From a virus, in the IMG/VR virus record IMGVR_UViG_3300026076_000002: a stretch of 64,000 nt of DNA, one strand, 5' to 3'. The position numbers and the translations under genes were made by a program. The notes under the pieces are model-generated. The model saw only the letters and a program-made list of their open reading frames with translations, was not told the origin of the DNA and did not search any database. Positions 1 through 64,000 of the stretch are shown here, one piece after another; the first letter of the stretch is position 1; the number at the start of each line of letters is the position of its first letter.

Positions 1-2
1 AT

Positions 3-2594
3 AAGATACCTGGACGTAAGACTTCTAGTGCTACTGCTAACTTTACATCAAGAGGAACTCTTGTTACAGAGACTACGATAGTAAGAACTGCACCACCCCC
101 ACCTCCACCACCAATTATTATAATAATAGAACCGCCAGCACCCCCCGATCCCCCACCTCCACCACCGCCACCAGAGCCTGAGATAGAGGATGATGATGAC
201 CCATTGGCACAGAGTTTCCAAGTAGAGGAACCTAATGGTATATTCATGACATCTGTTGACCTTTACTTCCAAAGTAAGGGTGCAACTGCTCCTGTGGAAT
301 TAAGGATAGTTACATTGGAAAATGGATATCCTACAAGGAAGATGATGAAGAATGCTTCTGTAACATTAGAACCTGAAGCAATTGAAGTATCAAATGATGC
401 GTCTGTATTAACAAACTTTAAGTTTCCTAATCCAATATACCTCCCTTCTGGTGAGTATGCATTTGTAGTCATCACAACAACTGATGAGTACAACTTGTGG
501 ATCTCTCAAGTTGGTGAAGAGGATATTAAGACAAGAAACCTACCTGAATTACAGAAGGTTATTATTGACAAGCAACCAACTCTAGGTTCTCTATTCAAGG
601 CACAGAATGCTTCCACATGGACTGCATCTCAACTTGAAGACCTTAAGTATACATCACATAAAGCGAAGTTCGTTACAGAAACTGCTGCTTTCAGATTGTA
701 TAACCCAGAACTTAGAACGTTCGCTGATAGAAATAGACTTAAGGAAAATCCAATTGATATCTTCTCTAAGAGGATAACTCTAGGTTTAACCTCATCTATA
801 ACATATGCTAACAACCCAGATATAGTTGTTGGTACACAAATCAAACAGGAGAATAGATCTTCTACTGGATTTGTTGAAAGAGTTAATGGTCCTATGGGAC
901 TACATGATACTGGTATCAATATCACTAAGGCTGGTATTGGATACTCAGCAGGTACTTACGGTAGTGTAAACTTCATTACTAAGACAGGTTCTGGTACTGG
1001 TGCTGTTGGTATAGTAACTGTTTCTGCTGGTGGTATAACCAAGGTATGTGTTACCAATTCTGGTACAGGATACAATGTTGGTGATACACTGACTGCTGAA
1101 TTAGGAACAACTGGTGCAAATTCTGTATTAACTGTTGGAGTAGTTACTGCTACTAACCAATTAGTTCTTGCTAATTGTGAAGGAGTTGACTTCAATAGTT
1201 CAGATCAGTTACAGTATGTTGTTGAATCAAGTGGTGCTACAAATACACTAACATCTATAGTTCCAGCAACAATCAATGTTAACTCAGATGAGTTTGATGG
1301 TAAGCACTTCAGGGTATCTCATGATAACCATGGTATGCATGCTGAAAACAATAGAGTTGAAATTATAGGTGTATCTGGTGATTCTATCCCAACTAAAATT
1401 ACTGCTGGTTATGCAGTAAGTTCTACTGATGCTATTGGTATTGGTAATTCTATGGGATTCAACTGGTTTGAAGGGGCACAAGTTGAACCAAGCAATCCAG
1501 GATTTGCAATCATTGGAGATGAAGTTTTAGCATATACTGGTGTTACTCTTAATACTTTAACAGGTATTACTACACGTGGTATTGATGGTACTATACCTAG
1601 AACATACAATTCTGATACTCCTATTCAGAAGTATGAGGCAGCAGGTATCTCACTAAGAAAGATTAATACCGAGCATTCATTTGCTAATGTCACAAATAAC
1701 ATTGTAGACAAGATTAATCTTGATTCTTATGTTCTGAAGATTGATGGAGATAAGACATTTGATACCAACTACAAAGGTGGTGGTACTGATGTACGTGCTT
1801 CTCAAAATATTCAGTATGATTCATTAACATCATTCTTAAATTATAGTGTACCAGATGCTACTGAGGTTTCAGGTCAGGTAAGGACAACTACTGCCACTAG
1901 CGTTAGTGGATCAGAAGGATCCTTTAATGATAATGGATATCAAGCAATTTCACTAAATGGTGAAACTGTATTCTCTAAACCACAGATGGTTGCATCTAGA
2001 GTTAATGAACTTGCTAAGTTAGAAGACCAGCCAGGTGCTAAGTCATTTACCTTAGAGGTATCATTATCAACCACAGATGAAAACGTATCACCTGTAGTCA
2101 ACGTATTTGAAAGTTACATTGCTACCAAGTCACATAGAGTTAATGCTCCTATTGCTGACTACACACTTGATAAGCGAGTTAATCTTGATGTAGATGATCC
2201 ACATGATTACAATTATGTGACCAAGACCATTACACTTGAAAACCCTGCTACATCACTGAAGGTATTGATGGGTGCATATAGACCACCTGATTCTGAAATC
2301 AGAGTTCTCTATAGGTTACAAAGAGTTGACGGATCTGAAATAGACAAGGTATTCTCACTCTTCCCTGGATATGATAACATGGATGTGAACGGTAAGATCA
2401 TTAGTGCTAAGAGCAATAGTGGATTACCAGATCGCAATATTTCTCCATCACTAACTAACCAATTCACGGAGTATGAGTGGAGTGTAAATGATCTACCACA
2501 ATTCAGTGGTTTCCAAGTTAAGGTAGAATGTATTTCTACTAATCAGGCAGATCCAATACAGGTCATAGACTTTAGAACGATAGCATTAGCATGA
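3..2594 (+). CDS. Large cyanophage baseplate/tail structural protein (VrlC/DUF4815-like), C-terminal part; 5' end lies outside the window
   Basis: The frame is open from position 3 (KIPGRKTSSATANF...), through a polyproline linker to DPLAQSF. It has GSLFKAQNASTW and EDLK motifs and ends FRTIALA, as in cyanomyovirus giant structural proteins. The 204 start in the ORF track is internal. Confidence 0.75.
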   Translation, partial: KIPGRKTSSATANFTSRGTLVTETTIVRTAPPPPPPPIIIIIEPPAPPDPPPPPPPPEPEIEDDDDPLAQSFQVEEPNGIFMTSVDLYFQSKGATAPVELRIVTLENGYPTRKMMKNASVTLEPEAIEVSNDASVLTNFKFPNPIYLPSGEYAFVVITTTDEYNLWISQVGEEDIKTRNLPELQKVIIDKQPTLGSLFKAQNASTWTASQLEDLKYTSHKAKFVTETAAFRLYNPELRTFADRNRLKENPIDIFSKRITLGLTSSITYANNPDIVVGTQIKQENRSSTGFVERVNGPMGLHDTGINITKAGIGYSAGTYGSVNFITKTGSGTGAVGIVTVSAGGITKVCVTNSGTGYNVGDTLTAELGTTGANSVLTVGVVTATNQLVLANCEGVDFNSSDQLQYVVESSGATNTLTSIVPATINVNSDEFDGKHFRVSHDNHGMHAENNRVEIIGVSGDSIPTKITAGYAVSSTDAIGIGNSMGFNWFEGAQVEPSNPGFAIIGDEVLAYTGVTLNTLTGITTRGIDGTIPRTYNSDTPIQKYEAAGISLRKINTEHSFANVTNNIVDKINLDSYVLKIDGDKTFDTNYKGGGTDVRASQNIQYDSLTSFLNYSVPDATEVSGQVRTTTATSVSGSEGSFNDNGYQAISLNGETVFSKPQMVASRVNELAKLEDQPGAKSFTLEVSLSTTDENVSPVVNVFESYIATKSHRVNAPIADYTLDKRVNLDVDDPHDYNYVTKTITLENPATSLKVLMGAYRPPDSEIRVLYRLQRVDGSEIDKVFSLFPGYDNMDVNGKIISAKSNSGLPDRNISPSLTNQFTEYEWSVNDLPQFSGFQVKVECISTNQADPIQVIDFRTIALA
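89..200 (+). repeat. C-rich low-complexity tract encoding a polyproline/acidic linker
   Basis: Translates as APPPPPPPIIIIIEPPAPPDPPPPPPPPEPEIEDDDD. Confidence 0.85.
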
Positions 2595-2785
2595 AGAAAC
2601 TGAAGGTTGCCGACTCAAAGTCCCTTTATAGGGACGATGAGACGGGGGCGATTATTAATAGTGACAAAGAAGGTTATGATAAGTATATGGCACAAAAAGT
2701 ATACAGAGAAGATCAGAAAGCAGAACTAGATAACCTTAGATCAGAACTAGATGAGTTGAAGAGACTGATAAATAAAATTACATAG
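2591..2785 (+). CDS. Small hypothetical protein with a coiled-coil C-terminus
   Basis: ATGA overlap with the upstream stop; LYRDDETGAIIN motif typical of the gene following the giant structural gene. Confidence 0.7.
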   Translation: MKKLKVADSKSLYRDDETGAIINSDKEGYDKYMAQKVYREDQKAELDNLRSELDELKRLINKIT

Positions 2786-2796
2786 GAAATAGTTTA

Positions 2797-3135
2797 GTGT
2801 CAGTTCCAGTAATTAACATAGTACTTGAACAGGGAACAGATTTTTCAAGGGTTTATAACTTGAAAAGATCTGATGGTAACCCATTGGATTTATCTAACTA
2901 TTCATTTGAAGCAAAGATGAAAAAGTGGCCTGGTGCTGCTGGTGCTATTTCATTTGCTACAACATACAATGCTGATCCATCTTTGGGTCAGATTACAATG
3001 TCATTAGATAATGCTTCTACTGGTATTATTACTTCTGGTAGATATAATTATGACATTGTGTTGAATAATCTTAACAATAACATCAAAACCAAAGTAATAA
3101 CAGGACAAGCAACTGTAAATTCTACGGTAACTTGA
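2797..3135 (+). CDS. Probable structural protein (beta-rich, baseplate/fibre-associated)
   Basis: NIVLEQGTDF...GRYNYDIVL pattern; late-promoter-like ATAAATA at 2768-2774. Confidence 0.6.
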   Translation: MSVPVINIVLEQGTDFSRVYNLKRSDGNPLDLSNYSFEAKMKKWPGAAGAISFATTYNADPSLGQITMSLDNASTGIITSGRYNYDIVLNNLNNNIKTKVITGQATVNSTVT

Positions 3136-3136
3136 A

Positions 3137-3511
3137 ATGGATGACATCGTTGTCACATCGGAAAATGGTAACGGATTCAACGTTACTAACGTTATCGTGG
3201 AAGATGATGGTGGAATTTCTGTTACTGTTGGTGCAGCAGGTGGTGGTGTTTCAGGAGTTGGTGACGTGCAAAAATTAACCGAACTACTAGATGTAGACTC
3301 AAGCAATTTGTCTACAAGCACTAACAAATTTGTCCTGACGTATGATTCAGGAGATAGTAAGTTTAAATTTATAAATCCAGATGACGTAATTGACAGTGCT
3401 GTTGGTATATCAACTACCGATCCAACACCTTCTGGACTAAGCGATGATACAATAGATTACCTAGATGACGTGTTAGATAATAAGATCGATCTTGATGCTG
3501 GAGAATGGTAA
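3137..3511 (+). CDS. Acidic fibre-associated hypothetical protein
   Basis: LTELLDVD motif and terminal LDAGEW (cf. IDGGSF ending of the next gene); tightly coupled to neighbours. Confidence 0.6.
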   Translation: MDDIVVTSENGNGFNVTNVIVEDDGGISVTVGAAGGGVSGVGDVQKLTELLDVDSSNLSTSTNKFVLTYDSGDSKFKFINPDDVIDSAVGISTTDPTPSGLSDDTIDYLDDVLDNKIDLDAGEW

Positions 3512-3521
3512 GCGTAATTTA

Positions 3522-3528
3522 CTAAATA
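3522..3528 (+). promoter_or_regulatory. Putative late (gp55-type) promoter CTAAATA
   Basis: Matches the [A/C]TAAATA motif found before most structural genes in the window. Confidence 0.5.
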
Positions 3529-3561
3529 TAAATGAAGAAATAATACCCTACTCTTATAAGA

Positions 3562-6500
3562 ATGGCTGCTCCAGTAATTCAATTTAAGAGAGGTCTGTTT
3601 GCCAACCTACCAGGACTCCGTGCAGGTGAGCCTGGTTTTACCACGGACAAATACGATCTCTATGTCGGAATAGACTCGACATCATCAAATAATAAATTTT
3701 TTGGATCTCATCGATATTGGACAAAGGAAGAGGCTGCTGCTGGTTCTGCTGTCAACCTTGTTGAAGGTTCTGGCAATGGATCTAACTACATCAGTTTAAA
3801 GTCTCCTGCAAGTCTAGCCGAGAATTTAACACTAACTTTTCCATCGACAATAACCACAGACGGATATCTGAAGGTTGCTGCTGATGGAACTTTAACATGG
3901 GACGACACCCTAGATGCAACCAGAGTTAACTCGGTTGGTGTAGGTACTGTCGCATTTTTACAATCAACTACAGTAAATGTCTCTTCAGCAGCTACCATTG
4001 GTGGTACTCTGACTGCAAGCGGAGGTGTAACTGGAGACCTTACTGGAGATGTCACTGGTGACGTAACTGGAGATGTCACTGGAGACCTTACTGGTGATGT
4101 AACAGGTAATGTAACTGGAAACCTAACAGGTAATGTAACCTCAACAGGTGACAATTCCTTTGGTCAGATTACATCAAACCAGATTAATAATTCTGGTATC
4201 GTTACAACTTCAGCAGTCCATTTGGGTACTGAAGGAAATGCGTTAAGATTAACTACAAGTACTATATCAGGTCCATCTACATTAACACTTGACCCTGCTG
4301 GTGTTGGAGATAACACAGGTACGGTTGTTATTGCTGGTGACCTTCAAGTTGATGGTACACAAACAATCGTTAACTCAACAACAGTTAACGTAACAGATAA
4401 GAACATTCAATTATCCACAGGTGCAGCAAACGATGCTGCTGCTGATGGTGCTGGTATTACTGCTGACTCTGGAGATGGTGATAAGACCTTCCAGTTTGAA
4501 GCAACTGGCGACAACTGGGGTTCATCTGAAAACATTAACCTTGCTTCAGGTAAGGTACTTAAAGTTGCTAACACAGAAATCCTTTCAGGAACTGCTTTAG
4601 CCGCTGCTGTTGATGTCTCACTAGAGTCACTTGATATTGACGGTGCTACCGCTATCGGTGCTGACCTAGAGAACGAAGACTTATTCATCGTTGATGATGG
4701 TGCTGGTGGTACTAACAGAAAGATTAGTGCTGAAGACATCAAGGATTACATGCTTGGTGGTGGTGCTGGTGCAAACTTTGCTGCAATAAACGTAAGTGGT
4801 ATTTCAACAGTTGCATTTACAAAGGCAACAACATTAACTGTTGGTGCTGGTGCAACAGTTACTGGAGCATTGGACGTAGATGGAGGTGCTAACATAGCAT
4901 CTGGTCTAACTGTTACTGGTGGTGCTACAGTAAACTCATTAGGAGTTACTGATTTAACATCTGGTAGAGTCGTACTAGCAGGTACATCAGGAGAATTAGA
5001 GGACAGTGGAAACCTAACATTTAGTTCTGGTACTCTTGCTGTTACTGGTGACGCAACAGTCAGCAATGACCTAACAGTTTCTGGTAACCTTGTAGTTGAT
5101 GGTACAACAACCACAATTAACAGTACTACTGTAAGTGTTGATGATAAGAACATTGAACTTGGTTCAACTGCTTCTCCTACAGATGCTTCTGCCGATGGTG
5201 GTGGTATAACTCTGAAGGGTACATCAGACAAGACATTTAACTGGGTAGATTCTACTGATGCTTGGACATCTTCAGAGAAGATGGATCTTGCTACTGGTAA
5301 GGACTACAACATTGGTGAAACATCAGTTCTTAATGCTACTACTCTTGGTTCAGGAGTTGTTAACTCTAGTTTAACTAGCGTTGGTACTCTTGGAAGTTTG
5401 ACTGTATCAGGTGGAATTACTGGAGACTTAACTGGTGACGTAACTGGTGATATCACTGGTTCTCTTGCTGGTGCTACTGCTGGAACTCTTCCACTTTCTG
5501 CTATCGACATAGATGGTGGTACTGATATCGGTGCTGACATCGTTGATGCTGATGAATTTATTGTAGATGATAGTGGTAACGGTACTAACAGAAAGGTAGA
5601 CGCTTCAAGGATAAAAGATTATGTCCTAGGTGGTGGAGACGGTGCTACTTTCACAGCAATCAATGTAACTGGTATCAGTACTGTTGCTTATGTTGATGCA
5701 ACACAACTTAAAGTATCTGGAATCACTACATTCAGTGGAGCAGTTAATGCTAACGGTGGTGCTACAGTCCAAGGTGGAGAACTAACTGCTTCTTCTGCAA
5801 CTGTTCAAGACTTAACAGACAACCGTGTTGTTATTGCTGGTACAGGTGGTGCTCTTGAAGACAGTGGAAATCTAACCTTTGATGGTTCGACTCTTGCTGT
5901 TACTGGTGCTCAGACATTAAGTGGAGATTTAACTGCTAGTTCAGACGTAAATGTAACTGGTGGATTAGATGTAGACGGTGCTACTACCTTAGACGGACTA
6001 ACCGTTGCTGAAGCTTCAACCTTCAATGCTGCTATAACAGCAAGTGGTGGAGTTGTTGGTGACGTAACTGGAGATCTAACTGGTGACGTAACTGGAGACG
6101 TGACTGGTGATCTTACTGGTAACGTGACTGGTAATGTAACTGGAGACGTAACTGGTGATGTAACTGGAGACCTCACTGGAGACGTAACAGGTTCAATTTC
6201 TGGAGGAACAGTTGCTGGTTCAACTGGTACATTCTCTGGTAATGTTTCAGGTAATCAGTTTGCTACTGGTGCTTCTGGTTCTGCTCTGATTGTTACATCA
6301 GACAGTATCACAGGTCCTGCAACATTCTATCTTGACCCTGCTGGAGTAGGTGATAACACAGGTAGAGTTATAATTAAGGGTGATTTACAGGTTGACGGTA
6401 CACAAACAATCGTTAACTCAACATCAGTTACTGTTGATGACCTCAACGTAATGCTTGCTGATGGTGCTGCTAATGATGCTGCTGCTAACGGTGGTGGTAT

Positions 6501-8301
6501 TACAGTTCAATCAGGTGACGGAAATAAGACATGGCAATATTCATCATCAGGCGATAACTTCACATCATCTGAGAACATTGACATTCAGTCAGGTAAAGTT
6601 CTTAAGATAGACAATACAGAAGTTCTAAGTGGTACTGAACTTTCTTCATCAATTACTGTTGATGCTGCTTCTGTTGATATTGACGGTGCTACCGATATCG
6701 GTGCTGACATCGTTGATGCTGATTTACTACTAATCGATGACGGTGCTGGTGGTACTAACAGAAAGACCACAGTTGCACGTGTTAAAGACTACGTATTAGG
6801 CGGTGGACAGGGTGCTAACTTCAGTGCCATTAACGTATCTGGAATGACAACATCCCAGAGTGTTGATGCTGAACAGTTAGACGTATCTGGTATATCATCA
6901 CTTGGTCAGGTTTCTGCTAACACAATTAATGTTACAGGAGTTGCTACTGCTTCTGACTTCAGAGCAGCAAGTATTAAGAAAGTTGACGGTGGATTAATTC
7001 CTCTAGTTGGTGTTTCTTCTGCTACTCACGCTGGTATTGTTACTGCATTTAAGTTCAACGGTACTGGACTTGAAAACTTTGTTGTTGAAGAAGAGATGGC
7101 AACCATCACCATTAGTGGTGTTGCTGCATCGACTTACACAACAAACCAGACAATAACTGCTGTACAGAACCAAACAACATTTACGTTCGGTGCTGGATAC
7201 ACAGACGGATTCGTTGATGTATACTTGAACGGTGTTCGCCTAGTTACAGGTACTGACTACACAGCATCAGATGGAGCAACAGTTGTTCTTGCATCTGGAT
7301 CAAATGCTGGTGATGAAGTTGAAATCGTATCATTTAAAGAACTTGGAGATCTAATCCATGTTCAATCAATTAAGACTGCTGGTGATCTTACAGTTTCAGG
7401 AATTGCTACTGCAACAGGATTCAGTGGTAACTTGACTGGTGTTGCTGTAACTGCAACAAACTTTACTGGTGATCTAACTGGTGACACAACTGGAACACAC
7501 ACGGGTAACGTAACTGGTGCTGTAACTGGTAACGTAACGGGTAACTTAACTGGTGACGTAACTGGAGACGTGACTGGTGATCTAACTGGTGACGTAACTG
7601 GAGACGTAACTGGTGATGTTACAGGTAACGTAACTGGTAACTTAACTGGTGACGTAACAGGATCTATCACAGACACAGGCGATTCTACAATCGCTTACCT
7701 TAACTCTACAACGGTTAATGTAGGTGCTGGTTTAACTGTAGGTGGTGCTCTTGATGTTAACGGTGGTTCTAGCATTACTGGTGGAGAAACAACCTTAAGT
7801 TCTGCTACTGTATCCGATTTAACTGCTGGAAGAGTTGTTATTGCTGGAACAAGTGGTGCTCTTGAAGATGACTCAACCTTAACATACTCAGGTGGTACTC
7901 TAAGTGCAACTAACCTGAATGTCTCTGGTAACCTCACAGTTGACGGCACAACAACTCAGATTAATACAACTAACACAACCATCGAGGACGTGTTACTTGA
8001 ACTTCAAGTTGTTGACGGTGGTGCTTTAGGTAGTGATACCAACAAGGACGTTGGTATTGTGATGAACTACTATGACGGATCTGCTAAGAAAGCAGCGATG
8101 TTCTGGGATGACTCTGCTGGACGCTTTGTGTTCGGTGATGAAGTCACTGAGACATCTGGAGTCATGAGTTCCATAAGTTACGCTGGTCTAGAAGTTGGTT
8201 CTCTATACTTAAATGACTGTGCTGGTGCTTCACAGGTTATCTCCTGTAGCGGTACTACACGATCACTTGAGAACATAACCATTGACGGTGGATCGTTCTA
8301 A
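3562..8301 (+). CDS. Long tail-fibre-like structural protein (1579 aa) with repeated modules
   Basis: N-terminal IQFKRG...GEPGFTTD; tandem G[DN][VL]T repeats; recurring VDGTxTxxN[ST]T modules; Gly/Thr/Asp/Val-rich. Confidence 0.8.
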   Translation: MAAPVIQFKRGLFANLPGLRAGEPGFTTDKYDLYVGIDSTSSNNKFFGSHRYWTKEEAAAGSAVNLVEGSGNGSNYISLKSPASLAENLTLTFPSTITTDGYLKVAADGTLTWDDTLDATRVNSVGVGTVAFLQSTTVNVSSAATIGGTLTASGGVTGDLTGDVTGDVTGDVTGDLTGDVTGNVTGNLTGNVTSTGDNSFGQITSNQINNSGIVTTSAVHLGTEGNALRLTTSTISGPSTLTLDPAGVGDNTGTVVIAGDLQVDGTQTIVNSTTVNVTDKNIQLSTGAANDAAADGAGITADSGDGDKTFQFEATGDNWGSSENINLASGKVLKVANTEILSGTALAAAVDVSLESLDIDGATAIGADLENEDLFIVDDGAGGTNRKISAEDIKDYMLGGGAGANFAAINVSGISTVAFTKATTLTVGAGATVTGALDVDGGANIASGLTVTGGATVNSLGVTDLTSGRVVLAGTSGELEDSGNLTFSSGTLAVTGDATVSNDLTVSGNLVVDGTTTTINSTTVSVDDKNIELGSTASPTDASADGGGITLKGTSDKTFNWVDSTDAWTSSEKMDLATGKDYNIGETSVLNATTLGSGVVNSSLTSVGTLGSLTVSGGITGDLTGDVTGDITGSLAGATAGTLPLSAIDIDGGTDIGADIVDADEFIVDDSGNGTNRKVDASRIKDYVLGGGDGATFTAINVTGISTVAYVDATQLKVSGITTFSGAVNANGGATVQGGELTASSATVQDLTDNRVVIAGTGGALEDSGNLTFDGSTLAVTGAQTLSGDLTASSDVNVTGGLDVDGATTLDGLTVAEASTFNAAITASGGVVGDVTGDLTGDVTGDVTGDLTGNVTGNVTGDVTGDVTGDLTGDVTGSISGGTVAGSTGTFSGNVSGNQFATGASGSALIVTSDSITGPATFYLDPAGVGDNTGRVIIKGDLQVDGTQTIVNSTSVTVDDLNVMLADGAANDAAANGGGITVQSGDGNKTWQYSSSGDNFTSSENIDIQSGKVLKIDNTEVLSGTELSSSITVDAASVDIDGATDIGADIVDADLLLIDDGAGGTNRKTTVARVKDYVLGGGQGANFSAINVSGMTTSQSVDAEQLDVSGISSLGQVSANTINVTGVATASDFRAASIKKVDGGLIPLVGVSSATHAGIVTAFKFNGTGLENFVVEEEMATITISGVAASTYTTNQTITAVQNQTTFTFGAGYTDGFVDVYLNGVRLVTGTDYTASDGATVVLASGSNAGDEVEIVSFKELGDLIHVQSIKTAGDLTVSGIATATGFSGNLTGVAVTATNFTGDLTGDTTGTHTGNVTGAVTGNVTGNLTGDVTGDVTGDLTGDVTGDVTGDVTGNVTGNLTGDVTGSITDTGDSTIAYLNSTTVNVGAGLTVGGALDVNGGSSITGGETTLSSATVSDLTAGRVVIAGTSGALEDDSTLTYSGGTLSATNLNVSGNLTVDGTTTQINTTNTTIEDVLLELQVVDGGALGSDTNKDVGIVMNYYDGSAKKAAMFWDDSAGRFVFGDEVTETSGVMSSISYAGLEVGSLYLNDCAGASQVISCSGTTRSLENITIDGGSF
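4024..4140 (+). repeat. Degenerate 12-bp coding tandem repeat (G[DN][VL]T)
   Basis: GVTGDLTGDVTGDVTGDVTGDLTGDVTGNVTGNLTGNVT. Confidence 0.85.
6058..6192 (+). repeat. Degenerate 12-bp coding tandem repeat (G[DN][VL]T)
   Basis: About 11 units of the ggtgacgtaact type. Confidence 0.85.
7468..7662 (+). repeat. Degenerate 12-bp coding tandem repeat (G[DN][VL]T)
   Basis: About 16 units, including variants GDTT, GTHT and GAVT. Confidence 0.85.
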
Positions 8302-8328
8302 AAGACGCTCATAAAACTCACATATATA

Positions 8329-8353
8329 AGGGGACTACACAGTCCCCTTTTTT
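8329..8353 (+). terminator. Rho-independent terminator
   Basis: AGGGGACT-acac-AGTCCCCT followed by a T run, after the fibre gene. Confidence 0.85.
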
Positions 8354-8356
8354 ATT

Positions 8357-8704
8357 ATGGATCCAGAAGTACAAGCATTATTAAACGTATATCAGAAACG
8401 TTTGAGTGATTCACAAGCACAGTCTATTGCATATGAAGCAAAGATAATGGTGTTGAATACTCAGATACAGCAGATGGGAGAAACAATAACTCAATTACAA
8501 TCAGCACCCCCACCCCCACCAGTACCAGCACCAGTTGCAGTAAGTAGGAGTCCTATTATGCAACCAGAACCTGAACCTACACCTGAACCACCAAAGGTTA
8601 AGGCAGTACCTGCATCTAAGGCAAAGAAAGCACCTAAGAGTAGGACGTTAAGAAATCAAAAACCTGCTGCGAAGAGTGCTGCTGCTAATGCTGGAGAATT
8701 TTAA
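8357..8704 (+). CDS. Hypothetical protein (coiled coil, Pro-rich linker, basic tail)
   Basis: ORF track; N-terminal heptad helix and PPPPP/EPEP linker. Confidence 0.65.
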   Translation: MDPEVQALLNVYQKRLSDSQAQSIAYEAKIMVLNTQIQQMGETITQLQSAPPPPPVPAPVAVSRSPIMQPEPEPTPEPPKVKAVPASKAKKAPKSRTLRNQKPAAKSAAANAGEF

Positions 8705-9446
8705 AGAAGAACAATTAATATTTTACGTAGCAATACCTGGCAGTGGTTGGTCAAAACTATCACTGCTACTATCTTGCTGTAAAAAATTAAATCTTAATAA
8801 TACTGACAGGTCTATAGAAAGACAGGAATGTGGTAAGAATGGAGTACCTGAAATAATACATCATAAAGGTGCTTACTGGGATCCTATGATGGAGTTTGGT
8901 GATGGGTTTGATGATATTGGTAAGAACTATACTAAGCAAGAGTTTATAGAGGAATGCTTAAAACCATTTAAAGAACATGATGATAGGAACTATCTTATCA
9001 GATCTCATTTCTTTGCCGAGACTCATAACCTTAATTGGTTAACAGAGAACTTCCCTAACAATAAGATTATATGTGTTCTTAGAGAAAGGCAGTTAAGTTT
9101 AGAAGGTTGGTATTCTGGTATGACCTTTACTGGCAACTATCCTCAGTACAAAGCATGGATGGAATGGGAGCATAGACATGATGATGACCACCCATCACAT
9201 AAAAAGAAACTATGGTCTTTGATACAAAGACATGATAAGATGTTAAGGCAATGGGTATTGGAAAATGATAGTAGGGTATATGTAATAAATCCTAATAGAA
9301 GATTCTTAAATGATCTAGACTATTCTTGGGATAGAGAAGGCATAGAAGAATATAATAAACTGATGCTAATACACCAGTTTTATAAATGTGATTATCCACA
9401 TTACGATTCACCTTTTGTATTATACAACTGTAACGACTTATGGTAA
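8688..9446 (+). CDS. Sulfotransferase-like P-loop protein (paralog A)
   Basis: IFYVAIPGSGWS loop after the first beta-strand; later IRSH and VLR motifs; ATG at 8688. Confidence 0.5.
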   Translation: MLENFKEEQLIFYVAIPGSGWSKLSLLLSCCKKLNLNNTDRSIERQECGKNGVPEIIHHKGAYWDPMMEFGDGFDDIGKNYTKQEFIEECLKPFKEHDDRNYLIRSHFFAETHNLNWLTENFPNNKIICVLRERQLSLEGWYSGMTFTGNYPQYKAWMEWEHRHDDDHPSHKKKLWSLIQRHDKMLRQWVLENDSRVYVINPNRRFLNDLDYSWDREGIEEYNKLMLIHQFYKCDYPHYDSPFVLYNCNDLW

Positions 9447-10216
9447 GAGATGAGCAATTAGTATTCTTTCTTGGTATACCAGGATCAGGATGGGCAAAGA
9501 TAGACTCTTTGTTGAGGTGTTGTAGTAACTTTAAATTTAATATGTCTGACTACAACGAAGATCGTTGTATGAAGCATGAAGGAAGATATTACGTTGAACA
9601 TAAGGGTCATTTCATAGGACCTGGTATGACATATGGTGAGAAGTTTGATGATATACCTGAGAATTATACTAAGGAAGAGTTTATACAAGAATGTATTAGA
9701 CCGTATGAGGATATTAATGATAATGATAACTATATGATTAAGTGTCACTGGTTCTGTGAGGAACATAATATACGTTGGTTGTTTAAACATTTTCCCAATA
9801 ATAAGTACATATGTGTACTAAGGGATAGAGACCTCTGTGATGACCGTTGGCTGACCTCTATGACGTTTGATAAGGATTACCCTAGATATACTGCTTGGAT
9901 GGTTAAGGACGATCCTGACGAGTCTGCTGGTGTAGGTAATCACTGTAAGGAGAATGAAGATAACTTTAAAGAGATAAACCATAGACACAATGTACAGTTA
10001 AGAGCGTTTGTAAGACGTACAAAGAACTCTGTTATTATATCTCCTACTAGGTTTACTTTAGGTAAGATGGGGTTTGTGTGGGATCAGAATGGTGAGTTTG
10101 AATACACTGCATATATAAGAAACTACTGCGTAGATTATTCAATTTATACCAGATCCCCCAGTTGGGATACTGCTATTGCATTTATTAATTGTGAGGATGA
10201 AATTGGTTATGGATAA
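9440..10216 (+). CDS. Sulfotransferase-like P-loop protein (paralog B)
   Basis: FFLGIPGSGWA; clear paralog of 8688-9446 (HKG, NYTKxEFIxEC, FPNNKxICVLR shared). Confidence 0.5.
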   Translation: MVRDEQLVFFLGIPGSGWAKIDSLLRCCSNFKFNMSDYNEDRCMKHEGRYYVEHKGHFIGPGMTYGEKFDDIPENYTKEEFIQECIRPYEDINDNDNYMIKCHWFCEEHNIRWLFKHFPNNKYICVLRDRDLCDDRWLTSMTFDKDYPRYTAWMVKDDPDESAGVGNHCKENEDNFKEINHRHNVQLRAFVRRTKNSVIISPTRFTLGKMGFVWDQNGEFEYTAYIRNYCVDYSIYTRSPSWDTAIAFINCEDEIGYG

Positions 10217-11381
10217 ACCAACATTGTTCATGTGTATAGGTACAGGTTGGAGTGGTACAAGTCCACTGTACTATACTTTAGGAGATTGGAATAGATATTG
10301 TCATTGTGGACATTTAAAAGAAAACAAATATCTAGAGCACATATATCATTATAGTATTGGAGATTTTTATACTTTAGATAAAAAGAAGGTAACATTTCGT
10401 AGAGTAATGCATGAGACCTTCCGTGATGATCCAGATAATGAAAAATTTATGGGGTTTGGTTTAAGAGATAGACCAGCACAGGTGATGTATACATCAGGTG
10501 CTAATGCTCATTGGGATAAAGAATTTGTAGATGATTTCTTCACACAACCACATACATGGGAAAAATATATTAACTACTATAAGACGCATTGGGAGGCAGT
10601 AGTTCAGAATGGGGAATATAAAGCAGTATCAGATTTTTCAGTTAATAACATTTATTTTCCAGAAGACTATGTACAGGAAATAGCAAGAGAATTAAAACCA
10701 CATTTTAATGTTAAGATAATTATAACGTGTAGGGATCCTGTTAGAAGGGCATGGTCTAAGAATCAATTTAGATGGTTCCAAAGAAAGAAACGTGCTGGAT
10801 GTCAAGATCCTTGGCATATGTTTTGGCATGGTATTCTGAGTAAAGATAGACATTTATGTGGTTATCAGATGGATGTTGTAACTTTATATACAGAAGGTTA
10901 TAAAAGATGGTCTGAAGCGTTTGGTGAAGAAAATGTCCATATGACAGTGATGGAAGAACTATGGGAACGTAATGGTGACAAATGGGGTGGTAAGGAAGCG
11001 ATGGAAAAACTATCAGATTTTATAGGATATAAGATAGATGATATGTTTCCAAATGTTTACGTTCCTGAGATGGGATCTAAAGCACCTAAACTTAAAAATC
11101 TGTCAGACCAGTGGATGAGTGACGTACTAGATCTAAGTTATGATCAACAGCAAGCAGCTAGATGTATAATGAATGAGGCATATACTGAGTGGGAACGTGT
11201 GTTTGGTTCTATACCAAAAGCATGGATGACTATAGATAAAGTTGAAGTTCCTAAGTTAGATGACATGACTACAGAAGAAACTTCAAAAGCACTTGAAGAT
11301 ATAATGAAAATTGATCCTGGATGTAGACCTACATCCAGTAAAGGTTTACAAATGTTAGCAGACAATGAGTGGCACACCTAA
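10209..11381 (+). CDS. Sulfotransferase-family protein
   Basis: LFMCIGTGWSGTSPLY (5'-PSB-like loop), KE motif, KIIITCRDPVRRAWS (3'-PB-like), WSEAFGEENV. Confidence 0.65.
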   Translation: MDKPTLFMCIGTGWSGTSPLYYTLGDWNRYCHCGHLKENKYLEHIYHYSIGDFYTLDKKKVTFRRVMHETFRDDPDNEKFMGFGLRDRPAQVMYTSGANAHWDKEFVDDFFTQPHTWEKYINYYKTHWEAVVQNGEYKAVSDFSVNNIYFPEDYVQEIARELKPHFNVKIIITCRDPVRRAWSKNQFRWFQRKKRAGCQDPWHMFWHGILSKDRHLCGYQMDVVTLYTEGYKRWSEAFGEENVHMTVMEELWERNGDKWGGKEAMEKLSDFIGYKIDDMFPNVYVPEMGSKAPKLKNLSDQWMSDVLDLSYDQQQAARCIMNEAYTEWERVFGSIPKAWMTIDKVEVPKLDDMTTEETSKALEDIMKIDPGCRPTSSKGLQMLADNEWHT

Positions 11382-11899
11382 TGGATTCGTATTTTAATGG
11401 AGTTTGGCAAGACCAAGATTTTAAATCTCTTAAGTATTCTGGCTATCAGTTGGTCGATTATGTTAATGCTAAAAAACCTACTAGGGTATTAGATGTTGGG
11501 TGTGGATTTAATAAATTCAAAGGTAAAATAGATCACCTTTGGGGTATAGATCCATACAACGATGCTGCTGATGTTAAGTGTTCTATCGAAGGATACGATG
11601 GTCCTAGGGTAGATATTGCTTTATGTTTAGGTTCTATTAACTTTGGTGACGAAGAAACTATAGACCATCAGATAGAAATATTAGATAATATATGGATGAA
11701 AGAATGTATCTTTAGAGTCAATCCTGGTCTAACACATACATGGGTAGACAAGTCAGACATAGATGGAGTTGTTTGGTATCCATGGAATAAGGAAAAGGTA
11801 TATGAAATTGCAAAACAATATAAATATAACGTAGACCGCTTTGAAAAGGAATACACCATTCACGGTCATTTACGGTATTATTTTGTTTTTACTAAATAA
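11369..11899 (+). CDS. Class I SAM-dependent methyltransferase
   Basis: VLDVGCG motif I; GIDP motif II; LCLGSINFG. Confidence 0.75.
   Translation: MAHLMDSYFNGVWQDQDFKSLKYSGYQLVDYVNAKKPTRVLDVGCGFNKFKGKIDHLWGIDPYNDAADVKCSIEGYDGPRVDIALCLGSINFGDEETIDHQIEILDNIWMKECIFRVNPGLTHTWVDKSDIDGVVWYPWNKEKVYEIAKQYKYNVDRFEKEYTIHGHLRYYFVFTK
11892..11898 (+). promoter_or_regulatory. Putative late promoter CTAAATA
   Basis: Lies before the ferritin-like gene, which has a GGAG ribosome-binding site. Confidence 0.5.
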
Positions 11900-11950
11900 T
11901 AGCGTAGATACTACATCCCCTGTTTTATAAAACACACGGAGTAAAAACAA

Positions 11951-12621
11951 ATGTTATCAGGACAAGAGTTCGTAAAGAAGATCAAAGAAGAGAATAAGTC
12001 TCTTTTTGATTCATCACGTGAAAACGTACGTAACTTCTTTGCATCAAAGCCTAGCGATGAGTACCTTGTAGAGCACTTCACTGGCCGTATGGTTAATGAA
12101 GCTCAGAACATGAAGGCTATCGCTGCTGAAGTTGCTTCTTCAACACCTGCTACACATAGTGTACAGGATCTTGAGCTTCTTTCAAAGCAAGCACAGGACG
12201 AAGCTAAGCACTTCCGTATGGTTAAGGAAGTTATCGAGCACATCACAGGATCACCTGTAGATGTTGAAGCTGCATTCGCTGCTGACGCTGCTAACCCACA
12301 AGCTAAAGGTGCTTCACTTCTTGAGAAGTATTCTGCTTCTACAGACGAAGCTGCACTTGCTGCTTACCAGTTGGTTGCAGAAGGAAGAGCAGAAGCTGTT
12401 TGGCAAGAAATGGCTGAGTGCGTTGAAGATCAGTATATCGCTCACAGATATGCTACAATCGGTAGAGACGAAGGTTTCCACTCTGCTTTAGGTGGACGTA
12501 AGCTTGCTACTCTAGTAGAAGGTGCTTCTGAACTTCAGAGCCGCATTCTTGACATGGTTGCTCAAATGAGAATCGACCTTGCTGAGATTTCTGCTAAGAA
12601 CACAGCAATCGCAGAGGTTGG

Positions 12622-12625
<4 letters not shown>
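11951..12625 (+). CDS. Ferritin-like di-iron carboxylate protein
   Basis: Four-helix ligand pattern E(NEAQN)...DEAKH...E(AEGRA)...DEGFH. Confidence 0.75.
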
Positions 12626-13997
<1,372 letters not shown>

Positions 13998-13998
13998 G

Positions 13999-14760
13999 CT
14001 AACAATGGCATGGTTTATCACCACAGCAATCTAAGTAGTCACCACGTGCAGGTTTCTCCCACAATTCCTTATCTACAGGATTAGTTGGGAATGGTATTGC
14101 TGTTTTATTACCATCATCCAATATTTGTTCTTCTACTGGAGAAATGTATTTAAGGTTAGCATCATATCTTAATATTTCTTCTAACCTTTCATCATACCAT
14201 GCTACAGGAATAGGTAACTCAAGAGTCTTAAGGTACTCTTCTTTGTAAAGATATAACAATTCATAACTTAAGAATATAGGATTCTCGAAATTAGGTAATT
14301 GATCTAGGAAATGTCTGCAAGTATTCTCTTCACGTATTCTAAACTGTTGATGGTCTAATATATTTTGATCTCTTCCTATAACACATATCTGAGTTTCTAG
14401 TCCACACAGTTCACAATTCATGGCAAACTGCATGATATTAGGTGACCACTTAGTTCCTTTAGATTCTATACCTAGTGGTACACTGATACTTGTAAAGTAG
14501 TAGTCACTCTGTGACCAATCAAACTCCTTTAGTGTACTAGGATCTCTCCAGTATGCTGCAAATGGTTCTGTTAACCTATGTGCTTCCCAATAGTTATCAA
14601 GTAAACTCTTCCAACCAAATACATCTTCATGTAGGGAAAAGACTTTTGACCATAGATGATTTCCAGAACCTTGGGGTCCAGTTAAGATAACTATTTTCTT
14701 CTTTTTATTGGAAGATTTAACTGCCGTTGTTAAGTCGTTAGTTGAGAACACATATTTCAT
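13999..14760 (-). CDS. Sulfotransferase-like P-loop protein (paralog D)
   Basis: IVILTGPQGSGNHLW...SLHEDV; paralog of 12622-13251; ATG at 14760 fits the promoter position. Confidence 0.5.
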   Translation of the reverse strand: MKYVFSTNDLTTAVKSSNKKKKIVILTGPQGSGNHLWSKVFSLHEDVFGWKSLLDNYWEAHRLTEPFAAYWRDPSTLKEFDWSQSDYYFTSISVPLGIESKGTKWSPNIMQFAMNCELCGLETQICVIGRDQNILDHQQFRIREENTCRHFLDQLPNFENPIFLSYELLYLYKEEYLKTLELPIPVAWYDERLEEILRYDANLKYISPVEEQILDDGNKTAIPFPTNPVDKELWEKPARGDYLDCCGDKPCHC

Positions 14761-14774
14761 TGTATACACTACTA

Positions 14775-14803
14775 ATTATAACACATAAATAATCTCATAT
14801 CAA
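14775..14803 (-). promoter_or_regulatory. Sigma70-like early promoter of the pebS operon
   Basis: Minus strand TTGATA-17 nt-TATAAT with a TGn extension. Confidence 0.7.
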
Positions 14804-14852
14804 CGTCTGTCTTTACAGATGGTATGTCTTCTCTTCTTTAAGAGTCTTGTGA

Positions 14853-16067
14853 ATGGCACAACCTGTATTAAAGTTTAAAAGGTCTTCCGTTGAAGGCAAG
14901 GTTCCAGCAGTAAGTAGTATAGAACGTGGTGAATTTGCCATTAATACCTATGATGGTAAGGTCTATATTCTTAGGGATCAGTCATCGGTAGGAATTGCTA
15001 CTACAACTGTATCAGTTAACCCATGGGTAGAAACCTCTGGTGTTGGTGAACTGGTAAGTTATAGTGGTGAGGTGGCTTGTGGTGCAGCATTATCAGTTAC
15101 TGGAGATTTAAGGGTAACTGGTGTTACAACTATAAGTGGTCTAACATACCCTGCAAGTGACGGGAGTGCTTTACAGACTCTTCAGACAGATGGTAGTGGA
15201 AATTTAAGTTTCGGTGATCTAGCAGGGGATTTAACAGGTAATGTGACAGGTAATGTCACAGGAAGATTGATAGGTAATGTAGAAGGTAATATTTTCTCAT
15301 CAGGTATATCTACAGTATCAGGGTTTACATTCCCTAGTAGTGACGGTACAACTAATGAAAGTTTAGTTACTGATGGTAATGGTAATTTAAGTTTTAAGAC
15401 TATAGAAGGTGGAGGTGGTGCTGGTATAACCACCCACACAGATGCATATTATACAGCAACAGAGTTCCAAGACGAATTCGATACACCACATCCATTTGTT
15501 GCTGACATAGGTACTAGGACAGTACAGGTATTTCTTAATGGTATTAAGTTAAGAAATAGTCAATTTGTAAATGATCCACCTGCTGACTTTACGTTATCAG
15601 GAACTAAGACAGTTACACTAGCAAGTAGTTGTAATGCTGGTGACAGAGTACAGGTCACTGTATTCTATCATAATGAATTTGAAGAAGATTTACTTACTGC
15701 AACAACAGAAGGTCAAACTGAATTTGACCTAACTGGTGGTGATAAAACAAATGTGAAATGCTATGTCAATGGTGTTAAATTAAGATCAACTGACTTTACT
15801 ATAACTAGAAAAATAACTCTAGGGCAGGGTTGTAATGCTGGTGATGAGGTGGACATCATATCAGAGACTGCTGAAGATTACTTCACTGCTACTCAAAACC
15901 AAATTGAATTTTCACCTAGTAATGTTGACATACAAGAGCATAACCTAATGGTTTTTGTTAATGGTGTCAGATTGGAAAATAATGATTACACTAAAAACTC
16001 CCCCACAATAACACTAACAGAAGGTTTGAACAAGGGTGATCACCTTGATGTGGTGTACAGGGCATAA
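14853..16067 (+). CDS. Tail-fibre-related structural protein
   Basis: LKFKRSS...GEFAINTYDGK N-terminus; FPSSDGT/TDGNGNLSF modules; three VxVxxNG[VI][KR]L domains like the one in the long fibre. Confidence 0.7.
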   Translation: MAQPVLKFKRSSVEGKVPAVSSIERGEFAINTYDGKVYILRDQSSVGIATTTVSVNPWVETSGVGELVSYSGEVACGAALSVTGDLRVTGVTTISGLTYPASDGSALQTLQTDGSGNLSFGDLAGDLTGNVTGNVTGRLIGNVEGNIFSSGISTVSGFTFPSSDGTTNESLVTDGNGNLSFKTIEGGGGAGITTHTDAYYTATEFQDEFDTPHPFVADIGTRTVQVFLNGIKLRNSQFVNDPPADFTLSGTKTVTLASSCNAGDRVQVTVFYHNEFEEDLLTATTEGQTEFDLTGGDKTNVKCYVNGVKLRSTDFTITRKITLGQGCNAGDEVDIISETAEDYFTATQNQIEFSPSNVDIQEHNLMVFVNGVRLENNDYTKNSPTITLTEGLNKGDHLDVVYRA

Positions 16068-16088
16068 ATACAAAAAAGTAGGCTAACA

Positions 16089-16937
16089 ATGGCACAACCG
16101 TCTACAAGACAAGAATTAGTTGATTATGCTAAGAGGCAGCTAGGTTATCCTGTCTTGGAGATCAACCTTGCTGATGAACAGATCGAAGATCTGATGGATG
16201 ATGCTATCCAGTTATTTCAGGATAGACACTTTGATGGTATTGAAAAAATATACATGAAGCATAAAGTTACTCAAGACTTTATTGATTCAATTGAAGCAAG
16301 AGGTGGATCTAAAACTATTGGTGTTACTACATCTACAGCAGAAGCACAACTAACTGGACAGGTAGGTATAACTACATTCTCATACGAAGAGAACCAAAAC
16401 TTTATTCAAATACCAGAACAAGTTATAAGTATAGTTAAGGTATGGAAGATTGATAATAGAGCAATTAGCACTAACATGTTTAGTGTTAATTATCAGTTAT
16501 TCTTGAATGAGATATACTGGTTTACTGCTGCTGAGATGATTAACTATGCTATGACAAAGACGTTCTTGGAAGATATTAACTTCCTACTACGTCCTGAGAA
16601 GCAGATTAGATATAACAGAAGACAAAATAGATTGTATATTGATACTGATTATTCCAGTATGCAAGTAGATGACTATATTATTATTGAATGTTATAGAGCA
16701 TTAGATCCTAATATGTACCCTAATGTATACAGGGATCCATTCTTGAAGAAGTACTTTACTTCTCTTATGAAGAAGCAATGGGGTCAAAACCTTATTAAGT
16801 TCCAAGGAGTTAAACTTCCTGGTGGAGTAGAACTTAATGGAAGACAGATATATGACGATGCATTAGGAGAAATAGAAAAAATTGAAGAGAAGATGGCATG
16901 GGAGTATGAGATCCCTGCACTTGATACGATTGGATAA
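16089..16937 (+). CDS. g13: Neck protein gp13
   Basis: RQLGYPVLEIN, KKQWGQNLIKF, LPGGVELNG. Confidence 0.92.
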   Translation: MAQPSTRQELVDYAKRQLGYPVLEINLADEQIEDLMDDAIQLFQDRHFDGIEKIYMKHKVTQDFIDSIEARGGSKTIGVTTSTAEAQLTGQVGITTFSYEENQNFIQIPEQVISIVKVWKIDNRAISTNMFSVNYQLFLNEIYWFTAAEMINYAMTKTFLEDINFLLRPEKQIRYNRRQNRLYIDTDYSSMQVDDYIIIECYRALDPNMYPNVYRDPFLKKYFTSLMKKQWGQNLIKFQGVKLPGGVELNGRQIYDDALGEIEKIEEKMAWEYEIPALDTIG

Positions 16938-18343
16938 TGGCATTAAATCCCTTTTTTACTCAAGGCAATCAGTCTGAGCAATCACTTGTTCAAGAATTGA
17001 TTGACGAACATATTAAGATGCATGGCATAGAGTTTACCTATATGCCTAGAATCTATGTGAATACAAAGACTATAATAAGGGAAGTCAGTTCATCTAAGTT
17101 TGATAAAGCATTTCCTATTGAAGGATATATTGAGAACTACCAAGGGTTTGGAGACAATTATAATATACTTACTAAGTTTGGTGTAAGGTCAACTGCTGAG
17201 ATTAGTATTGTTATATCTCAGGCAAGATTTGAAGAGTATATAACACCGTTGTTAACTGGTGGTGTTACTGGATTAAGTAACGATCCTGTTAGACCTTTGG
17301 AGGGAGACTTAATCTATTTCCCATTGGGAGACATGCTTTTTGAGATTAAGTATGTTGAACATGAGCAACCATCATTCTACCAGTTACAAAAGAACTATAC
17401 TTATAAGTTAAAATGTGAACTCTTCGAGTACGAGGACGAGCAAATCGATACTGGTATTGGTTCTATTGATGATGACTTTGAGACTATAGGATACAATGCA
17501 ACAATGCAGTTGCTAGGAATAGGTACACAAAGTGAAGCTACTGCAACTATAGTTAACGGTGGTCTGTCACAAATCAACTTAGTATCTGGTGGTACAGGAT
17601 ATACCAGAGCACCAAATATAGTAATACAACCACCTAGCTGGGGAATAGGTCATACTGCAACTGCTGTTGCAATAACTACCCAGATGTCAGATGGTAAGTA
17701 TTCACTAACGGATATACAAATAACTGATTCTGGATCTGGTTATTCTACTTCTTCAAATCCACCAACTATTCAAATTGTAACTGATGATGGTGAAGGTGCT
17801 GGAGCACAAGCACAAGCTATTGTTAGTAATGGGACTGTTGGTAAGGTTGTTATGACTGAACATGGTTCAGACTATGTACTAACACCAGTTGTTACGTTTA
17901 GTTCTCCACCATCACCAGGCGTTACTGCTGAAGGTTTTGCTAATCTTGATGCTAATGGTAAGGTAGGATCTATTAGTATTGTTAATTCTGGATCAGGATA
18001 TGCCAGTGCTCCAACTGTCACAGTGTCTGCTGCTGGAACTATAGGAGTGGGTACATATTTCAGTGGTGATCTTATAACTGGTAGTCTTAGTAATAACAAG
18101 GCATTTGTTACTAATTGGAACAATCCTACTATGACTTTAACTATTAAGAGTCTCAGTGGACACTTCACTCCTGGTGAATTAATTGTAGGTACATCTAAGA
18201 CAACAGGTGAGTCTATAGCATATAGACTAAATACCATCAACTATGATGATGACGATGTTATTGACAACAACCAAGAAATTGAGGTTGCTGGTGAAGAGAT
18301 CATTGATTGGTCTGAACAGAACCCATTTAGTGAGAGACCATAA
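16937..18343 (+). CDS. g14: Neck protein gp14 with an inserted repeat domain
   Basis: EQSLVQELIDEHIK, LTKFG, RPLEGDLIYFP, CELFEY, terminal EQNPF. Confidence 0.9.
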   Translation: MALNPFFTQGNQSEQSLVQELIDEHIKMHGIEFTYMPRIYVNTKTIIREVSSSKFDKAFPIEGYIENYQGFGDNYNILTKFGVRSTAEISIVISQARFEEYITPLLTGGVTGLSNDPVRPLEGDLIYFPLGDMLFEIKYVEHEQPSFYQLQKNYTYKLKCELFEYEDEQIDTGIGSIDDDFETIGYNATMQLLGIGTQSEATATIVNGGLSQINLVSGGTGYTRAPNIVIQPPSWGIGHTATAVAITTQMSDGKYSLTDIQITDSGSGYSTSSNPPTIQIVTDDGEGAGAQAQAIVSNGTVGKVVMTEHGSDYVLTPVVTFSSPPSPGVTAEGFANLDANGKVGSISIVNSGSGYASAPTVTVSAAGTIGVGTYFSGDLITGSLSNNKAFVTNWNNPTMTLTIKSLSGHFTPGELIVGTSKTTGESIAYRLNTINYDDDDVIDNNQEIEVAGEEIIDWSEQNPFSERP

Positions 18344-19392
18344 TGTTAGGTAATTATTTTTATCATAGTACGGTAAGAAAGTCAGTTATTGCTTTCGGTA
18401 CACTGTTTAATAACATCAGTATACAGCATACTAATGATGCTACTGGTGAAGTTATCAGTAAGATCAAGGTTCCTATTGCCTATGGTCCTATTCAGAAGTT
18501 CTTAGCAAGAGTAGAACAGCAGCCAAATTTCGCTAGAGATGCTGCTATCACACTTCCAAGGATGTCTTTTGAAATTGTAAATTATAAGTATGATGCTTCT
18601 AGAAAGACTGCCCCTATTACAAAATTCTGTCTACTTACTCCAACAGAGAAGACAAAAATTAAGAAAGTTTTTATGCCAACCCCCTACACCATTGGGTTTA
18701 GGTTGAGTTTTGCTGCAAAGATACAGGATGATTCGCTACAAATATTAGAACAGATACTACCTCATTTCCAACCATCATATAAGGTTAGTATTAATATGCT
18801 GGAAGATGCTGAAGAGATTAAAGATATTCCAATTACACTAACTAATATAACCTTTAGGGATGAGTATGAAGGTGACTTTACTGAACGTAGAGCAATTGTA
18901 TATGAGTTGGACTTTGACTTAAAAACATTCTTCTATAGCGAAGTACCTACAGATGAGAGTGGTGGCATTATTAAGAAGGTTAAGATTGATTATGCTTCTG
19001 CTATTAGAGCACCTAGAGAACAAAGGTATGTAGTTACACCAGCGGCTGTCAAGGATTATAACCAAGATCAAACGCAGTCATTGGCAGCAAATCTTGATAT
19101 GAATAAGACTTTGATGGAAGTTACTACTAACACTGGTTTAACAGTTGGAAGATATATACAAATAGGTGACGAAGTTTTACGCATCAATGAGGTGAATGGT
19201 ACTAATGTATTAGTATCACGAGCACAGTATGGTTCTACTATGAGAGAACACTACCAAGGTGACGTTATTAATCAAATCACTATACAAGATGATGCCCTAA
19301 TTGAAATTGGTGATGATTTCGGATTCAACGAAACCAGAACTTTCTATCAAGACGGTAAAGTCTATAGCAGTTCGCAAGGAATAGATGTCTGA
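18343..19392 (+). CDS. g15: Tail sheath stabiliser gp15
   Basis: YFYH...FGTLFNNI, KVPIAYGP, LPRMSFE, QILEQILP. Confidence 0.92.
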   Translation: MLGNYFYHSTVRKSVIAFGTLFNNISIQHTNDATGEVISKIKVPIAYGPIQKFLARVEQQPNFARDAAITLPRMSFEIVNYKYDASRKTAPITKFCLLTPTEKTKIKKVFMPTPYTIGFRLSFAAKIQDDSLQILEQILPHFQPSYKVSINMLEDAEEIKDIPITLTNITFRDEYEGDFTERRAIVYELDFDLKTFFYSEVPTDESGGIIKKVKIDYASAIRAPREQRYVVTPAAVKDYNQDQTQSLAANLDMNKTLMEVTTNTGLTVGRYIQIGDEVLRINEVNGTNVLVSRAQYGSTMREHYQGDVINQITIQDDALIEIGDDFGFNETRTFYQDGKVYSSSQGIDV

Positions 19393-19813
19393 TAACAAAG
19401 GATTTGATGCAATTAATAGAGCACTTGACGTAAAAGCAGAGATCGTCAAGGAAGGTGGTTGTGTCAAAAAATCTGATAAAGCACAACGTATAGAGAAAGA
19501 TGATCCCACTAAGGATTACGAATATACCAGAGCACAACTGTATAATCTAATCGAGAAAGGACATGAAGCACTTAACGGTATTCTAGATGTTGCTGCTGAT
19601 AGTCAGCATCCTAGAGCATATGAGGTTGCTGGTCAGTTAATCAAAAGTGTTGGAGATGTAACAGACAAGTTACTTGATTCTCAGAAAAAAATGAAAGACA
19701 TGGATGAGGATAAGTCAGGTCCAAAACAGGTTACAAACAATTCTTTGTTCGTTGGTAGTACATCCGACCTACAAAAAATGTTAAAGGAGATGAGTAAGAA
19801 GGATAATAAATAA
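19385..19813 (+). CDS. g16: Terminase small subunit gp16
   Basis: DYEYTR, HPRAYEV, NNSLFVGSTSDLQKML. Confidence 0.92.
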   Translation: MSDNKGFDAINRALDVKAEIVKEGGCVKKSDKAQRIEKDDPTKDYEYTRAQLYNLIEKGHEALNGILDVAADSQHPRAYEVAGQLIKSVGDVTDKLLDSQKKMKDMDEDKSGPKQVTNNSLFVGSTSDLQKMLKEMSKKDNK

Positions 19814-19834
19814 AGAACAGTCTGATTTACTATC

Positions 19835-20182
19835 ATGTTTAATAAGGGGATTATTAAAGTTCTACAAATAGTGGATCAGAAAAATATTTCGGAGGATTTA
19901 GTATCAGAAAAATTTGGGATCGTATCGACTGGACGAGCAGGTAGTTTCTCTGCCCAAAAGATGCCGTCTGCTGCTGATACAGCAGCAGCGACTGCGGCTG
20001 AAAAGAATGCTAAACAAAAGCAAAGGGCAGCTGGAGCCAGTAAACTGATGGGAAGAGCAAAGGCTGCATTAGATGTAGTCAGGACTGTCAATCAGAATAT
20101 CTCTAGAGTCTACGAACCGAAAGAGTCGTTTACTTTTAAAAATTTTAGATGGATAACAAAGAAAGAGGACATGACGAATTAA
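19835..20182 (+). CDS. Hypothetical protein, possibly a late/internal virion protein
   Basis: ATAAATA at 19806-19812; ISE/VSE motifs; Ala/Lys-rich. Confidence 0.55.
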   Translation: MFNKGIIKVLQIVDQKNISEDLVSEKFGIVSTGRAGSFSAQKMPSAADTAAATAAEKNAKQKQRAAGASKLMGRAKAALDVVRTVNQNISRVYEPKESFTFKNFRWITKKEDMTN

Positions 20183-20268
20183 AACGTCAGTCTGAAATCA
20201 ACCGTTTATCTGATTTAACTAGACAACATGATGCTAAATACTTGACCAATCCAGCAAAATATAAGTGA
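20149..20268 (+). CDS. Small hypothetical ORF (39 aa)
   Basis: Translated by hand: MDNKERGHDELKRQSEINRLSDLTRQHDAKYLTNPAKYK. Confidence 0.35.
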   Translation: MDNKERGHDELKRQSEINRLSDLTRQHDAKYLTNPAKYK

Positions 20269-20414
20269 TCTATACTGCCAACCCAAAGGTTTCTTTTATA
20301 ATAGACCCTTTGGGTTCTGGCAAACTAATCAAATTCGTTCATCCTATTGACTTAAGGAGTGCGAGTCAGAAACTAGAATCTTTACAGAGAAAAGTTAATG
20401 CCTCAGTCAAATGA
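20265..20414 (+). CDS. Small hypothetical ORF (49 aa, GTG start)
   Basis: GTGA overlap with the previous stop; runs into the g17 start. Confidence 0.3.
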   Translation: MIYTANPKVSFIIDPLGSGKLIKFVHPIDLRSASQKLESLQRKVNASVK

Positions 20415-22050
20415 CATTTACCTTGGTAACCCCAACCTAAAGAAAGCAAATACACAGGTTGAGTTTACTAAAGAACATATAGAAGAGTATTTGAAGTGTA
20501 AGGATGATCCTGTATACTTCACCCAAAGTCATATTAAGATCGTTTCTCTTGATGAAGGTTTGGTTCCATTTAAAATGTGGGACTTTCAGGAGAAATTAAT
20601 TAGAAACTTCCACGGAAATAGATTTAATATCTGTAAGATGCCTCGTCAGACTGGTAAGTCTACAACTGTGGTATCTTATCTTCTACACTATGCTATCTTT
20701 AATGATAACGTAAACATTGCTATACTAGCAAACAAGGCACAAACTGCTAGAGACCTATTGGGCAGACTACAACTTGCCTATGAAAACCTACCCAAGTGGA
20801 TGCAACAAGGAATTATTGCATGGAACAAGGGTTCTATGGAATTAGAAAATGGATCCAAAATTATCGCTGCATCTACTTCTGCATCTGCTGTCAGGGGTGG
20901 ATCTTACAATATTATCTTCCTCGATGAGTTTGCGTTCGTTGCAAACCACCTCGCAGACGACTTTTTTGCGTCTGTTTATCCTACTATATCTTCAGGTCAG
21001 AAGACCAAGGTAATCATAGTATCTACTCCACATGGTATGAATCACTTCTACCGTATGTGGCATGATAGTGAACGTGGTAAAAATGAATATTGCCCTACAG
21101 AAGTTCATTGGTCTGAAGTACCAGGTAGGGATGCTAAATGGAAAGAACAAACTATATCAAACACATCTAAGTCTCAGTTCCAAGTTGAGTTTGAATGTGA
21201 GTTTCTAGGATCTGTTGATACATTGATAGCACCATCAAAGTTAAAGACGTTAGTATACGAAGATCCAATAATGCAGAATGGTAGTCTGTATGTATATGAA
21301 CATTGTAGACCAAATCATGATTATATTGTAACAGTTGACGTTGCACGTGGTGTGTCGAAAGATTACAGTGCCTTTATAGTTTTTGATATTACAGAATTTC
21401 CATATAAAGCAGTAGCACGATACCGTAATAACAGTATCAAACCTATGCTGTTTCCATCTATCATACATGAAGTAGCATGTGCATATAATATGGCATGGAT
21501 ACTATGTGAGGTAAATGATATAGGAGATCAGGTTGCGTCAATCTTAAACTTTGATCTGGAATATGAAAATGTTTTAATGTGTGCTATGCGTGGTAGAGCA
21601 GGTCAGGTAGTTGGTCAAGGGTTCTCTGGCAACAAGACTCAGTTAGGAGTCAAGATGTCAGTGACAACAAAGAAAGTCGGGTGTTCTAACCTTAAAACTT
21701 TGATAGAAGAAGACAAACTTATACTATGCGATTATGATATGATAAGTGAACTTACTACGTTTATACAGAAGAAACAATCCTTTGAAGCAGAGGAAGGATG
21801 TAACGATGACCTTGCTATGTGTATGGTTATTTTCTCTTGGTTAGTTGCTCAAGATTACTTCAAAGAGATGACAGATCAGGACGTAAGAAGACGCATTTAT
21901 GATGAACAAAAGAATCAAATAGAACAAGATATGGCCCCATTTGGGTTCGTTACTGATGGTTTAGAGGAGGAAATAACCGTTGATACCAACGGTGATGAGT
22001 GGCATTTGGATGAATATGGAGACATGTCATACATGTGGGATTACAAGTAA
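20398..22050 (+). CDS. g17: Terminase large subunit gp17
   Basis: YLGNPNLK, Walker A PRQTGKS, Walker B IFLDEFAF, VDVARG, NDDLAM. Confidence 0.97.
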   Translation: MPQSNDIYLGNPNLKKANTQVEFTKEHIEEYLKCKDDPVYFTQSHIKIVSLDEGLVPFKMWDFQEKLIRNFHGNRFNICKMPRQTGKSTTVVSYLLHYAIFNDNVNIAILANKAQTARDLLGRLQLAYENLPKWMQQGIIAWNKGSMELENGSKIIAASTSASAVRGGSYNIIFLDEFAFVANHLADDFFASVYPTISSGQKTKVIIVSTPHGMNHFYRMWHDSERGKNEYCPTEVHWSEVPGRDAKWKEQTISNTSKSQFQVEFECEFLGSVDTLIAPSKLKTLVYEDPIMQNGSLYVYEHCRPNHDYIVTVDVARGVSKDYSAFIVFDITEFPYKAVARYRNNSIKPMLFPSIIHEVACAYNMAWILCEVNDIGDQVASILNFDLEYENVLMCAMRGRAGQVVGQGFSGNKTQLGVKMSVTTKKVGCSNLKTLIEEDKLILCDYDMISELTTFIQKKQSFEAEEGCNDDLAMCMVIFSWLVAQDYFKEMTDQDVRRRIYDEQKNQIEQDMAPFGFVTDGLEEEITVDTNGDEWHLDEYGDMSYMWDYK

Positions 22051-22063
22051 TAACGCATTTTTA

Positions 22064-22070
22064 CTAAATA
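22064..22070 (+). promoter_or_regulatory. Putative late promoter CTAAATA
   Basis: Upstream of g18. Confidence 0.55.
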
Positions 22071-22107
22071 ATTTATAGTCAAAATAGGGTTACCGCAGGG
22101 AGTTAGA

Positions 22108-24321
22108 ATGGCACTTCAGTTAGCATCCCCAGGAATTAATGTACGTGAGGTTGATCTAACACGTGGTGGCGTTAATGCATCATTAAACGTTGCTGCTGGT
22201 CTAGCAGGTCCTTTTCAAAAAGGTCCTGTTAACGAGATCATTAGAATCACAAACGAGAACGAACTCGTAGAAACCTTTGGTGGTCCTGGTGCAGGGATCA
22301 CTGATTTCCATTATGAAACCTGGTATGCTGCATCAAATTACCTATCATATGGTGGACAACTAGAGGTTGTCCGTGCTGGTGGTGGAGAACTAAACAACGC
22401 AAATGCTGCACCTTCGGGTACACCATCTACTGCGTTGCTTATAGAAAATTATGATGATTACAGCAACAACCATAGCACATCGTCTGATTGGTATTTCGCA
22501 GCAAAAAACCCAGGTTACTGGGGAGAAAACATTAAGGTTGCAGTCATAGATGCTGCTGCCGATCAAATAATTAACGGAGTATCCGTTAACCAAGTATCCA
22601 CATACGGCAATTCAGTCAGCAGTGGGTTCACCTATAACGTAGGTTATGGTGTTACTCAGAAGTTAACTGGAAACATTATCGGTGTTGGAACAGTTACCTC
22701 ACCTGGTGACAACGATTACATTAAAGGAATCGTCACTGAGGTTGGTACAGACAGTATTTCAGTCAAGGTAGTTTCGGTTGTACAATCTGGTACAGAGACT
22801 GCTGTTAGATACCAAGAAAATTCACAGTACTCATTCAATACCTCCAACCCTATTGGTATTGCATCTGCTTCTGTGGGTGATGATAAGAAAGTATATGGTA
22901 CTTCTTTATCAGTTTCTGATTGGTACAATAATCAAGACATTCTTACTTCTGCTGCTGATGGTGGATCAGATCTACTTACACTTAAGTGGAGATCTGTACT
23001 ACCTAAACCAAGAGTAAATGGATACTCTGCTGACAGGGGTGGAGACAATGACTCCCTTAACGTAGTTGTTATTGACGTTGACGGTAATGTCAACGGTACA
23101 CCTGCTACTATCCTAGAGAAGTTCCCGAACTTATCTAAGGCAAGTGATTCAGAGGTGTCACCACAGAAGTCAATATACTATAAACAGTTCTTGGCAGATA
23201 ACTCAGCATATGTTTATGCTGGTACATCACCTGCGGTAACTGATTCCCATTATGAAACATCACCTATACCTAACGGGTTCTCCTCTGGAGTTACACCACT
23301 AGGATCTGGGGTTGGTGCATGGGGTCAAGCAGCAAAAGATATTAATTTCAATTCACTAGGAAACGTTAAGTATAGTCTTACTGCTGGTAAGGATTATCAA
23401 GGCATAGGAAACTTCAATGCTCCATTAGGAGATATTCTTACTGCTTACGATAAACTACAAGATCCAGTTAACTCTGATATCAGATTCTTGTTACAGGGTG
23501 GAGCACATAAGACTAAGGAAGAAGAGCAAGCAAAGGCACAGAAACTTATATCCATCTGCGAATTCCGTAAAGATTGTATAACATTCATATCACCTGATAG
23601 GGGATCTGTTGTTAACATCACGAGTGAATCACAACAGACAGAGAATGTACTTTCATTCTTCAGTCCATTAAGTTCATCTTCTTATGCAGTCTTCGATAGT
23701 GGTTATCAATACACTTACGACAGATTCAATAAGAAGTTCTGCTACTTACCAATATCAAATGATATCGGTGGACTCTGCGTTAGAACAGATAGAAACCAGT
23801 TCCCATGGTTCTCACCTGCTGGAACATCTAGAGGTTCATTAAACTTCGCAGTTAAATTAGCATACAATCCTGGTCAGGATGCAAGAGATAGGTTGTATTC
23901 AAATAGAATCAACCCAGTTATTGCAAGTCCTGGTGCAGGTATTATTTTATTCGGTGACAAGACTGGTCTTGCTTATGAGTCTGCATTTGACAGAATCAAC
24001 GTAAGAAGATTATTCATCACCATTGAAAAGGCAATTGAACATGCTGCTAAAGCACAACTCTTTGAACTTAACGATCCAGGTACAAGATCTAACTTCTTGA
24101 ACATCGTTGAACCATACCTCAGAGATGTACAAGCTAAGCGAGGCATCAATGAGTTCCTAGTTGTTTGTGACGAATCAAACAACACACCAGACGTTATTGA
24201 TCGCAACGAATTTGTTGCTGACATTTTCGTCAAACCAGCAAGATCAATCAACTTCATTGGTCTAACATTCGTTGCTACGAGAACTGGCATCAGTTTCTCC
24301 GAAGTAGTCGGCACTGTGTAA
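22108..24321 (+). CDS. g18: Tail sheath protein gp18
   Basis: SPGINVREVD, PWFSPAG, FDRINVRRLF, KPARSINFI. Confidence 0.97.
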   Translation: MALQLASPGINVREVDLTRGGVNASLNVAAGLAGPFQKGPVNEIIRITNENELVETFGGPGAGITDFHYETWYAASNYLSYGGQLEVVRAGGGELNNANAAPSGTPSTALLIENYDDYSNNHSTSSDWYFAAKNPGYWGENIKVAVIDAAADQIINGVSVNQVSTYGNSVSSGFTYNVGYGVTQKLTGNIIGVGTVTSPGDNDYIKGIVTEVGTDSISVKVVSVVQSGTETAVRYQENSQYSFNTSNPIGIASASVGDDKKVYGTSLSVSDWYNNQDILTSAADGGSDLLTLKWRSVLPKPRVNGYSADRGGDNDSLNVVVIDVDGNVNGTPATILEKFPNLSKASDSEVSPQKSIYYKQFLADNSAYVYAGTSPAVTDSHYETSPIPNGFSSGVTPLGSGVGAWGQAAKDINFNSLGNVKYSLTAGKDYQGIGNFNAPLGDILTAYDKLQDPVNSDIRFLLQGGAHKTKEEEQAKAQKLISICEFRKDCITFISPDRGSVVNITSESQQTENVLSFFSPLSSSSYAVFDSGYQYTYDRFNKKFCYLPISNDIGGLCVRTDRNQFPWFSPAGTSRGSLNFAVKLAYNPGQDARDRLYSNRINPVIASPGAGIILFGDKTGLAYESAFDRINVRRLFITIEKAIEHAAKAQLFELNDPGTRSNFLNIVEPYLRDVQAKRGINEFLVVCDESNNTPDVIDRNEFVADIFVKPARSINFIGLTFVATRTGISFSEVVGTV

Positions 24322-24336
24322 TAGGAGGAACTACTA

Positions 24337-24963
24337 ATGCCACTAGATCAAAACTCATTTCAAATAGGTAACAACAAGAGAACCATTAATTCTTTCAAGG
24401 ATAGGTTACAGTTTGGCGGTGCTAGACCTAACCTCTTTGAAGTTAAAATGGTTTTCCCTAATGTCGATATCTTTGACGGTAGGGAAGAAGAGTACAGAAT
24501 GATGGTTAAAGGTGCTCAGTTACCAGCATCTAACATCGCTGAAGTTGTAGTACCTTTTAGGGGAAGACAACTTAAGGTTGCTGGTGATCGTAGATTCGAT
24601 CCATGGACTCTTACAGTACTTAATGACGCTGACTTCAAACTAAGAGAAGCATTCGAGCGTTGGGCTAACTATATCATCAAGGTATCTGACGGATCTGGTA
24701 CAATCAATCCATCTGACTACTTTGCTGAGTGGGAAGTATACCAGTTAGGTCGTGCAAACACAGATCTTAACGTAACTGGAGACAAGAACCCTGCTAATCT
24801 TCCTATCCTTCGTGGATATAAGATGTGGGGATGCTGGCCTTCTGTTGTGTCTGGTATGGAGTTATCATACGATACTCAAGATACTATAGAAGAGTTCCAA
24901 GTCACTATGCAAGTCCAGTACTGGGAAGCATTTGACAAGGATAACAGCGATTCTGTGGTATAA
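24337..24963 (+). CDS. g19: Tail tube protein gp19
   Basis: GGARPNLF, FRGRQLKVAGDR, IEEFQVT. Confidence 0.96.
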   Translation: MPLDQNSFQIGNNKRTINSFKDRLQFGGARPNLFEVKMVFPNVDIFDGREEEYRMMVKGAQLPASNIAEVVVPFRGRQLKVAGDRRFDPWTLTVLNDADFKLREAFERWANYIIKVSDGSGTINPSDYFAEWEVYQLGRANTDLNVTGDKNPANLPILRGYKMWGCWPSVVSGMELSYDTQDTIEEFQVTMQVQYWEAFDKDNSDSVV

Positions 24964-24987
24964 TAAATATCAGAAAGGATAATATGA

Positions 24988-26658
24988 ATGGCTAAACTTT
25001 TTGGTTTTTCAATTGATGATGAAGAAAAGAAGTCGAAATCGGTAGTCAGTCCTGTTCCTCCCAACCAAGAGGACGGTGCTGATTACTATTTGACTTCTGG
25101 TTTTTATGGCCAGTACGTAGACATCGAAGGTGTTTTCCGTACTGAGTTTGATATTATCAAGAAGTATAGAAATATGGCATTACACCCTGAGTGTGATACT
25201 GCCATTGAGCATGTTGTTAATGAAGCTATTGTATCAGATCTTAATGATAGTCCTGTAGAAATAGATTTAGATAATTTAAAAACAGGTCAGAGTCTAAAGA
25301 ACGTCATAAGGGAAGAGTTTAAATACGTCAAAGACCTCCTACATTTTGATAAGAAGTCCCACGAGATCTTTAGAAACTGGTATGTCGATGGTAGACTTTA
25401 CTACCATAAAGTAATTGACTTAGAGAAACCTGATGAAGGTTTAAAAGAAGTAAGACATATTGATGCATTAAAACTTAAGTTAATGAGGATCAAGCCTAAA
25501 CCCACACGTGGGCAACCTATGGCTCCTCTTGAAGACCAGATAATGAAGGTTGGTAAGGACGCTGAGATATCAGAATTCTATACATACTACCCACAAGGTA
25601 CTGCTCAGAAATATGGATCTATAGCAGGTAAGGGTATTAAGATTGCAAAGGATTCTATATGTCATATATCATCTGGTCTAGTTGATCGTAACAGACACAT
25701 TGGTCTCTCTTATCTCCATAAGGCAATCAAAGGTCTGAACCAGTTGAGAATGATTGAAGACTCATTGGTTATCTACAGACTATCAAGAGCACCCGAAAGA
25801 AGAATATTCTATATTGATGTTGGTAATTTACCTAAGATTAAAGCAGAGCAATACCTAAGAGATGTGATGTCTCGCTATAGAAATAAGTTGGTATACGATG
25901 CTAACACTGGTGAGATCAAGGATGATAAGAAGTATATGGCAATGCTAGAGGACTTCTGGTTACCACGTAGAGAAGGAGGAAGAGGAACAGAGATATCTAC
26001 TTTACCTGGTGGTCAGAACTTAGGAGAACTAGCAGATATAGAATACTTCCAGAAGAAACTATATCGTGCATTGAACGTACCAGATAGTAGAGTTGCAGAT
26101 GATCAAGGATTTAACCTAGGTAGATCATCAGAAATCTTAAGAGACGAGTTGATGTTCTCTAAGTTTGTTGGCAGACTACGTAAACGATTCAGTGCATTAT
26201 TCTTAGATCTACTTAAGACTCAGTTAATCCTCAAGAACATCGTTACCCCAGAAGACTGGGAACAGATGGCAGAGCATATACAATTCGATTACTTATATGA
26301 TAACCACTTCGCAGAACTTAAAGAAACGGAGTTGATGAATGAAAGACTCAATGTTATGGTACAAATAGAACCTTACATCGGAACCTACTATTCAAGAGAC
26401 TATGTTAAACGCAAGATTCTCCGTCAAACGGATGAAGAGATCATTGAGATGGAATCTGAGATGGATAAAGAAAACGAGGCGGGCGTTGGTGTACCGTTGG
26501 AAACTCAGAATATGATTATGCAAGGTCAGATGGAAGCAGACCCAGGAATGGCTCCTAATTTACCACAGTCAAAGACTACGGCAATGGGACAAACTCCTAA
26601 GAATCCAGAGGTAAGTAAGGCTAAGACAGGGTTAGATATTAAAAAAGCAAAGATATAA
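24988..26658 (+). CDS. g20: Portal vertex protein gp20
   Basis: WYVDGR, YRLSRAPERRIFYIDVGN, EDFWLPRREGGRGTEI. Confidence 0.98.
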   Translation: MAKLFGFSIDDEEKKSKSVVSPVPPNQEDGADYYLTSGFYGQYVDIEGVFRTEFDIIKKYRNMALHPECDTAIEHVVNEAIVSDLNDSPVEIDLDNLKTGQSLKNVIREEFKYVKDLLHFDKKSHEIFRNWYVDGRLYYHKVIDLEKPDEGLKEVRHIDALKLKLMRIKPKPTRGQPMAPLEDQIMKVGKDAEISEFYTYYPQGTAQKYGSIAGKGIKIAKDSICHISSGLVDRNRHIGLSYLHKAIKGLNQLRMIEDSLVIYRLSRAPERRIFYIDVGNLPKIKAEQYLRDVMSRYRNKLVYDANTGEIKDDKKYMAMLEDFWLPRREGGRGTEISTLPGGQNLGELADIEYFQKKLYRALNVPDSRVADDQGFNLGRSSEILRDELMFSKFVGRLRKRFSALFLDLLKTQLILKNIVTPEDWEQMAEHIQFDYLYDNHFAELKETELMNERLNVMVQIEPYIGTYYSRDYVKRKILRQTDEEIIEMESEMDKENEAGVGVPLETQNMIMQGQMEADPGMAPNLPQSKTTAMGQTPKNPEVSKAKTGLDIKKAKI

Positions 26659-26692
26659 GCTAAATATATAATATACACTTCAATAGTATATT

Positions 26693-26881
26693 ATGGAATC
26701 TGCCGACATAGTAGATATGATTGCGACTGGTACTCCTTCATCGGAGGTATCAGATGCAATTAAGGATCTACTGTATGTAAAAAGTAGTGCGAAGGTTGAT
26801 GCTATGAAACCTTCTGCTGCCCAATCGCTGTTTGATGCTGAACCTGAAGTTGAAGAAGAACCAACGGAAACAGAAGAATGA
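26693..26881 (+). CDS. Small acidic prohead-core-like protein (gp67 position)
   Basis: Lies between g20 and g21; acidic tail; CTAAATA at 26660. Confidence 0.55.
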   Translation: MESADIVDMIATGTPSSEVSDAIKDLLYVKSSAKVDAMKPSAAQSLFDAEPEVEEEPTETEE

Positions 26882-27444
26882 GTGCATCTCAGCCATTAAA
26901 ATTAGTATCTGATGTTGGGTCGGTATCCTCTGCAAATGCTACATCTGCTGTATCATCTGCTCAGATAGTTCGATCTGGTGTCGTACATGTAACTGCTAGT
27001 TCTGATAAGGCTGGTGGTTCTATTGCAGCATGTAATACTTCCACCCAAACTGGTGTAGGTAGCATGTTTGTAGATAAGGGTAGTAACATCCTTTATCGTT
27101 ATGCTCATCCAGCTAACGCTAATGTTACTAATATCACTGCTACTAATCCAGCAGTTATAACTCTTGACCATCCAGACACAAAACTAAGTGTAGGTGATTA
27201 TGTCACCTTAGTTGGTTCTACTGTTAGTGGATACAATACTCAAATAGCACACGTAGAGGTTACTGCTAAGTCACAACCTCAACAGTTCAACGAGTATATA
27301 CAGACTATAACTGTGAGTGCAGACTGTTCATCACTAGCAGCGTTTAGTGGTACAGCAACTGCATACAAATCTGTTATCTTTAGACTTGCTCCTGAGACAT
27401 CATCAGGATGTACACTTCATATCAAAGAGGTAGGAATAGGATGA
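26878..27444 (+). CDS. Hypothetical structural protein (Ser/Thr/Val-rich)
   Basis: ORF track; inside the head module, overlapping both neighbours by 4 nt. Confidence 0.6.
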   Translation: MSASQPLKLVSDVGSVSSANATSAVSSAQIVRSGVVHVTASSDKAGGSIAACNTSTQTGVGSMFVDKGSNILYRYAHPANANVTNITATNPAVITLDHPDTKLSVGDYVTLVGSTVSGYNTQIAHVEVTAKSQPQQFNEYIQTITVSADCSSLAAFSGTATAYKSVIFRLAPETSSGCTLHIKEVGIG

Positions 27445-28088
27445 AATTAATTGCAGAAGAAATTGAATCCGTAGATATTCTTACCGAAGAAAAAGATGGT
27501 AAGAAGACTTTATACATTCAAGGACCATTTTTACAAGCAGAAGTTGTGAATAGGAACAAACGTTTCTATCCAATTGATACAATGGTTAATGAGGTCAGTA
27601 ATTATAATAAGAAGTTCGTTTCATCAGGTAGAGCACTTGGAGAACTCGGACATCCTGATGGACCTTCTATAAATCTTGATCGAGTTTCACATAAAATTGT
27701 GTCACTTAAGCAAGAAGGAAACAACTTTATTGGTAAAGCACAGATACTATCAACCCCTATGGGTAAGATAGCAGAATCACTTTTAAGTGATGGTGTAAAA
27801 CTTGGAGTTTCCAGTCGTGGTATGGGTTCTATGTACCAAAAGGATGGGGTAAACATAGTAGGAGAAGACTTCATGTTAGCAACTGCTGCTGACATTGTTG
27901 CGGATCCTAGTGCTCCCGATGCTTTTGTAGATGGAGTTATGGAAGGTAAGGAATGGGTCTGGGAAGGATCTATCTTGCGTGAGAAAAAATGTGAAGAGGT
28001 CAAGAAGTCAATAAATACGTTAGTGAGTCAAGAAGTATTAGATGAGCATAAACTTGCGTTATTCTCAAACTTCTTGCGTAGTCTATAG
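27441..28088 (+). CDS. g21: Prohead protease gp21
   Basis: MKLIAEE start, ALGELGHP, GVSSRGMGS, DIVADPSAPDA. Confidence 0.96.
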   Translation: MKLIAEEIESVDILTEEKDGKKTLYIQGPFLQAEVVNRNKRFYPIDTMVNEVSNYNKKFVSSGRALGELGHPDGPSINLDRVSHKIVSLKQEGNNFIGKAQILSTPMGKIAESLLSDGVKLGVSSRGMGSMYQKDGVNIVGEDFMLATAADIVADPSAPDAFVDGVMEGKEWVWEGSILREKKCEEVKKSINTLVSQEVLDEHKLALFSNFLRSL

Positions 28089-28098
28089 TTTATAGATT

Positions 28099-28106
28099 TA
28101 TAAATA
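28099..28106 (+). promoter_or_regulatory. Late promoter TATAAATA
   Basis: Exact T4 late consensus before g22. Confidence 0.75.
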
Positions 28107-28141
28107 ATAATATCATTTTCTAGAATTTTTCGGATCTAAAA

Positions 28142-29245
28142 ATGTCAGACGAACAATTACATGAGATGGATAATCAGGTAACGAAGGGAGCTTCTGCTGC
28201 CGAGCCTATGCCTAAGGCTCCAAATTACGTTCCTGATGCGGGTTCAGTCGAGGTTCTTGGTGGACCAACTCCAACCAATTCTAAACCTACAGACGATAGC
28301 AACAAGCTAAAAACTCCATCGGCCACTTTGGCACAAACAGGCGATCCTCATTTTCGCCACGCTGGTGCTAAGACCACTCTACCAGGCCCTGCTGCTTTAA
28401 AAGCAACTGGATATGGTAAGGGTGCTAACGAAGAAACAGCTAAGGAGGAAGAAGTTGTTGCAGAAACTCCAGCAGTAGAAACAGAAACTACCGTTTCTGA
28501 AACTGAAACTGTTGAAGCTCCTGTAGTAACAGAAGAACCATTGGACATTGATGCAGATGTTAAGGCACTTCTCGAAGGAGAAGAACTATCTGAGAAATTC
28601 CAAGAGAAGGCTAAGACAATCTTTGAAGCAGTCATCAAGTCTAGGCTTGCTGATGCTAAAGAAGCAATGTCTAAGCAGTACGATACAATGCTTGCTGAAG
28701 AAGTAGGTAAAGTACGTACAGAACTTACAGAGCATATTGACTCATACCTTGAGTACGTTGCTAACGAGTGGATTAATGAAAATGCACTTGCTGTAGAATC
28801 AGGAATCAGAGGTGAACTATCTGAATCCTTTATGACTGGTCTTAAGGGTCTCTTTGAAGAGCACTACGTAACTATCCCAGATGATAAGTACGATGTCCTT
28901 GAGGCAATGGTCACAAAACTAGATGAAATGGAGAGTAAACTCAACGAACAGATTGATGGTAATATCGCTTTAACTAAGCGTCTATCTGATTCTGTCTCCG
29001 ACAACATCCTTGATGAGGTTAGCGAAGGACTAGCACTTTCTCAAAAAGAAAAGCTTAGTTCATTAGCCGAAGGTGTTGAGTTTGAAAGCGAGGAACAATA
29101 CCGTGAGAAACTTGTAACTCTTAAAGAGTCATATTTCTCTAATAAGCCAGTTACTGACTCACAAGAAGTCATATCCGAAGATGCTGTAGAGGAGAATTCT
29201 TCTACTATGTCAAAGTATCTCGAAGCGTTGACTAAGTTCAACTAG
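28142..29245 (+). CDS. g22: Prohead scaffold gp22
   Basis: LSEKFQEKAKTIFEA, DSYLEYVANEW, LKESYF; synteny. Confidence 0.93.
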   Translation: MSDEQLHEMDNQVTKGASAAEPMPKAPNYVPDAGSVEVLGGPTPTNSKPTDDSNKLKTPSATLAQTGDPHFRHAGAKTTLPGPAALKATGYGKGANEETAKEEEVVAETPAVETETTVSETETVEAPVVTEEPLDIDADVKALLEGEELSEKFQEKAKTIFEAVIKSRLADAKEAMSKQYDTMLAEEVGKVRTELTEHIDSYLEYVANEWINENALAVESGIRGELSESFMTGLKGLFEEHYVTIPDDKYDVLEAMVTKLDEMESKLNEQIDGNIALTKRLSDSVSDNILDEVSEGLALSQKEKLSSLAEGVEFESEEQYREKLVTLKESYFSNKPVTDSQEVISEDAVEENSSTMSKYLEALTKFN

Positions 29246-29286
29246 ATTAAATTTAAACTTACTACATCCCGAAACGGAGACCCAAA

Positions 29287-30714
29287 ATGTTTAACTCTGC
29301 TCAATTGCAGAAGAAGTGGGGACCTCTTTTAGAAGCGGAAGGTCTTGATAGTATCAAGGACAACCACAGAAAAGCGGTTACAGCCCAACTTCTCGAAAAC
29401 CAAGAAAGATTTTTACGTGAAGAACGTGCCTTCTTGACAGAAGCACCTCCTACAGTTAACACTGACCCTGCTGGCACTGGTGCTGCTGGTTTCAGTGGTG
29501 GTGCTACTGATGCTGGCCCAGTTGCTGGTTTCGACCCCGTACTGATTTCTTTGATCAGACGTTCGATGCCTAACTTGGTCGCATATGACCTAGCTGGCGT
29601 TCAGCCAATGAACGGACCTACTGGTTTGATCTTTGCGATGAGAACTCGCTACGACAATCAGCAAGGAACAGAAGCATTCTTCAACGAACCAGATACTGCC
29701 TTCTCAGCACAAAACTCTGCTGCATCACTTAACCAAGGTGATTACACAGGTGCTGTTGATGGTGGAACAGATGTTGGTTTCGGTACTACTGCACAGGGTA
29801 CAGACCCAAGCAGTGATGCTACAAACCCATCAATCCTTAACGGTGGCGATCAAAACGCTTATCCTACAGGACAAGGTTTCAAGACCCAAGATTTAGAAGC
29901 ATTAGGTGACGATACAGCCACTAATGACTTCCGTGAGATGGCATTCAGTATCGAGAAAGTCTCGGTTACTGCTAAGTCTCGTGCTTTGAAAGCTGAGTAC
30001 AGTTTAGAACTTGCTCAAGACCTTAAGGCAATCCACGGTCTAGATGCTGAAGCTGAATTAGCAAATATCCTTTCAACAGAGATACTTGCTGAGATCAACA
30101 GAGAAATCATCAGAACTATCTACAAGGCTGCTGAGCCTGGTGCTCAGACGAACGTTGCTTCAACTGGAGTCTTCGACTTAGACGTTGACAGTAATGGTCG
30201 TTGGATGGTTGAGAAGTTCAAAGGTATGATGTTCCAGCTAGAGCGTGATTCAAACGCTATCGCTCAGAGAACAAGAAGAGGAAAGGGCAACGTTATCCTT
30301 TGCTCTGCTGACGTAGCATCTGCTCTTGCTGCTGCTGGTCAACTTGACTACACACCTGCTATCTCTGCTAACCTAACAGTTGATGATACTGGTAATACAT
30401 TTGCTGGAGTACTTAACGGACGCTTCAAGGTCTACATTGACCCATTTGCTGCTAACCTAAGTGCTAATCAGTACTACGTCATGGGTTATAAGGGATCTAA
30501 CCCTTATGATGCTGGACTGTTCTACTGCCCATACGTTCCTCTACAGATGGTTCGTGCAGTTGGTCAGGACACCTTCCAACCAAAAATTGGATTCAAGACC
30601 AGATATGGTATGGTTTCCAACCCTTATGCAGAAGGTACAACCCAAGGACTTGGACGTATTACTGCTAATAGCAACCGCTATTACAGACGTGTTAAGGTTC
30701 AGAACCTAATGTAA
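29287..30714 (+). CDS. g23: Major capsid protein gp23
   Basis: GVQPMNGPTGLIFAMR, ELAQDLKAIHGLDAE, FYCPYVPL, FQPKIGFKTRYG. Confidence 0.99.
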   Translation: MFNSAQLQKKWGPLLEAEGLDSIKDNHRKAVTAQLLENQERFLREERAFLTEAPPTVNTDPAGTGAAGFSGGATDAGPVAGFDPVLISLIRRSMPNLVAYDLAGVQPMNGPTGLIFAMRTRYDNQQGTEAFFNEPDTAFSAQNSAASLNQGDYTGAVDGGTDVGFGTTAQGTDPSSDATNPSILNGGDQNAYPTGQGFKTQDLEALGDDTATNDFREMAFSIEKVSVTAKSRALKAEYSLELAQDLKAIHGLDAEAELANILSTEILAEINREIIRTIYKAAEPGAQTNVASTGVFDLDVDSNGRWMVEKFKGMMFQLERDSNAIAQRTRRGKGNVILCSADVASALAAAGQLDYTPAISANLTVDDTGNTFAGVLNGRFKVYIDPFAANLSANQYYVMGYKGSNPYDAGLFYCPYVPLQMVRAVGQDTFQPKIGFKTRYGMVSNPYAEGTTQGLGRITANSNRYYRRVKVQNLM

Positions 30715-30738
30715 GACAGAAGTTTATACTTCTTTATC

Positions 30739-30769
30739 AAGACCTCCACACAAGTGGGGGTCTTTTTTT
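30739..30769 (+). terminator. Rho-independent terminator after g23
   Basis: AAGACCTCCAC-acaa-GTGGGGGTCTT followed by a T run. Confidence 0.85.
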
Positions 30770-30807
30770 ATGCTAATGTTAAATAGTATACACTATCAGA
30801 TAATCTA

Positions 30808-30972
30808 ATGAACGGTAGACTATCTAAGGTTGACATGACAAATAGACTCATGCAACTTAAACGAGAACTAGATTACAAATGTGAAATTGGAGATATGGGA
30901 CAGTGGGAATGTACTGGAGCTAATAAGTATATGCATAAAGTCTTTGATGTGCTTGATGAGTATTGGCAATAA
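30808..30972 (+). CDS. Small hypothetical protein (54 aa), not in the ORF track
   Basis: MNGRLSKVDMTNRLMQLKRELDYKCEIGDMGQWECTGANKYMHKVFDVLDEYWQ fills the g23-g3 gap. Confidence 0.6.
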   Translation: MNGRLSKVDMTNRLMQLKRELDYKCEIGDMGQWECTGANKYMHKVFDVLDEYWQ

Positions 30973-30994
30973 ATAGATATAGCTTGGGAAGCTG

Positions 30995-31555
30995 ATGTCA
31001 AACAATCCAATGGCCTTGCAAGAAGTTTCTAATAGGAATTTCTTAGCATTAGGTGGTTTCAAACTCAAGTTGAATAGATGTCCAAAGGTAGACTTTCTTT
31101 GCAATAAAGCAAATCTGCCTACCATTACTTTGGGTGTTGCTCAACAAACTTCTTACCTTAAGAACATTCCTGTTCCTGGGGATAAGATGTCGTTTGATGA
31201 TTTGGTTGTTAGTTTTATCGTTGATGAAAACCTTGAGAATTACTTACAAATATATGACTGGATGACTGGTTTAGGTTTTCCAGAAAGTTTACAACAGTTT
31301 GAGGACATCAAGAGAAAGTCAAGATACTTCCCAGAGTTCAACGAAGGTTTCAATGAAAGGTCAGACGGAACATTAATGGTTCTTAATAGCAACTACAATA
31401 CTGTTGCACAAGTTAAGTTCAAAGACTTGTTCCCATTTGCTTTGACTGGTATACCATTTGATGCGACACTAACTCAAGAGCAGTATTTTACTGCAACTGT
31501 GAGTTTTAAATATACTATCTTTGATATGATTGACAATGAAGGAGACAAAGTTTGA
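30995..31555 (+). CDS. g3: Tail tube terminator gp3
   Basis: NFL...F, CNKANLP, PGDK, FIVDENLENY, FKDLFP. Confidence 0.9.
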   Translation: MSNNPMALQEVSNRNFLALGGFKLKLNRCPKVDFLCNKANLPTITLGVAQQTSYLKNIPVPGDKMSFDDLVVSFIVDENLENYLQIYDWMTGLGFPESLQQFEDIKRKSRYFPEFNEGFNERSDGTLMVLNSNYNTVAQVKFKDLFPFALTGIPFDATLTQEQYFTATVSFKYTIFDMIDNEGDKV

Positions 31556-31982
31556 TCTAGAAAAGATCCAACGAATGTGGGATGAGGATAGCAAACTGAA
31601 TCAAGATGAACTTGATACTGAGTCTTTAAAAGTTCCCCAATTACACGCCAAATATTTCAACATATATAATATGACTTTAGCACTTCGTAAGAATGCTGAG
31701 TCACAATATGCTTCTGTCATATTAGAAAGACGGAAGTATTATAAAGGTCAAGCAACAGCAGACATATATGCTGAAGAACCTTTCCCTATGAAAATACGGG
31801 ATAAGGATGACCTTAAACTTCATCTTGATGCCGACAAGAAAGTCGAGATTATCAGGTTGAAAATTGAGTACTATGACATGATGCTTAGATATCTTGAGGA
31901 TATCTTAAAGCAAGTTTCTAATAGAACTTACCAAATTAAAAACGCTATTGAGTGGCGTAGGTTCTCTTCTGGTTATGGCTAA
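31536..31982 (+). CDS. uvsY: Recombination mediator UvsY
   Basis: SLKVPQLHAKY, RTYQIKNAIEWRRF. Confidence 0.88.
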   Translation: MKETKFDLEKIQRMWDEDSKLNQDELDTESLKVPQLHAKYFNIYNMTLALRKNAESQYASVILERRKYYKGQATADIYAEEPFPMKIRDKDDLKLHLDADKKVEIIRLKIEYYDMMLRYLEDILKQVSNRTYQIKNAIEWRRFSSGYG

Positions 31983-33435
31983 CATTGTTATCCAAAAAAA
32001 GAATGAGGTATTCTTAAAGGTTGAATGTGAACCTCATATCAAATATGAGTTAGCAGATCAGTTTACCTTTGATGTACCAAATGCAAAGTTTATGCCACAG
32101 TATCGTAATAGGTACTGGGATGGAAAGATACGTCTATTCAATACTGAGAAAGGAGAAATATATGTTGGGTTATTAGACAAGGTAGAACAGTTCTGTAAGA
32201 ATCACGATTACTCTTTTGAATTTAGTGATAATAAACATTATGGTTTACCTTATGAAGAGAATGATGGAGTATCTAAAGAAGGTGTAAAAGATTATCTTAC
32301 TAATATATCTAAGGTTAAACCAAGAGACTACCAGATAGAAGGAGTCTTTGATGCTTTAAAAAAGAATAGAAGATTATTAATATCACCTACTGGATCTGGT
32401 AAGTCCTTGATGATATATGCTGTAACAAGATATCATGTACAGGCAAAGAGAAAAGTGTTGATTGTCGTACCAACAACATCTTTAGTAGAGCAGATGTATA
32501 AAGACTTTGTAGATTATGGTTGGGATGCTAGTAAATTTTGTCACAGAATATATGGGGGTCGTGATTTATTGTCAGATTTACCTGTTACTATATCTACTTG
32601 GCAATCTATATACAAACAGGATCGTAAATGGTTCAGACAATATGGTGTTGTTATAGGAGACGAAGCACACCAATATAAATCCAAATCATTGGTCACATTG
32701 ATGACCAAATTAGATAATGCAAAATACAGATACGGATTCACGGGTACGCTTGACGGTACACAAACTCATAAGTGGGTATTGGAAGGTCTTTTCGGACCGT
32801 CATACAAAATTATTAATACAAGAGATCTACAGGAAGCGGGATACCTTGCTAGATTAAATATCCGTTGTCTTCTTTTAAAACATGATCCTCGTAAGTTTGA
32901 TACCTATGAGGATGAAGTACAGTATCTTATTAGTCACGATAGTAGAAATAAATTCATTAAAAACTTAGCACTAGACTTGAAAGGTAATACTTTAATACTC
33001 TATAGTCGGGTTGCCCAACATGGGGAACGTCTGTATGACCTCATAAATACTAATAACCGAAAGGTTTTCTTTGTTCACGGAGGTGTTGATACAGAGGAAC
33101 GTGAGTCTGTTAGACAGATTACCGAGGAGGAAAACGATGCGATTATTGTTGCCTCTTACGGCACTTTCAGTACTGGTATTAACATTAAGCGTCTTCACAA
33201 CGTCATCTTTGCAAGTCCATCCAAATCGAGGATTAGGAATCTCCAATCCATCGGCAGGGTATTAAGAACTGGTAAGGATAAAGTTAAAGCAACCCTTTAT
33301 GATATAGCAGATGATTGTACAAAAGGTAGTAGGTCGAACTACACTCTTAATCATCTAGTCGAACGTATCAAATACTATAACGAAGAGAAATTTAATTATG
33401 ACATCATCACCATCAAATTCGGAACCATACGATGA
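31975..33435 (+). CDS. uvsW: RNA-DNA/DNA helicase UvsW
   Basis: WDGKIRLF, SPTGSGKS, DEAH, LQSIGRVLR. Confidence 0.96.
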   Translation: MANIVIQKKNEVFLKVECEPHIKYELADQFTFDVPNAKFMPQYRNRYWDGKIRLFNTEKGEIYVGLLDKVEQFCKNHDYSFEFSDNKHYGLPYEENDGVSKEGVKDYLTNISKVKPRDYQIEGVFDALKKNRRLLISPTGSGKSLMIYAVTRYHVQAKRKVLIVVPTTSLVEQMYKDFVDYGWDASKFCHRIYGGRDLLSDLPVTISTWQSIYKQDRKWFRQYGVVIGDEAHQYKSKSLVTLMTKLDNAKYRYGFTGTLDGTQTHKWVLEGLFGPSYKIINTRDLQEAGYLARLNIRCLLLKHDPRKFDTYEDEVQYLISHDSRNKFIKNLALDLKGNTLILYSRVAQHGERLYDLINTNNRKVFFVHGGVDTEERESVRQITEEENDAIIVASYGTFSTGINIKRLHNVIFASPSKSRIRNLQSIGRVLRTGKDKVKATLYDIADDCTKGSRSNYTLNHLVERIKYYNEEKFNYDIITIKFGTIR

Positions 33436-33835
33436 GTTCTATGCCAGTGTTAAACTGGTCTCAGGTGAAGAAGTGCTTTGTGTGGTTATGATTGATGAAC
33501 CTAAAAGTCAACCTGATAAGATAATTATAGATAATCCTGTTCTATGTAAAGAAGTTCGTGCACCTGGAACTAATATTCCTATGGGATTTAAGTTTGAACC
33601 ATGGATGAAAATGACTGACGACAATACTTTTGTTTTATCTATGGATCGTGTAGTAACTATAAGTCAGATTCAGTCTAAAGAAATTATTGATACTTATAAA
33701 AGTATGATAGACCTTGGTATGCGTGGTGCATCTCATCCTGATATTACTAAGCAAATGGGATATATATCTTCTGTAGATAGAGCTAGAAAGGTTTTAGAAA
33801 AGATGTATAGAGATGAGCCTAAAGGAACCCCTTGA
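33398..33835 (+). CDS. Conserved cyanophage hypothetical protein (Sm-like KLVSGEE motif)
   Basis: VKLVSGEEVL...FEPWM; position between uvsW and g55. Confidence 0.7.
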   Translation: MTSSPSNSEPYDEFYASVKLVSGEEVLCVVMIDEPKSQPDKIIIDNPVLCKEVRAPGTNIPMGFKFEPWMKMTDDNTFVLSMDRVVTISQIQSKEIIDTYKSMIDLGMRGASHPDITKQMGYISSVDRARKVLEKMYRDEPKGTP

Positions 33836-33849
33836 ACCCTTACAGAGTT

Positions 33850-33878
33850 ATTCTACATAGATTTGCCTATTCTGTCAA
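33850..33878 (-). promoter_or_regulatory. Sigma70-like antisense promoter
   Basis: Minus strand TTGACA-17-TAGAAT; no minus-strand gene downstream. Confidence 0.55.
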
Positions 33879-33891
33879 GCTATGCTATACT
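33863..33891 (+). promoter_or_regulatory. Sigma70-like promoter for g55
   Basis: TTGCCT-17-TATACT with TGn. Confidence 0.6.
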
Positions 33892-33913
33892 GTTCACATA
33901 GGATTGATACAAG

Positions 33914-34381
33914 ATGAAAAGGAAACGCTCTGAACACTACGTTAATAACAAGGAGTTTCTTGCTGCAATAGTAGCATATAAACAATCTATTGTAGACGCT
34001 GAAGGTCTTGGTCAACCCAAGCCTAGGATAACAAACTACCTAGGAGAGTGCTTCTTAAAGATAGCAACACATTTATCATATAAACCAAACTTTGTCAACT
34101 ACATGTTCAAGGATGACATGATCTGTGATGGCATAGAAAATTGTGTACAGTACATTAATAATTTTAATCCTGAGAAATCATCTAATCCATTTGCCTATTT
34201 TACTCAGATAATACATTATGCATTTCTTAGAAGAATACAAAAAGAAAAGAAACAACTAGAGATAAGACAAAAGATTATTGAAAGATCTGGTTTTGAAGAG
34301 GTTATGCATTCTGATGACCAAGATAGATACTCTGAGAATAATCAGATTAAAGATGCTGTACAGTATCGTAATAACCGATGA
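33914..34381 (+). CDS. g55: Late sigma factor gp55
   Basis: HYVNNKEF, NFVNY, DMICDGIENC, NPFAYFTQI. Confidence 0.97.
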   Translation: MKRKRSEHYVNNKEFLAAIVAYKQSIVDAEGLGQPKPRITNYLGECFLKIATHLSYKPNFVNYMFKDDMICDGIENCVQYINNFNPEKSSNPFAYFTQIIHYAFLRRIQKEKKQLEIRQKIIERSGFEEVMHSDDQDRYSENNQIKDAVQYRNNR

Positions 34382-35418
34382 AAGTTGCTGTTATCACTGA
34401 TCAGCATATTGGATTTAAGAAAGGGTCAAAGTTATATCACGATTACTTCTTAAAGTTCTATGATGAAGTCTTTTTTCCAACGCTGCAAGAACGTAATATC
34501 ACCACTGTACTTGACCTTGGTGACACTTTTGACAATAGGAAGGGTATTGATTTATATTCTTTGGACTGGGCGAAGCAAAATTATTTTGATAGGTTACAAG
34601 CTCTTGGCATTAGTGTCATCAGCATTGTGGGAAACCATACAGCATTCTATAAGAATACGAACCACCTTAATACCATTAATCTGCTCCTACGAGAGTACGA
34701 TAATATTACAACTCTTCGTGAGACCACAGAGTTAGAAATTGGTGGATGTAAGATACTGTTTGTCCCTTGGATTAACCCAGAAAATAAAGAAGAGACATAT
34801 AGTAAGATAGAACAAACAACTGCTAAGATGTGTATGGGTCACCTTGAACTCAATGGGTTCACTGCTACTCATGGACATGTCATGGAGAATGGAGATGATG
34901 TAGTTAAGTATAACAAGTTTACTAAGGTGTTCTCTGGACATTACCATACTAGATCTAGTAATGGTAAGATCTTCTACTTAGGTAATCCATATGAGATGTT
35001 CTGGAATGATGTGAATGATTCTAGAGGATTTCATCTGTTTGATACTGAGACATTAGAAACTGAGACTATAAACAATCCTTTCCAGTTGTATAAAATTATT
35101 GTATATGATAATACACCTAGACAATTGTTTAAGTTCAATGAGTATAAGGATAAGATAGTTAAACTCGTAGTTAAAGAGAAAGATAATGAAAAAGAATATG
35201 AACGTTTCCTTGAGGCATTGATCAATGCTAACCCTTATGATCTAAAAGTAATAGAAAAGATACAAGGTGTTAATTTTGATAGTGGTTTAGTGGAGCATAC
35301 CGAGGACACAGTGACGTTATTGGATTCATATGTTGACGATATGGAGACTGACTTGGAGAAATCTAGGATCAAGTCTATAGTATCTGAACTCTATAGGGAA
35401 GCATGTGAGGTAGGTTAA
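34378..35418 (+). CDS. g47: Recombination nuclease subunit gp47 (Mre11/SbcD-like)
   Basis: TDQH, LGDTFD, GNH, GHLE, SGHYH. Confidence 0.95.
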   Translation: MKVAVITDQHIGFKKGSKLYHDYFLKFYDEVFFPTLQERNITTVLDLGDTFDNRKGIDLYSLDWAKQNYFDRLQALGISVISIVGNHTAFYKNTNHLNTINLLLREYDNITTLRETTELEIGGCKILFVPWINPENKEETYSKIEQTTAKMCMGHLELNGFTATHGHVMENGDDVVKYNKFTKVFSGHYHTRSSNGKIFYLGNPYEMFWNDVNDSRGFHLFDTETLETETINNPFQLYKIIVYDNTPRQLFKFNEYKDKIVKLVVKEKDNEKEYERFLEALINANPYDLKVIEKIQGVNFDSGLVEHTEDTVTLLDSYVDDMETDLEKSRIKSIVSELYREACEVG

Positions 35419-35681
35419 TGTTTATCATTACACTCAAGGGTATGGAGGATGCTGGTGCTTATTCAGTTAAGGATGAATTGGGAGACAAGGTAGTTTTCAT
35501 GTTTGAGGAAGAGGATGATGCTGATAGGTATGCTATGATGATGAAGGAAGAAGGCAACAAAGATATGGTTGTCATTGAAGTCCAAGACTCAGTTGCCATC
35601 ACAGCATGTGAACGTGCTAAAATCAGGTATACCATCATTACTAAAAATGATATAGTCATTCCACCACAAGAAGATGATTGA
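35418..35681 (+). CDS. Conserved cyanophage hypothetical protein
   Basis: GAYSV...FEEEDDADRYA...IVIPP; between g47 and g46. Confidence 0.7.
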   Translation: MFIITLKGMEDAGAYSVKDELGDKVVFMFEEEDDADRYAMMMKEEGNKDMVVIEVQDSVAITACERAKIRYTIITKNDIVIPPQEDD

Positions 35682-35769
35682 CACATCCCCAGATTCCATT
35701 AGAATATTCGCCATAATAGTATTGGCATTACTCTGGTTGATTATTTTTAACACTCCTACTAATGATTGA
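35674..35769 (+). CDS. Small membrane peptide (31 aa)
   Basis: MIDTSPDSIRIFAIIVLALLWLIIFNTPTND; overlaps both neighbours by 8 nt. Confidence 0.45.
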   Translation: MIDTSPDSIRIFAIIVLALLWLIIFNTPTND

Positions 35770-37471
35770 GTTTCAACGAATTCGTTATAAAAATTTCTTA
35801 GCAGCAGGTAACTATTTCACTGAGATAGAACTGAATGCTGAACCTAATACCTTGATCATTGGTGGCAATGGTTCAGGTAAGAGTACTTTATTGGATGCTT
35901 TGTGCTTTGCTTTGTTCAATAAACCATTCAGACAGGTCAATAGAAGTCAATTAGTTAATAGTACTAACGAAAGGGATGCAATAGTTGAGTTAGAGTTTGC
36001 TGTAAACGCCCATGAGTACAAAATTGTACGTGGAATTAAACCAAATAGGTTTGAAATCTTCAGAAATGGTAAGAAACTCAATGAAGATTCGTCAGCACAG
36101 GAGCAACAGAAGACATTAGAAGGACAAATTTTAAAATTAAACTATAAATCGTTCACACAAATTGTAATTTTAGGTTCTGCATCGTTCGTTCCCTTCATGC
36201 AGTTGTCTACTGCACACCGTAGGGAGGTTATAGAGGACTTATTAGACATAAAAGTGTTCTCAAGTATGAAAGATATACTTAAGACACGTCTGAAGGCATC
36301 TAGAGACGAGTTAAAGGTGCTAGAATTAAAAAAACAATCGACTGCTGACAAGATTGTCATGCAGCAAAACTTTATTAGAACCATTGAGGAGGATTCTAAC
36401 AATGATATCAATGAAAAACAAGAGCAAATCGAGAATATCTATAAAGATATCTCAAGGTATCAAGAATGTGTTGAGGATATCTTGGTTAAGGTTTCCTCAA
36501 AAGAAGATGAAGTAGAAAAGTATTCTGATGCAACGGATACCATTCGGAAACTTGAAACATTTCAGACTAAACTTCAGACTAAACGGCACAACAGTTGCAA
36601 GGACTTGGATTTCTTTGAAGAAAACAGTAATTGTCCTACTTGTACCCAAGTTATTGATGAAGCTTTTAGGTTAAATAAAACAGAACAACTCCAGAAGTCT
36701 ATATCAAAATCAGAAAAGAGCCTGTCTGAAATAAAACAGGCAATTTCTGATGAGCAATCACGGGAACGTGAGTTCTCAACACTTCAAAGGGAGATTACGA
36801 AACTAAACAATGAGGTTTCTCAAACCAACATTAGAATTTCTGAGTCCAATAAGTTACGAAGACAAATTGAACAAGAAATTCAAGCAATTACCGACAAACT
36901 TGAAAATAGAAATACTGAAGATGAAAAGTTAACTAAGTTTAAACAGGATTTGAAGGGTGTATTGGATGATCTAGCAGATCTTACCAAGACATATGAGTAT
37001 GACAGTCAAGCAAACCTTCTACTTTCTGATGAAGGGGTAAAGAGAAACATTATCAAGAAGTATCTACCTTTAATCAACCAGCAAGCGAACAGATACTTGC
37101 AGATGATGGACTTTTACATCAACTTTAACCTTGATGAAGAGTTCAAAGAGAAGATAGAGTCTCCTATCCACGAAAACTTCTCATATTCTTCCTTCTCTGA
37201 AGGTGAAAAGATGAGGATAGACCTTTCATTGATGTTTAGTTGGCGAGAAATTGCACGTATGAAGAATAGTGTTAGTACTAACCTACTGATCATGGATGAA
37301 GTGTTCGATTCTTCCTTGGATGGGTTCGGTACTGACGAATTTATGAAGATCATTAGGTTTGTGGTCAAGGATGCTAACATATTTGTGATCTCACACAAGA
37401 ATGAACTGCATGATAAGTTCGAGAAGTGCATTGAATTCAAAAGAACTAAGGGGTTTTCACGAATAGCTTGA
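35762..37471 (+). CDS. g46: Recombination ATPase gp46 (Rad50/SbcC-like)
   Basis: GGNGSGKST, CPTC hook, FSEGEK, LLIMDEVFD. Confidence 0.97.
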   Translation: MIEFQRIRYKNFLAAGNYFTEIELNAEPNTLIIGGNGSGKSTLLDALCFALFNKPFRQVNRSQLVNSTNERDAIVELEFAVNAHEYKIVRGIKPNRFEIFRNGKKLNEDSSAQEQQKTLEGQILKLNYKSFTQIVILGSASFVPFMQLSTAHRREVIEDLLDIKVFSSMKDILKTRLKASRDELKVLELKKQSTADKIVMQQNFIRTIEEDSNNDINEKQEQIENIYKDISRYQECVEDILVKVSSKEDEVEKYSDATDTIRKLETFQTKLQTKRHNSCKDLDFFEENSNCPTCTQVIDEAFRLNKTEQLQKSISKSEKSLSEIKQAISDEQSREREFSTLQREITKLNNEVSQTNIRISESNKLRRQIEQEIQAITDKLENRNTEDEKLTKFKQDLKGVLDDLADLTKTYEYDSQANLLLSDEGVKRNIIKKYLPLINQQANRYLQMMDFYINFNLDEEFKEKIESPIHENFSYSSFSEGEKMRIDLSLMFSWREIARMKNSVSTNLLIMDEVFDSSLDGFGTDEFMKIIRFVVKDANIFVISHKNELHDKFEKCIEFKRTKGFSRIA

Positions 37472-37502
37472 CATATAACTAAACCTTATGGTACTATAAA
37501 TA
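37468..37502 (+). promoter_or_regulatory. Overlapping sigma70-like and late promoters
   Basis: TTGACA-18-TACTAT (TGn) overlapping TATAAATA at 37495-37502. Confidence 0.6.
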
Positions 37503-37509
37503 GATCATA

Positions 37510-37605
37510 CAAAGGAATCGAAATAATCGTGCCCCTGCGTAGTATGTAAATCATCCCATGTCGGGGGTGGTATCATCCGTAGGGTTTTTTAATGCCTTAC
37601 GAGAT
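37510..37605 (+). ncRNA. Structured 5' leader RNA (candidate cis-regulatory element)
   Basis: Nested stems CCCUGCG/CGUAGGG and AUCAUCCC/GGGGUGGU, followed by U6; possible outer UCGUG/UACGA stem. Confidence 0.5.
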
Positions 37606-37618
37606 ATTTAAAACAATC

Positions 37619-37993
37619 ATGTCTATCAAATCAACAATCGCAGCTGCTTTTGCTGCACCTTTCCTTCTATCTTCAGCTGCTTTTGCTGGTCCTTACGTGA
37701 ACGTAGAGACTAACAGCAATTGGGATGGAGACAACTACACAGGAAACACAACTGATCTTCACATCGGTTTTGAAGGTTCTACAGAAGGTGGCGTTGGCTA
37801 CTATGTTCAAGGTGGTCCTTCAGTAATCGCTCTTGATGGCGTTGACTCTGAAACTCAGTTCTCTGGTAAAGCTGGTGGTTCTGCTACCCTTACAGATACT
37901 GTTGGAGTATATGGTGAGCTTGCTTTCACTTCAGATGACGATGACCTAATCGCTGATTCTGCTGCTAAGCTTGGTCTTACTTACAAGTTCTAG
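37619..37993 (+). CDS. Secreted small beta-barrel/porin-like outer-membrane protein
   Basis: Signal peptide ending AFA, then GPYVNVE; YYVQGGP; C-terminal LGLTYKF; ATG at 37619. Confidence 0.7.
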   Translation: MSIKSTIAAAFAAPFLLSSAAFAGPYVNVETNSNWDGDNYTGNTTDLHIGFEGSTEGGVGYYVQGGPSVIALDGVDSETQFSGKAGGSATLTDTVGVYGELAFTSDDDDLIADSAAKLGLTYKF

Positions 37994-38026
37994 TTCTCTT
38001 AAATAGTTAAGAGTTCGAGATGGATT

Positions 38027-38053
38027 AGGGACTCCTTACGGAGTCCCTTTTTT
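38027..38053 (+). terminator. Rho-independent terminator
   Basis: AGGGACTCC-ttac-GGAGTCCCT followed by a T run. Confidence 0.88.
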
Positions 38054-38059
38054 ATTGCC

Positions 38060-38233
38060 ATGAAAAAAACTTCTGACTTAGTAATGCATCCACTTTGGAT
38101 CATTCCAGTGATGCTTTTATCAACTATGATACTTATTGAAACGTTACATACTGTAACACATTGGCGTATGGAAATAGATGCTAATGCTTATTGTAGAAAT
38201 AATGCCGAATGGATCAATGATAATCAAAACTAA
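38060..38233 (+). CDS. Small membrane protein (57 aa), not in the ORF track
   Basis: MKKTSDLVMHPLWIIPVMLLSTMILIETLHTVTHWRMEIDANAYCRNNAEWINDNQN. Confidence 0.55.
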   Translation: MKKTSDLVMHPLWIIPVMLLSTMILIETLHTVTHWRMEIDANAYCRNNAEWINDNQN

Positions 38234-38286
38234 TGGGAGTCATAAGACCCCTTTAATTCTGTTCGGGTTTCCTAGGTATTAATACT

Positions 38287-38315
38287 TTGACAGGTCTTAA
38301 TTATTCCTATATAAT
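38287..38315 (+). promoter_or_regulatory. Consensus sigma70 promoter for the hli cluster
   Basis: TTGACA-17-TATAAT. Confidence 0.85.
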
Positions 38316-38342
38316 ATTGTTATCATTCTTTACATTTCTTAA

Positions 38343-38528
38343 ATGACTGTAACAACAGAGTATGGCAAGCAAAACATCTTTGCTAAAGAACCAAAGATCG
38401 AAGTTATCGATTCTGCACCACATTTTGAAATCGCTGAAACAGTGAATGGACAAATGGCAATGATCGGAATTATCGCAGCAGTCGGTGCTTACGCCACAAC
38501 AGGTCAGATTATTCCTGGCATATTTTAA
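38343..38528 (+). CDS. hli: High-light-inducible protein
   Basis: TTEYGKQNIFAKEP N-terminus; AETVNGQMAMIG; TGQIIPGIF. Confidence 0.93.
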   Translation: MTVTTEYGKQNIFAKEPKIEVIDSAPHFEIAETVNGQMAMIGIIAAVGAYATTGQIIPGIF

Positions 38529-38573
38529 GAGATAAGGTCTCTTACATCTTCTACCCCTAATAAATCTAAGAAA

Positions 38574-38681
38574 ATGACTCCAGAAGCAGAAAAGTTTAAC
38601 GGTTGGATGGCAATGATCGGTTTTGTAGCCGCAGTCGGAGCATACGCAACCACAGGTCAAATCATACCTGGTATATTCTAA
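38574..38681 (+). CDS. hli: High-light-inducible protein (35 aa), not in the ORF track
   Basis: MTPEAEKFNGWMAMIGFVAAVGAYATTGQIIPGIF. Confidence 0.95.
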   Translation: MTPEAEKFNGWMAMIGFVAAVGAYATTGQIIPGIF

Positions 38682-38776
38682 TGAATCAATCCATTTTTTT
38701 CAGAGCAAATGGCAGAGCATCTATGATGCTTTTTGTCTCAGGTGTTTTGTTATACACAGTCTCTAACTACTTCTAA
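38681..38776 (+). CDS. Degenerate Hli-like peptide (31 aa)
   Basis: MNQSIFFRANGRASMMLFVSGVLLYTVSNYF; NGRxxM motif and one TM helix; TAATG coupling. Confidence 0.5.
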   Translation: MNQSIFFRANGRASMMLFVSGVLLYTVSNYF

Positions 38777-38944
38777 ATGGATCTTCTATCAACTTCAGAA
38801 ATTTCACCATTCATGGCTATCATGTGGTGCTTCTATCCAATAGGTGCTTTAGTATTTGTTGAGTTGCTGCTACGTGCTGTAAATGATAATGATGACGATG
38901 ATGAAGATGGTGGTAAGATGATTCCAGCATATAATGGGGCTTGA
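38777..38944 (+). CDS. Small membrane protein with an acidic tail (55 aa)
   Basis: MDLLSTSEISPFMAIMWCFYPIGALVFVELLLRAVNDNDDDDEDGGKMIPAYNGA. Confidence 0.65.
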   Translation: MDLLSTSEISPFMAIMWCFYPIGALVFVELLLRAVNDNDDDDEDGGKMIPAYNGA

Positions 38945-38969
38945 CATAGAGTATTAATACCTATATACT
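38941..38969 (+). promoter_or_regulatory. Sigma70-like promoter
   Basis: TTGACA-17-TATACT. Confidence 0.75.
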
Positions 38970-38991
38970 TGTAGAGTATTTTTACCTAGTC

Positions 38992-39069
38992 ATGCCTCAA
39001 CTTATATTCCTGATAGGTCTATCTTTTTTCGCAACACATCCTGAGATTGTAAACGTAGCATTTCAATGA
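38992..39069 (+). CDS. Tiny hydrophobic peptide (25 aa)
   Basis: MPQLIFLIGLSFFATHPEIVNVAFQ; first ORF after the promoter, ATGA-coupled to the next gene. Confidence 0.4.
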   Translation: MPQLIFLIGLSFFATHPEIVNVAFQ

Positions 39070-39347
39070 ATAGTTTAATTTTTTTCTTATTAAACTTTTT
39101 AGACTTTTGGTTCTTACCATTAGTCATAGCACTTATAGTATCAGTTGTAGTAGAGCAAGTCATCAGAAGGAAAGGTTCTGATGCTGCTATATTCACAGCA
39201 ATGAGGATACGTAAGTTCCTTTACACACAAAACGTCATATTAAATTTCGTTTGGTTCTTGTCATATTTCATCTTTGTTGTTATAATGAGGCCATCTATGC
39301 CAGTGGGAGATCCCATGGCAAGTCCTGACCTCCTTTGGAACTTTTGA
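39066..39347 (+). CDS. Hypothetical membrane protein (2 TM)
   Basis: Two hydrophobic segments. Confidence 0.65.
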   Translation: MNSLIFFLLNFLDFWFLPLVIALIVSVVVEQVIRRKGSDAAIFTAMRIRKFLYTQNVILNFVWFLSYFIFVVIMRPSMPVGDPMASPDLLWNF

Positions 39348-39901
39348 TGAAAGACTTTATAGGTGTGTATGATAACGCATTCACACCTGACCAATGTGCT
39401 GATATGATTGAATATATTGAGTCTCTCCAAGAGAATCATTTATTATTCCAAGACAAAGAAAAAAAACATGACACAGACCACCAAGCAGTAGGTCTGTTTT
39501 ATCATAACTTGTTAGGAACTTCCCCCTTTGGGGCGAAGTTCCTTCCTTGTATTCAGCAGTATGTTGATTCCTACCTTAATGAATACTCGGTACTATCAAG
39601 ACAAAGGTTTTTAATATATGATGTCAAGGTTAAGAAGATACCTGACGGTGGTGGCTTCCATTCTTGGCACTACGAAGCAAATAATTTTGTGTATGCTACC
39701 AGAGCATTTGTAGTTCAGTTATACCTTAATGATATAGAAGAAGGTGGTGAAACAGAATTCTTGTACATAGGTAAAAGAATACCAGCAAGAGCAGGTAGAC
39801 TCATTATCTTCCCTGCTGGTTTTACTCATGCACATAGAGGAAACCCACCACTAGGACAGACAAAATATATTTGTTCTTCATGGGGTATCGTTCAGGAATA
39901 G
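39347..39901 (+). CDS. 2OG-Fe(II) oxygenase
   Basis: GFHSWHYE, YLNDIEEGGETEF, IFPAGFTHAHRGNPP. Confidence 0.9.
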   Translation: MKDFIGVYDNAFTPDQCADMIEYIESLQENHLLFQDKEKKHDTDHQAVGLFYHNLLGTSPFGAKFLPCIQQYVDSYLNEYSVLSRQRFLIYDVKVKKIPDGGGFHSWHYEANNFVYATRAFVVQLYLNDIEEGGETEFLYIGKRIPARAGRLIIFPAGFTHAHRGNPPLGQTKYICSSWGIVQE

Positions 39902-39936
39902 TATGTGCTATAATATAAACGAACATATTATTGATA

Positions 39937-40260
39937 ATGGTTTGGAAGTATCGTGAATTGAGTACCCTGACATTGATTCAGGAGTACATTGCCAAAACCT
40001 ATGAAGCACACTATGCTCAAGGTAAGACACAGACATTAGATCTGATAGAATCTCTAGGTGATGCTGAGTCATTCACCAAGTGCAATGCTATCAAGTACCT
40101 TTCTAGGTTCGGTGCTAAGAATGGCAAGAACCCAGATGACGTTTTAAAAGCAATTCACTATTGCATCCTCTTATACCATTTTGCTGACTTACATGATGAA
40201 AATTTCAAAAAAGACAACCGAAATTCTAGCAAACTTCACGAGCATAAATCAGTCTCTTAG
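39937..40260 (+). CDS. Conserved hypothetical protein (DUF3310-like)
   Basis: TYEAHY...QTLDLI...NAIKYLSRFGAK...DVLKAIHY. Confidence 0.7.
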   Translation: MVWKYRELSTLTLIQEYIAKTYEAHYAQGKTQTLDLIESLGDAESFTKCNAIKYLSRFGAKNGKNPDDVLKAIHYCILLYHFADLHDENFKKDNRNSSKLHEHKSVS

Positions 40261-40870
40261 TTTTAGAGAAGGTAGGCAACTAAGGACTATTTCTCCTATG
40301 CAGAATGTTCTTGCACAGGCAGAGATTGAGGAGTATATACCAAAGGATTTTGCAATCTACGATCTACCACAGTTCTTGAATACTGTTGGTCTATATTCTG
40401 ATCCAGATATAGATGTTAAGACTAATGAATCTTATGCATCTATTAAGGAAGGTAATGCTAATCGTTCAAAGTATTTCTTTTCAGATCCTAGTGTAATCAT
40501 TGCACCACCTGAAAAGGAAATGAAACTACCTAGTGAAGAAGTTTCCTTCACACTGGATAAGGATACATTAACTAAGATTCTTAAGTCTTCAGCAATTCTA
40601 AACCTACCAGACTTAGCAGTAGTGGGTGGTGAAGGTGTAGTTAAGTTGGTAGTTAATGACAGAAAGAACGATACATCTAATGAGTATAGTATTGTTGTAG
40701 GTCAAACTGATAAGGAATTTAGTTTCAACTTTAAGATTGAGAATCTTAAATTGATTAATGGTACTTATGAAGTAAACATATCAGAAAGAAAACTTGCTAA
40801 GTTTTATAATGCTGATTACAAATTAACTTACTTTATTGCCTTGGAGCCTGATTCTGTTTATGAAGGATGA
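40196..40870 (+). CDS. g45: Sliding clamp gp45
   Basis: MKISKKTTEILANFTSINQS, FAIYDLPQFL, YFIALE. Confidence 0.95.
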   Translation: MKISKKTTEILANFTSINQSLSFREGRQLRTISPMQNVLAQAEIEEYIPKDFAIYDLPQFLNTVGLYSDPDIDVKTNESYASIKEGNANRSKYFFSDPSVIIAPPEKEMKLPSEEVSFTLDKDTLTKILKSSAILNLPDLAVVGGEGVVKLVVNDRKNDTSNEYSIVVGQTDKEFSFNFKIENLKLINGTYEVNISERKLAKFYNADYKLTYFIALEPDSVYEG

Positions 40871-41804
40871 TTTTTTATGGGTTGAAAAATATAGACCCAA
40901 GACAATTGAAGACTGTATCCTCCCAGATGATCTTAAGAAAACACTTAGTGCTTTTATAGATAAAGGAGAACTGCCTAACCTTTTGTTAGCAGGACCGCCA
41001 GGCATCGGTAAGACTACCGTTGCCAAGGCATTGTGTCATCAAATAGGAGCAGACTATTATGTCATCAACGGATCAGATGAAGGCAGGTTTCTCGACACCG
41101 TGCGTAATCAGGCTAAGAACTTCGCCTCTACTGTTTCCCTTACGTCAGGGAGCAAGCATAAGGTTATCATCATTGACGAGGCAGATAATACCACCCATGA
41201 TGTTCAGTTACTTCTTCGGGCAAACATAGAGGCGTTTTATAACAACTGTAGATTTATTTTTACATGTAACTACAAAAATAAAATTATAGAACCACTGCAT
41301 TCTAGATGTGCTGTAGTTGATTTTAGTATAGGTAAGAAAGAGAAGCAACAAATTGCTGCTACATTTTTTAGGAGGTTAGTTGAGATACTAGATAAGGAAG
41401 GAATTACTGCTGATAAGAAAGTATTAGTTGAGGTAATCCAAAAGCACTTCCCAGATTGGCGAAGAGTGCTTAATGAGTGTCAGAGGTATAGTGCATCAGG
41501 ATCTATTGATACTGGTATACTTACAGTATTCAACAATACTAATACCACTGAACTGGTAGGGTTTCTACAGAAGAAAGAGTTTGGTAATGTACGTAAGTGG
41601 GTGGTTCAGAATCTGGACAATGACCCTAACGTGATATTACGGAACATCTATGATATAATGTATGAAACATTAAAACCAAAGTCTATCCCAGAGGCAGTCT
41701 TGGTCATCGCAAGATACCAATATCAAACTGCTTTCGTTGCTGATCAGGAAATAAACCTAATGGCAGCGTTGACTGAACTAATGTGTAATTGTGAATTCAA
41801 ATGA
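40860..41804 (+). CDS. g44: Clamp loader large subunit gp44
   Basis: LWVEKYRP, GPPGIGKTT, IIDEAD, LHSRC. Confidence 0.96.
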   Translation: MKDDFLWVEKYRPKTIEDCILPDDLKKTLSAFIDKGELPNLLLAGPPGIGKTTVAKALCHQIGADYYVINGSDEGRFLDTVRNQAKNFASTVSLTSGSKHKVIIIDEADNTTHDVQLLLRANIEAFYNNCRFIFTCNYKNKIIEPLHSRCAVVDFSIGKKEKQQIAATFFRRLVEILDKEGITADKKVLVEVIQKHFPDWRRVLNECQRYSASGSIDTGILTVFNNTNTTELVGFLQKKEFGNVRKWVVQNLDNDPNVILRNIYDIMYETLKPKSIPEAVLVIARYQYQTAFVADQEINLMAALTELMCNCEFK

Positions 41805-42064
41805 CTAAATCATCACGACCTGCAAAAAAAGCAACGGTCACCAATCGTGAGATCAAAGACTCAGTTGAAGAACTGAAGATCTCTTTGCCTAGGCAAAAGA
41901 AAAGTAGATTCTACTATCAGTTCTGGAGTGTTGCTGCATTGTCAGTACTTGCTGGACAACTATACGTAGGCACTGGATACCGTCAGATGTCAAGATCTTT
42001 TGATCGTATTGTAGACAGTATCATAGTTGAAATAACTGAAGACTCTGGACCTAAGTTCTATTAA
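41801..42064 (+). CDS. Hypothetical protein (single TM)
   Basis: ORF track; coupled to both neighbours. Confidence 0.6.
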   Translation: MTKSSRPAKKATVTNREIKDSVEELKISLPRQKKSRFYYQFWSVAALSVLAGQLYVGTGYRQMSRSFDRIVDSIIVEITEDSGPKFY

Positions 42065-42897
42065 TGAAAGCATTGAAAACACCACTCAGATATCCTGGTG
42101 GTAAGTCACGTGCTATTACAAAAATTAGTCCTTGTTTTCCTAACTTAAAAAACTACAAGGAGTTTAGAGAACCGTTCCTAGGGGGTGGTTCTGTTGCTTT
42201 GTATGTCAGTAAATCTTTTCCCCATTTAGATATCTGGGTTAATGACTTATACAAACCGTTGGCAAATTTTTGGCAACAACTTCAGGAAAAACCTGACGAA
42301 ATTACGAAAGAACTTGCGAGACTCAAAGGTCGATACGACACACCCGAACGAGCGAGACACTTGTTTGCTGAATGCAAGGAATGTCTTAATCATACTAACA
42401 GTGGGAAGAGTTCTAGGGCCGTTAGTTTTTATATCGTTAACAAGTGCTCATTTTCTGGACTTTCGGAATCTAGTTCCTTCAGTTCTCAGGCATCAGACTC
42501 CAATTTCTCAATGCGAGGAATTGAAAAATTGCCAGGATACTCAGAAATAATAAGAGACTGGAAGATTACTAATCTATCCTATACTGATCTCATGGATAAC
42601 AGTAAGGATTGTTTTATGTATCTTGATCCTCCTTATATGATTAAGGATAAGTTGTATGGTAAAAATGGTAGTATGCATGGTAAATTTTCTCATAGAGTAT
42701 TTGCTGACAACTGCCAACACAATGAATCTGATATGCTTGTCAGTTATAATTGTGACCAATTAATAAAAGATAGATTTAATGGGTGGAGTGTGGTAGAATA
42801 TGACCATACATATACTATGAGATCTACTGCATCTTATGGTAAGGATCAACAGGAACGTAAAGAGTTATTGCTTTTGAATTATGACTGCCGACTATGA
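42064..42897 (+). CDS. dam: DNA adenine methyltransferase (Dam/D12 class)
   Basis: LRYPGGKS, EPFLGGGS, VND, YLDPPY; target site not determined. Confidence 0.9.
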   Translation: MKALKTPLRYPGGKSRAITKISPCFPNLKNYKEFREPFLGGGSVALYVSKSFPHLDIWVNDLYKPLANFWQQLQEKPDEITKELARLKGRYDTPERARHLFAECKECLNHTNSGKSSRAVSFYIVNKCSFSGLSESSSFSSQASDSNFSMRGIEKLPGYSEIIRDWKITNLSYTDLMDNSKDCFMYLDPPYMIKDKLYGKNGSMHGKFSHRVFADNCQHNESDMLVSYNCDQLIKDRFNGWSVVEYDHTYTMRSTASYGKDQQERKELLLLNYDCRL

Positions 42898-43114
42898 CGA
42901 TTCAAATTGGCGTGAAGAGTATAAAAATTATACTTCTAGTAAGTATGAGTTAGACCTGCTTGAGAATGGACCTCATAGTCTTGCTCAGTCATGGATGATG
43001 GGTGCATTACATAACAAGTGGAAAAAGATGAAGGGATATAAAGATCCCGAACCACCCAACTGTCAGTCAAGTCTTAAAGAGTTCTTCCAAAAAAACAAAG
43101 ATCAAGGAATCTAA
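42881..43114 (+). CDS. Hypothetical protein
   Basis: ORF track; coupled gene. Confidence 0.65.
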   Translation: MTADYDDSNWREEYKNYTSSKYELDLLENGPHSLAQSWMMGALHNKWKKMKGYKDPEPPNCQSSLKEFFQKNKDQGI

Positions 43115-43455
43115 TGGCAATTTATCATGATGCTGAGATTAGAATTAATCTCAATGAACTTGTACAAATGAGATCTAACTACTTGTTTAGAAGTAGTAAA
43201 GTTAGTACAAACCTTAGTGAACAAGATATAGATTGCTTGTCTTCAAGTCTTCCATCAAGGTTGACATGGGATGCTTTGTATGGCATGGTAGATAGTGCTA
43301 TCTTTGAGTATCTTGATGAAGCAGATACACACTATGGTGAAAGAACTATTGAAACCATTGAGGTAACAAGGGAACAAGAATTTAAAAAGAATTTTAAAAT
43401 GGTTAAGTTAGAATCATCTGCATGGACAATCGAAGTACCTTTGAGGAAGAAGTAA
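43114..43455 (+). CDS. Hypothetical protein
   Basis: ORF track; TAATG coupling on both sides. Confidence 0.65.
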   Translation: MAIYHDAEIRINLNELVQMRSNYLFRSSKVSTNLSEQDIDCLSSSLPSRLTWDALYGMVDSAIFEYLDEADTHYGERTIETIEVTREQEFKKNFKMVKLESSAWTIEVPLRKK

Positions 43456-44108
43456 TGCTGGCACAAGAATTAAAAGAAGGAACAAAGAAATCACATTCTC
43501 TAGCAGAGAACACATCTTTTGTAAAAGGATTTCTTAGAGGTACTCTTAGTGAGTATAACTATGTGGTGCTACTTTCTAATTTCTATTACATATACAGAGC
43601 ATTAGAAGAAGAGGTAGGAGTTCATAATAAAAATCCTAAAGTTGGTTCTATAAATTTTGAAGAACTTAAAAGGGTTCCATCTATTATAAAAGATTTAAAA
43701 TATTTTATAGGTCCAGACTGGGCTAATAGAGTTGCACTTACTGATGCAACAGAAAGATATGTTCAACGTATTAGGGAAGTATCTAAGGACAGTCCATACT
43801 TATTACTAGGACATCATTATACAAGATACTTAGGTGATCTATCTGGTGGTCAGATACTTAAAGGTATTGCAAAGAAGGCATTAAAGTTAGAAGATGAAGG
43901 ACTTGCTTTCTATGAGTTTGATAAGATAGATGATAATAAAGTATTTAAAGAAAGGTATAGATCAGTATTGAATAGTATAGATCTAACAGAATCTGAAATA
44001 AATGCTATAATAGTTGAGGCAAACTATGCTTTTAGATTAAACATGTATATGTTTGAAGAGTTTGAAGGTAATGTATTCAAAACCATTTGGAATTTAATAC
44101 GTGGATAG
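43455..44108 (+). CDS. ho1: Heme oxygenase
   Basis: LKEGTKKSHSLAENT (proximal His), HHYTRYLGDLSGGQIL, EANYAFRLNM. Confidence 0.96.
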   Translation: MLAQELKEGTKKSHSLAENTSFVKGFLRGTLSEYNYVVLLSNFYYIYRALEEEVGVHNKNPKVGSINFEELKRVPSIIKDLKYFIGPDWANRVALTDATERYVQRIREVSKDSPYLLLGHHYTRYLGDLSGGQILKGIAKKALKLEDEGLAFYEFDKIDDNKVFKERYRSVLNSIDLTESEINAIIVEANYAFRLNMYMFEEFEGNVFKTIWNLIRG

Positions 44109-44547
44109 TGTAGGTAAGGTTGGTAAATGGATCTATGATGTATTGAGCCAACCCAGTAGGGTCTTTGGTGATCTACCACCATGTCCATTTGCTAAGAAGT
44201 CTTGGGATGAGGGTGGTATTGATGTTCTAGATTTTAGATCTTGGGATGATGTTGAAGAACATTTAGATATACTACAGGACGTTATGATCTTTATGATGGA
44301 GGATATATCGTCAGAAGAACTCGTAGAAAGAGCACGTTACTTTAATGATAAATACCCACACCTAGTCTTCTTAGAGGAACACCCCGACCTCGTAGAAGAA
44401 TTTGATGGTGTGACAGTAAACTCTGGTTATACTATGCTTATTGTTCAAGACAGAAAGCATCTTGTAGATTCAAGAAAGTTATTGGAGGATACTGATTACT
44501 ATTATCATTGGTCACCTGAACTCAAACAACGTATTCTTGACAGATGA
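44101..44547 (+). CDS. Hypothetical protein (PCPFA motif, DUF1415-like)
   Basis: LPPCPFAK, LEEHP, terminal YYYHW. Confidence 0.6.
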   Translation: MDSVGKVGKWIYDVLSQPSRVFGDLPPCPFAKKSWDEGGIDVLDFRSWDDVEEHLDILQDVMIFMMEDISSEELVERARYFNDKYPHLVFLEEHPDLVEEFDGVTVNSGYTMLIVQDRKHLVDSRKLLEDTDYYYHWSPELKQRILDR

Positions 44548-45980
44548 ATAACAAGTATAACTACTGGGCTCCTTGGCATAAACTAAAGACTACTATACTT
44601 GGTAAGTTTTATTCTCCTGAATTTTTCGAGAACGTAGAGAATGACCTTATAAGATCAAACCTACAAAGAATTGCAGAAGAAACTGAAGAAGATTTATTAA
44701 ATTATAAGTCAGTACTAGAAAGTGCTGGTGTACATGTTATAAGACCATATCTAGATCCTAATGATAGGATAGAACGATACCTACAAGATGGTATGGTTAA
44801 TAATATTAATCCATTTGGTCGTGTAAGGACTGTTCCTAGAGCACCTTTACAACCAAGGGATTTTGCTTTGGTTATTAATGGTAAGTTACACATAACTCAT
44901 GGAGATCATGTTGCATTGATTGATCTAGTAGAAGAATATAACAAAGAGGATCAAGTTGTACTTGACTGGGAACTAGATTCATTCTCTGAAGACAAGAAAA
45001 ATAAACTTTATAGGCAGTATTATAATACTAGAAAGACTAAAGACTGGCCTTCTTTTGAAGATATACACACTGCTGATATATCCAATAAAGATGCTATGAC
45101 TCAGATGGAAGTAGAATACTTTAGAAAGTATGCTAGACAGTCTATGGTACATATGATTAAAGCACCTTGTATATCAATAGTTGGACAGGATATGATTGTT
45201 GAGGGTGCATTATTTGATCAGGATAAATTCCAAGAAATTGATTGGGGATATGATCCAAGGTATAATCTTATTAACATAGGTGGTCATGCTGATGGATGCT
45301 ATCGTCCTATAAAGGAAGGTGCTATTATATCAATATTCCCACCATCAAAATATGTGGGTACTTATCCTGGTTGGGATGTTTGTGAATTATTCAATACAGG
45401 AAAACATACTGATATCATTAAACAATTCTATAAGTGGCGTGGTGCTATAGGTGGTAGGTGGTATGTTGATGGTGAAATTAATAAGCAGTTTATTGATTAT
45501 GTTGATACCTACCTTAGTGAGTTTGTTGGGTTCACTGTTGAAACTGACTTTGATGTTAATTCTATGTCCTTAGATGGTGAGAATATATTAGTATCAGGTC
45601 ATACTGATAAGGCACTTGAGTTTTTTAAAAAGCATAAGGTAGAACCTACATTGGTTCCATTTAGACATAGGCATTTCCATGATGGTGGACTACATTGTGT
45701 CACATTAGATCTATACCGTGAAGGTGAAATGGAAGATTACTGGCCTACTGGTAAAGAGCATTTAATAGGTTCTGATGGAACTATTAGATTAAATGCTGGT
45801 AATAAGTATAGAAGAAGGGGATTTGGTGATCAGACTACAATTAATGAAACCCTTGATGAATATAATTACAGGAATGAAGAGGCACGTGAAAAATTTGAAC
45901 TTGAGAAAGAGTTAAGAAAGATTGAAAGAGAAGGTGGAGGTAAGACACTACATGCTCGTGGACAGTGGTGGAGTATATGA
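44544..45980 (+). CDS. Amidinotransferase (pentein) superfamily protein
   Basis: GVHVIRP, QPRD, GHADG, FDVN and DGGLHCVT give Asp/His/Cys catalytic candidates. Confidence 0.78.
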   Translation: MNNKYNYWAPWHKLKTTILGKFYSPEFFENVENDLIRSNLQRIAEETEEDLLNYKSVLESAGVHVIRPYLDPNDRIERYLQDGMVNNINPFGRVRTVPRAPLQPRDFALVINGKLHITHGDHVALIDLVEEYNKEDQVVLDWELDSFSEDKKNKLYRQYYNTRKTKDWPSFEDIHTADISNKDAMTQMEVEYFRKYARQSMVHMIKAPCISIVGQDMIVEGALFDQDKFQEIDWGYDPRYNLINIGGHADGCYRPIKEGAIISIFPPSKYVGTYPGWDVCELFNTGKHTDIIKQFYKWRGAIGGRWYVDGEINKQFIDYVDTYLSEFVGFTVETDFDVNSMSLDGENILVSGHTDKALEFFKKHKVEPTLVPFRHRHFHDGGLHCVTLDLYREGEMEDYWPTGKEHLIGSDGTIRLNAGNKYRRRGFGDQTTINETLDEYNYRNEEAREKFELEKELRKIEREGGGKTLHARGQWWSI

Positions 45981-46009
45981 TATAATGTAAGGATTGGAAG
46001 AGGATTCAA

Positions 46010-46390
46010 ATGGAACTTAAAGAATGGTTAAAGACAATTAATGTTTCAAAGAAGAATCTTATAGATGAAGAACCAGATTTAGAAAAAAAATATCCAGCAT
46101 ATATTGTTAATAGATGTCTTGCTGGACATCTAGATGCGATAGTGTATGTTAATGAGTTAAACATAAACCATCACTTAGATAAGAAGCTACAATACGACTT
46201 TCTACTAAATACTTTGAGGTCTGCAAAGCGGTATTCTCCTTGGATACGTAAGGATGAGGCAGACAATCTTGATGCAGTAAAACGTTATTATGGTTATAGT
46301 AACGAGAAATGTAAGCAAGTGTTGTCTATACTTACCGAAGATCAATTGAATTATATCCATAAAAAACTTGATACTGGGGGATTAAAATGA
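46010..46390 (+). CDS. g62: Clamp loader small subunit gp62
   Basis: YPAYIVNRCL, QYDFLLN, VKRYYGYSNEK; precedes regA. Confidence 0.92.
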   Translation: MELKEWLKTINVSKKNLIDEEPDLEKKYPAYIVNRCLAGHLDAIVYVNELNINHHLDKKLQYDFLLNTLRSAKRYSPWIRKDEADNLDAVKRYYGYSNEKCKQVLSILTEDQLNYIHKKLDTGGLK

Positions 46391-46818
46391 ATGTCGCTGA
46401 GCCCGAATATAATTGGACTCCTGATAAGATGGTCGAGGTCAGCCTTGCTGAACCTGATGACTTCCTTAAAGTCCGTGAGACTCTTACTCGTATAGGTGTT
46501 GCATCTAGGAAAGAGAAGAAGTTATATCAATCATGTCACATCTTGCATAAGCAAGGAAAGTATTACATAGTCCATTTCAAGGAACTCTTCGCCCTTGATG
46601 GTAAGAAAGCAAACTTAAGTCTTAATGATATACAGAGAAGGAATAGAATTATTCAACTACTATCTGACTGGGGATTGGTTACTCTTATAGAACCAGATTC
46701 TGTGCTTGATATAGCACCACTTAATCAGATAAAGGTTATTGCTTATAAGGAAAAGCAAGAGTGGATACTAGAAACTAAGTATAATATTGGTAAGAAACGT
46801 ACTCAAGAGCAGGGTTAA
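46387..46818 (+). CDS. regA: Translational repressor RegA
   Basis: DDFLKVRETLTRIG, LYQSCHILHKQG, HFKELF. Confidence 0.97.
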   Translation: MNVAEPEYNWTPDKMVEVSLAEPDDFLKVRETLTRIGVASRKEKKLYQSCHILHKQGKYYIVHFKELFALDGKKANLSLNDIQRRNRIIQLLSDWGLVTLIEPDSVLDIAPLNQIKVIAYKEKQEWILETKYNIGKKRTQEQG

Positions 46819-46857
46819 CCGTAGTTTAATATAAAAGACTTCTGGTATAATTAGTAT

Positions 46858-46900
46858 TGTGATGCCTTCGGGGTCACAGTTCAGACGCTTAATGAGGTCT
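46858..46900 (+). promoter_or_regulatory. Structured hsp20 leader (cUUCGg hairpin plus SD-sequestering hairpin)
   Basis: TGTGATgCC-TTCG-GGGTCACA, then AGACgCTT-aat-GAGGTCT covering GAGG. Confidence 0.45.
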
Positions 46901-46901
46901 T

Positions 46902-47339
46902 ATGTTTAACGAAGCTAACGCTATTACTTTGTCCGTTCCTGAGACAAAGGCTTACCTAGACAAGGTAAGAAGAAATATGATTGGGTTTGATGACTGGTTC
47001 ACAAACTTTGATCAGCATTTTTCACAGCAAAATAACTATCCACCATACAACACAGTAAAACTCAGCAACCATGAGTACCGTGTTGAGGTTGCACTTGCTG
47101 GATTTAAAAAAGATGATTTAAAAGTTTACACACAGGAAGGTAAACTAATCCTTGAAGGAAGTAAGGAAGGTGATGGACGTGATTATGTTCACCAAGGACT
47201 AGCACAAAGATCATTTACTAGAACATGGGCATTGCCTGATGATTTGGTAGTTAAGAAAGTAGATTTCCAAGACGGACTACTTCTTATTGACATAGACAGA
47301 GTTATCCCTGACCATCAGCAACGAAAAGACTGGCTCTAA
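46902..47339 (+). CDS. hsp20: Small heat-shock protein
   Basis: NYPPYN, VEVALAGF, HQGLAQRSFTRTW, DGLL. Confidence 0.95.
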   Translation: MFNEANAITLSVPETKAYLDKVRRNMIGFDDWFTNFDQHFSQQNNYPPYNTVKLSNHEYRVEVALAGFKKDDLKVYTQEGKLILEGSKEGDGRDYVHQGLAQRSFTRTWALPDDLVVKKVDFQDGLLLIDIDRVIPDHQQRKDWL

Positions 47340-47361
47340 ATAAAGAAAAGATGAGCTAGAC

Positions 47362-48102
47362 GTGTACAGCAGGGTACTCAAACATATTAGTGGGGCAGAT
47401 CTTCGTGCTTTAAACGAGGATCTGTCTTTGAAGTTTAGGGATGAATTAAACCCTATGTTCTGGAAGGGTGATACTCTCAAGGGTGTCATTAAGACTGCTT
47501 TGATGAAGTTTGCTAATGCATTTGCAGAATATGTAGAACTTGATAACAGAGCAATTAAAGATGTTTTAATGTTGGGTGGTAATGCAGGGTATAATTATAC
47601 TCAGCACTCAGACATCGATGTACATATCGTAGTAGATCCTAAGTATATTCCTGGATGTGATCCAGAAGTATTAGATGATTACTACATGGATAAGAAGACA
47701 TTATGGGAACTAACCCATGATGTTAAGATCTATGGTGTACCAGCAGAACCATATATTGAACAACCAGGTATCAAACGTAAGAAAGCACAGGGTGTGTATA
47801 GTTTGATGAAGAATAAATGGATTCAGAAACCACAGAAATTTGAAGGGGAACTAGACGAAAGAGAACTTGAGAAGAAGGTTAATAATATCAAACGTAAATT
47901 AGATTGTATGATACAGTCAGATGGTGTAGGACTTAAGGCAGCAGTCAAACGGTTACGTGATGCTAGGCAAGCATCTCTTGAAAAGTATGGTGAGTATGGT
48001 ATGGAGAACTTGGTGTTCAAAGAACTACGTAACTCAGGTTACATTGACAAAGTAAGGAAGGCGGTGTTACAATATACATCAGCAAGCCTATCGCTTAAAT
48101 GA
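47362..48102 (+). CDS. Pol-beta-superfamily nucleotidyltransferase-like protein
   Basis: LGGNAGYNY...SDIDVH motif; GVYSL...W; ENLVFKELR; CTAAATA at 47336. Confidence 0.65.
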   Translation: MYSRVLKHISGADLRALNEDLSLKFRDELNPMFWKGDTLKGVIKTALMKFANAFAEYVELDNRAIKDVLMLGGNAGYNYTQHSDIDVHIVVDPKYIPGCDPEVLDDYYMDKKTLWELTHDVKIYGVPAEPYIEQPGIKRKKAQGVYSLMKNKWIQKPQKFEGELDERELEKKVNNIKRKLDCMIQSDGVGLKAAVKRLRDARQASLEKYGEYGMENLVFKELRNSGYIDKVRKAVLQYTSASLSLK

Positions 48103-48368
48103 TCAAGATTTTATTATTGAAAGAGTATCAGTTGGTTCTGATCGCTAGGATGGAAGAGTTACAAACAGAACTAGGTGAACCAGATTGTAAACTAGACCAA
48201 CCTTTTGAGATAGTTGATGCTAGTGGGCAGTTTACTATGAGACCTTGGCCTTCTTTTACTACTCAGAAGCAATTGATTATTCATTCTGATAGCATCTTAA
48301 CTATTGTAGAACCAGATAAAGAACAGTTAGATAAGTACCAAGCATTGACCGCTAACGCTGCTGCATGA
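48099..48368 (+). CDS. Conserved hypothetical protein preceding g43
   Basis: GEPDCKL..P, PWP, SDSILTIVEP. Confidence 0.7.
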   Translation: MIKILLLKEYQLVLIARMEELQTELGEPDCKLDQPFEIVDASGQFTMRPWPSFTTQKQLIIHSDSILTIVEPDKEQLDKYQALTANAAA

Positions 48369-50863
48369 GATATTATACCAATGTCCAGATGATTGGGAAT
48401 GAGTTCCTAGTCAGAGGATATGAGAATGGAAAATCTTTTGTTACTAGGGAGACATTTTCTCCTAAGTTATATGTTCCCAGTCGTATAAAAACCGACTGGA
48501 AAACTCTTGATGGTAAGTATGTTGCAGAGATAGAACCAGGTGGTGTAAGAGAATGTCGTGAGTTTATACGTGACCATCAGGACGTAGAAGGATTTGACAT
48601 CAGTGGTAATCGTAGATACATTTATCAATACATCTCTGAGAAGTACCCAGAGGATGAAATAAAGTTTGAGATGAAGAACATTCATCTTGTTACTATTGAT
48701 ATTGAGGTTCAAGCAGAAAGAGGATTTCCTTCAGTTGATAACTGTGATGAGGAGATGCTCTGTATTACTATGCAGAACTATGCCACAAAGAAGATTGTAA
48801 CTTTTGGTGTAGGTAAGTTTACAAATAATGATAAGGATGTTACTTACATTGAATGTAAGGATGAGTATGACTTACTAAGTAAGTTCTTAGAGTATTGGCA
48901 ATCAAATCCACCAGAAGTTGTTACTGGTTGGAACTGTCAGTTATATGACATACCTTATCTCGCTAAAAGAATAACTAAAGTATTGGGAGACAAACCATGC
49001 AAACGATTATCACCTTGGGGGTTGGTAACAAATGAAGAAGTCTTTGCTCATGGGCGTAGTCATTTGGTCTACGATATTGGGGGTATTACTGTCCTTGACT
49101 ACCTTGATCTCTACAAGAAATTCACCTACAAGGCACAGGAAAGCTATAGACTCGATTACATTGGACAAGTTGAAGTCAATGCACCGAAATTAGATCACTC
49201 TGAGTTCGATACCTTTAAAGATTTCTATAGAGGTAACTGGCAAAAGTTTGTTGAGTACAACATACAAGACGTTAAGATCGTTGACCAGTTAGAAGAGAAG
49301 ATGAAACTGGTAGAACTAGCAGTCACTATGGCATTTGATGCCAAGGTGAACTTTACTGATGTGTTCTTCCAAGTTCGTATGTGGGATATGATTATCTACA
49401 ATGATCTTAAGAAGAAAAAGATATGTATACCACCTAAAGAAGAAGAAATAAAGAATGAAAAGTATGCTGGAGCATACGTTAAGACTCCTGTACCTGGCAT
49501 TTATGATTGGGTTGTGTCGTTTGACCTTAACTCACTGTATCCACATCTTATAATGCAGTACAACATATCACCTGAGACGTTGCTAGAAGAACGTTACAGG
49601 AATGTTAGTGTGGATAAACTACTGAATGATGAGGTAGACATGTCTGACCTACCTGAAGACGTTACAGTATGTCCTAATGGTGCTATGTATCGTAAGGATG
49701 TAAGGGGATTTTTACCTAAATTAATGGAGAAGATCTATTCTGAAAGAGTAGTCTTCAAAAAGAAGATGATTCAGGCAAAGAAAGACTATGAGAAGACCCC
49801 CACTAAGGCACTGGAGAAAGAAATTTCTAGATGTAACAACATACAGATGGCGAAAAAGATACAACTTAATTCTGCTTATGGTGCTATCGGTAATAATTAC
49901 TTCAGGTATTACAAACTAGCAAACGCTGAAGCCATCACACTAGGTGGTCAGTTCTCTATCAGATGGATAGAGAATAAAATGAACCAGTATTTGAATAGAA
50001 TACTTAAAACAAAGGAGACTGATTATGTTGTCGCATCTGATACCGATTCTATCTATCTCAATCTTGGTCCTTTGGTGGAGAACGTATACCAAGGTAGAGA
50101 AAAGAATGTTGAGGGCATTGTGTCGTTCCTTGATAAGATCTGTCAAGTGGAATTTGAAAAGTATATTGCGAATTCTTATGAAGAATTGGCCACGTACGTG
50201 AATGCTTATGACCAAAAGATGTTCATGAAACGTGAGACTATTGCTGAACGTGGTATATGGACTGCTAAGAAGAGATATATTTTATCTGCATGGGATATAG
50301 AAGGTGTTAGGTTTGCCGAACCTAAGTTAAAGATGATGGGTATTGAGGCAGTGAAGTCTAGTACCCCTGCACCATGCAGAAAGATGATTAAAGATGGGTT
50401 GAAGTTGTTAATTAATGGTACAGAGAAACAGACTCAGGATTATATTGCTAAGTGTCGTAGAGAATTTAGTAAACTAGATCCAGCAGACATAGCATTTCCA
50501 CGTACAGTAAGTAATGTTGACAAGTATAAGAGTCCTGTAGCAATCTATGGTAAGAATACACCAGTACATAGTCGTGGTGCTTTATTGTTTAATCACTATA
50601 TTAAGGAACGTGGTTTGGATAATAAATATAACGCCATCAACAATGGTGAAAAGATAAAGTTTGTGTATTTAAAGAAACCGAATCCAATACACGAGAACGT
50701 TATATCATTTATCAGCGAGTTCCCCAAAGAACTCGGACTATCACCCTACGTAGATTACGAACTGCAATTTACGAAGAGTTTTGTTGAGCCTATGAAAGCT
50801 ATATTAGATTCTATCGGTTGGAATATTGAGCAAGTTGCTACGCTTGAATCTTTCTTTATTTGA
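48365..50863 (+). CDS. g43: Family B DNA polymerase gp43
   Basis: DIEV exonuclease motif, SFDLNSLYP, KIQLNSAYG, SDTDS, KKRY; C-terminal clamp-binding LESFF. Confidence 0.98.
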   Translation: MRYYTNVQMIGNEFLVRGYENGKSFVTRETFSPKLYVPSRIKTDWKTLDGKYVAEIEPGGVRECREFIRDHQDVEGFDISGNRRYIYQYISEKYPEDEIKFEMKNIHLVTIDIEVQAERGFPSVDNCDEEMLCITMQNYATKKIVTFGVGKFTNNDKDVTYIECKDEYDLLSKFLEYWQSNPPEVVTGWNCQLYDIPYLAKRITKVLGDKPCKRLSPWGLVTNEEVFAHGRSHLVYDIGGITVLDYLDLYKKFTYKAQESYRLDYIGQVEVNAPKLDHSEFDTFKDFYRGNWQKFVEYNIQDVKIVDQLEEKMKLVELAVTMAFDAKVNFTDVFFQVRMWDMIIYNDLKKKKICIPPKEEEIKNEKYAGAYVKTPVPGIYDWVVSFDLNSLYPHLIMQYNISPETLLEERYRNVSVDKLLNDEVDMSDLPEDVTVCPNGAMYRKDVRGFLPKLMEKIYSERVVFKKKMIQAKKDYEKTPTKALEKEISRCNNIQMAKKIQLNSAYGAIGNNYFRYYKLANAEAITLGGQFSIRWIENKMNQYLNRILKTKETDYVVASDTDSIYLNLGPLVENVYQGREKNVEGIVSFLDKICQVEFEKYIANSYEELATYVNAYDQKMFMKRETIAERGIWTAKKRYILSAWDIEGVRFAEPKLKMMGIEAVKSSTPAPCRKMIKDGLKLLINGTEKQTQDYIAKCRREFSKLDPADIAFPRTVSNVDKYKSPVAIYGKNTPVHSRGALLFNHYIKERGLDNKYNAINNGEKIKFVYLKKPNPIHENVISFISEFPKELGLSPYVDYELQFTKSFVEPMKAILDSIGWNIEQVATLESFFI

Positions 50864-50872
50864 TGGTACAAT
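50844..50872 (+). promoter_or_regulatory. Sigma70-like promoter
   Basis: TTGAAT-17-TACAAT with TGn. Confidence 0.6.
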
Positions 50873-50892
50873 GACGATACTAATTCACTTAC

Positions 50893-51063
50893 ATGGATTT
50901 ACCTGTTACTGACAAAGAACTTGAAACGATTGTTAATGCATTGCATTTAGGGGGTGATACCTCCCTATTTCTAAAACTAAAATTAGTTAAAGAAGTTAGG
51001 GAAGAAAACCCAGGCGGTCCTTACAAGAAAATTTTAAGAGAACAATACGGTATGATCATATGA
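50893..51063 (+). CDS. Small hypothetical protein (56 aa), not in the ORF track
   Basis: MDLPVTDKELETIVNALHLGGDTSLFLKLKLVKEVREENPGGPYKKILREQYGMII; ATGA-coupled to psbN. Confidence 0.6.
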   Translation: MDLPVTDKELETIVNALHLGGDTSLFLKLKLVKEVREENPGGPYKKILREQYGMII

Positions 51064-51314
51064 TTTTTCTATCAAAACCATCAGTCTATACACTTCCAGG
51101 TACTTGGGAGAAGCAACCTATGATTCCACATGGACATCTAACACCTGACCAAGGACTAATTTTGTTTATTGGTCTTTTTGTGCTATCATTAGTAGGGTAT
51201 GGAATATACCTTACCGTAGGATCTGGTAAAAAAGATTTAAGAGATCCTATTGATGAGCATGCTAAGATGCATGAACTCGGAATAGCACATGGACACACTC
51301 CTAAAAAGAAATGA
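51060..51314 (+). CDS. psbN: PsbN-like photosystem assembly protein
   Basis: TM helix followed by GYGIYLTVGSGKKDLRDPIDEH (cf. PsbN GYxxYxxFGxxSxxLRDPFEEH). Confidence 0.8.
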   Translation: MIFLSKPSVYTLPGTWEKQPMIPHGHLTPDQGLILFIGLFVLSLVGYGIYLTVGSGKKDLRDPIDEHAKMHELGIAHGHTPKKK

Positions 51315-51511
51315 CACTATCTGATCAAACAAAAGATTACCTAGGTGAAGCTGAAGGTAACATTCGTAATGCAATTAGAGGTGCTGCTCGTTGTGAGTCT
51401 CCTTTAGTAGTAAGTCAGTTGGCAAAATTGTTAACTGACATACAGCATGTTAGAGACTTTGAGAGTCTCCATGACTTATTAGAAAGGAACGTTGAAACTG
51501 AAACTGATTAA
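51311..51511 (+). CDS. Hypothetical protein
   Basis: ORF track; coupled gene. Confidence 0.65.
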   Translation: MTLSDQTKDYLGEAEGNIRNAIRGAARCESPLVVSQLAKLLTDIQHVRDFESLHDLLERNVETETD

Positions 51512-52536
51512 TGGATTTTTTAAAAGAACTTGAAAAGGTTGTAGGTGATGAGTTTAGTTCTCTTGCCGAATCTATAAATGATGAGGAACAGTATGTAGAT
51601 ACAGGTTCCTATGTTCTAAATGCTTTAGTTAGTGGTAGTATCTTTGGTGGTGTATCGAAGAAAAGGATTACTGCTATAGCAGGTGAGACCAGTACAGGTA
51701 AAACCTTCCTGTCACTGGCGGTGGTTAAGAATTTCCTTGACCATGACCCAACAGCATCGATTGTATACTTTGATTCAGAGTCTGCAATCACAACGGACAT
51801 GTTAGATGAAAGACAGATCGATAGATCTAGATTTTTCCTAATGAAATGTGCGACTGTCGAGACATTTAGACACAAAGCCTATGCTGCACTGGACGTATAC
51901 TGTAAAAAACCTGAAGAAGAACGCAAACCTTGTATGTTTGTGTTAGACTCATTAGGGATGCTTTCCACAGAGAAAGAAAGTACCGACATATTAAATAATA
52001 AACAGGTACGGGATATGACCAAATCCCAATTAGTGAAGGCTACGTTCAGAACATTAACTCTGAAACTAGGTCAAGCTAACATCCCATTAATAGTTACTAA
52101 CCACACCTACGATGTTATCGGATCTTATGTCCCTACTAAAGAAATGGGAGGAGGCAGCGGCCTCAAGTATGCAGCCAGTACAATCATATATCTCAGCAAA
52201 GGTAAGGAAAAGGAAGGAACGGAAGTCGTTGGCAATGTTATCAAAGCAAAGACACATAAATCACGTTTAACAAAAGAGAACCGTGAGATAAAGACTCGTC
52301 TATACTATGACCACCGTGGTCTTGATCGTTACTATGGTCTCCTAGAATTAGGAGAACTTGGTGGACTGTGGAAGAATGTTGCAGGTAGGTATGAGATGGA
52401 TGGTAAAAAGTTATATGCCAAACAGATCCTTGCTGATCCAGAAACCTACTTTAATGATCAAGTGATGCAAGCACTTGATGAAATAGCACAAAACGAATTT
52501 AGTTATGGCGGAAAGGATTCCACTAACAATCCTTAA
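51511..52536 (+). CDS. uvsX: RecA-like recombinase UvsX
   Basis: DTGSY, AGETSTGKT, DSE, LDSLGML, MGGGSGLKYAAS. Confidence 0.96.
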   Translation: MDFLKELEKVVGDEFSSLAESINDEEQYVDTGSYVLNALVSGSIFGGVSKKRITAIAGETSTGKTFLSLAVVKNFLDHDPTASIVYFDSESAITTDMLDERQIDRSRFFLMKCATVETFRHKAYAALDVYCKKPEEERKPCMFVLDSLGMLSTEKESTDILNNKQVRDMTKSQLVKATFRTLTLKLGQANIPLIVTNHTYDVIGSYVPTKEMGGGSGLKYAASTIIYLSKGKEKEGTEVVGNVIKAKTHKSRLTKENREIKTRLYYDHRGLDRYYGLLELGELGGLWKNVAGRYEMDGKKLYAKQILADPETYFNDQVMQALDEIAQNEFSYGGKDSTNNP

Positions 52537-53884
52537 GAATCTTCTTCATAACGAGAAATATACAAGAAAAGTTCTACCATTTATCAAAGAGGAATTCTTT
52601 GATGAAAGGACTGATCGTGTAGTCTTTGAAGAAATAGGTGGTCATGTTCAGTTGTATGATGGACTACCTACCAAAGAAGTTCTCCATATTGAAATAGAAG
52701 GTCGAGATGATCTATCCCAAGATGAGCATAAACTCATCTTGGATACTATAGATTGTCTAGAAGAATCTGAGGTAGACCACAAATGGTTACTTGACACTAC
52801 TGAGAAGTGGTGCAAGGAACGTGCTATCTACTTGGCACTCATGCAGTCTATTAAGATTGCTGATGGTCAGGATGAGAAGAAACAACCTGATGCTATACCA
52901 TCTATACTTTCTGATGCATTAGCAGTATCCTTTGATGATCACATAGGACATGACTACATCGATGATTCAGAAGATCGCTTTGCATATTATCACCGAGTCG
53001 AACGTAAGACATCCTTTGATCTTGAGATGTTCAATAAGATTACTGCGGGTGGACTATCAAATAAGACACTTAACATCGCTCTTGCTGGCACAGGTGTGGG
53101 TAAGAGTCTCTTTATGTGCCATGTCGCTGCAAGCGTTCTCACAGAAGGAAAGAATGTTTTATACATCACACTTGAGATGGCAGAAGAGAAGATTGCAGAA
53201 AGAATCGATGCAAACTTACTTAATGTTAATATCCAAGAGATACAGGATATCCCAAAGTCTACATTCACCAAGAAAATTGACAAACTTAGAGACAAGACGA
53301 AAGGGAAACTGATTGTTAAAGAGTATCCTACTGCTTCAGCACATACTGGACACTTTAAAGCATTGTTGAATGAGTTGTCCTTGAAGAAATCCTTTAAACC
53401 TGATATAATATTTGTAGATTATTTAAACATCTGTTCGTCATCTCGTTATAGAGGTGCAGTTAACGTAAATTCTTATTCCTATGTCAAGGCAATCGCAGAA
53501 GAACTTAGAGGACTCGCTGTCGAATTTGACTTACCAATTGTCTCAGCTACGCAGACTACTAGGTCTGGTTTTGCTAGTTCAGATCCTAATCTTACTGACA
53601 CATCTGAATCTTTTGGTCTCCCTGCTACTGCTGACCTTATGTTTGCTCTTATTAGTACAGAAGAGCTGGAGGGACTTAATCAAATAATGGTCAAGCAGTT
53701 GAAGAATAGGTACAATGATCCTACTATGAACAAGAGATTTGTTGTTGGTATTGATCGTGCTAAGATGAGATTGTATGACTGTGAGCAAGCAGCACAGGAG
53801 GATATAGTTGACGACACAGATGAAGTAAAGTATAATAAGAAAGACAATAGTTCACATGCTAAGTTTGATGACTTCAAATTTTAA
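52505..53884 (+). CDS. g41: Replicative helicase gp41
   Basis: LAGTGVGKS, ITLEMAEE, VDYLN, SATQTTR, SESFGLP, QLKNRY. Confidence 0.97.
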   Translation: MAERIPLTILKNLLHNEKYTRKVLPFIKEEFFDERTDRVVFEEIGGHVQLYDGLPTKEVLHIEIEGRDDLSQDEHKLILDTIDCLEESEVDHKWLLDTTEKWCKERAIYLALMQSIKIADGQDEKKQPDAIPSILSDALAVSFDDHIGHDYIDDSEDRFAYYHRVERKTSFDLEMFNKITAGGLSNKTLNIALAGTGVGKSLFMCHVAASVLTEGKNVLYITLEMAEEKIAERIDANLLNVNIQEIQDIPKSTFTKKIDKLRDKTKGKLIVKEYPTASAHTGHFKALLNELSLKKSFKPDIIFVDYLNICSSSRYRGAVNVNSYSYVKAIAEELRGLAVEFDLPIVSATQTTRSGFASSDPNLTDTSESFGLPATADLMFALISTEELEGLNQIMVKQLKNRYNDPTMNKRFVVGIDRAKMRLYDCEQAAQEDIVDDTDEVKYNKKDNSSHAKFDDFKF

Positions 53885-54269
53885 TAAGTATACTCAATTT
53901 GTAAACAGTGTTACAAGTATTCCTTCACAAGACTCCGATGCTTTTATATACCGTTTACAGGAACTTGGTGGTGATGTCGCTATTCAACGCCTCCTTACTG
54001 CTGCTGTTGGTATTAGTGCCGAGGGTGGTGAGTTTATGGAAATTGTTAAGAAAATGATTTTCCAAGGTAAACCTGCTAATGCAGATAACCTAGAGCATCT
54101 TAAGATAGAACTTGGTGATGTTATGTGGTATGTAGCACAGGCATGTATGGCATTAGAAATTGATATGGATGAGGTATTAGATACTAATATTAAGAAGTTA
54201 GAGAAAAGATATGAAGATGGGCACTTCTCCGAGTACTATAGTGAGAATAGGAAAGCAGGTGATAGATGA
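53868..54269 (+). CDS. mazG: MazG-family pyrophosphohydrolase
   Basis: AEGGEFMEIVKK, ELGDVMWY, NIKKLEKRY. Confidence 0.93.
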   Translation: MTSNFNKYTQFVNSVTSIPSQDSDAFIYRLQELGGDVAIQRLLTAAVGISAEGGEFMEIVKKMIFQGKPANADNLEHLKIELGDVMWYVAQACMALEIDMDEVLDTNIKKLEKRYEDGHFSEYYSENRKAGDR

Positions 54270-55189
54270 AGGATGTAATATTGTATGGTGACTGTCGTGA
54301 AACATTAGATGGATTCCTACCTAATAGTGCTAGAACATGTGTCACCTCACCACCTTACTATGGTCTAAGAGATTATGGTAAAGAGGATAAGCAGATAGGT
54401 CAAGAAGATACACCAGAAGAATACATTGAAAACCTTGTAGGTATATTCAGGAAGGTACGTGATGTACTGACTGATGATGGTACACTATGGTTAAACATAG
54501 GAGACTCATACTATAACTATAGACCAGGTAAGGCATATCCTAAACAAACTGTAAGTAAAACCAAGCAAGATTTACCAGACTACACACCTAAACGTAGTAA
54601 TAAACTAGAAGGACTGAAAGAAAAAGACCTTATAGGTATACCATGGATGCTTGCTTTTGCATTACGTGCTGATGGATGGTACTTGAGACAGGATATTATA
54701 TGGAACAAACCAAATCCTATGCCTGAGTCAGTTAAGGATAGATGTACTAAGTCACATGAGTACATATTTCTTTTAAGTAAGAGTAAAAACTATTACTATG
54801 ACAACGAAGCAATTAAAGAACCTGCTACTGACTGGGGAACTAGAGATAGAAGTAAAGGTAAGTACACAAGTACAAATGAGTATGGACAGTCTCCACATTC
54901 AGGATTAACAAAGAGTTATCCAACTAAGAATAAAAGATCTGTATGGTCAGTAACTAAGAAACCATACAAGGGTGCTCACTTTGCTACTTATCCCCCCGAT
55001 CTAATTGAACCATGCATCAAGGCAGGGAGTAAGAAAGGAGATAATGTATTAGATCCATTCATGGGTAGTGGTACTACTGCTATGGTTGCAAGATCATTAG
55101 GTAGATACTATCTTGGTTGTGAACTCCATGAACAATATGAAGATCTTATACATCAAAGAGTACCAACCGCCCTACCATTTGATACATAG
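54266..55189 (+). CDS. DNA methyltransferase, N4C/N6A beta class
   Basis: TSPPYY precedes DPFMGSGTT; WNKPNPMPES; HFATYP. Confidence 0.9.
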   Translation: MKDVILYGDCRETLDGFLPNSARTCVTSPPYYGLRDYGKEDKQIGQEDTPEEYIENLVGIFRKVRDVLTDDGTLWLNIGDSYYNYRPGKAYPKQTVSKTKQDLPDYTPKRSNKLEGLKEKDLIGIPWMLAFALRADGWYLRQDIIWNKPNPMPESVKDRCTKSHEYIFLLSKSKNYYYDNEAIKEPATDWGTRDRSKGKYTSTNEYGQSPHSGLTKSYPTKNKRSVWSVTKKPYKGAHFATYPPDLIEPCIKAGSKKGDNVLDPFMGSGTTAMVARSLGRYYLGCELHEQYEDLIHQRVPTALPFDT

Positions 55190-55198
55190 TAAAAACAC

Positions 55199-55417
55199 AT
55201 GATTATGAAAGACAAAATAGTCAATGCATTGATAGCACATGCTAAAGGTGACATTGAAAAGCATAAGATGAACGTTGAAGTTTATCTGAATAACCCTGCT
55301 GGTATTGGTGAACACTCTGACATTCTTGAAGCAATCGAGAATGAACTTAACATGATTGCTAAGTATGAGGATCAAGTCGAAATATTAAATAAATACTTCA
55401 AGAAGCATACTATGTAA
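55199..55417 (+). CDS. Conserved hypothetical protein
   Basis: NVEVYLNNPAGIGEHSDI. Confidence 0.75.
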   Translation: MIMKDKIVNALIAHAKGDIEKHKMNVEVYLNNPAGIGEHSDILEAIENELNMIAKYEDQVEILNKYFKKHTM

Positions 55418-56299
55418 TTGCAAGTAACCGACTACTCGGAAGATTTATATGGGGGTGACCCTGACTATACAGATTACGTCAACACAGGTGGTGTAGCTAA
55501 TAAGTCGGGTAAAGTTAACATGGGATTCATTTTAGAATCCAAGTTATACTCCCAGTATAGAACAGTCGGAATGATACCTCAAGGATTTACACCAGCAGGG
55601 GCATCTAATACTGCTGCTGACTTAGAATTACTCGTTAAGAATTATAATTTACTTAATCAAGATCTCATTACACGTATACGTGTTGAGGTTAAGTTAGATA
55701 CTACTGCTGACTATGGGCAAAGTGGTCTTAAATGGAGGACTGGTAGTCACTGGTATATAACTGGTAAGCAAGATACAGCATCAGTTAACATGCAAAACAT
55801 GTTGAAGAGTATGAATATAGAAAGGACTGTTAATAATATATGGCCTCAAGATATGCCAAACCTATTCAAGTATAACTCTGCTAGGGAAGTACCTGATATG
55901 GAGAAGGAGTCTGATAAGGAAAGATATAAGAGTAAAATGATAAAGGGTGAGGAGTTCTTGAATACTTTTCAAGACTATTACCTAGGTAAGAATATTCCTT
56001 ATATACAAATAGGTGATTATGGGTTATACTACCTGAAAGGACATGACCCTGCTGGTCTAAAGTTTGTAGGTGCTTCAGATTTTAATTCATCTGGTGCAAG
56101 TATGAAACTAAGGATTAGAAATAAACCTAGCGGTGGAGGTAACTATAGGTTCTCTACTGCATTGCTTATAGATAGAAAACCTAGAAGATCTGGGTTTGAT
56201 CTAGACGGTAATGCTGACATGGCAAGACTACAAGGTGATGCTGTCATGTGTACAGATGCACCACCACAACTTAAAAAACAAAGACTACTATTCCAATGA
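55418..56299 (+). CDS. Putative PD-(D/E)xK nuclease-like protein
   Basis: E...AD...EVK spacing (ILE...ADLEL...VEVKL), ADYGQ, YIQIG..GLY; start codon uncertain. Confidence 0.45.
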   Translation: MQVTDYSEDLYGGDPDYTDYVNTGGVANKSGKVNMGFILESKLYSQYRTVGMIPQGFTPAGASNTAADLELLVKNYNLLNQDLITRIRVEVKLDTTADYGQSGLKWRTGSHWYITGKQDTASVNMQNMLKSMNIERTVNNIWPQDMPNLFKYNSAREVPDMEKESDKERYKSKMIKGEEFLNTFQDYYLGKNIPYIQIGDYGLYYLKGHDPAGLKFVGASDFNSSGASMKLRIRNKPSGGGNYRFSTALLIDRKPRRSGFDLDGNADMARLQGDAVMCTDAPPQLKKQRLLFQ

Positions 56300-56484
56300 G
56301 AAAATTATTACTGCTACCAATTACTTTACTATTAGTGGGATGCGATCCTTCAGGTGGTATGGGTAGTTTTAATTGGTCACCACCAGGTGAACCAGATGGG
56401 CAAACATGTGAATCAACAGCAGGTTTCTGGCAACAGTATTGCGGTACTGGAGAACATCCTAACATATGTGATTGTTACCAATGA
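56296..56484 (+). CDS. Small Cys-rich lipoprotein
   Basis: MRK, a hydrophobic run and lipobox LVGC; four further Cys. Confidence 0.65.
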   Translation: MRKLLLLPITLLLVGCDPSGGMGSFNWSPPGEPDGQTCESTAGFWQQYCGTGEHPNICDCYQ

Positions 56485-56783
56485 ATAAATTATTAGAGCA
56501 TCTGATCATCGCATACTCCTTTGATAGGAAGAAGGTTGAGCGTTTGCCTAATGAGATTGAGAACTTTTCCAGATTCTTTGTTGAATTTGGATCACCTATC
56601 TCAGAAGATAAGTATAAATATAATCAATATACTACGCTTGGACTAGCGTTTATTCGTCAACACCGCAACGAAATCTACAGAAGAATCCGTGAAGCAGTTC
56701 GATCAGTTCATAACAGAAGCAAGAATAACACGAGCTTCAACTCAGGCAAAACGCCTAGGTCTCGTAGGAGACGGGCATGGTGA
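56481..56783 (+). CDS. Hypothetical protein
   Basis: ATGA-coupled to the lipoprotein gene; 3' end overlaps the next gene. Confidence 0.5.
   Translation: MNKLLEHLIIAYSFDRKKVERLPNEIENFSRFFVEFGSPISEDKYKYNQYTTLGLAFIRQHRNEIYRRIREAVRSVHNRSKNNTSFNSGKTPRSRRRRAW
56613..56620 (+). promoter_or_regulatory. Late promoter TATAAATA
   Basis: Exact T4 late consensus about 70 nt before the 56689 gene. Confidence 0.6.
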
Positions 56784-57579
56784 TTGGTATGACCGTCAAG
56801 GTCAACTAAAAGCCAAGACTATTCGTGGCGAACTTAAAATGTTCGATGCGAGAAAAGCAGCTCAGGGTGAAGATGAACGTGAGAAAAATTCACAGACATT
56901 AGCGTCACGTAGTGGTGCTAGTGCTACTGCTACCGCTACTGCTAGTAGTGCAGGTCAGGTAAAACCAGATGTAGATAGGATGGGACGTGCCCTATCTAAC
57001 TTCCAAGCAAAACAACAATTTGATCAGGCAGCAAGAGACGAACCATTAACAGTTGCCTTTGATAAGTTTGATGATGACGTAGTAGGTGATAATATAATAG
57101 CAACAGCAGCACAGACATCAGAAGAATTCTATATCTTCCCTTCTAGGGATGCTGATATCAAACGTTTGAAGGAAGCACACCCAGATTTACAAGAAGCAAT
57201 AATAGATGATGCTAATGCTGAGACAATTTATGACGTACTACAATCAATATATGAGAATGGTTATAACTCTTTGAACATAGTAGTAAGACAGTCTAGAGCA
57301 CAGGAGATTGCTAAGTTAGCAATGGAGCAGAACGGTAAGTTATATAATTATGTCATGCTTAACGTAATACCAGTTGATGAAAGGACTTTGAGAGAACAGT
57401 ATGTGTCAGGTGACCTGTTCAAGGTAGGTACATTTGTTGAATCTAGTGATAGTGTTGGTAAAATTATAAGACGTGGTGCTAACCATTTGATATGTGTTGA
57501 TGAGAATGCACGTATGTTTAGGACATGGATAACTGAGTGTAGGGAAGTGGGTAAGTTTAATCTTGGAGTAGATTTCTAA
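56689..57579 (+). CDS. Cytidylyltransferase-like protein with a degenerate active site and a capsid-targeting-like N-terminus
   Basis: MKQFDQFITEA; LGLVGDGHGDWYD; LTVAF...; YNY; REQYVSGDLFKVG...GKIIRRGANHLIC. Confidence 0.6.
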   Translation: MKQFDQFITEARITRASTQAKRLGLVGDGHGDWYDRQGQLKAKTIRGELKMFDARKAAQGEDEREKNSQTLASRSGASATATATASSAGQVKPDVDRMGRALSNFQAKQQFDQAARDEPLTVAFDKFDDDVVGDNIIATAAQTSEEFYIFPSRDADIKRLKEAHPDLQEAIIDDANAETIYDVLQSIYENGYNSLNIVVRQSRAQEIAKLAMEQNGKLYNYVMLNVIPVDERTLREQYVSGDLFKVGTFVESSDSVGKIIRRGANHLICVDENARMFRTWITECREVGKFNLGVDF

Positions 57580-57586
57580 ATAAATA
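57576..57586 (+). promoter_or_regulatory. Putative late promoter (CTAAATAAATA)
   Basis: About 25 nt upstream of the 57611 ATG. Confidence 0.6.
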
Positions 57587-57610
57587 ATAGGACAAAGTAT
57601 CAATTGACCA

Positions 57611-58600
57611 ATGGGAATCTGGAATCAGACATTTGATGATCTACGTAAGCCTTACTTAGAAGGTAAAGATCAGGAAAAGAAATCTAAAGGCAAACGCTGG
57701 CAAGATGATGACGGTGATGGTAAGTGGTACGAAAAAAGTGATGTAGATGGTAAGATTAGTAAACGTGAGAAGGAAGAGAAAAAAAAGAATGAAGCGTATA
57801 CTGTTACTAACGCTGACAAAAAAGGTAACACTAAAGCATACCAAGGATTTGTTGCAGGTATGAAGAGTAAGGTGACAGGTAAGCCAATGTATAAGGCTGC
57901 TGATCATATGAAGACTGAGCATCATTCAAAGGACTGTGACGATACTTGTGAACCAAAGTGTGAGCATGACCAAGAAGTAAAGGAAGATGTTGAATCGATA
58001 GATGAAATAAGTAAGAAGACTTTGGGTAGTTATGTAAAGAAGGCAAGTAAAGAAACCAAAGGAAACTGGGTGGCAACACAGCATGGATCTGGTATACCTA
58101 AGAAAGCAAGAGATATAAAACAAAGGCAGATCAGTAAAAGACTGAAGGGTATGGAGAAGGCAGGTGAGAAGTTGGCGAAAGAAGATGTTGAATTGATAGA
58201 TGAAAGAGGACGTGATGACAGTACTACTCTAGGTGATAGAGCACTAAGTAAAGCAAAGCGTCTAGGTCAGAAGAGGAGAAATTCTAAAGAATATAAGTCA
58301 GGATTGAGACGTGGTACTGGTGCAAAGGAGTATGATAACTACAAACTAGCAAGAAAGCAGCATAGTAATGATGCATCAAGTGAGAATCAGATGAGTAGAT
58401 CTAAACCTCAACGTGGTGAAGGTAACAAAGCAAAGAGAAGAGCAGGTCAAAAGGTGAGAAACACTAGAAACGATAGAGTAGTTAGTACACGTGACGGATT
58501 TAAGGTAGTACGGGGTGAGCATCTTGATTGGAGATCTGATCTAGGTTACATTACAGAAAAATCTGATTGTGACAGTGGAGATAAGAAAGCAAAAAAGTAA
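57611..58600 (+). CDS. Basic modular protein (putative internal head protein), 329-aa zero-frame product
   Basis: Lys/Arg-rich modules separated by xxE motifs; ends GCA AAA AAG TAA. Confidence 0.7.
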   Translation: MGIWNQTFDDLRKPYLEGKDQEKKSKGKRWQDDDGDGKWYEKSDVDGKISKREKEEKKKNEAYTVTNADKKGNTKAYQGFVAGMKSKVTGKPMYKAADHMKTEHHSKDCDDTCEPKCEHDQEVKEDVESIDEISKKTLGSYVKKASKETKGNWVATQHGSGIPKKARDIKQRQISKRLKGMEKAGEKLAKEDVELIDERGRDDSTTLGDRALSKAKRLGQKRRNSKEYKSGLRRGTGAKEYDNYKLARKQHSNDASSENQMSRSKPQRGEGNKAKRRAGQKVRNTRNDRVVSTRDGFKVVRGEHLDWRSDLGYITEKSDCDSGDKKAKK

Positions 58601-58634
58601 AAAAGGGAAAGCACAAGTTTGTAACTGTTTTCCC
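58577..58634 (+). promoter_or_regulatory. Programmed -1 ribosomal frameshift signal
   Basis: GGAG (58577-80), 10 nt, in-frame A_AAA_AAG (58591-97), 7 nt, hairpin GGGAAAGCA/TGTTTTCCC (58605-58634); the -1 frame is open to 59649. Confidence 0.75.
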
Positions 58635-59649
58635 AGACGTTAAAACTGAAGAAACGCTACTGGATAAACGTGCCAAAGCAAATGAGAAAGCACGTAAGTG
58701 GTTAAAGAAGGATGCTAAAGACAGTGGTTACACTGACTTAGCATTAAAAGCATCTATGTCTAAGGGTGCTGGTGTATCTGAAGCAAAGGTGGAGAAGAAC
58801 CGTTCAGATTTCGGTAAAGCATCAGTAAGAAACAAGCGTAAGTATGGTACAGAAGGTGAACCACTTGTAGGTAAGGCAGCAATCTTCCGTCAGAAAGGTG
58901 ACAGAGGTGATTTGATTGATCAAAGAAGAGCAGAGCACAAAGCAAAACGTGGTGTTAAGACTAAGGGTGTATCTGAGGCAAAGGTAGATACAGGTAAGTC
59001 ACCTGAAGGAAAGGAAGCTGCTAGGAACAAACGTAAGTTTGGTACAAGTCACAATCAAGCAAAGACTGGTGCATTAAGAAGGTCTCTTCATAAGATAAGA
59101 CGTGGAGACAAGAAGATAAAAGGTGAAAAACCTTACTATGGTGACGGTGGGTATGCAGCAGAAGGAAAGGAAAAGGGTTTAGACGGTAAAGCATGTTGGA
59201 AAGGGTACAGTCAACGTGGTACTAAGCAGAAAGGTGGTAAGACTGTAGACAACTGTGTAAAAAATGAAGGTGCAATACTTGACATAGTAAAGAAGGGATT
59301 AGGTAAGCACAAGGATGCTATCCAGAAGAGGAGGGTTGCTGCTAGAAAGGCAACTCCTTATGCTGCTATGGCTCAATCATATGAACCACAAGGTAATATG
59401 ATTCCTGAAGAAGGTTATGATAGGATGAGAGATGACAGACTTGTGAAGTATGGTATAGGACATGATGGTTCTGACCGTAGGAGTACCCCAAAAAGACGTA
59501 CACCTGACAACCAAAAGGTTAAAGGTAAGACAGTATTACAGAAACAAGCAGAGAAGAAGTATGGTAAGGGTGCTAGTGCTCTTGACATAGTAAAAGCAAA
59601 GATCAAAGCTAAGCATGGTGATGGTGCTATAATGGATAAGAAGAAATGA
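58597..59649 (+). CDS. -1-frame continuation of the 57611 gene (contains ORF-track 58756-59649); basic modular protein
   Basis: No stop from 58585 to 59646: VKKGKHKFVTVFPDVKTEETLLDKRAKANEKARKWLKKDAKDSGYTDLALKASMSKGAG...; no clear SD before ATG 58756. Confidence 0.7.
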   Translation, partial: VKKGKHKFVTVFPDVKTEETLLDKRAKANEKARKWLKKDAKDSGYTDLALKASMSKGAGVSEAKVEKNRSDFGKASVRNKRKYGTEGEPLVGKAAIFRQKGDRGDLIDQRRAEHKAKRGVKTKGVSEAKVDTGKSPEGKEAARNKRKFGTSHNQAKTGALRRSLHKIRRGDKKIKGEKPYYGDGGYAAEGKEKGLDGKACWKGYSQRGTKQKGGKTVDNCVKNEGAILDIVKKGLGKHKDAIQKRRVAARKATPYAAMAQSYEPQGNMIPEEGYDRMRDDRLVKYGIGHDGSDRRSTPKRRTPDNQKVKGKTVLQKQAEKKYGKGASALDIVKAKIKAKHGDGAIMDKKK

Positions 59650-59888
59650 CTTATCCAGCACCAGATAAGATACCTCATGACCCATGGTTCGAGCAACCAT
59701 GGCAGTATCAGGAGTACTATGTTGAATCTGCTCCTGTAGTTGTGGAAAAGACACCACATGAAACCATATATCAAATAGCTAAGGCTAGTGTTCCTATGGG
59801 TGGGTCTGAGCAGCATATTATTACAGATGAATATGCACCTTGTGATGTAGAATATGACACGATGAATGATCCCTTCGGAGGTTATTGA
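59646..59888 (+). CDS. Hypothetical acidic protein
   Basis: ATGA-coupled; PHDPWF and HETIY motifs. Confidence 0.6.
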   Translation: MTYPAPDKIPHDPWFEQPWQYQEYYVESAPVVVEKTPHETIYQIAKASVPMGGSEQHIITDEYAPCDVEYDTMNDPFGGY

Positions 59889-60256
59889 TGGAACTAAATG
59901 AAAGACTAGGTGGTAAGGGATACTCTAAGCAGGCTGCTGCTAGTTCAGTTTATCGTGGTAAGAAAAGTACTGGTGACTGGCCCGATTCTGATAGAGGACA
60001 GGGTAATAAGGCAGCGAGACGTGCTGGTAAGACTGTTAAAGCAAAGAGTCCTACCTATACAGCATATGTTAAGAATAAAAAGATTAAAGAAACATCAAAT
60101 TTAAAGAATGAGTTGATTGCTGGAGCACAGGCAAGGCATCAGCAAGCTAAAACTTTTAAACAGTTTCGTAGACAGGCAAATAAATCATCATTAAAGAAGG
60201 GTGAAGTACGTACTCTTGATAAGAGAACTGGTAAATGGAGAAGTAACAAAGGTTAA
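59888..60256 (+). CDS. Basic protein sharing a module with the 57611 protein
   Basis: LNE then RLGG; RGQGNKAARRAG (cf. RGEGNKAKRRAG); KTFKQF; LKKGEV. Confidence 0.65.
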   Translation: MELNERLGGKGYSKQAAASSVYRGKKSTGDWPDSDRGQGNKAARRAGKTVKAKSPTYTAYVKNKKIKETSNLKNELIAGAQARHQQAKTFKQFRRQANKSSLKKGEVRTLDKRTGKWRSNKG

Positions 60257-60289
60257 CTTCCTATATACATTGATCGAATATGTAAATCA

Positions 60290-60484
60290 ATGTTTTCATT
60301 TTTACTACCATTTGCATCACAAATCATAAGTGATGCAGTGGACAAGATACCTGAGAATGAAGAGCTCGGTGAAAAACTCATCGATATCTGCATTAAAATA
60401 CTTAAGAAAGCCGTAAAGTTAACTAAGACTGACATGGATGATAAGTTATTGGAACAGGTAGAGGCAGCCATTAAGGCTCGCTAA
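60290..60484 (+). CDS. Conserved small hypothetical protein
   Basis: MFSFLLPFA...TKTDMDDKLL. Confidence 0.7.
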   Translation: MFSFLLPFASQIISDAVDKIPENEELGEKLIDICIKILKKAVKLTKTDMDDKLLEQVEAAIKAR

Positions 60485-60520
60485 CATAAATAATTTAACT
60501 TAAAATAAGAAGGAATTCAC

Positions 60521-61087
60521 ATGGCACTCTGGGGAGTAACAGACGGATCTGAAGCTAAGCCTAAGAACCTTACTACAGACGAAAAGAAAGAAGTCTATGC
60601 TACTGAAAGTGGGTGGACTCGTGAAGCAGGCTCCGTATGGAGTGGTAATGGTAATACTAACGCTGATCCAGAATTACTGGTAGCAGTTAGTGGCCTTGCC
60701 GTTTCACTTGGTGCAGCAAACTTGACTGACATTGAGTTTATTAGTACAGCATTTGACAAGTCAGAAGGTGGAACACTACAGGTAAGAGCAAGATTTAATG
60801 AATCAGTTGATGTAACAGGTACACCACAACTTACAGTGGTTAACGATACAAATGCCAATCATACATTGTCATATGGATCAGGATCAGGTACAGCAGCATT
60901 AACATTCTTACTAATAATTGCTGGTGGTAGCAATGCAACTGATGATGGTGACGTACTATCAATTGGAACAAATGCTATATCACTGAATGGTGGAACTATT
61001 AAGGATAAGGGTACTAATACTGCCTCTACTATAACTAATGTTGCTTCAATAGGTACTGCTGCTGGAACAATAACTGTAACTGCATAA
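60521..61087 (+). CDS. Probable structural protein (Ig-like/beta-rich)
   Basis: MALWG start; ATAAATA at 60486; FNESVDVTGTPQL...LSYGSGSGT...LNGGTIKD. Confidence 0.65.
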   Translation: MALWGVTDGSEAKPKNLTTDEKKEVYATESGWTREAGSVWSGNGNTNADPELLVAVSGLAVSLGAANLTDIEFISTAFDKSEGGTLQVRARFNESVDVTGTPQLTVVNDTNANHTLSYGSGSGTAALTFLLIIAGGSNATDDGDVLSIGTNAISLNGGTIKDKGTNTASTITNVASIGTAAGTITVTA

Positions 61088-61094
61088 CATGTAA

Positions 61095-61466
61095 ATGAGA
61101 TTTGATGAATTGAATGAGGATAACCATCTCCTCTTTGCTATTAAATACTATGAAAATCCACATGCCTCTACAGTAGAGGACTTTGAGGAAGACCTTAAAA
61201 GGTTCAAGTATATTAAACGGCTACTAAAGAAGTACCTTACACAAGGCGACTTGAAGCATCATTTGATTCTAAATCATTTGACTATATGTTTTAATGTATT
61301 CGGTGAAGCTACTATACCACTTCTATTCTATAAGATTGAGAAGGAATACTGGACGTTGATTAAGACGTTCCTACTATTCCTTAATAGGATACCTGAGTAC
61401 CCACATACAGGACTCATGGACTTACCTACACATGAGGAATGCCACAACATCTTAAATGATCTCTAA
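61095..61466 (+). CDS. Conserved T4-like hypothetical protein
   Basis: FAIKYYENP...FEEDLKRFKYIKRL...LILNH...NVFG. Confidence 0.75.
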   Translation: MRFDELNEDNHLLFAIKYYENPHASTVEDFEEDLKRFKYIKRLLKKYLTQGDLKHHLILNHLTICFNVFGEATIPLLFYKIEKEYWTLIKTFLLFLNRIPEYPHTGLMDLPTHEECHNILNDL

Positions 61467-61657
61467 TGGATGAGCAAAAGTTACAGTGGATAATAAATAT
61501 CATTAGGGAAGAAGTTCCAACTAATGCTATTTCTCATGGGAACATTGCTGGTGACAGAGAACACACAGGCGATGACCCACCCATCCGTAACAAAAAGAAA
61601 AAGCGTTACATCTATGGCGGTCCCCGTTCACGTACGGCATGGATGAAGGATGGATGA
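61466..61657 (+). CDS. Small hypothetical protein
   Basis: IREEVPTNA...GNIAG, then a basic tail. Confidence 0.6.
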   Translation: MDEQKLQWIINIIREEVPTNAISHGNIAGDREHTGDDPPIRNKKKKRYIYGGPRSRTAWMKDG

Positions 61658-62027
61658 GTCTAACTCAGCATTAATACAACGACTGGAAAAGGTCATTGAT
61701 ACTTTAAGTGAGAACTCCATTAAAATGGGGCAGATGCTTGCTGTTCATGACGAGAAATTAGATAAGCAAGATAGAATAGATGCAGTATTGTTTGAGAAAG
61801 TTGAGAGTCTCCATCGTGCTCTTGATCGTGAAACCGAATTAATAAAGAAAGGATGTGAAAGAGATATACGAAAGGTTGATGACCGCCTCAGAGTCATGGA
61901 AAAGAAAATGTGGTCTATATTTGGTGCTCTTAGTATTATTTCGGTGATAGTGAGTCCAATTGGGGGAAGGCTGATATCCAATATGTTGACCCCACCTACT
62001 TCAGCTGATATAATAGTCGTACCGTAG
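61650..62027 (+). CDS. Coiled-coil protein with a C-terminal TM helix
   Basis: MLAVHDEKL...RLRVMEKKMW followed by a hydrophobic helix. Confidence 0.65.
   Translation: MDESNSALIQRLEKVIDTLSENSIKMGQMLAVHDEKLDKQDRIDAVLFEKVESLHRALDRETELIKKGCERDIRKVDDRLRVMEKKMWSIFGALSIISVIVSPIGGRLISNMLTPPTSADIIVVP
61986..62014 (+). promoter_or_regulatory. Sigma70-like promoter for g61/nrdA
   Basis: TTGACC-17-TATAAT with TGn. Confidence 0.7.
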
Positions 62028-62037
62028 TTCTTTTGTC

Positions 62038-63060
62038 GTGATTTACATTGACTCAAAGTACATTGGGTTGGTGTCTGCACGTCTACAGAAGTTTTCCAAG
62101 GTAAAACCCACCCTTTATAATTTTAGATGTCCCTATTGTGGTGACTCTAAGAAACATAAGAATAAGGCAAGGGGTTATCTATACCAGAGGAAACAAGATT
62201 TCAATTACAAATGCCACAACTGTGGTATGTCTAGATCCTTCACGAATTTTCTGAAGGATATGGATAAAGAATTACATTCCAAGTACCTTCTAGAAAGATA
62301 TAGAGAAGGTTTAACTGGTAAAGGATCTGTAGCACCTGAACCTAAGTTCACATTCAAACAACCTAAGTTTGAAAAGAAGGTAAAGATTAATTTACCTAAA
62401 GCTACAGAAAGTAAGGTTGCTTCTGACTACCTACGTGGTAGGAAGTTGGATCCTGATAAATTTTATTATGCAGAAAAGTTTAAAGAGTTCTGTAATTCAT
62501 TAAAGAAAACCTTTAATGATACAACAAGAGATCATGGAAGAATAATTATTCCTTTCTATGATTCAGATGGTAAACTGTTAGGGTTTCAAGGTAGGTCTTT
62601 AAGTCCTTATCAGACACCTAAATATCTTACCATCATGCTAAATGATTCTTACCCTAAAGTATATGGACTCGATAAAATCAGAAGAGATGCTACAGTCTTC
62701 ATTACAGAAGGACCGTTCGACAGCACACTCATTCGCAATTCGATTGCTATGTGTGGAGCTGACGGTAATCCTAGGGATTGGGGCATTAGCGATGCTGTTT
62801 GGGTATACGATAACGAACCACGAAATGAAGAAATTGTATCAAGAATCTCCAAGCTTATCTCAAGTAAGCAAAAGGTAGTCATCTGGCCTAATAATATACG
62901 ACAAAAAGATATCAATGATATGATATTATCTGGACTAAACGTCCAATTAATGATAGAATCTAACACATACTCTGGGTTAGAAGCAGAACTTCAACTAAAT
63001 TACTGGAAACGCAATGAGCATAACGGTCAAAAAAAGAAACGGAACTACCGAACAACTTAA
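62038..63060 (+). CDS. g61: DNA primase gp61
   Basis: NFRCPYCGDS...KCHNC zinc finger, GFQGR, TEGPFDS, DNEPRN, KDINDM. Confidence 0.96.
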   Translation: MIYIDSKYIGLVSARLQKFSKVKPTLYNFRCPYCGDSKKHKNKARGYLYQRKQDFNYKCHNCGMSRSFTNFLKDMDKELHSKYLLERYREGLTGKGSVAPEPKFTFKQPKFEKKVKINLPKATESKVASDYLRGRKLDPDKFYYAEKFKEFCNSLKKTFNDTTRDHGRIIIPFYDSDGKLLGFQGRSLSPYQTPKYLTIMLNDSYPKVYGLDKIRRDATVFITEGPFDSTLIRNSIAMCGADGNPRDWGISDAVWVYDNEPRNEEIVSRISKLISSKQKVVIWPNNIRQKDINDMILSGLNVQLMIESNTYSGLEAELQLNYWKRNEHNGQKKKRNYRTT

Positions 63061-64000
63061 TCTAGAGAAAATGCATGTCATGGTTGACCGTGCATGTGAA
63101 GGATTGGCAGGGGTTTCTGCTAGTCAAGTTGAGATCAATTCAGGTATCCAATTCTATGACGGTATCACTACTGAGGAGATACAGGAGATCTTAGTAAAGT
63201 CTGCTAATGATTTGATATCATTAGATCATCCAAATTATCAATTTGTAGCTTCAAGATTGTTACTTTTTAGTGTCAGGAAAAGTTTATATGGTAGGATATC
63301 CGAGATACCAGACCTCCTTACACACATACATACCTGTATAGACAAAGGGGTTTACGATTCAAAAATACTTAACAAATATTTACCATCTGAGATTCAAAAA
63401 ATCTCTGGATTTGTTGATCATGATAGAGATTATTTGTTTACATATGCTGGTCTTAGGCAGGTAGCAGATAAGTATTTGGTACAGGATCGTAGCACAGGTC
63501 AGGTGTTTGAAACACCGCAGCACATGTACATCATGATTGCTGCTACTTTGTTTGCAGATTATCCACACGAAACTAGGTTAGATTATGTCAGACGCTACTA
63601 CGAAGCAATCTCAAAACACAGAATCAACATCCCAACACCAGTCATGGCGGGAGTACGAACACCCATTCGTCAATTTGCATCTTGTGTTCTGGTTGATCTT
63701 GATGACACCCTCGATAGTATCTTTAGCAGTGACATGGCTATTGGCAAATATGTCGCACAGAGGGCTGGTATCGGTATTAACGCAGGTAGAATCAGGGGAA
63801 TCAATTCTAAGATCAGGGGCGGAGAAGTTCAGCACACAGGTGTTATCCCCTTCCTTAAAAAACTTGAGTCAACTGTCAGATGCTGTACGCAAAACGGTAT
63901 TAGAGGAGGATCAGCTACTGTCCACTTTCCTATCTGGCATCAGGAAATCCAAGACATCCTCGTCCTCAAAAACAACAAAGGAACAGAAGACAACCGAGTC
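63014..64000 (+). CDS. nrdA: Ribonucleotide reductase class Ia alpha subunit (truncated at the window end)
   Basis: MSITVKKRNG ATP cone; KYLVQDR, ETPQ, PTPVMAGVRT, QFASCVL, QNGIRGGSAT. Confidence 0.96.
   Translation, partial: MSITVKKRNGTTEQLNLEKMHVMVDRACEGLAGVSASQVEINSGIQFYDGITTEEIQEILVKSANDLISLDHPNYQFVASRLLLFSVRKSLYGRISEIPDLLTHIHTCIDKGVYDSKILNKYLPSEIQKISGFVDHDRDYLFTYAGLRQVADKYLVQDRSTGQVFETPQHMYIMIAATLFADYPHETRLDYVRRYYEAISKHRINIPTPVMAGVRTPIRQFASCVLVDLDDTLDSIFSSDMAIGKYVAQRAGIGINAGRIRGINSKIRGGEVQHTGVIPFLKKLESTVRCCTQNGIRGGSATVHFPIWHQEIQDILVLKNNKGTEDNRV

Follow-up and report, generated by a model that had tools for sequence, protein, structure and literature searches.

Cyanomyoviruses are among the most abundant viruses of the ocean, and their virion proteomes repeatedly hold 'non-structural' proteins, such as enzymes resembling nicotinamide-mononucleotide adenylyltransferase (NMNAT). 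How do such proteins enter the capsid? The question is raised by a block of genes in the DNA analysed here (the window, a stretch of 64 kb from a T4-like cyanomyovirus), and for NMNAT-like proteins a conserved T4-type targeting leader offers a direct and testable answer. We consider it fairly probable that this locus corresponds in cyanomyoviruses to the internal-protein system of T4, organised in the style of a polyprotein, with dicing by the prohead protease gp21 and fusion of two genes by a frameshift. No description of a polyprotein-style internal-protein locus was found in the open-access literature. The protease, the scaffold and gp23 are all encoded in the window:

27441..28088, + strand: gp21 prohead protease (Peptidase_S77), the putative processing enzyme for the locus
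28142-29245: gp22 scaffold, 3' of gp21
29287-30714: gp23, 3' of gp22

Leaders of the block and homologues in virions

The upstream part of the block contains the following features:

56613..56620, + strand: TATAAATA, a T4-type late promoter-like motif, 76 nt 5' of the GTG start of the 56689 gene
56689..57579, + strand: NMNAT/cytidylyltransferase-like protein in a short, catalytically degenerate form according to alignments, with a GTG start
56689-56718, + strand: T4-type capsid targeting sequence, residues 1-10, ending in ITE↓A, from comparison with T4 IPII/IPIII
57576..57582, + strand: CTAAATA late-type promoter motif, reading on as CTAAATA(AATA), 35 nt 5' of the ATG at 57611
57611..58600, + strand: first Lys-rich modular protein, 329 aa, with hydrophobic-x-Glu linkers between modules
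57611-57661, + strand: conserved 17-residue leader ending in YLE↓G, the N-terminus of the first basic protein

The initial annotation had placed late-promoter motifs at 56613 and 57576. Both are present, and all 10 copies of CTAAATA in the window lie on the coding (+) strand, with an [N]TAAATA motif at the matching intergenic position in most relatives. However, TATAAATA is not enriched within the 64 kb window (4 copies vs 6.6 expected), and its copy at 56613 (the -76 position) is kept in the 4 nearest relatives only. CTAAATA is the better-supported late-type motif, and it is from such promoter-like motifs only that late expression of the block may be read.

The 56689 protein starts with MKQFDQFITE↓A, as can be read directly in the sequence. 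The N-terminus of T4 IPII and IPIII is MKTYQEFIAE↓A and that of T4 IPI is MKTFKEF; the window leader is identical to IPII/IPIII at positions 1, 2, 7, 8, 10 and 11, and has F instead of Y at position 4. In an alignment of 62 relatives, F7, E10 and A11 were invariant and M1 and K2 at least 90% conserved, and a start of the form MK.[FY]..[FL] was found in only one ORF of at least 50 aa in the 64 kb. T4 gp21 cleaves on the C-terminal side of Glu, at sites such as ITE and LTE (PMC5694885). The leader site ITE↓A equals the ITE-6 site of T4 Alt and is similar to FLTE↓A, the putative cleavage site of the gp23 propeptide, and this context predicts that gp21 would remove the 56689 leader at ITE↓A. In the first basic gene, leaders ending in hydrophobic-x-E at residue 17-19 are found in about 41/45 unique relatives. 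The N-terminus of P-SSM7 gene 194, MKTYSQFIEE↓G, is followed directly by three modules of the basic-protein family.

The 56689 protein resembles the virion-associated NMNAT of cyanomyoviruses (T4-GC 190; S-SCSM1 ORF91, S-CREM2 gp154) in full-length homology, leader, C-terminal beta-barrel and genomic position, but the window form differs in lacking the HxGH motif and the ISxxxxR segment, and therefore it is very unlikely, as judged from these residues, to act as an enzyme. Where the long forms have GRFNPPTxGHEKLL, the window protein aligns with DKFDDDVVGDNII, in which (H/T)xGH is not found, and a segment of ~77 columns containing SASKMR, of the C-terminal ISxxxxR type, is deleted in all short-form members. 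The long forms match PF01467, and a Pfam search of the window 56689 protein gave no match. Its AF2 model showed weak NadD and KOW fold matches, and its nearest isolate match is 37% identical.

Published mass spectrometry of purified virions identified S-SCSM1 ORF89, ORF91 and ORF92 and S-CREM2 gp154, gp155, gp156 and gp160 as virion proteins. ORF91 and gp154 are homologues of the 56689 protein, gp155 and gp160 carry modules of the basic-protein family, and ORF89 has the AYTVTNADKKGNT module in common with the 57611 protein. These proteomes come from tryptic searches that list no neo-N-termini, virion presence is known for homologues only, and the authors of the S-SCSM1 proteome mention a possible carry-over of abundant proteins. 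Capsid targeting of the cassette, as claimed in the initial annotation, is upheld by the conserved T4-type leader, by the detection of homologues in virions and by the presence of both gp21 and gp22, as expected for capsid-targeted internal proteins (Peptidase_S77, E 3e-34; T4_CASP, E 4e-76).

Turnover of modules at Glu-ended linkers

The Glu motifs that had been noticed before the modules are in place in the 57611 protein (YLE17, KNE61, KTE103, VKE125, IDE132, AKE191, IDE198 and ITE316), in the -1-frame protein (KTE, GVSE twice, AAE, KNE and IPEE) and in the 59888 protein. The reported recurrence of modules also held: a GVSEAKV junction is repeated at 58771 and 58966 (23 nt, 91%), and a 28-nt repeat occurs at 57980 and 58178.

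57980..58205, + strand: 66-codon module between 28-nt direct repeats (57980-58007 and 58178-58205)

Both 28-nt repeats encode the linker KEDVExIDE, and the module between them is missing from two relatives at 96-98% identity (L063 and L064). In L001, insertions in the -1-frame protein fall exactly behind GVSE. Moreover, the same modules are found in different genes and in different orders among relatives. Module turnover at linker repeats would thus make the peptide set differ between near-identical phages.

A check proposed beforehand was whether module boundaries in homologues coincide with the Glu motifs, and they do. We compared 65 insertions/deletions among about 110 related basic proteins with 1000 simulations. 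Exactly E...E bounded were 24/65 of these events, which are not fully independent phylogenetically, whereas 1.0 was expected (simulation maximum 7 in 1000); when Glu was allowed within 2 residues, the count was 35/65 vs 2.5 expected. Asp showed no Glu-like effect (1 bounded indel vs 0.5 expected). K...K-bounded indels were somewhat enriched (13 vs 4 expected), partly because the linkers read KKE. In addition, homology ended on Glu in 26% of cases against a background of 6.9%. At the junction Glu sites P3 was hydrophobic in 52%, compared with 26% for all Glu, with Val in 15/46, and P1' was Ala or Gly in 19/46 (41%). By these residues the junction sites, with their hydrophobic P3 (mostly Val) and Ala/Gly P1', appear to be like gp21 sites. 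Glu-bounded indels together with this P3/P1' signature present the picture looked for in a polyprotein, namely units separated by conserved cleavage motifs. The basic proteins are Glu-rich (6.9%) and many of their Glu residues are surely left uncut; the Glu-ended linkers could also be kept for another reason, e.g. as acidic spacers that give flexibility or as joints for recombination.

The -1 reading frame and the genes downstream

The junction at the end of the first basic gene and the remainder of the block are laid out as follows:

58577..58580, + strand: GGAG, a Shine-Dalgarno-like element, 10 nt 5' of the heptamer
58591..58597, + strand: A_AAA_AAG slippery heptamer, in phase with ORF 57611 and directly before its TAA stop
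58597..59649, + strand: -1-frame ORF of Lys-rich modules, about 350 aa, with no start codon before 58756
58605..58634, + strand: 9-bp hairpin, a possible frameshift stimulator, beginning 7 nt 3' of the heptamer
59646..59888, + strand: small acidic protein, 80 aa, not Lys-rich, embedded in the block (phrog_17144)
59888..60256, + strand: third basic protein, 122 aa, its ATG overlapping the upstream TGA

We propose that the heptamer is a programmed -1 frameshift site and that 58597-59649 would be translated as the C-terminal half of a fusion of ~680 aa that begins with ORF 57611. No stop interrupts the -1 frame from 58585 to 59649, and its first start codon is at 58756; PHROG matches of the -1-frame ORF begin at residues 12 and 22, i.e. 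upstream of this ATG. Three unrelated sequence contexts show this arrangement, in which an in-phase heptamer leads into a -1 ORF whose first start codon lies 24-156 nt beyond the stop. In addition, L080 and L078 each have two ORFs that are colinear with a single, unsplit ORF of L013. The frameshift suggested between 57611 and the downstream ORF thus found backing in the heptamer, the open startless frame, the conservation and this unsplit homologue. A_AAA_AAG is depleted inside genes (60 vs 114 expected) and enriched in their last 10 codons (16 vs 8 expected). A GGAG(G) element similar to that of the window lies 10-16 nt 5' of the heptamer in other clades. The hairpin (-12.4 kcal/mol, z -1.5) is weak as a stimulator because it is confined to the window clade, no clear hairpin being seen in other clades.

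It is also conceivable, but in our view unlikely, that the shift is unprogrammed: the gene would have been split by mutation, and its downstream part would be untranslated or begun at ATG 58756. Such heptamers are easily generated by A-rich Lys codons, the stimulatory hairpin is weak, and other relatives show ordinary stop/start coupling. However, in all three unrelated protein contexts the heptamer is found in phase, 0-8 codons ahead of the stop, it stayed unmoved in relatives in which the stop position shifted, and its presence is perfectly associated with a missing nearby start codon, none of the stop/start-coupled junctions having a heptamer. Accidental splitting is also at odds with the modules that precede the first start codon in three relatives (L006, L078 and L110) and with the coding constraint on the -1 frame, where 3/3 substitutions located after the heptamer codon leave the amino acid unchanged.

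In the initial annotation the frameshift was thought to set the stoichiometry of N- and C-terminal peptide sets, which is plausible. However, as the downstream ORF has neither a start codon nor a leader of its own, it could enter the capsid only as a fusion, and capsid entry is the simpler reading of the proposed frameshift.

The N-terminus of the 59888 protein, MELNE↓R, resembles the 6-residue propeptide of T4 Alt, MELITE↓L. This protein has the RGxGNKAxRRAG motif in common with ORF 57611, and its C-terminus resembles that of P-RSM4 gene 194. A recognisable leader is missing at the start of several downstream genes of relatives, which speaks against the packaging model.

Proposed processing and comparison with known systems

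According to our model, the block would be transcribed late from TATAAATA- and CTAAATA-type promoters. The dead NMNAT-fold protein, with its T4-type 10-residue targeting sequence, and the first basic protein, with a different conserved leader of 17-19 residues, would be docked by these leaders, both types of which end in hydrophobic-x-Glu, on the gp22 scaffolding core and so become enclosed in the prohead. There gp21 would trim the leaders and most likely cut the inter-module linkers too, at (V/I/L/M)-x-E↓(A/G/D), freeing a set of small, basic peptides (7 to about 120 residues) that would remain with the DNA and probably be injected. About half of the coding capacity (58597-59649), startless and leaderless, would be reached by the -1 frameshift at A_AAA_AAG, and the linkers would double as short direct repeats for the gain and loss of modules and their movement between genes. 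Cleavage at the internal Glu linkers, the efficiency of the frameshift and the function of the peptides are what we infer here. We put forward only tentatively the possibility that prohead-protease dicing yields a strain-specific cocktail of packaged peptides. In this reading the Glu linkers would be sites of cleavage and of recombination alike, so that cassettes are shuffled among genes and among phages, the frameshift would join leaderless cassettes to a leader-bearing carrier, and the peptides, once injected, would be rapidly evolving effectors of counter-defence or host takeover.

The proteins could instead be packaged with only their N-terminal leaders cut off, as long, basic and largely disordered DNA-binding internal proteins, the boundary Glu then reflecting acidic spacers and linker-repeat recombination. 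Homologues would be detected in virions whether intact or diced, the 28-nt repeats show that recombination does take place at linkers, and K...K-bounded indels are above chance as well. However, microhomology alone would favour the far commoner Lys codons, whereas the effect at the boundaries is specific to Glu, is not seen with Asp and comes with a hydrophobic P3 and Ala/Gly at P1' as in the leaders and the gp23 site, and we regard trimming of leaders alone as rather unlikely. More improbable still is a role outside the virion, with late cytoplasmic nucleic-acid-binding proteins (acting e.g. in genome condensation or RNA binding) whose likeness to the T4 leader is convergent. Such a role would be compatible with the clade being uncultured, with the distance of the 56689 protein from its best isolate match and with the carry-over raised by the S-SCSM1 authors. 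On the other hand, NMNAT-like proteins were found when virions from several independent cyanophages were analysed, synteny links the locus to genes with a head-protein annotation, and the five leader positions stay conserved in a locus that is otherwise hypervariable among relatives.

The dicing model has partial precedents. The T4 internal proteins IPI, IPII and IPIII and their capsid targeting sequence (Mullaney and Black 1996; reviewed in PMC9026906) likewise combine a near-identical 10-residue leader ending in hydrophobic-x-Glu, then Ala, with small basic products, gp21 and gp22, and a locus hypervariable between related phages. In T4, however, each small single-domain protein has its own leader, whereas here one leader is on a dead enzyme and another precedes as many as about a dozen modules strung together by internal Glu linkers, half of this chain being added by the proposed frameshift. 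T4 gp22, gp67 and gp68 (PMC5694885) are similar in that one precursor is cut by gp21 at many Glu sites in the prohead, but these are acidic scaffold/core proteins whose fragments mostly leave the head; here, basic modules are each kept as a unit and are shuffled, and this points to the fragments as the functional products. The inner-body/ejection proteins of phiKZ, 201phi2-1 and SPN3US are also packaged, non-structural and matured after Glu by a gp21-like protease, at (S/A/G)-x-E and some of them at multiple sites; they differ in having propeptides of >100 residues on large folded proteins, without strings of mini-modules and without a T4-type 10-residue leader. The heptamer is identical to that of dnaX-type signals (A_AAA_AAG, preceded by a Shine-Dalgarno-like element and followed by a hairpin) and lies in the same phase; here GGAG stands 10 nt before it and the weak hairpin begins 7 nt after it. 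However, the dnaX shift truncates the protein, while the shift proposed here would add about 350 residues to it, comparable to the phage G/GT tail chaperone or T7 10A/10B.

If the model is true, Glu-ended linkers around freely shuffling peptide modules would give phages a new means of encoding and quickly diversifying many packaged small proteins, and a programmed frameshift would be added beyond the known capsid and tail-chaperone cases. Annotation should, given the proposed shift, merge two 'hypothetical' ORFs and a 155-nt 'gap' into one product of ~680 residues, and the label 'cytidyltransferase' is misleading for the short form. Homologous genes are carried by the cultured phages S-SCSM1, S-CREM2 and P-SSM7, with existing mass-spectrometry data.

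Modular basic proteins and their Glu linkers

The block at 56689-60256 is most economically read as a polyprotein version of a T4-type internal-protein system, the peptides of which may neutralise the charge of the DNA or serve as injected effectors. All of the features that the initial annotation had listed were present in the window sequence at the positions it gave, and the main ones are the following.

56613: late promoter-like motif, exact TATAAATA
56689-57579: gene 1, NMNAT/cytidylyltransferase-like protein
57576: late promoter-like motif, CTAAATAAATA
57611-58600: first basic (Lys-rich modular) protein
58591-58597: A_AAA_AAG heptamer
58597-59649: -1-frame ORF, second half of the proposed fusion
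59888-60256: third basic protein

Across 78 loci, 113 non-identical Lys-rich proteins (K+R ≥ 19%) were collected, in which modules of 20-80 residues reappear in differing order and in differing genes; two of these modules are Pfam DUF6321 and DUF3008. It had been proposed that module boundaries in homologues coincide with Glu motifs. The alignment of 229 related pairs, which yielded 65 unique pure indels (10 residues or longer, flanks well aligned), bore this out, and the excess of K...K indels arises largely because the linkers read KKE.

Residues at the boundaries of the 65 indels (expected counts are from random positions, 1000 simulations)
Boundary; observed; expected
E...E, exact; 24/65; 1.0 (maximum 7 in 1000 simulations)
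E...E, within 2 residues; 35/65; 2.5
D...D, exact; 1/65; 0.5
K...K, exact; 13/65; 4.0

In addition, BLAST homology terminated on Glu in 26%, against a background of 6.9%. At junction Glu residues (n = 46), P3 was hydrophobic in 52% compared with 26% for all Glu, Val occupied P3 in 15 and Ala or Gly occupied P1' in 19. For all Glu residues the enrichment of a hydrophobic P3 was modest (27% vs 20%) and alone insufficient for cleavage; the hydrophobic-P3 signal stems from the junction sites. In T4, cleavage of Alt occurs at ITE-6 and LTE-619 (PMC5694885), and the predicted gp23 cleavage site of the window phage reads FLTE|A. At the level of sequence, the composition of the junction sites is a signature of the prohead protease gp21.

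A 28-nt direct repeat (57980 and 58178) encoding KEDVExIDE flanks a 66-codon module that is missing in relatives 96-98% identical in gene 1, and in the metagenomic locus L001 modules are inserted precisely between GVSE and AKV. Thus, the linkers are the recombination joints and likely the cleavage sites as well. Judged from these comparative signatures, gp21 may well dice the proteins at internal linkers. A search of the ESM Atlas with the -1-frame protein returned unnamed viral clusters only, below a reliable score.

Capsid-targeting leaders, gene 1 and packaging

The N-terminus of gene 1, MKQFDQFITE|A, resembles that of T4 IPII and IPIII, which start with MKTYQEFIAEA (read from NC_000866). 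In T4 those ten residues are enough to target a protein to the capsid, and gp21 cleaves them off (PMC9026906). Among 62 relatives of gene 1, F7, E10 and A11 were invariant and M1 and K2 were at least 90% conserved, and the long-form NMNAT proteins begin with MKKFSAFL(N/T)EA, MKSFLQFLKEA or MKNFSSFLTEA. No second ORF start fitting this pattern was found within the 64-kb window. In P-SSM7, gene 194 starts with the near-T4 leader MKTYSQFIEE|G, directly followed by three modules of the basic-protein type. The first basic gene carries a leader of its own, the conserved MSNPWxxx(F/Y)xxLRxP(Y/F)LxE|KK, which ends in hydrophobic-x-E at residue 17-19 in about 41 of 45 unique versions and terminates in YLE17 in the window.

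Gene 1 is a full-length homologue of the cyanophage 'cytidyltransferase'/NMNAT (T4-GC 190, found in 387 phage records). Alignment revealed that in this short form the HxGH motif is replaced and the segment with the ISxxxxR motif is deleted; the long forms match PF01467, whereas gene 1 had no match in a Pfam search. The short forms are 48-64% identical in most of the 62 metagenomic relatives and have no cultured member, the closest isolate being 37% identical. In IMG/VR this uncultured clade is large, comprising over 60 distinct contigs, which implies that a non-enzymatic role, probably as a packaged protein, has been selected for. The AF2 model of gene 1 (mean pLDDT 66) contains an N-terminal helix (3-22), a disordered segment (55-115), a Rossmann-like core and a C-terminal beta-barrel; searched against the PDB with Foldseek, it gave no match at E ≤ 0.001, only weak NadD and KOW-like matches. 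The PHROGs search of the window proteins returned families with no assigned function or a mislabelled 'cytidyltransferase' only, and Pfam matched none of the four window proteins, save for one sub-threshold chance match to a Mycoplasma adhesin family.

NMNAT-like proteins were among those identified in virions of S-SCSM1, S-CBWM1 and S-SZBM1 purified on CsCl (PMC9602691; PMC10665884). In S-SCSM1 the neighbours of the NMNAT-like gene, ORF89 and ORF92, carry a virion-protein annotation, and ORF89 contains the AYTVT.ADKKGNT module of ORF 57611. Mass spectrometry of S-CREM2 virions detected gp154 (cytidylyltransferase), gp155, gp156 and gp160, of which gp155 and gp160 are made of modules present in our metagenomic set. 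The papers on the purified virions (PMC9602691, PMC10665884) do not link packaging to a targeting leader, and a full-text literature search for 'capsid targeting sequence' together with 'cyanophage' returned a T4 review only. Packaging is made likely by the leader, together with the scaffold-and-protease context and the homologues detected in virions.

Elsewhere in the window, ORF 47336-48102 encodes a 246-aa nucleotidyltransferase-like protein (GG..DxD-type motif) with CTAAATA upstream and an LNE motif near residue 19. Its homologue, gp156 of S-CREM2, is encoded at the equivalent locus of that phage and was detected in virions by mass spectrometry; the window protein is possibly another packaged enzyme.

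A probable frameshift between two basic ORFs

ORF 57611 ends with GCA AAA AAG TAA, so that the heptamer is read in phase. Open over 58585-59649, the -1 frame has its first ATG/GTG/TTG codon at 58756, and its PHROG matches start 5' of that ATG. The zero-frame stop lies 7 codons further downstream in 'Marine virus AG-345-D19' and in three IMG/VR relatives, which retain the heptamer and the -1 reading; all three substitutions past the heptamer codon (58618, 58651 and 58660) are synonymous in the -1 frame alone. The same arrangement occurs in two more unrelated contexts, ...APVKK* (7 loci) and ...DSVKKT* (2 loci), and as an A-run variant in the relative L009, and no heptamer was found at junctions with ordinary TGATG-type coupling. 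Recognisable modules precede the first start codon in the relatives L006, L078 and L110. Moreover, a single 653-residue ORF of L013 aligns end to end with the two ORFs of L080 and of L078, the heptamer marking the junction.

Within the Lys-rich genes, in-phase A_AAA_AAG occurred only 76 times in 48,940 codons despite 1,756 KK pairs. Its frequency was about two-fold below expectation inside genes and two-fold above it over the final ten codons. As in dnaX, GGAG lies 10 nt 5' of the heptamer in the window. A 9-bp hairpin starting 7 nt 3' of it, which other clades do not share, was only slightly more stable than shuffled sequences (z -1.5). Independent assemblies carry the same A6G run, so the frame change is not a sequencing artefact. 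In the long-run variants, transcriptional slippage on the A-run may operate instead. A ribosomal frameshift at the heptamer is probable; our literature search turned up no earlier description of one in a cyanophage.

Promoter motifs and variability of the locus

Late promoters of cyanophages and cyanomyoviruses are NATAAATA/CTAAATA-like. Both late-promoter motifs of the initial annotation exist in the sequence, but TATAAATA was not enriched within the window (4 found vs 6.6 expected) and its copy at -76 is retained in the nearest relatives only. CTAAATA was also rarer than chance (10 found vs 16.8 predicted by shuffles), with all 10 copies on the coding (+) strand and mostly directly upstream of ORF starts across the whole window. 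It thus behaves like a real signal, in the pattern of a strand-specific promoter motif avoided elsewhere, and a TAAATA-type motif lies 25-35 nt 5' of the first basic gene in most relatives. A literature search on the CTAAATA late promoter returned unrelated papers only; the assignment of NATAAATA/CTAAATA motifs as late promoters is backed here by the strand bias in the window.

The window, a T4-like cyanomyovirus, encodes gp21 (Peptidase_S77), the gp22 scaffold (T4_CASP) and gp23; the closest public DNA is two contigs of AG-345-D19 (~96% identity). The block is syntenic with P-RSM4 genes 191-194, Syn19 174-176, P-SSM7 191-194, S-PM2 p142-146 and S-SCSM1 ORF89-92. On its 3' side, all of these phages share one small gene (T4-GC 424) and have a gene with the annotation 'head protein' or 'S-layer domain protein'. 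The latter gene, well conserved and located at 60521-61087 in the window, bears the 'head protein' label in S-PM2 and Syn19; in P-RSM4 and P-SSM7 it is labelled 'S-layer domain protein'. This entire neighbourhood may be head-related, though distant from the gp20-gp23 cluster.

Among 54 metagenomic relatives the spacing of the conserved flanking genes ranged from 1.7 to 4.0 kb, indicating that the content between them is hypervariable. This strain-level turnover resembles the polymorphic IP loci of T-even phages, where IPI* blocks a host restriction enzyme. In the relatives L066, L073, L074, L084-L086 and L144 the NMNAT-like gene is separated from the basic genes by unrelated ones, among them genes for a Cys-rich protein and for an ATPase-like protein of PP-loop type (SGGxDS), so that the site is a general insertion hotspot. 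Amid the basic genes, 59646-59888 encodes an acidic 80-aa protein (K+R 4%) that matches phrog_17144, a family with no assigned function, and is translationally coupled to the next gene by TGATG. At the other end of the block, an ORF of about 100 aa (56472-56783) shares 95 nt, read in another frame, with the start of the NMNAT-like gene. The relatives examined have an ORF of equal size at the same position, and the overlap may be coding or a by-product of the strongly conserved partner frame.

Follow-up and report, generated by a model that had tools for sequence, protein, structure and literature searches.

Introduction

In dnaX of E. coli, the gene for tau and gamma, ribosomes shift into the −1 frame at the heptamer A_AAA_AAG, which is flanked by an SD-like element 10 nt upstream and a stem-loop 6–7 nt downstream. 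The shifted ribosome stops almost at once and thereby releases the shorter of two products that are made from one gene in a fixed ratio. Slippage in E. coli is favored by the lone tRNA-Lys, which carries a UUU anticodon. The orfA and orfB frames of IS3-family elements such as IS911 and IS150 are fused through slippage as well, with an SD-like stimulator on the 5′ side and a structured one on the 3′ side. Among phages, the late genes 10A/10B of T7 and G/GT of lambda each produce a short form and a C-terminally extended form at a set ratio by −1 slippage.

T4-like cyanophages rank among the ocean's most abundant viruses; two of them, S-PM2 and Syn1, serve as model systems. Here we describe a locus in a 64,000-nt stretch of viral DNA (IMG/VR virus record IMGVR_UViG_3300026076_000002; hereafter, the window) that belongs to a T4-like cyanomyovirus, with genes for DNA polymerase, UvsX, gp41 helicase, MazG, and a DNA methyltransferase located upstream. 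The polymerase gene is 98.8% identical to that of a virus in the single-cell genome AG-345-D19 and about 72% identical to that of the nearest cultured phage among those listed. A reading of the window made from its letters only, referred to below as the sequence-only reading, had proposed that a dnaX-type −1 frameshift joins two hypothetical ORFs, giving a short form of 329 amino acids and a long form of about 679. Sequence comparison supports this proposal. The same reading knew of no frameshift described for this gene class, and literature searches agree; searches of open-access papers and bioRxiv preprints returned nothing relevant on frameshifting in cyanophages or cyanomyoviruses or on the corresponding S-PM2 and Syn1 gene names.

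The locus shares with dnaX the identical heptamer, the sequence AAAGC that precedes it, an SD-like element 10 nt upstream, and a downstream stem-loop. It differs in that the shift doubles the length of the product instead of shortening it, the hairpin is weaker, and the proteins are unrelated. As in the IS3 family, A_AAA_AAG lies near the end of the upstream ORF and the overlapping −1 ORF lacks an efficient start of its own. The gene, however, is not a mobile-element transposase, the two frames overlap by 13 nt only, and the zero-frame stop abuts the heptamer in most members of the cyanophage family. The heptamers and proteins of T7 10A/10B and lambda G/GT are different from those found here, and in contrast to these cases the extension in the window is as long as the protein itself.

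Results

Anatomy of the junction

ORF1 (57611–58600, plus strand) encodes a basic, modular protein of 329 amino acids in the zero frame, which would constitute the short product. Its final codons are GCA AAA AAG TAA, and the sequence-only reading had noted that they place A_AAA_AAG in the correct phase for slippage. We confirmed this heptamer at 58591–58597 (plus strand), where it stands in the X_XXY_YYZ phase of ORF1 and would allow tandem −1 slippage of two tRNA-Lys. The heptamer is invariant in all relatives; the codon that precedes it is GCA or GTA and thus ends in A either way. The zero-frame stop codon, TAA at 58598–58600 (plus strand), abuts the heptamer. It is changed to CAA in some relatives, in which a zero-frame stop follows 8 codons later.

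The −1 frame had likewise been described as open from 58585 onward across a 155-nt intergenic gap, and we found it uninterrupted as far as a stop at 59647–59649. Upstream, the frame is closed by a TAA at 58582–58584 (plus strand), which marks the 5′ limit of the stretch in which a shift is possible. The continuation in the −1 frame (58597–59649, plus strand) comprises 350 codons plus the stop, and together with the 329 residues of ORF1 gives a predicted long product of 679 amino acids. ORF1 and the −1 frame overlap only at 58585–58597, 13 nt that contain the heptamer. The last −1 stop and the end of the overlap together dictate that the shift must fall within 58585–58597, heptamer included.

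The second gene had been called from an ATG at 58756–58758 (plus strand). No ATG, GTG, or TTG precedes this codon in the open −1 frame, and neither a promoter-like nor a terminator-like site was found in the so-called gap (58601–58755, plus strand). In-phase A_AAA_AAG is not rare as such, with six copies present in genes of the 64-kb window, whose genome is Lys-rich and AT-rich. Another in-phase copy (57781–57787) is internal to ORF1, and a slip there would lead to termination within a few codons.

The gap as coding sequence

Translated in the −1 frame, the gap yields the first half of a module found at 65–85% protein identity in other cyanomyoviruses. Elsewhere this module is found inside ORFs of 469 and 1116 amino acids or after a start codon of its own. 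The ATG at 58756 splits the conserved module and corresponds to a Met within it. Locus L132 lacks that Met, its earliest −1-frame ATG lies 174 nt from the heptamer rather than 165 nt, and the frame is still open.

A comparison of the window with locus L121, both of which carry the frame change, revealed 8 synonymous differences and 1 non-synonymous difference in the −1 frame of the gap (pS 0.24, pN 0.008; Fisher p=1.3e-5), corresponding to a dN/dS of about 0.03. Read in either of the other two frames, the same differences are almost solely non-synonymous. Third positions account for 9 of the 12 variable columns in the gap (p=0.004). The genes are mosaic, and some of the synonymous differences could be recombination imports from phages that read the module in frame. 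Together, these comparisons indicate that the gap encodes protein in the −1 frame and is subject to purifying selection, which bears out the earlier remark that it contains protein-like sequence. No start codon can serve the gap, and it must therefore be reached from ORF1 within 58585–58597.

AlphaFold2, run on the −1 part as a single sequence, predicted isolated helices amid disordered linkers (pLDDT 54, pTM 0.18). The most confident of these helices (residues 18–42 of the −1 part) is encoded by the gap.

Independent assemblies of the junction

About 13 independent contigs, drawn from a single-cell genome, IMG/VR, metagenome and ENA assemblies, and one Logan assembly, retain an identical A6-G-N-A6 layout, the change of frame, and the stem; these carriers of the exact cassette form a narrow clade with 93–99% protein identity. 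Whole modules are inserted or deleted among them (ORF1, 265–381 amino acids; −1 ORF, 283–469 amino acids), and the gap contains neither a stop nor an indel in any of them. A search pattern that tolerated 12–20 nt between the flanks matched the 15-nt version only, and no in-frame allele was found. All 7 clusters of ORF1 proteins stop at one common position. Longer homologues, with the ORF1 C-terminus fused to further sequence, were searched for and none was returned, which is weak evidence. The sequence-only reading had called for an alignment of homologous loci and named a continuous ORF in homologues as the sign of an assembly error. The homologous loci preserve the AAAAAAG, the open −1 frame, and a hairpin, and in no relative does an A-run of another length turn the locus into a single uninterrupted ORF.

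The variants (window 57611–59649, L001, L121, L132, L137, and L140) differ by whole modules of 30–120 residues, with breakpoints that in nearly all cases come after a Glu residue (for example, ..GVSE, ..VIPE, ..AAE, and ..CNE). Such Glu-linked breakpoints fit recombination at repeated linkers and are possibly cleavage sites for a T4-type prohead protease. The −1 ORF of L140 (4179–5237) carries an extra module with a precomputed match to Pfam DUF6321, which the window copy does not have. Five assemblies (L085, L086, L089, L094, and L100) break 140–290 nt downstream of the cassette. Repeated and shuffled modules that confuse assemblers likely explain these breaks, in which case contig collections under-represent the long form.

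Candidate stimulators in the window and its close relatives

Two further elements named in the sequence-only reading, a GGAG 10 nt upstream of the heptamer and a 9-bp stem 7 nt downstream, were confirmed at 58577–58580 and 58605–58634 (both plus strand). The stem is formed by GGGAAAGCA (58605–58613) and TGTTTTCCC (58626–58634), which make 9 pairs, one of them G-U, and enclose a 12-nt loop; RNAfold assigned the hairpin −11 kcal/mol. In the window and its close relatives (lineage A), all 9 positions are paired in every sequence. Eight pairs are invariant, and the ninth changes from G-U to A-U. Compensatory changes were looked for in the lineage-A stem and none was found. Compared with shuffled sequences, the lineage-A hairpin folds only modestly better, with z scores of −1.3 and −2.6 in two runs. 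With a single G-U to A-U change on offer, the lineage-A stem is unproven by itself.

The GGAG, a possible 5′ stimulator, is retained as GGAG or AGGAG in all lineage-A relatives. These bases also encode Gly-Asp, and their conservation may thus be protein-level. A second AAAAAAG (58599–58605, plus strand) begins one base after the first, stands in slippery phase for the −1 frame, and abuts the hairpin; it is invariant in lineage A and absent from sister lineages. It could allow ribosomes to slip once more, into a frame with a stop about 14 codons on, or it could act as a back-up site, possibly by a P-site slip, in relatives with CAA in place of TAA.

A cmscan of 58450–58800 against Rfam (E up to 10) gave no match to the frameshift elements of dnaX or of insertion-sequence families and returned a chance snoRNA match only. 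The site would function as these elements do, but its sequence does not belong to their families.

Sister sites across cyanomyoviruses

We scanned the fetched loci, then cultured isolates, and then viral contigs by pattern for similar junctions. Across 81 of the fetched loci, 45 distinct junction sequences combine an in-phase A_AAA_AAG with a −1 ORF of 32–405 codons, and every one of the 45 has the heptamer in canonical codon phase. Under a shorter key the 45 collapse to 37, of which 32 have the stop directly after the heptamer. When about 100 related loci were surveyed on both strands for a long ORF that lacks a start and overlaps another long ORF, all 14 cases proved to be −1 junctions at A_AAA_AAG; none was a +1 junction and none lacked the heptamer. 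The combination of heptamer, overlap, and start-less frame is therefore specific, though the heptamer alone is not rare.

Six cultured phages carry such a site: S-PM2 (p145/p146; L003:4285-4578), Syn1 (Syn1_163/164; L144:1852-1956), S-RIM32 (171/172; L142:2784-3077), S-H9-2 (L145:1821-2048), S-CAM3 (180/181; L147:2179-2310), and Sf-FP1 (L146:1717-1840). In these phages the post-shift peptide is conserved and the annotated start is GTG, ATG, or none. Annotations list the −1 extension as a very small gene of its own or, in Sf-FP1, omit it. Alignment of gene order with S-PM2 revealed that ORF1 and the −1 ORF fill the p145/p146 slot, between a GC534-like gene and GC424. By these comparisons, the same predicted architecture is present at a positionally equivalent gene pair across cyanomyoviruses.

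The sister sites resemble that of the window in their genomic slot, in the heptamer with its following stop, in the first post-shift residues (Val-Lys), in a two-Cys CWKGY module, and, for most, in a hairpin 3–8 nt downstream. They differ in that another module junction is used, the extensions measure 32–95 amino acids compared with 350 in the window, the hairpin sequences are unrelated, and the S-PM2-like group has GGAGG 7–8 nt upstream. The A-run also differs, with A7 in the S-PM2-like lineage versus A6 in the window. The junction thus falls at different module boundaries in different lineages. Heptamer-plus-stop combinations at further boundaries were observed in L022–L025 (heptamer at 1028, 2998, 2998, and 2956), L026–L029 (2749, 2746, 2746, and 2746), L148, L160, L167, and L184. 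These boundaries lie before the two-Cys CWKGY module or a Cys-x-Cys-Asp-Asp motif, and each has a hairpin of its own 3–6 nt downstream.

A hairpin that starts 3–8 nt after the heptamer is present at 39 of 41 junctions as opposed to 4 of 36 internal in-phase heptamers, and the mean folding energies are −13.3 and −6.1 kcal/mol, respectively (p=8e-11), in sets that are phylogenetically non-independent and differ in G+C (0.46 for junctions vs 0.37 for controls). Covariation of the hairpin, which the sequence-only reading had proposed to test in homologues, was seen in the S-CAM3-like lineage, for which RNAalifold predicted 14 pairs, 3 with compensatory changes. In a wider alignment that included S-PM2-like sequences, the covariation score exceeded that of all 500 shuffles. 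The predicted hairpins of the sister lineages support the shared architecture, not the particular stem of the window. GGAG or GAGG occurs 6–14 nt upstream of 25 of the 37 junctions compared with 8 of 37 controls, a difference that is confounded with coding; GGAG is missing in one sister lineage and stands at 7–8 nt in another.

Predicted protein products and genomic context

Both parts of the predicted fusion are basic, with pI values of 9.6 for ORF1 and 10.2 for the −1 part, and consist of short modules in which Lys plus Arg make up 25–27% of residues. ORF1 has one module in common with ORF89 of phage S-SCSM1 (E 5e-16), a virion protein that was detected by mass spectrometry and is labeled as such in GenBank. 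Neither ORF1 nor the −1 part matched Pfam, PHROGs returned solely families of unknown function, and a feature search of the ESM Atlas gave nothing above chance level. The ORF1 C-terminus resembled the beginning of the L009 homologue as long as composition was left uncorrected, and this resemblance was lost when the correction was applied. The product is probably a basic, modular, virion-associated protein. Our best guess is that it is possibly packaged in the capsid, with the ratio of short to long forms set by the slip.

A T4-type late-promoter-like motif, TATAAATA (56613–56620, plus strand), lies upstream of the preceding gene and probably marks where the transcript of ORF1 and the −1 ORF begins. 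The 64-kb window contains no tRNA genes. The cytidylyltransferase-like protein that precedes ORF1 begins (M)KQFDQFITEA (window 56689–56720), and its relatives begin MKSFSQFLSEA and MKKFSSFLAEA (L011:164-200 and L020:183-220). This N-terminus is similar to the sequence that targets T4 internal proteins to the capsid. The virions of cyanophages have been found to contain NMNAT-like proteins (PMC9602691).

Discussion

We consider it likely, from the comparisons described above, that ORF1 and the frame that follows it constitute one recoded gene, expressed through a programmed −1 ribosomal frameshift of the dnaX/IS3 type into products of 329 and 679 amino acids. According to this model, most ribosomes would halt at the TAA at 58598 and release the 329-residue protein. 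In a fraction of ribosomes, the tRNA-Lys on AAA and AAG would slip back by one base at A_AAA_AAG (58591–58597), during a pause that is probably imposed by the hairpin 7 nt downstream, with the GGAG 10 nt upstream perhaps helping. The slipped ribosomes would then read the −1 frame to 59649 and complete a protein of 679 residues that has the same N-terminal half and about 350 additional residues of basic modules. We infer that the slip is ribosomal rather than transcriptional, and the role of the GGAG likewise. Initiation at the ATG at 58756 may take place in addition to frameshifting.

Three other explanations can be set against this model. Loss of one A from an in-phase A7 creates the same heptamer, and its position alone thus cannot separate a programme from a mutation: GCA AAA AAA GTA minus one A is exactly the present sequence. 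On this basis, the locus could consist of two genes, an ancestral gene having been split by an old one-base deletion in the A-run, with translation restarting at the ATG at 58756 and the gap persisting as an untranslated remnant. Such an ATG exists, SD sequences are often missing from marine cyanophage genes, and some cyanomyoviruses (locus L020) have the module at the start of a separate protein that possesses an ATG itself. A remnant, however, would hardly have kept a −1-frame dN/dS of about 0.03 and remained free of stops and indels in about 13 contigs. A start at 58756 would cut a conserved module, and L132 is open without that Met. Moreover, the same phase, −1 direction, and hairpin distance recur at three or more other positions in the family, and random indels would not produce such junctions. 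Neither decay downstream nor in-frame alleles in close relatives, by which a pseudogene would be recognized, were found. We judge a split gene to be improbable. An error of sequencing or assembly in the A-run, with one continuous ORF as the real gene, has a negligible probability. Homopolymers are error-prone on some platforms, but the same run lengths recur in about 13 contigs across projects, samples, and assemblers, and the length-tolerant pattern uncovered no in-frame variant; an assembly error is thereby excluded.

In the third explanation, the fusion would arise by transcriptional slippage. RNA polymerase would drop or add an A in the A6 run and thereby bring part of the mRNAs into phase. 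Homopolymeric A runs can cause bacterial RNA polymerase to slip, and the run extends to A7 in the S-PM2-like lineage. Since it would yield an identical protein, the comparative data are compatible with slippage of this kind. Nonetheless, efficient transcriptional slippage occurs at A/T runs of about 9 or more, a length that neither A6 nor A7 reaches. It also has no need for the canonical phase kept at 45 junctions, for an adjacent stop, or for a hairpin 3–8 nt downstream. We find this mechanism quite improbable and favor the programmed ribosomal frameshift.

A bolder model concerns the family as a whole. The cassette of heptamer, stop, and hairpin might be a conserved, portable junction in capsid-packaged modular polyproteins of cyanomyoviruses. 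Modules would be shuffled around the cassette, the slip would set the number of copies of distal cargo modules per virion, and the prohead protease would cut at Glu-ending linkers, much as in T4 internal proteins. We put this model forward tentatively and consider it rather doubtful in its entirety.

The predicted frameshift would correct the gene models of S-PM2, Syn1, and four other cultured isolates, in which the locus appears as two unrelated hypothetical genes or with its second part unannotated. It predicts a 679-residue protein and peptides from the gap that can be searched for directly by proteomics. The junctions provide a natural series, at least 45 of them distinct and with several unrelated hairpins, for slippage at A_AAA_AAG in cyanobacterial ribosomes. 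To this series the window adds a lineage whose extension makes the protein twice as long, together with a link between sites that are placed differently. The finding also offers a way into a large and rapidly evolving family of basic proteins associated with virions.
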